Assembly (NCBI GenBank): GCA_903916665.1
Contig: CAIWXP010000067.1
Location: 1 to 10,651 of the forward strand
DNA from: Candidatus Iainarchaeum sp.
GTDB lineage: Archaea; Iainarchaeota; Iainarchaeia; Iainarchaeales; 0-14-0-20-30-16
DNA: 10,651 bases
Reading direction: 5' to 3'
Shown here: piece after piece, positions 1 through 10,651 of the stretch
Position numbering within the stretch: position 1 is the stretch's first letter
Layout of the letters: every line of letters begins with the position of its first letter
The notes under the pieces: generated by a model
The model's database searches: none
What the model saw: the letters and a program-made list of their open reading frames with translations, nothing else
What the model was told of the DNA's origin: nothing
Program-made: the position numbers and the translations under genes

Positions 1-43
1 ATTGTTCTAAAACTTTTTTTTGATGTATTAAAAAATATGCCAT
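1..43 (-). CDS. Partial CDS (N-terminus only, runs off the left edge), hypothetical protein
   Basis: Minus-strand ATG at 43..41 is preceded by TGTGAT + 3 nt (plus-strand 'atcaca' at 47..52). This is the same GTGAT-N3-ATG context seen at other starts in the window. The open frame MAYFLIHQKKVLEQ... continues to the window edge. Only 14 codons are visible. Confidence 0.3.
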   Translation of the reverse strand, partial: MAYFLIHQKKVLEQ

Positions 44-77
44 ACTATCACATTATTTTTTTAAATATAAAAATATA

Positions 78-1001
78 TTATAGATTTAATTTGTCACAAA
101 CATAGCTAAATACTAATGGATAAATAATACTTACATCTCCATTAACAGTTACTGCATCACTGTTTGATTTAATTTTACCCCAGGATTTTGCTTCATTAGT
201 TGTTGATCCAGAAGAACTTCCAGAATCTGCTCTCGCCGTTGTAATATAAACTGCATAATCCATTCCTCCAGATATAGTTGAGGATAAAATTGCGTAATGT
301 TTTGAGGTACCACCACCCAATGCAATAATTCCTTTTTGGTCATCTCGAGTTACTTGGAAAACTAAATCTTTAAAATCATTTATAACATCAATTTGAAAAT
401 CAGGTTGCTTGTTTTTGAATAAAAAGAATTGAAATCCTAAAGCACCATCTGTTATTGCAGGGTTATATACTGGTATATTTTTAATTGCTGCTTGATATAA
501 AAAAGAATTCTTATCATTTAATATTAAACCAATTTCTTTTAAAAAATCAGGTGTTTTCCAAACTTTTTGTTTTTTAGAAATTTCAGTTAAGAATTTTTGC
601 ATATAGGCTTCAAATTTTTCATAGCTTTGATTTGTTACATATATATTTCCAATTCTGTTAATTCCTTTTTCATTTAGCTCAACATCATCTGCATTGAATG
701 AGCCTAAAATAAATTTTTCACCAATTGCTTTCATTATATCTTCTTCAATGGCACCAGTTGTTGTAATAACAATGTCTGCCAGTCCTTTTTCTATTGTTTG
801 GGCAAACAATCCCCTTAGGCCAGAAGATGCCATGTTAGAGGTGAATGTTAGATATATCTTAGCCCCATTGGTTTTCATTTTAACAATAATTTCTGCTGCT
901 TTCTTTAAATTGGAGGCTTGCAAACCAGAATTGTCATACTGTTCAATTAGGTCTTTTACTGTAATATTTTTAGAATAATTTATATCTTTTATAAAGTCCA
1001 T
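78..1001 (-). CDS. dys: Deoxyhypusine synthase (aIF5A modification)
   Basis: Family motifs read directly from the translation: LTFTSNMASSGLR, ITTTGAIEEDIMK, NRIGNIYV, PAITDGALG, LGGGTSKHY and the catalytic-lysine motif EAKSWGK. The ORF track starts at GTG 1010 (MVIM...). I prefer ATG 1001..999 (MDFIKD...) because GGTGAT (1003..1008) and an upstream TATA-like element sit just before it. The start is uncertain by 3 codons. Confidence 0.92.
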   Translation of the reverse strand: MDFIKDINYSKNITVKDLIEQYDNSGLQASNLKKAAEIIVKMKTNGAKIYLTFTSNMASSGLRGLFAQTIEKGLADIVITTTGAIEEDIMKAIGEKFILGSFNADDVELNEKGINRIGNIYVTNQSYEKFEAYMQKFLTEISKKQKVWKTPDFLKEIGLILNDKNSFLYQAAIKNIPVYNPAITDGALGFQFFLFKNKQPDFQIDVINDFKDLVFQVTRDDQKGIIALGGGTSKHYAILSSTISGGMDYAVYITTARADSGSSSGSTTNEAKSWGKIKSNSDAVTVNGDVSIIYPLVFSYVCDKLNL

Positions 1002-1060
1002 AATCACCACATATACATAAGTATTAATATATAATTAGATTAATATATAAGAATAGGACT

Positions 1061-1096
1061 AAAAAAGAATAAAAATAGGAGCTATGTGAATAGCTC
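1061..1096 (-). terminator. Hairpin plus oligo-T terminator after the zinc-ribbon gene
   Basis: Minus strand reads TAG-AGCTAT-TCAC-ATAGCTC-CTATTTTTATTCTTTTTTAG. There is a perfect 7-bp stem (1079..1085 / 1090..1096) with a 4-nt loop overlapping the stop codon, followed by T5 and T6 tracts. Archaeal termination uses oligo-T. Confidence 0.5.
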
Positions 1097-1581
1097 TATA
1101 GGAAATCTGCGCCTTTGATGTTTTTGCCTTTTAATCTGTTTAATAGTTCTTGGTTTTTAGGTACTTTGCTTGAAACCGTTCTATCTCCAATTTTATTTTC
1201 AGATTTATAGGCATCGTCATCACTCATTCTAAAAGATCCTTGTTTAGGGGCTGCTGTTGGAATAGGTGCTGATCGAGGATTAGGTGCTAAGCTTTGTTGT
1301 ACAGGTTGCTCTTCATGGTTTTCTTCTTCAGAGCCCTCTATTGATCCCACATTATCTGGGGTATTATCAATTTCGTCAAGATCATTTCTTCTATAATCAG
1401 CTTTGATAGGGGGTGCCCATTTGTTTCCTGGTCTATAGCCTTTAGATATTTTATTTATTTCTTCTGCTGTATTTCTTTCTGGGTAACCTTCCCAATTACA
1501 TCGAGGGCATTTTTTCATACCTTCGGTAGCCATTTTAGTTAAACTCATAAATCCACAAAATCCACAATGTTCATGTTGCAT
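1096..1581 (-). CDS. Zinc-ribbon protein with a long acidic/Pro-rich disordered tail (hypothetical)
   Basis: The N-terminus carries CxxC...CxxC (HCGFCG ... KCPRCN). The rest is low-complexity (SEEENHEEQPVQQSLAPNPRSAPIPTAAP) and ends in a basic/hydrophobic ...LLNRLKGKNIKGADFL. The start ATG 1581 is preceded by GGTGAT (1585..1590) + GAT. Confidence 0.7.
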   Translation of the reverse strand: MQHEHCGFCGFMSLTKMATEGMKKCPRCNWEGYPERNTAEEINKISKGYRPGNKWAPPIKADYRRNDLDEIDNTPDNVGSIEGSEEENHEEQPVQQSLAPNPRSAPIPTAAPKQGSFRMSDDDAYKSENKIGDRTVSSKVPKNQELLNRLKGKNIKGADFL

Positions 1582-1590
1582 ATCATCACC

Positions 1591-1712
1591 TAACCATATA
1601 TAATTATAATCTTAAACTAAGTAATAGCTTATAGTTTTTAAATAGTTTTCTATTTATTTAGGTATTAGATAGCTATTATTTGGCGATTATTTTAATATTA
1701 TTGGGTGATATT
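1591..1712. promoter_or_regulatory. Divergent promoter / 5'-UTR region between the zinc-ribbon gene and the surface-protein operon
   Basis: ATAGTTTTTAAATAGTTTTCTAT (about 1631..1653) closely resembles the TAGTGTTTTTATAGTTTTGC promoter at 9572..9590. GGTGAT at 1704..1709 + ATT + ATG 1713 indicates a leadered mRNA. The minus-strand reading of the same A/T block gives TTTAAAAACTATAAG, a possible TATA for the divergent gene. Confidence 0.4.
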
Positions 1713-3845
1713 ATGAATTTTAAGTTATTTTCAATCTTTCTAATTTTGATTTTAACAATAGGTTTTAGTTTTGCTGCTCTTAGCTCAATTGTAAAAACAA
1801 CAGATTCAAATATTGTAAAAATGGATACAAATATTTCAATTATAAAGGATACCGCTGATTCAAATAAACCAGCTTTGCAATTAGATACTACCAAAACAAT
1901 TACACAGGTAGATGATAATGCAATAAATTTTATTTTAAAAGAAAAAAGTTTAGGTTTTGTAAGTTCTAGTAGTCTCTATGTTTTTGATTCGAATAATTAT
2001 TATTTATATAATACAATAGATTTTGGAAATGCTTCTGCAACAGCCTATGATATTACACCTGATGGAAAATATTTATATGTGGCAACTTTGGAAACAAAAT
2101 TAGTGGATACGGGCTATGGTTCAGACTATGTTGAATTTCCTAAATTACTAAAAATAGATATAAAAACAAATAAAATGTTGGAACAATATGATTTAATAGA
2201 GGGCACAACAGTGAGATATCTAAGAATAGCTCCTGATAATAGAATATATGTATCTTGGGAACAATCCTATAGTCAAAAACCAGGTATGACTGTTTTAGAT
2301 TTCAAAAATGATAAGAAATGGGAATGGTTGTGGAAAGATTATTTTTCAGTAGATAATGCTATATTATCAATACAATTTAATAAAGATGGTTCAATAGTTT
2401 ATTTTGCAACTCCAGATTACTATGGAAATGTTTTTCGTTTAGATTGGGTAGAAAATAAATTTAAAGAAATATTTTTTTCGGATGTTGAAAGTTCAGGAAT
2501 TAGAAAAATGGCTATGAAAATTGATTCAGAAGCTGGTTGTACAATTCAATTTTCAATTGATACTATTTTTTGTTTTGATTCGCAAAAAACTATTATTCCA
2601 ATAACACCAAATTTTACTCCCCGAGATTTAAGATTTAGTAAAGATGGTGAAAAATTTTATACTGTTGGATTTGATTCAGAAAATTCGTATTTAGCAATTT
2701 ATTCTGGGTTATCAAAGGTTGCATTAACAGATATTTATAGTTATAATAGTCCGCAAGTTTTTAATTTAAATGAACCGGATTATAGGGCTGATTTAATAGA
2801 TGTGAAAGAGGATAAAATTGCATATATTGCAATGGTATCTAGAAAATTGTGTAGTTCTTGGGTTTGTGATAAAATTATTGCCATAGATCTATCAAATGGA
2901 AATAAATTAGGAGAGATACAAGATTTAGTTATAGATAGATTTTCTGATGTTAGAATTGCGCCTAAAATGGAATTAGATTATAATTTAATAGGTAAATTAG
3001 ATTTGAAAAATGAATTTAAAGATGCTGTGAATGTTTTTGATATAAAATATAATTATCCTGGTTATAGTTCAACAAATGTACCCATAAATGGAAAGATAGC
3101 TATAGAATTTAATAGAGATGTTGATACAAAAACATTAACAAGTGATAATTTATATTTATTAAATTCTCATAATTTTGTTGTTAAAGGTAAAATAACCTAT
3201 AATAATAAAATTGCAATTTTTGTACCAGAAAGTAATTTGCTAAAGAATGCAACCTATACTGTTTTTGTATTAAAAAAAATAAAAGATACTAAAGGAAATG
3301 TATTATTAAAAGATTATAATTGGAAGTTTAAAACAGGAGATTTTGTTAATGCTCCAGCCATACAGGATAACAATAATGAAAATAAAACAGTAACTATAAA
3401 TTTAAAATCAAATTTGACTTTAAATATTCTTCCTGTTATTCCATTATTAGATTCAAATGATGATTCAAATAACTTAGATTTAAATGACTCAAATAATGTT
3501 GATCAAAATATTGTGGATCAAAATATTGTTGATGCAAATACCATTGACAATAATAAAAATACAGGTAATAATTCCAATAGTTTAGGTTCTGGTTCATCAT
3601 CAAATGGATCTGCAACAATTGGAGTGGATTCAAATTCTAAATCAATTAATCCAGAAATAACTGCAGATTCAAATTCTAAAAATAATTTGACAATAACAGA
3701 AACTAAAAATAAAGATGATATAAATCATTTCGGAAAACAAGATACAAATATCCCTGTTACTAACAATAATGAAGAATCAGGATTCTTTACAAAAATATTT
3801 ATTGCAATAGGAAATTTCTTTAAATGGATATTTAGAATTAATTAG
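1713..3845 (+). CDS. Secreted cell-surface protein: signal peptide, YVTN-like beta-propeller repeats, SbsA/Big_5-type Ig-like domain, Asn/Asp/Ser-rich stalk, C-terminal hydrophobic anchor
   Basis: - Start corrected to ATG 1713 (SD GGTGAT 1704..1709).
- N-terminus MNFKLFSIFLILILTIGFSFAALSS is a Sec-type signal.
- Recurrent [s/t]PDGk-lYVat-like strands (YDITPDGKYLYVAT, LRIAPDNRIYVS, FNKDGSIVYFAT, LRFSKDGEKFYTVG) are typical of YVTN/lactonase-type propellers in archaeal surface proteins.
- 3036..3341 encodes YPGYSSTNVPINGKIAIEFNRDVDTKTLTSDNLYLL...ATYTVFVLKKIKDTKGNVLLKDYNWKFKTGD, which matches the Big_5/SbsA_Ig pattern.
- 3342..3780 is low-complexity.
- The protein ends in ESGFFTKIFIAIGNFFKWIFRIN. 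Confidence 0.85.
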   Translation: MNFKLFSIFLILILTIGFSFAALSSIVKTTDSNIVKMDTNISIIKDTADSNKPALQLDTTKTITQVDDNAINFILKEKSLGFVSSSSLYVFDSNNYYLYNTIDFGNASATAYDITPDGKYLYVATLETKLVDTGYGSDYVEFPKLLKIDIKTNKMLEQYDLIEGTTVRYLRIAPDNRIYVSWEQSYSQKPGMTVLDFKNDKKWEWLWKDYFSVDNAILSIQFNKDGSIVYFATPDYYGNVFRLDWVENKFKEIFFSDVESSGIRKMAMKIDSEAGCTIQFSIDTIFCFDSQKTIIPITPNFTPRDLRFSKDGEKFYTVGFDSENSYLAIYSGLSKVALTDIYSYNSPQVFNLNEPDYRADLIDVKEDKIAYIAMVSRKLCSSWVCDKIIAIDLSNGNKLGEIQDLVIDRFSDVRIAPKMELDYNLIGKLDLKNEFKDAVNVFDIKYNYPGYSSTNVPINGKIAIEFNRDVDTKTLTSDNLYLLNSHNFVVKGKITYNNKIAIFVPESNLLKNATYTVFVLKKIKDTKGNVLLKDYNWKFKTGDFVNAPAIQDNNNENKTVTINLKSNLTLNILPVIPLLDSNDDSNNLDLNDSNNVDQNIVDQNIVDANTIDNNKNTGNNSNSLGSGSSSNGSATIGVDSNSKSINPEITADSNSKNNLTITETKNKDDINHFGKQDTNIPVTNNNEESGFFTKIFIAIGNFFKWIFRIN
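3450..3560 (+). repeat. In-frame degenerate 15-bp (pentapeptide D-x-N-x-[VIL]) tandem repeat inside the surface-protein stalk
   Basis: Units: gattcaaataactta / gactcaaataatgtt / gatcaaaatattgtg / gatcaaaatattgtt / gatgcaaataccatt / gacaataataaaaat. The core pair 3501..3515 and 3516..3530 differs by 1 nt. A separate perfect 15-nt direct repeat gattcaaattctaaa (DSNSK) occurs at 3627..3641 and 3666..3680. Confidence 0.75.
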
Positions 3846-3852
3846 TGATACT

Positions 3853-4401
3853 ATGAAAAATAGACCAAAAGATAGATTTGTGTTATTGCAAGCGTCAGAG
3901 AAAACTTCAGGTACTATAACTAGACTTGCAAGAAATGAGCGCGAAGAACTATTAAATACTAAATTAGCAATAGAATTAGCAAAAAGATTTGATAATAACC
4001 CAAATATTCTATCAACAGAACAATTAGATATATTACAAAAGTATCTTTTAGGTGAATTAGAAAAAGTTAATCCCTTTGAACCTCAAGAAGGATTTGAATT
4101 TGTTTACCAAAATGCAATTCATTTTTTTCTTAGATTAAAAGACTATGAAAAAGTAATTGCATTGTATACAAAATTATTAAAATTAATTAATAAAAAAGAT
4201 TTGAATATTAGTATGGATTGTGCAGTATTGGCAACGGTAGCATATATAAAAATAAATAGATTGGATATTGCGCGAAGAATATATAATTATGTTTTAGATT
4301 ATTCTAAAAAATTGAGTATTGAAGATAAAAAAGCAACAGAATTATTATTTGAGGATTTATTTAAAGAGCATAGTATTGATATTAAGCAATTAAATGGGTG
4401 A
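3853..4401 (+). CDS. Hypothetical all-helical protein with two TPR-like motifs
   Basis: ATG 3853 is preceded by AGTGAT (3844..3849) + ACT, and the upstream stop TAG (3843..3845) overlaps this SD. Two helix-pair segments have TPR-like spacing (AIHFFLRLKDYEKVIALYTKLLKL and AVLATVAYIKINRLDIARRIYNYVLDY). I recognise no catalytic motif. Confidence 0.65.
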   Translation: MKNRPKDRFVLLQASEKTSGTITRLARNEREELLNTKLAIELAKRFDNNPNILSTEQLDILQKYLLGELEKVNPFEPQEGFEFVYQNAIHFFLRLKDYEKVIALYTKLLKLINKKDLNISMDCAVLATVAYIKINRLDIARRIYNYVLDYSKKLSIEDKKATELLFEDLFKEHSIDIKQLNG

Positions 4402-4406
4402 TAATT

Positions 4407-4982
4407 ATGAATGAATATTCAAAAGGATTATTGTGGGTTATTTCGGGGCCTATGTTTGCAGGAAAAACCTCTGAATTAATTAGATTATATGATAGAACTA
4501 TTTTTGCAAATCAAAAATCTATTATTGTTAAACCTAGTTTAGATAATAGATATTCTGATAGTGAAGTTGCAACCCACGATAATAGAACAAGAAAAAGTTT
4601 TATAGTAAATAATATTGAAGAATTAAATGAAATAGTTGCAAAAGAATTGCCAGAAAATGTTTTTATTGATGAAGCACAATTTTTTTCATCAAAGATATTA
4701 AATGTTATTGATGATCTAAGAAAATTAGGAATTAATGTTTATTGTTCTTTATTAAATCAAACATCAGAAGGACATGCGTTTCCGTTTATGGATAAAAAAC
4801 AAGATGTTAGTTCTTTATTGGTTAAAGCAGATCATATTGAAACTTTTTCTGCAGTGTGCCCAGTTTGTGGTAAGAATGCTACAAAAACTTATAAAATAGA
4901 AAGTTCTGGAAATGAAGTTGATGTGGGGGGTTCAAATAAATATGAACCTCGTTGCTATGAACATTGGGAACCTAAAAAGTGA
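4407..4982 (+). CDS. tdk: Thymidine kinase, TK1 (type II) family
   Basis: P-loop GPMFAGKTSEL, Walker-B-like FIDEAQFF, and a lasso/zinc region AVCPVCGKNATKT...VGGSNKYEPRCYEHW. Start corrected from GTG 4398 to ATG 4407. GGTGAT lies at 4397..4402 and contains the upstream gene's TGA stop (4399..4401), followed by AATT and ATG. Confidence 0.92.
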   Translation: MNEYSKGLLWVISGPMFAGKTSELIRLYDRTIFANQKSIIVKPSLDNRYSDSEVATHDNRTRKSFIVNNIEELNEIVAKELPENVFIDEAQFFSSKILNVIDDLRKLGINVYCSLLNQTSEGHAFPFMDKKQDVSSLLVKADHIETFSAVCPVCGKNATKTYKIESSGNEVDVGGSNKYEPRCYEHWEPKK

Positions 4983-4986
4983 TACT

Positions 4987-5625
4987 ATGCCAGAAGTTCC
5001 AAAATTTAAAGGATTAAAAACAGGTCCGTTTAGAAGGCCTACAAAAAAAAATGAAATTCAAACTTTGGATATTGGTACAAGATCTGGTTCAAGATTAATT
5101 TCAAAAGCTAGAAAAAGGCCCGAAAGATCCTATGTTGGTATAGAGTTATCTCCATTTACTCCAGGTGAAGTAAGAGAAAATTATGCAATTCATGGTAGCA
5201 CGCGTGCAAATGATTATTTACAATTTTGTGTTGAAAAAGGCATAAAGATTAGAAATATAAATTTTGATATGCCTATGCCTACTGGCGACGCCTATAGAAT
5301 AGATGATTTTTTAAGATTATTGCCCAAAGTTTTAATGCCCAATGGAAAAGTTTTTATGAATTCAGAAAGGAAAGAATTTTTAGACTGGGTAAGGGATAAA
5401 GCATTAAAAGAAGGTTATTCAATTAGAATTAGAGAAATACCAATAAGAGAAATATTGAGTCATTCTCAAGATAAATTAAGTGGGGTATCAATAACTTCAT
5501 TTATGGCACAATTTTTTAAAGCCTATTCTACCTATCAAACAATGTATCAATTAGAAATAACCTATCCTTTAACTTTAGCCTATAAAACAAAAGAGCAAAG
5601 AAGAAATTGGACAAAACAAAAGTAA
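4987..5625 (+). CDS. Class I methyltransferase-fold protein, divergent TrmB-like (tRNA m7G methyltransferase family); activity uncertain
   Basis: Start corrected from 4912 to ATG 4987 (MPEVPKF...). AGTGAT at 4978..4983 contains the tdk stop TGA (4980..4982). [28 protein letters not shown] aligns by eye with E. coli TrmB [36 protein letters not shown] sits where FFPDPW would be, and [20 protein letters not shown] sits where LqlGGvFhmATDwepYaehM would be. Confidence 0.55.
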   Translation: [212 protein letters not shown]

Positions 5626-5630
5626 TTAAA

Positions 5631-6314
5631 TTATTTTAATATTCTTTTGCTTTTTATTTTTAAGTTTTTATCTAAATCGTAAACTGTTGGTACGCCTGTT
5701 GCAATTTCATAGTTAGGAATGTCTTTGTTACTAATGTTTTCCAAATGTTTAGTTATTCCTCTTAAACTATTTCCATGCGCAACAATTAAAACATTTTTTC
5801 CATTCTTTAATTTTTTTAAAATTTTATTTTTAAAATAAGGTACTGCCCTATCCATTGTATCTTTTAAACTTTCGCCATGAGGCGGTTTAACATTATAGCT
5901 TCTTCTCCAGATTTGAACTTGTTCAACACCAAATCTTTTTCTAGCATAATCTTTATCCATACCTTGCAAATCGCCATAGTATCTTTCATTCAAATCATCG
6001 TGTTTGTAAATAGGTAATTCGTTTTTGTTTTCTAAATGTTTTTCCCATTTAAAATCTTTTTTGTTTTCAGAATAAAATACAGGAATTTGTGTTATTTTCA
6101 TAGAATCTAAAACATAAATTAATGTTTCTTCTGCTCTAATTAGTTCTGATGTAAAAACAATATCAAAATGTAATTTATTTTTTAATAATAAAGATCCGGC
6201 TCTTTTTGATTCTTTTATTCCCTTTGATGTTAAAGGAACATCTACCCAACCAGTAAACTCATTTAATTTATTCCAAACAGATTCACCATGTCTAATTAAA
6301 ACTAGCTTTACCAT
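5631..6314 (-). CDS. gpmA: 2,3-bisphosphoglycerate-dependent phosphoglycerate mutase (dPGM, short form)
   Basis: Histidine-phosphatase signature LIRHGESVWN (catalytic His), FTGWVDVPLT, LNERYYGDLQG, WRRSYNVKPPHGESLKDTMDRAVPYF (short-form dPGM pattern, as in S. pombe-type enzymes), and VAHGNSLR (second His). Confidence 0.92.
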   Translation of the reverse strand: MVKLVLIRHGESVWNKLNEFTGWVDVPLTSKGIKESKRAGSLLLKNKLHFDIVFTSELIRAEETLIYVLDSMKITQIPVFYSENKKDFKWEKHLENKNELPIYKHDDLNERYYGDLQGMDKDYARKRFGVEQVQIWRRSYNVKPPHGESLKDTMDRAVPYFKNKILKKLKNGKNVLIVAHGNSLRGITKHLENISNKDIPNYEIATGVPTVYDLDKNLKIKSKRILK

Positions 6315-6335
6315 GGTATATTAAAGTAAAGGGTA

Positions 6336-6347
6336 TTTATATATTTT
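6336..6347 (-). promoter_or_regulatory. TATA box of gpmA (probable leaderless mRNA)
   Basis: Minus strand reads AAAATATATAAA-TACCCTTTACTTTAATATACC-ATG. The TATA 8-mer ends exactly 21 nt before the ATG (6314). There is no SD motif between them. The geometry matches the promoters at 8328 and 9577. Confidence 0.5.
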
Positions 6348-6352
6348 GTGTC

Positions 6353-6398
6353 TAGAAATAAAAGAATAGTTATTGAAAGGAAAGATCTATCCTTTCAA
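6353..6398 (-). terminator. Near-perfect 26-nt palindrome (hairpin) spanning the ferredoxin stop codon, followed by a T-rich tract; putative operon terminator
   Basis: TTGAAAGGAAAGATCTATCCTTTCAA (6373..6398) has a 9-bp perfect outer stem and one mismatch in the centre. On the minus strand it is followed by TAACTATTCTTTTATTTCT. The T tracts are short (T4, T3), so confidence is modest. Confidence 0.4.
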
Positions 6399-6608
6399 TT
6401 CTTTTCCTGTTTCATCTTTTATTTTAATACATGTAACAGGACAGGCATCTCTACATTCCTTTGCATCTTCTAAATCTTTATCTTCAATATCTGCTTTTAT
6501 TAATTTAGATTTTGCACCCTGCATAGTCCAATATTTTGATAATAGTGAAGCACAAGCTCCACATCCTATGCAATCTTCAACAACATGAACAAATTTATAT
6601 TTAACCAC
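6387..6608 (-). CDS. Small single-cluster [4Fe-4S]/[3Fe-4S] ferredoxin
   Basis: CIGCGAC (CxxCxxC) near the N-terminus plus a distal ACPVTCI (CP motif). This is the Pyrococcus-type monocluster ferredoxin layout in a 73-aa protein. The GTG start at 6608 is preceded by GGTGAT (6612..6617) + TTA. Confidence 0.85.
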   Translation of the reverse strand: MVKYKFVHVVEDCIGCGACASLLSKYWTMQGAKSKLIKADIEDKDLEDAKECRDACPVTCIKIKDETGKELKG

Positions 6609-6623
6609 TAAATCACCTTATTT

Positions 6624-7067
6624 TTAACGTAATATATTACAATTAGTATCTAATTCAACAAAATATTTAGCTTCTCCGCTAATATATGATTTACATTGAT
6701 TCTTAGGATCATTATCTTCTGCAGTTCTAGGATTATGTGCCAAATCACAGGCCCAGGTTTTTACTTTGAATCCAAAAGCATCAGATAAACAAGGTCCATT
6801 CTCATAGGAAATTGTATTTTTATATTCTTTACACATATTTACACAATCTAAATATGCTTTATTTTGATCTTGATTTAATTGTTGTATTAAATTAAAGTTA
6901 TTTTGATCAAAAGCAGGATTAAAATTATTTACATCTTTATTTTGATCATTAATATCTTTTGGTACTGATTTACTTAACGGTAGTGTAAACGTTAAAATAG
7001 TTACTATTAAAATAAATACAATTGTTACTAATCCCATATACATTAATTCTTTTTTTGTTGCAAACAT
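6624..7067 (-). CDS. Membrane-anchored, extracytoplasmic six-cysteine protein (hypothetical)
   Basis: N-terminal hydrophobic helix MGLVTIVFILIVTILTFTL, a Q/N-rich linker, then a domain with 6 Cys (C75, C79, C93, C107, C125, C143). ATG 7067 is preceded by GGTGAT (7071..7076) + TAA, and the PAN stop TGA (7072..7074) lies inside this SD. Confidence 0.7.
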   Translation of the reverse strand: MFATKKELMYMGLVTIVFILIVTILTFTLPLSKSVPKDINDQNKDVNNFNPAFDQNNFNLIQQLNQDQNKAYLDCVNMCKEYKNTISYENGPCLSDAFGFKVKTWACDLAHNPRTAEDNDPKNQCKSYISGEAKYFVELDTNCNILR

Positions 7068-7071
7068 TTAA

Positions 7072-8289
7072 TCACCTAAAATAATTATTAACTTCTTTTT
7101 GTTTTTCATCAACTTTATCTTTGATTAATATTTTATTAATTGATTCTACAATTTCTTCCTGTGTAACTTTTGTTTTGTTTTTTCTAATTGCAAATATTGC
7201 TGATTCTTTACAAATTAATTTAATATCTGCACCACTTGCGGTTTCAGTCATGTCTATTATTGTTTCTAGATTAAGTTTTCCACAAGGAATTTTTTCTAAA
7301 TATATTTTGAATATTTCTTTTCTTTCCTGTTTATCAGGTAAACTAACTTCAATTATTCTATCAAATCTGCCAGGTCTTAAAATTGCCTTATCTAAAATAT
7401 CTAATCTATTTGTTGCAGCAATTATTTTTATTTTATCACTTTCGTAAAAACCATCCATTTCTACCAATAGCTGGGTCATGGTTCTGTTTACTTCTCTATC
7501 TGCGCCTGTTCCTGAGTCCAATCTATAGGATGCAACACTATCTAATTCATCAATAAATATAATTGTAGGTGATTTTTCTTTTGCAAGTTTAAAAAGATCC
7601 TTTACAACCTTTGCTCCTTCACCAATAAATTTATGAATTAATTCGGATCCGCTTAATGAAATGAATGTAGATTTTGTTTTATTTGCAATTGCTTTTGCAA
7701 TCATAGTTTTTCCAGTACCTGGCGGACCATATAATAAAATACCTTTGGGTGATTCAATATTAAATTTTTTAAATATTTCTGGTTTTGTCATAGGTAATAT
7801 AACTGTTTCTTCTACTTCATTAATTACTTTTTTTAAACCACCAATATCTTTTAGGCTTTGTTTTGGTTTTTCATTTATTTCAAAGGCTATTGCTCTATAG
7901 TCTTTTTCTGGTGCCAAAACATCTAAAATTGCTAAGTTATTTTGTGCCATTACTACTCTGTCTTCAACATTTATTGTTTTTATAATATCTTCGGGAACGT
8001 TAACATAAAATACCATTCCATTGTTTGTTCTTATAACTGCTTTTAGTTTATCTAGGAATATTTCTGAAATTGTTCCAACTATCGCAGGACTATTTTTATA
8101 ATTATTTAATACTTTTTCTAATTTCTCTTTTTCAACATTTAGTGTTTGATTTTGTAATTGAAGACTTTGTGCCTGCATTTTTAATACATTTAATTCTGCT
8201 TTGATTTGATTATAATAGGGATCGCTATCCAATTCAGTGTAGGCATTTAATTGAAAGTCTTTTCTATCTTGATTATCGTAGTTTTCCAT
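7072..8289 (-). CDS. pan: Proteasome-activating nucleotidase (PAN / Rpt-family AAA+ ATPase)
   Basis: N-terminal coiled coil (LNVLKMQAQSLQLQNQTLNVEKEKLEKVL), an OB region, Walker A GPPGTGKT, pore loop KFIGEG, Walker B IIFIDELD, GADREVNRTMTQLLVEMDGF, and Arg-finger region LRPGRFDR. Start corrected from GTG 8298 to ATG 8289 (MENYDNQ...), preceded by AGTGAT + AATT. Confidence 0.93.
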   Translation of the reverse strand: MENYDNQDRKDFQLNAYTELDSDPYYNQIKAELNVLKMQAQSLQLQNQTLNVEKEKLEKVLNNYKNSPAIVGTISEIFLDKLKAVIRTNNGMVFYVNVPEDIIKTINVEDRVVMAQNNLAILDVLAPEKDYRAIAFEINEKPKQSLKDIGGLKKVINEVEETVILPMTKPEIFKKFNIESPKGILLYGPPGTGKTMIAKAIANKTKSTFISLSGSELIHKFIGEGAKVVKDLFKLAKEKSPTIIFIDELDSVASYRLDSGTGADREVNRTMTQLLVEMDGFYESDKIKIIAATNRLDILDKAILRPGRFDRIIEVSLPDKQERKEIFKIYLEKIPCGKLNLETIIDMTETASGADIKLICKESAIFAIRKNKTKVTQEEIVESINKILIKDKVDEKQKEVNNYFR

Positions 8290-8356
8290 AATTATCACTT
8301 TGTATTATATATATAAAAGTAGTTAGGTTTTTATAGGTTTAGTGTTGTATTTAGAT
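8290..8356. promoter_or_regulatory. Divergent promoter region (PAN operon leftward, SLT gene rightward)
   Basis: Plus strand has TTTTTATA at 8328..8335, then exactly 21 nt, then ATG 8357 with no SD. Minus strand has TTTTATAT (8318..8311), then 21 nt, then ATG 8289. The spacing fits an archaeal TATA about 22-27 nt upstream of the TSS, which implies leaderless or near-leaderless mRNAs. Confidence 0.5.
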
Positions 8357-9574
8357 ATGCCTTTGAAGCCAAGAACAAGAAAACTAGCAACTGTTGCATT
8401 AGTAGGTACTTTAATTGGGGGTGCCTCTGGTTTGGTTGTAAAATCTGCAATAAATGCGCATAGGCCAAAAGAATTTCATGCAATTGTGAGCCCAGAAGAA
8501 CAAAAAAAAGAACTTTTTAAAGTTTTAGAAAAGACAAAAGATAAATTTTCTGCCGCAGATAGTTATGTTAAAGCAGCAGTAAGAAAAATTTATGATTATA
8601 AAGATTCCTTTGGTAGAAAGAGATTTGCATCCTGGATTTATAATAATAACCCCGGACAATTTTATGATATTTTAGAACATTATATGCAGGTTAAAGCCAG
8701 AGAATTGGGGTTAGATCCAGAAATACCAAAGTATTTATTTTTTAGAACTGCTTTTAATTTAGAAAATCCAATTGGTGTTTCTGATTTGAATACCATTTCT
8801 AGAATTGTTGGTCGAACAATTACAAGAGAGGAATTATCTCAAGATCCTTTTTTGGCAATAGATTTTGGTTTACAATATTTGAAAAGAATATCTGAAAATA
8901 CAAAACGATCTGATTTAGTAGGTGTTTTAACAGAATTTTTATATGGTCCTTTTAGAACAAATAAAGCATTTCAGAAAAAAACAAAAGATGTTCGAGACTT
9001 ATTGACTGATTATAATACCAATTATTCTTCTAAGTTAGATAAACAAAAAGTTAGAGAATCAGGTAGAGCATATTTAAAAACTTTAGATTTATTTGTAGAT
9101 TTATCAAAACAATTAGATATGCCAACTTTTGAAAGATTATCTCCTGATGAACGAAAAGTAGAAATAATTAGATTTACAAGTTTAATCTGTGAGCGATTAA
9201 ATTTAGATTTGCAAACAGTTTTGCGTATGATTGTTGTTGAATCTCATTTTAATCATACTAATCAAAATTTAAGAACCAAAGCTTTAGGGCTTTTACAAAT
9301 AGAACCAATTAATTTTAATGAATTAAACAAAAGAGTTGGTGGCTTTGAAAGAATATTTGGACGAGTTATTTCGTTTGAAGATTTAAGAAATCCCTATGTG
9401 GATTTAGTAATGGGTGTTTTGTATTTTAAATATTGTTTGATTTCTCTTCAGGATTTAGATGCTGCAATTCAAGCACATAATGTAGGTTTGGATGCTTATT
9501 TACTAGGAAAACCTGAAACTATGGCAGCTGGTCAAAGATATTTAATGAAAGTAAAAACAGCAACAATAGAATAG
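8357..9574 (+). CDS. Membrane-anchored protein with tandem SLT (lytic transglycosylase / goose-lysozyme-like) domains: N-terminal degenerate copy, C-terminal catalytic copy
   Basis: - Start corrected to ATG 8357 (MPLKPRTRK...).
- TM helix LATVALVGTLIGGASGLVV.
- The C-terminal domain (about 9173..9511) has the SLT signature MIVVESHFNHTN...ALGLLQI (catalytic Glu codon GAA 9239..9241; E-S...GLxQ), then LRNPYVDLVMGVLYF and AAIQAHNVG (the AYNaG equivalent).
- An earlier segment (about 8684..8956) repeats the same architecture: LGLDPE..LFFRTAFNLENPIGVS...DPFLAIDFGLQYLKRI...VLTEFLYGP. It has Thr (8747..8749) where the catalytic Glu should be. Confidence 0.75.
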   Translation: MPLKPRTRKLATVALVGTLIGGASGLVVKSAINAHRPKEFHAIVSPEEQKKELFKVLEKTKDKFSAADSYVKAAVRKIYDYKDSFGRKRFASWIYNNNPGQFYDILEHYMQVKARELGLDPEIPKYLFFRTAFNLENPIGVSDLNTISRIVGRTITREELSQDPFLAIDFGLQYLKRISENTKRSDLVGVLTEFLYGPFRTNKAFQKKTKDVRDLLTDYNTNYSSKLDKQKVRESGRAYLKTLDLFVDLSKQLDMPTFERLSPDERKVEIIRFTSLICERLNLDLQTVLRMIVVESHFNHTNQNLRTKALGLLQIEPINFNELNKRVGGFERIFGRVISFEDLRNPYVDLVMGVLYFKYCLISLQDLDAAIQAHNVGLDAYLLGKPETMAAGQRYLMKVKTATIE

Positions 9575-9605
9575 TGTTTTTATAGTTTTGCTTGGTTTTC
9601 TATAT
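9575..9605 (+). promoter_or_regulatory. TATA promoter of the downstream Cys-rich membrane protein gene (probable leaderless mRNA)
   Basis: TTTTTATA at 9577..9584, then exactly 21 nt, then ATG 9606. The context TAGTGTTTTTATAGTTTT is nearly identical to TAGGTTTTTATAGGTTT at 8324..8340. The T-rich stretch directly follows the upstream stop, so it may also terminate the SLT transcript. Confidence 0.5.
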
Positions 9606-10613
9606 ATGGATTCAGTTTTTAAAGTTTTAATTGCTGCAATTGTTTTTGGAGCATTATTAGCAATTATACTTACATTTTTTGTTTTTCCTAAAGATGATCC
9701 ATATTTGGAAATATCAAAAACAATTAAATTAGCAGTAACCGATGCTGGAAATCCCTATTGTTCAAAAATAGATTTAATTAAAAATAATGCAATAACTACA
9801 AAAGTTTTAAACCAAACAAGTTTATTAATTAATGAATCAATCTATGTTTGGTTTTCGACTTTAAATCCTAAATTAAATGTTTTTAATTCTGATAATTTAT
9901 CTAGTATTTCTTCAAATGAAAGTTTTAAACAAATAGATTTTTGTGCTATTTGTTTTCCTGGAATTATATTTAAAGATTATTCAGACTTATCAGTTATATT
10001 AAAAAAGAATAATAATTATTGTGAAGTTGTTTTTGGAAAGAAATTATTACCTCAAACTAGTAATTTAAATGCATTTAATTTAGAAGAACAACAAGGGTTT
10101 AAAAAAATAAATTTTAATGATACTTTACCAGCAGGTTATATTTATGCAGTTTATATTTTAAACAATGAACAAAAACAAATGATGTCATCAGACAAATTGT
10201 CTTTTTTGGGCGAAACAAAAGATACAAATATTGAAAAAGTATTTTATTTTAATAATATAAATAAGAATGATGCAAATATTGAAATTCCTAAGGCAGGAGA
10301 AAAAATAGTTTTGCAAGCAATTATGCAGGATAGTAGAAACATATTTGCAGGTCCCATATATCCAATCAAATTTTTAGTTCAATCAATAAATGTTATTCCA
10401 AATGATAATTATCAAATGATTGGTTGTAAAACAACTACTCAAGAAAATCAAGGCAAAGATTATGATTTGCAGAAATGTTTAGTTTATAATTATTGTGATG
10501 GTTGCTTTTTAGCAAGTCATTGTGCTAAGGCATGGGAAGATAAAGGAATAATTTCTGAAGCTGCAACAACAACCTATTCTAAATCTTATTTGCCATTTGA
10601 AAGTTGTAATTGA
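9606..10613 (+). CDS. Membrane-anchored extracytoplasmic protein with Cys-rich C-terminal module (hypothetical)
   Basis: Start corrected from TTG 9588 to ATG 9606 (MDSVFKV...). TM helix VLIAAIVFGALLAIILTFFVF. There are 10 Cys in total, 6 of them in the last 62 aa (10425..10610: CKTTT...QKCLVYNYCDGCFLASHCAKAW...ESCN). I recognise no family. Confidence 0.7.
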   Translation: MDSVFKVLIAAIVFGALLAIILTFFVFPKDDPYLEISKTIKLAVTDAGNPYCSKIDLIKNNAITTKVLNQTSLLINESIYVWFSTLNPKLNVFNSDNLSSISSNESFKQIDFCAICFPGIIFKDYSDLSVILKKNNNYCEVVFGKKLLPQTSNLNAFNLEEQQGFKKINFNDTLPAGYIYAVYILNNEQKQMMSSDKLSFLGETKDTNIEKVFYFNNINKNDANIEIPKAGEKIVLQAIMQDSRNIFAGPIYPIKFLVQSINVIPNDNYQMIGCKTTTQENQGKDYDLQKCLVYNYCDGCFLASHCAKAWEDKGIISEAATTTYSKSYLPFESCN

Positions 10614-10630
10614 TTATTTCGTGATATTAT

Positions 10631-10651
10631 ATGTTAGAAGCTTTTGCACAA
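10631..10651 (+). CDS. Partial CDS (first 7 codons, runs off the right edge), hypothetical
   Basis: GTGAT at 10621..10625 + ATTAT + ATG 10631, then an open frame MLEAFAQ to the window end. The only support is the recurring SD context. Confidence 0.25.

Follow-up and report, generated by a model that had tools for sequence, protein, structure and literature searches.

What does a gene for a murein-cleaving domain do in the genome of an archaeon, given that archaea of this type possess no murein? The gene in question, located at 8357..9574 on the plus strand of the window (the whole analysed stretch of 10,651 nucleotides), is complete and codes for an SLT-domain protein of 405 amino acids (P0001). 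In the preliminary description, this combination was regarded as unusual. A murein-cleaving domain is indeed present in an archaeal context, but the term is overstated, as murein transglycosylase genes have repeatedly been reported from DPANN genomes (PMC8204110, PMC9723730, PMC10936187, PMC11537232), with earlier DPANN reports since 2013 (Rinke 2013 and Castelle 2015, as cited in PMC8204110). Moreover, bacterial walls have been put forward as the target of GH23 proteins from DPANN archaea (PMC8204110, PMC9723730). Hence, SLT/GH23 genes in DPANN are known already, while the tandem of a predicted dead and a putatively active SLT domain, the isolated family, the conserved synteny and the fast evolution are new.

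The archaeal housekeeping context, already noted in the preliminary description, is evident from the divergent gene for the proteasome-activating nucleotidase PAN (7072..8298, minus strand; NCBIfam NF003069, 452 bits), which serves as archaeal marker and synteny anchor, as well as from a neighbouring deoxyhypusine synthase gene (DHS; E 3e-98). Matching gene order was found in seven other metagenomic loci, one of which (L004) belongs to a Candidatus Iainarchaeota (Diapherotrites) MAG, so that the initial guess of a DPANN origin proved right. PAN adjoins the SLT gene in all of the loci that have an upstream flank (7/7, from independent samples), and the neighbours over the eight loci comprise PAN, a ferredoxin, an orphan Cys-rich protein, DedA/VTT, a beta-CASP RNase, TatD and Trm5. 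The entire block of ~15 kb is collinear, including the unrelated housekeeping genes PAN, Fer4, TK, beta-CASP, TatD and Trm5, and its GC content is uniform (0.24-0.31). Among the carriers of this block is the 94-kb contig Ga0172370_10000165, and the JGI samples 3300013136-8 are rich in these archaea. Such recurrent gene order rules out chimerism, prophage and recent transfer; PAN-adjacent order and uniform GC indicate that the SLT gene is long resident and vertically inherited in its archaeal lineage. SLT domains are overwhelmingly bacterial and phage domains and weak PHROG matches were obtained (best E 8e-6), which would favour an artefact, be it contamination with bacterial or phage DNA, chimerism of the contig, recent horizontal acquisition or a prophage remnant. 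The chance of such an origin is nevertheless close to nil, since the same gene occurs at the same site in seven independent assemblies from different samples, the GC content argues against it, tblastn against 50,697 phage records gave no match, and, among 1.84 billion representatives, no protein outside the family comes closer than an E-value of 4e-5. Furthermore, the PHROG matches are to families without assigned function and the flanking genes are housekeeping genes. The concern that the contig might be bacterial or chimeric is contradicted by the synteny across loci and the uniform GC, and an artefact, prophage or recent-transfer origin can be regarded as effectively refuted by the synteny. 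The flanks of the nearest SLT proteins outside the family (P0014, P0015, P0017) are short or ambiguous, and a donor lineage could not be assigned from them.

Regarding the gene itself, the open reading frame extends from a GTG at 8342 to 9574 on the plus strand (410 amino acids) and contains an in-frame ATG at 8357, which yields the 405-residue protein. The ATG is the better start, because an N-terminal M-P-[LI]-K is common to all full-length homologues and because a conserved TATA-like box, TTTTTATAGG, is found about 20 nt upstream of it (8328..8337, plus strand). Comparable A/T boxes occur at equal spacing from the ATG in 8/8 compared loci, and a putative promoter so close to the start codon would imply a leaderless or near-leaderless transcript. 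No tRNA or Rfam elements were detected in the window. All residue numbers given here are counted from ATG 8357; Glu300 of the preliminary description, counted from the GTG, thus corresponds to E295.

Residues 1-28 (8357..8440, plus strand) read as a Sec-type export signal or signal anchor, judged from hydropathy and comparison of homologues. An n-region MPLKPRTRK with a charge of +4 is followed by an uncharged h-region of 19 residues (residues 10-28), with Kyte-Doolittle (KD) hydropathy peaking at 2.0 at residue 10. This n/h architecture is kept in 10 homologues, the h-regions of which span 14-20 residues (14-17 in most), and a Sec-like n/h signal is present throughout the full-length family members. 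It is the charge of the n-region together with the short h-regions of most homologues that points to a Sec-type signal, and the protein is likely exported. Of the earlier view of an externally anchored protein with a TM helix, export is hence supported by the Sec-like signal, while this segment may or may not be a permanent anchor. The signal is followed by a helical spacer (residues 29-95; 8441..8641, plus strand) that is poorly conserved (12-24% identity across the family), and pLDDT stays below 60 up to about residue 70 in the structural model.

The catalytic SLT/GH23 domain comprises residues 262-405 (9140..9571, plus strand), as delimited by Pfam, the family profile and Foldseek. Its SLT/GH23-like identity, initially proposed from motifs, is confirmed by Pfam SLT (PF01464), which matches residues 280-379 far beyond chance (E 1e-14; 54.5 bits, the gathering score being 21.3). 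The motifs listed in the preliminary description (VVESHF, ALGLLQI and QAHNVG) were all recovered at codon level. Motif I, E295-S296 (codons GAA TCT; 9239..9244, plus strand), contains the putative catalytic Glu and its partner Ser and is invariant in 13/13 family members. In motif II (GLMQ), G311-L-L-Q314 (9287..9298, plus strand), G, L and Q are invariant in 13/13 as well, and in motif III (AYNxG), A373-H-N-V-G377 (9473..9487, plus strand), G377 is invariant, with Ala373 and Asn375 each differing in a few members. At position 374, His occurs solely in the window protein and Tyr in the other 12 members; this Tyr-to-His exchange counts against peptidoglycan cleavage by the window protein. Through the family profile, E295-S296 align with E478-S479 of E. 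coli Slt70, in which Glu478 is the catalytic residue. The same profile retrieved MltC (3.8e-8) and Slt70 (3.6e-7) from the PDB sequences, where phmmer with the single protein gave no match. AlphaFold with a 13-sequence alignment gave a model of pLDDT 83.7 and pTM 0.76 (the single-sequence model, pLDDT 38.7, was unusable), and this model bears out the suspected goose-type lysozyme-like alpha-helical fold. Its best Foldseek matches are LtgA, MltE, Slt, MltC, MltF, phiKZ gp144 and goose lysozyme, further ones being phage GEWL-like proteins. With the full-length query, E-values were marginal (5e-3) at probabilities of ~1; the top matches of the catalytic domain are all lytic transglycosylases.

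Bacterial family-1 lytic transglycosylases thus constitute the best sequence-profile and structure matches of the archaeal protein. With Slt70, MltC, MltE and LtgA (PF01464, GH23) it shares the catalytic-domain fold, the Glu-Ser of motif I, the GLMQ-type motif II, an AYNxG-type motif III (with Tyr changed to His) and a candidate C-terminal Tyr, Y395. It differs from them in its archaeal host without murein, in an identity of only ~15% in structural alignments and in the motif III His. The invariance of E-S, GLxQ and the final G of AYNxG in 13 members at only 25-38% identity suggests selection for catalysis. As GH23 also comprises hydrolytic lysozymes and chitinases, membership in the family fixes neither the type of reaction nor the substrate.

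The accessory part distinguishes the protein further from its bacterial counterparts, in which superhelical U and L domains (Slt70), an N-domain (MltC), a lipoprotein anchor or LysM are found. Here, residues ~96-200 (8642..8956, plus strand) form a degenerate SLT-like domain, which is, by profile-profile comparison, a duplicate of the SLT domain and predicted to be catalytically dead. Comparison of the N- and C-halves with hhalign gave a probability of 92.6% (E 6e-8, 123 columns), comparison of the N-half with an independent alignment of outside-family SLT proteins 86% (E 5e-6), and BLASTP between the two halves of the protein an E-value of 2e-4. The N-domain alone matches Pfam SLT weakly (E 0.018), and its profile yielded only noise against PDB sequences. 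The NPxG, DPF, ID-G-L and Y-x-G skeleton is retained in this lobe, but R130-T131 replaces Glu-Ser, and no family member has a Glu at the site that corresponds to the catalytic one. Both lobes are joined by a long connecting helix (H202-242) and a linker (residues 201-261; 8957..9139, plus strand), modelled with pLDDT >90 at 14-26% identity across the family. No recognised peptidoglycan-binding domain was found, PF01464 being the sole Pfam domain of the protein; this, too, counts against peptidoglycan cleavage.

Exhaustive HMMER searches revealed an isolated family of ~400-residue proteins, with about 12 clusters among the 1.84 billion representatives. Lengths range from 382 to 420 amino acids, apart from one 266-residue sequence and short paralogues, and no protein above 581 residues was among the HMMER matches. 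Less sensitive searches returned correspondingly little: a word-indexed protein search found the query itself only (with the family profile, one relative and one weak match), and a contig scan found no relatives with the single protein and one archaeal plus one weak bacterial locus with alignment A2. Within the conserved block, the SLT gene is the fastest evolving one, with 26-38% identity compared to 65-71% for PAN, 80-89% for TK and 89% for DHS. Divergence at such a rate is typical of surface proteins facing other organisms, which may apply here as well.

Taken at face value, these features point to a role outside the cell, in which bacterial peptidoglycan would be cleaved in the course of attack, attachment or scavenging; this is the most likely role, and we hold it to be somewhat more probable than not. 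The archaeon, a DPANN member related to Iainarchaeota/Diapherotrites, would export an all-helical, two-lobed protein, the C-lobe of which would act as a GH23 lytic transglycosylase of the family-1 type. Glu295 would serve as single acid/base in cleaving the beta-1,4 MurNAc-GlcNAc bond, presumably giving products with 1,6-anhydroMurNAc ends. The N-lobe, as an ancient duplicate devoid of the catalytic Glu, would most likely offer an additional binding surface for glycan strands and thereby replace a classical cell-wall-binding module. Since archaea of this type lack murein, the substrate would be the walls of neighbouring bacteria, living or dead, which the enzyme may breach, grip or scavenge.

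Proteins with a comparable proven or proposed task have been described in other archaea. The large DPANN SLT proteins of fam00969 (PMC8204110) are likewise SLT/GH23 proteins with a predicted extracellular location, and binding or degradation of bacterial walls has been proposed as their function. By their description they stand apart, with up to ~3000 amino acids and an origin in Pacearchaeota/Woesearchaeota, compared to 405 residues in an Iainarchaeota-type context and, instead of a large multidomain protein, a tandem of a dead and a putatively active SLT domain. That archaeal peptidoglycan hydrolases kill bacteria has been established experimentally for Woldo and Danwoldo of Halogranum (PMC12352652), and an experimentally active GH25 muramidase is known from Aciduliprofundum (Metcalf 2014, as cited in PMC12352652). 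Like the window protein, these enzymes are archaeon-encoded, signal-bearing and predicted to target a bacteria-specific polymer. They belong, however, to other catalytic families (M23 peptidase, glucosaminidase and GH25), possess recognised peptidoglycan-binding domains and apparently result from recent transfers, whereas the window protein has no recognised binding domain and appears anciently resident in its lineage. The modular definition used in PMC12352652 combines a catalytic with a cell-wall-binding Pfam domain; as the window protein carries PF01464 only, that domain-pair screen would not detect it. Phage transglycosylases such as phiKZ gp144, PRD1 P7 and GEWL-like proteins resemble its catalytic lobe at fold level, but differ in that the archaeal gene has no viral context, no phage tblastn match and conserved chromosomal synteny.

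Could the substrate instead be part of the archaeon's own envelope? In every locus, the SLT gene is followed on its 3' side by the gene of an orphan protein of 335 amino acids (9606..10613, plus strand), which has a TM helix at its N-terminus and 10 Cys that are invariant in alignment A3, and in the relatives by a DedA/VTT gene, which would lie beyond the window end. Searches of Pfam, PHROG, NCBIfam and PDB gave no match for the Cys-rich protein. In each locus, the three genes lie side by side in one orientation, separated by 1-48 nt, bacterial DedA proteins are linked with recycling of the polyprenyl-phosphate carrier, and the SLT gene resembles a core, vertically inherited gene more than an accessory weapon. 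Hence, the adjoining membrane proteins could hint at an enzyme that remodels an own-envelope glycan, e.g. a GlcNAc-rich polymer, together with the Cys-rich protein and DedA/VTT. Yet the ~15-kb block is collinear including unrelated housekeeping genes, so that this adjacency carries little functional signal, and the Cys-rich gene is preceded by a separate TATA-like box in most loci. As, to our knowledge, no murein-like polymer has been found in DPANN archaea and the very rapid divergence suits an outward-facing role better than housekeeping remodelling, an own-envelope function appears unlikely.

A role mainly as adhesin, by which the archaeon would hold on to bacterial cells while catalysis is secondary or lost, would agree with the pseudo-enzyme nature of one of the two lobes, the Tyr-to-His exchange in motif III of the window protein and the attachment function proposed for large DPANN SLT proteins (PMC8204110). 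The strict invariance of Glu-Ser and GLxQ in the C-lobe at 25-38% family identity is hard to explain without catalysis, and we consider this role quite unlikely. A nutritional role, with cleavage or binding of chitin, of chito-oligosaccharides or of some other beta-1,4-GlcNAc polymer, is decidedly improbable: a minority of GH23 members are chitinases, lytic transglycosylases do bind chito-oligosaccharides, and complexes of MltE with chitopentaose and of Cj0843 with chitotriose are among the PDB matches, but the E-S/GLMQ/AYNxG set is diagnostic of family-1 murein lytic transglycosylases and no chitin-utilisation genes are located nearby. The preliminary description had additionally considered a VirB1-like component of a surface or secretion apparatus, as well as a pseudomurein-containing partner wall as target. 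Such an enzyme would either make way through a wall for secretion machinery, a pilus or an archaellum, or attack the pseudomurein of a methanogen partner. Small SLT proteins are often used in the former way in bacteria and the hosts of DPANN archaea are often archaeal, but both variants are very improbable. Genes for secretion, pilus or archaellum are absent near the SLT gene in all 8 loci and the organism has no own wall to open, on which grounds the VirB1-like role was rejected. Pseudomurein, in turn, contains beta-1,3 bonds, and its N-acetyltalosaminuronic acid lacks the C6-OH required for a 1,6-anhydro product, which makes it an unlikely target and led to its rejection on chemical grounds.

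Returning to the cleavage of bacterial peptidoglycan as the preferred reading, a bolder version, which we regard as doubtful though conceivable, is that the lineage depends on physical contact with bacteria and that it grips and cuts their walls with the conserved, fast-evolving tandem of a dead and an active SLT domain as core device. In that case, the pseudo-enzyme lobe would recognise a host-specific glycan strand, and the rapid divergence would result from an arms race with the walls of the hosts. The lineage is often viewed as possibly free-living, and a capacity for free-living growth has been suggested for Iainarchaeota (PMC10936187), which counts against taking episymbiosis on bacteria for granted. 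If contact dependence holds true, the SLT pair would serve throughout the lineage as a molecular marker of episymbiosis or predation of archaea on bacteria.

Murein-cleaving enzymes in murein-less organisms are among the few sequence-level clues to the interaction of archaea with bacteria. The gene described here is fixed and syntenic in its lineage and not a sporadic transfer, and its natural combination of pseudo-enzyme and enzyme offers a test case for a wall-binding module arising by duplication. With 405 amino acids and no repeats, the protein should be expressible and assayable, unlike the giant DPANN SLT proteins. We know of no DPANN SLT protein with biochemical evidence of function. 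Should its activity turn out to be ordinary, it would represent one more archaeal GH23 gene; should it be active on bacterial sacculi, it would provide the first biochemical support for the long-standing idea that bacteria serve some DPANN archaea as food or as a surface for attachment.

The 405-aa SLT protein (P0001), which the preliminary description called an anchored lytic transglycosylase, is a Pfam SLT/GH23 member by profile, motifs and fold. As anticipated there, Pfam SLT (PF01464) matches residues 280-379 (E-value 1e-14, 54.5 bits, gathering score 21.3), and the three motifs claimed are all found on the forward strand with codons checked: VVESHF with E295-S296 (9239-9244), ALGLLQI (9287-9298) and QAHNVG (9473-9487). 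E295 is Glu300 of that description, which numbered from a GTG codon. Residues E295, S296, G311, L312, Q314 and G377 are invariant in 13/13 sequences that are otherwise 25-38% identical, and within this alignment His replaces the Tyr of AYNxG in the window protein alone. An AlphaFold model of the single sequence reached a pLDDT of 38.7, and one based on the 13-sequence family alignment is all-helical with a pLDDT of 83.7 and a pTM of 0.76. Top Foldseek matches in the PDB are all lytic transglycosylases (Neisseria LtgA, E. coli MltE and MltC, Pseudomonas Slt and MltF, Campylobacter Cj0843, phage phiKZ gp144), followed by goose lysozyme, at probabilities of ~1.0 and marginal E-values (from 5e-3), while GEWL-like and phage transglycosylase proteins were matched in BFVD; the lysozyme-like fold proposed earlier is thus recovered. 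The family profile also matched PDB sequences of MltC (3.8e-8) and Slt70 (3.6e-7), with the family's invariant Glu-Ser aligned to Glu478-Ser479 of Slt70, the former being the established catalytic residue.

Residues ~96-200 bear the family-invariant motifs F-x4-F-x-L-x-N-P-x-G, D-P-F-x3-D and L-T-x-Y-x2-G, which echo the skeleton of the catalytic domain. When the N-half was compared with the C-half by BLASTP, the E-value was 2e-4 in the register GRTITREELSQDPFLAIDFGLQYLK / GRVISFEDLRNPYVDLVMGVLYFK, and hhalign of the family N-region against the family C-region gave a probability of 92.6% (E 6e-8, 123 columns). Against an independent alignment of SLT proteins from outside the family, the probability was 86% (E 5e-6) with unchanged register, and the isolated N-region matched Pfam SLT below threshold (E 0.018). 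Given these four comparisons and the SLT-like motifs, the region upstream of the Pfam match is not a featureless spacer and likely represents a degenerate duplicate of the SLT domain. Where the catalytic Glu would be expected, the window protein has R130 and its relatives have L, V, N or S; throughout the family alignment, the N-lobe has neither a Glu there nor the Gln of GLMQ. The N-terminus is laid out as a Sec-type signal peptide or signal anchor, with a basic n-region (+4 in the window protein, +3 to +8 across the family) and an uncharged h-region (19 residues, 14-17 in most relatives) frequently ending in G, P or H. Export is hence likely, in line with the outside placement proposed before, while the segment then taken as an anchoring helix reads as either of the two. 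From N- to C-terminus, the protein comprises an export signal, a variable helical spacer, the pseudo-SLT lobe, a long helix (residues 202-242) and the catalytic SLT lobe.

The ORF listing starts the SLT gene at a GTG (8342..9574, +). The in-frame ATG at 8357 (8357..9574, +, 405 aa) was chosen instead, because every full-length homologue in the family alignment opens with M-P-[LI]-K and a TATA-like box, TTTTTATAGG (8328-8337), lies ~20 nt upstream. A similar box at the same distance occurs in 8/8 loci compared, a spacing that fits a leaderless archaeal transcript. The 58-nt intergenic region towards the divergent PAN (proteasome-activating nucleotidase) gene (7072..8298, -), at 8299-8356, contains two A/T-rich TATA-like boxes, one toward each gene; as both are positionally conserved in eight loci, back-to-back leaderless promoters are suggested for the two genes.

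The archaeal context put forward earlier stands. Neighbours in the window include deoxyhypusine synthase (DHS, E 3e-98), PAN (NCBIfam NF003069, 452 bits), thymidine kinase (TK), a His-phosphatase-family protein and a small ferredoxin; GC is uniform (0.22-0.34), and neither tRNAs nor Rfam elements were found in the window. When 1.84 billion representative proteins were searched exhaustively with HMMER, only 21 matches were obtained, and ten of them (P0002-P0011) are members of the window protein's family. Nine of these have ~380-420 aa and two lobes like the window protein, while P0011 (266 aa) is devoid of the N-terminal part; the nearest proteins outside the family reached only E 4e-5. The decisive evidence is synteny: in every family locus inspected, the gene order of the window is kept as far as contigs extend, with ferredoxin, ~145-aa orphan and PAN, and in divergent orientation the SLT gene, Cys-rich orphan and DedA/VTT, followed on longer contigs by beta-CASP, TatD, methyltransferase and Trm5. 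Since these loci stem from JGI, ENA, Logan and NCBI assemblies that are independent of one another and include PEXK01000020.1 (L004; NCBI taxonomy Archaea; Nanobdellati; Candidatus Iainarchaeota), chimerism, bacterial contamination, prophage and recent transfer are excluded, and an artefactual or recently acquired gene has a practically negligible probability. The contig is neither bacterial nor chimeric, and the SLT gene is vertically inherited in the lineage with its catalytic domain intact.

Compared with syntenic orthologues in five loci, the SLT protein shows the lowest identity (26-38%), and its gene is therefore the fastest-evolving of the block, with catalytic motifs retained; values are 30-46% for the downstream Cys-rich orphan, 65-71% for PAN, 66-90% for ferredoxin, 80-89% for TK and 89% for DHS. 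Rapid divergence combined with preserved catalytic motifs is typical of secreted proteins facing other organisms. One locus (L006, 151-2946) carries three consecutive SLT genes, a 401-aa full form and single-domain copies of 151 and 154 aa without export signal; coverage is very low (~1x), so the short copies could be paralogues or fragments. Among the nearest SLT proteins outside the family, P0017 (206 aa; L011 4268-4888) is encoded beside QueC, PTPS (QueD-like), a DUF366 protein and threonyl-tRNA synthetase; this may be a further case of an SLT gene in an organism with a small genome.

Several neighbouring genes deserve mention. The Cys-rich orphan (9606-10613, +) has 10 invariant cysteines and a TM helix at its N-terminus, and probably starts at ATG 9606 rather than TTG 9588. 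It directly follows the SLT gene in every locus (counterparts at L001 9255-10265; L004 6179-7207; L007 3624-4547) and precedes DedA/VTT in relatives. Its length is 307-342 aa in these loci and ~285-342 aa across the loci inspected, and Pfam, NCBIfam, PHROGs and PDB sequences contain nothing that matches it. The 147-aa orphan (6624-7067, -), which has a TM helix at the N-terminus and is Cys-rich in its C-terminal part, lies between ferredoxin and PAN in all related loci (49-67% identity) and has no family match. A predicted 721-aa surface protein (1680-3845, +) combines a Big_5 Ig-like domain (E 6e-17) with hydrophobic segments at both the N-terminus and the C-terminal tail and a low-complexity region rich in Asn/Asp; as nothing corresponds to it at the equivalent place in L001, which is collinear otherwise, the DHS-TK interval is a variable spot for envelope proteins. 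The 237-aa ORF (4912-5625, +; Methyltransf_4 match only, sub-threshold) overlaps the end of TK (4398-4982, +) by 71 nt. Its true start is probably further downstream, because the L001 orthologue (214 aa) overlaps TK by only 4 nt.

Regarding enzymatic activity, substrate and ecological role, we infer with moderate confidence an exported GH23 family-1-type lytic transglycosylase, which would cleave bacterial peptidoglycan outside the archaeal cell and whose dead N-lobe would supply an additional glycan-binding surface, for attacking, attaching to or scavenging from bacteria. Action on glycans of the archaeon's own envelope, in concert with DedA and the neighbouring Cys-rich protein, seems unlikely: the entire 15-kb block is collinear, so that adjacency carries little weight, and in most loci the Cys-rich gene is preceded by a separate TATA-like box. 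That the protein is chiefly an adhesin is rather improbable, the invariant Glu-Ser being hard to reconcile with it, and a substrate such as chitin or some other GlcNAc polymer is a slim prospect. Very unlikely are the two options also raised in the preliminary description, a VirB1-like helper and a pseudomurein lysin: apparatus genes are absent from every locus examined, which distinguishes the protein from VirB1-like transglycosylases, and the bonds of pseudomurein are beta-1,3, with no C6-OH from which the anhydro product could form. The original observation was confirmed and its interpretation upheld in part.

That DPANN genomes carry SLT genes has been published repeatedly and would not surprise a specialist. 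Large extracellular SLT proteins of up to 3000 aa were described in Pacearchaeota and Woesearchaeota (PMC8204110, citing earlier sightings by Rinke 2013 and Castelle 2015), GH23 in Woesearchaeota MAGs led to the proposal of a "vampiristic" lifestyle (PMC9723730), and murein-like lytic transglycosylase genes of DPANN archaea were mentioned again (PMC10936187, PMC11537232); biochemistry is absent from these four papers. Other archaeal peptidoglycan hydrolases experimentally kill bacteria (PMC12352652), but the present family would escape that study because it required a recognised Pfam wall-binding domain. Judged by description, the 405-aa protein differs from that family of large proteins (fam00969), and it is set apart from phage transglycosylases as tblastn against 50,697 phage records gave no match. 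In the literature, no description was found of the compact family, of its occurrence in Iainarchaeota/Diapherotrites or of a tandem dead and active SLT layout, and member PIU22437.1 is labelled only "hypothetical protein" at NCBI. With its small size, core-gene status, fast evolution and pseudo-enzyme/enzyme pair, the family offers a practical entry point for addressing whether DPANN archaea attack bacterial walls, as has long been hypothesised.
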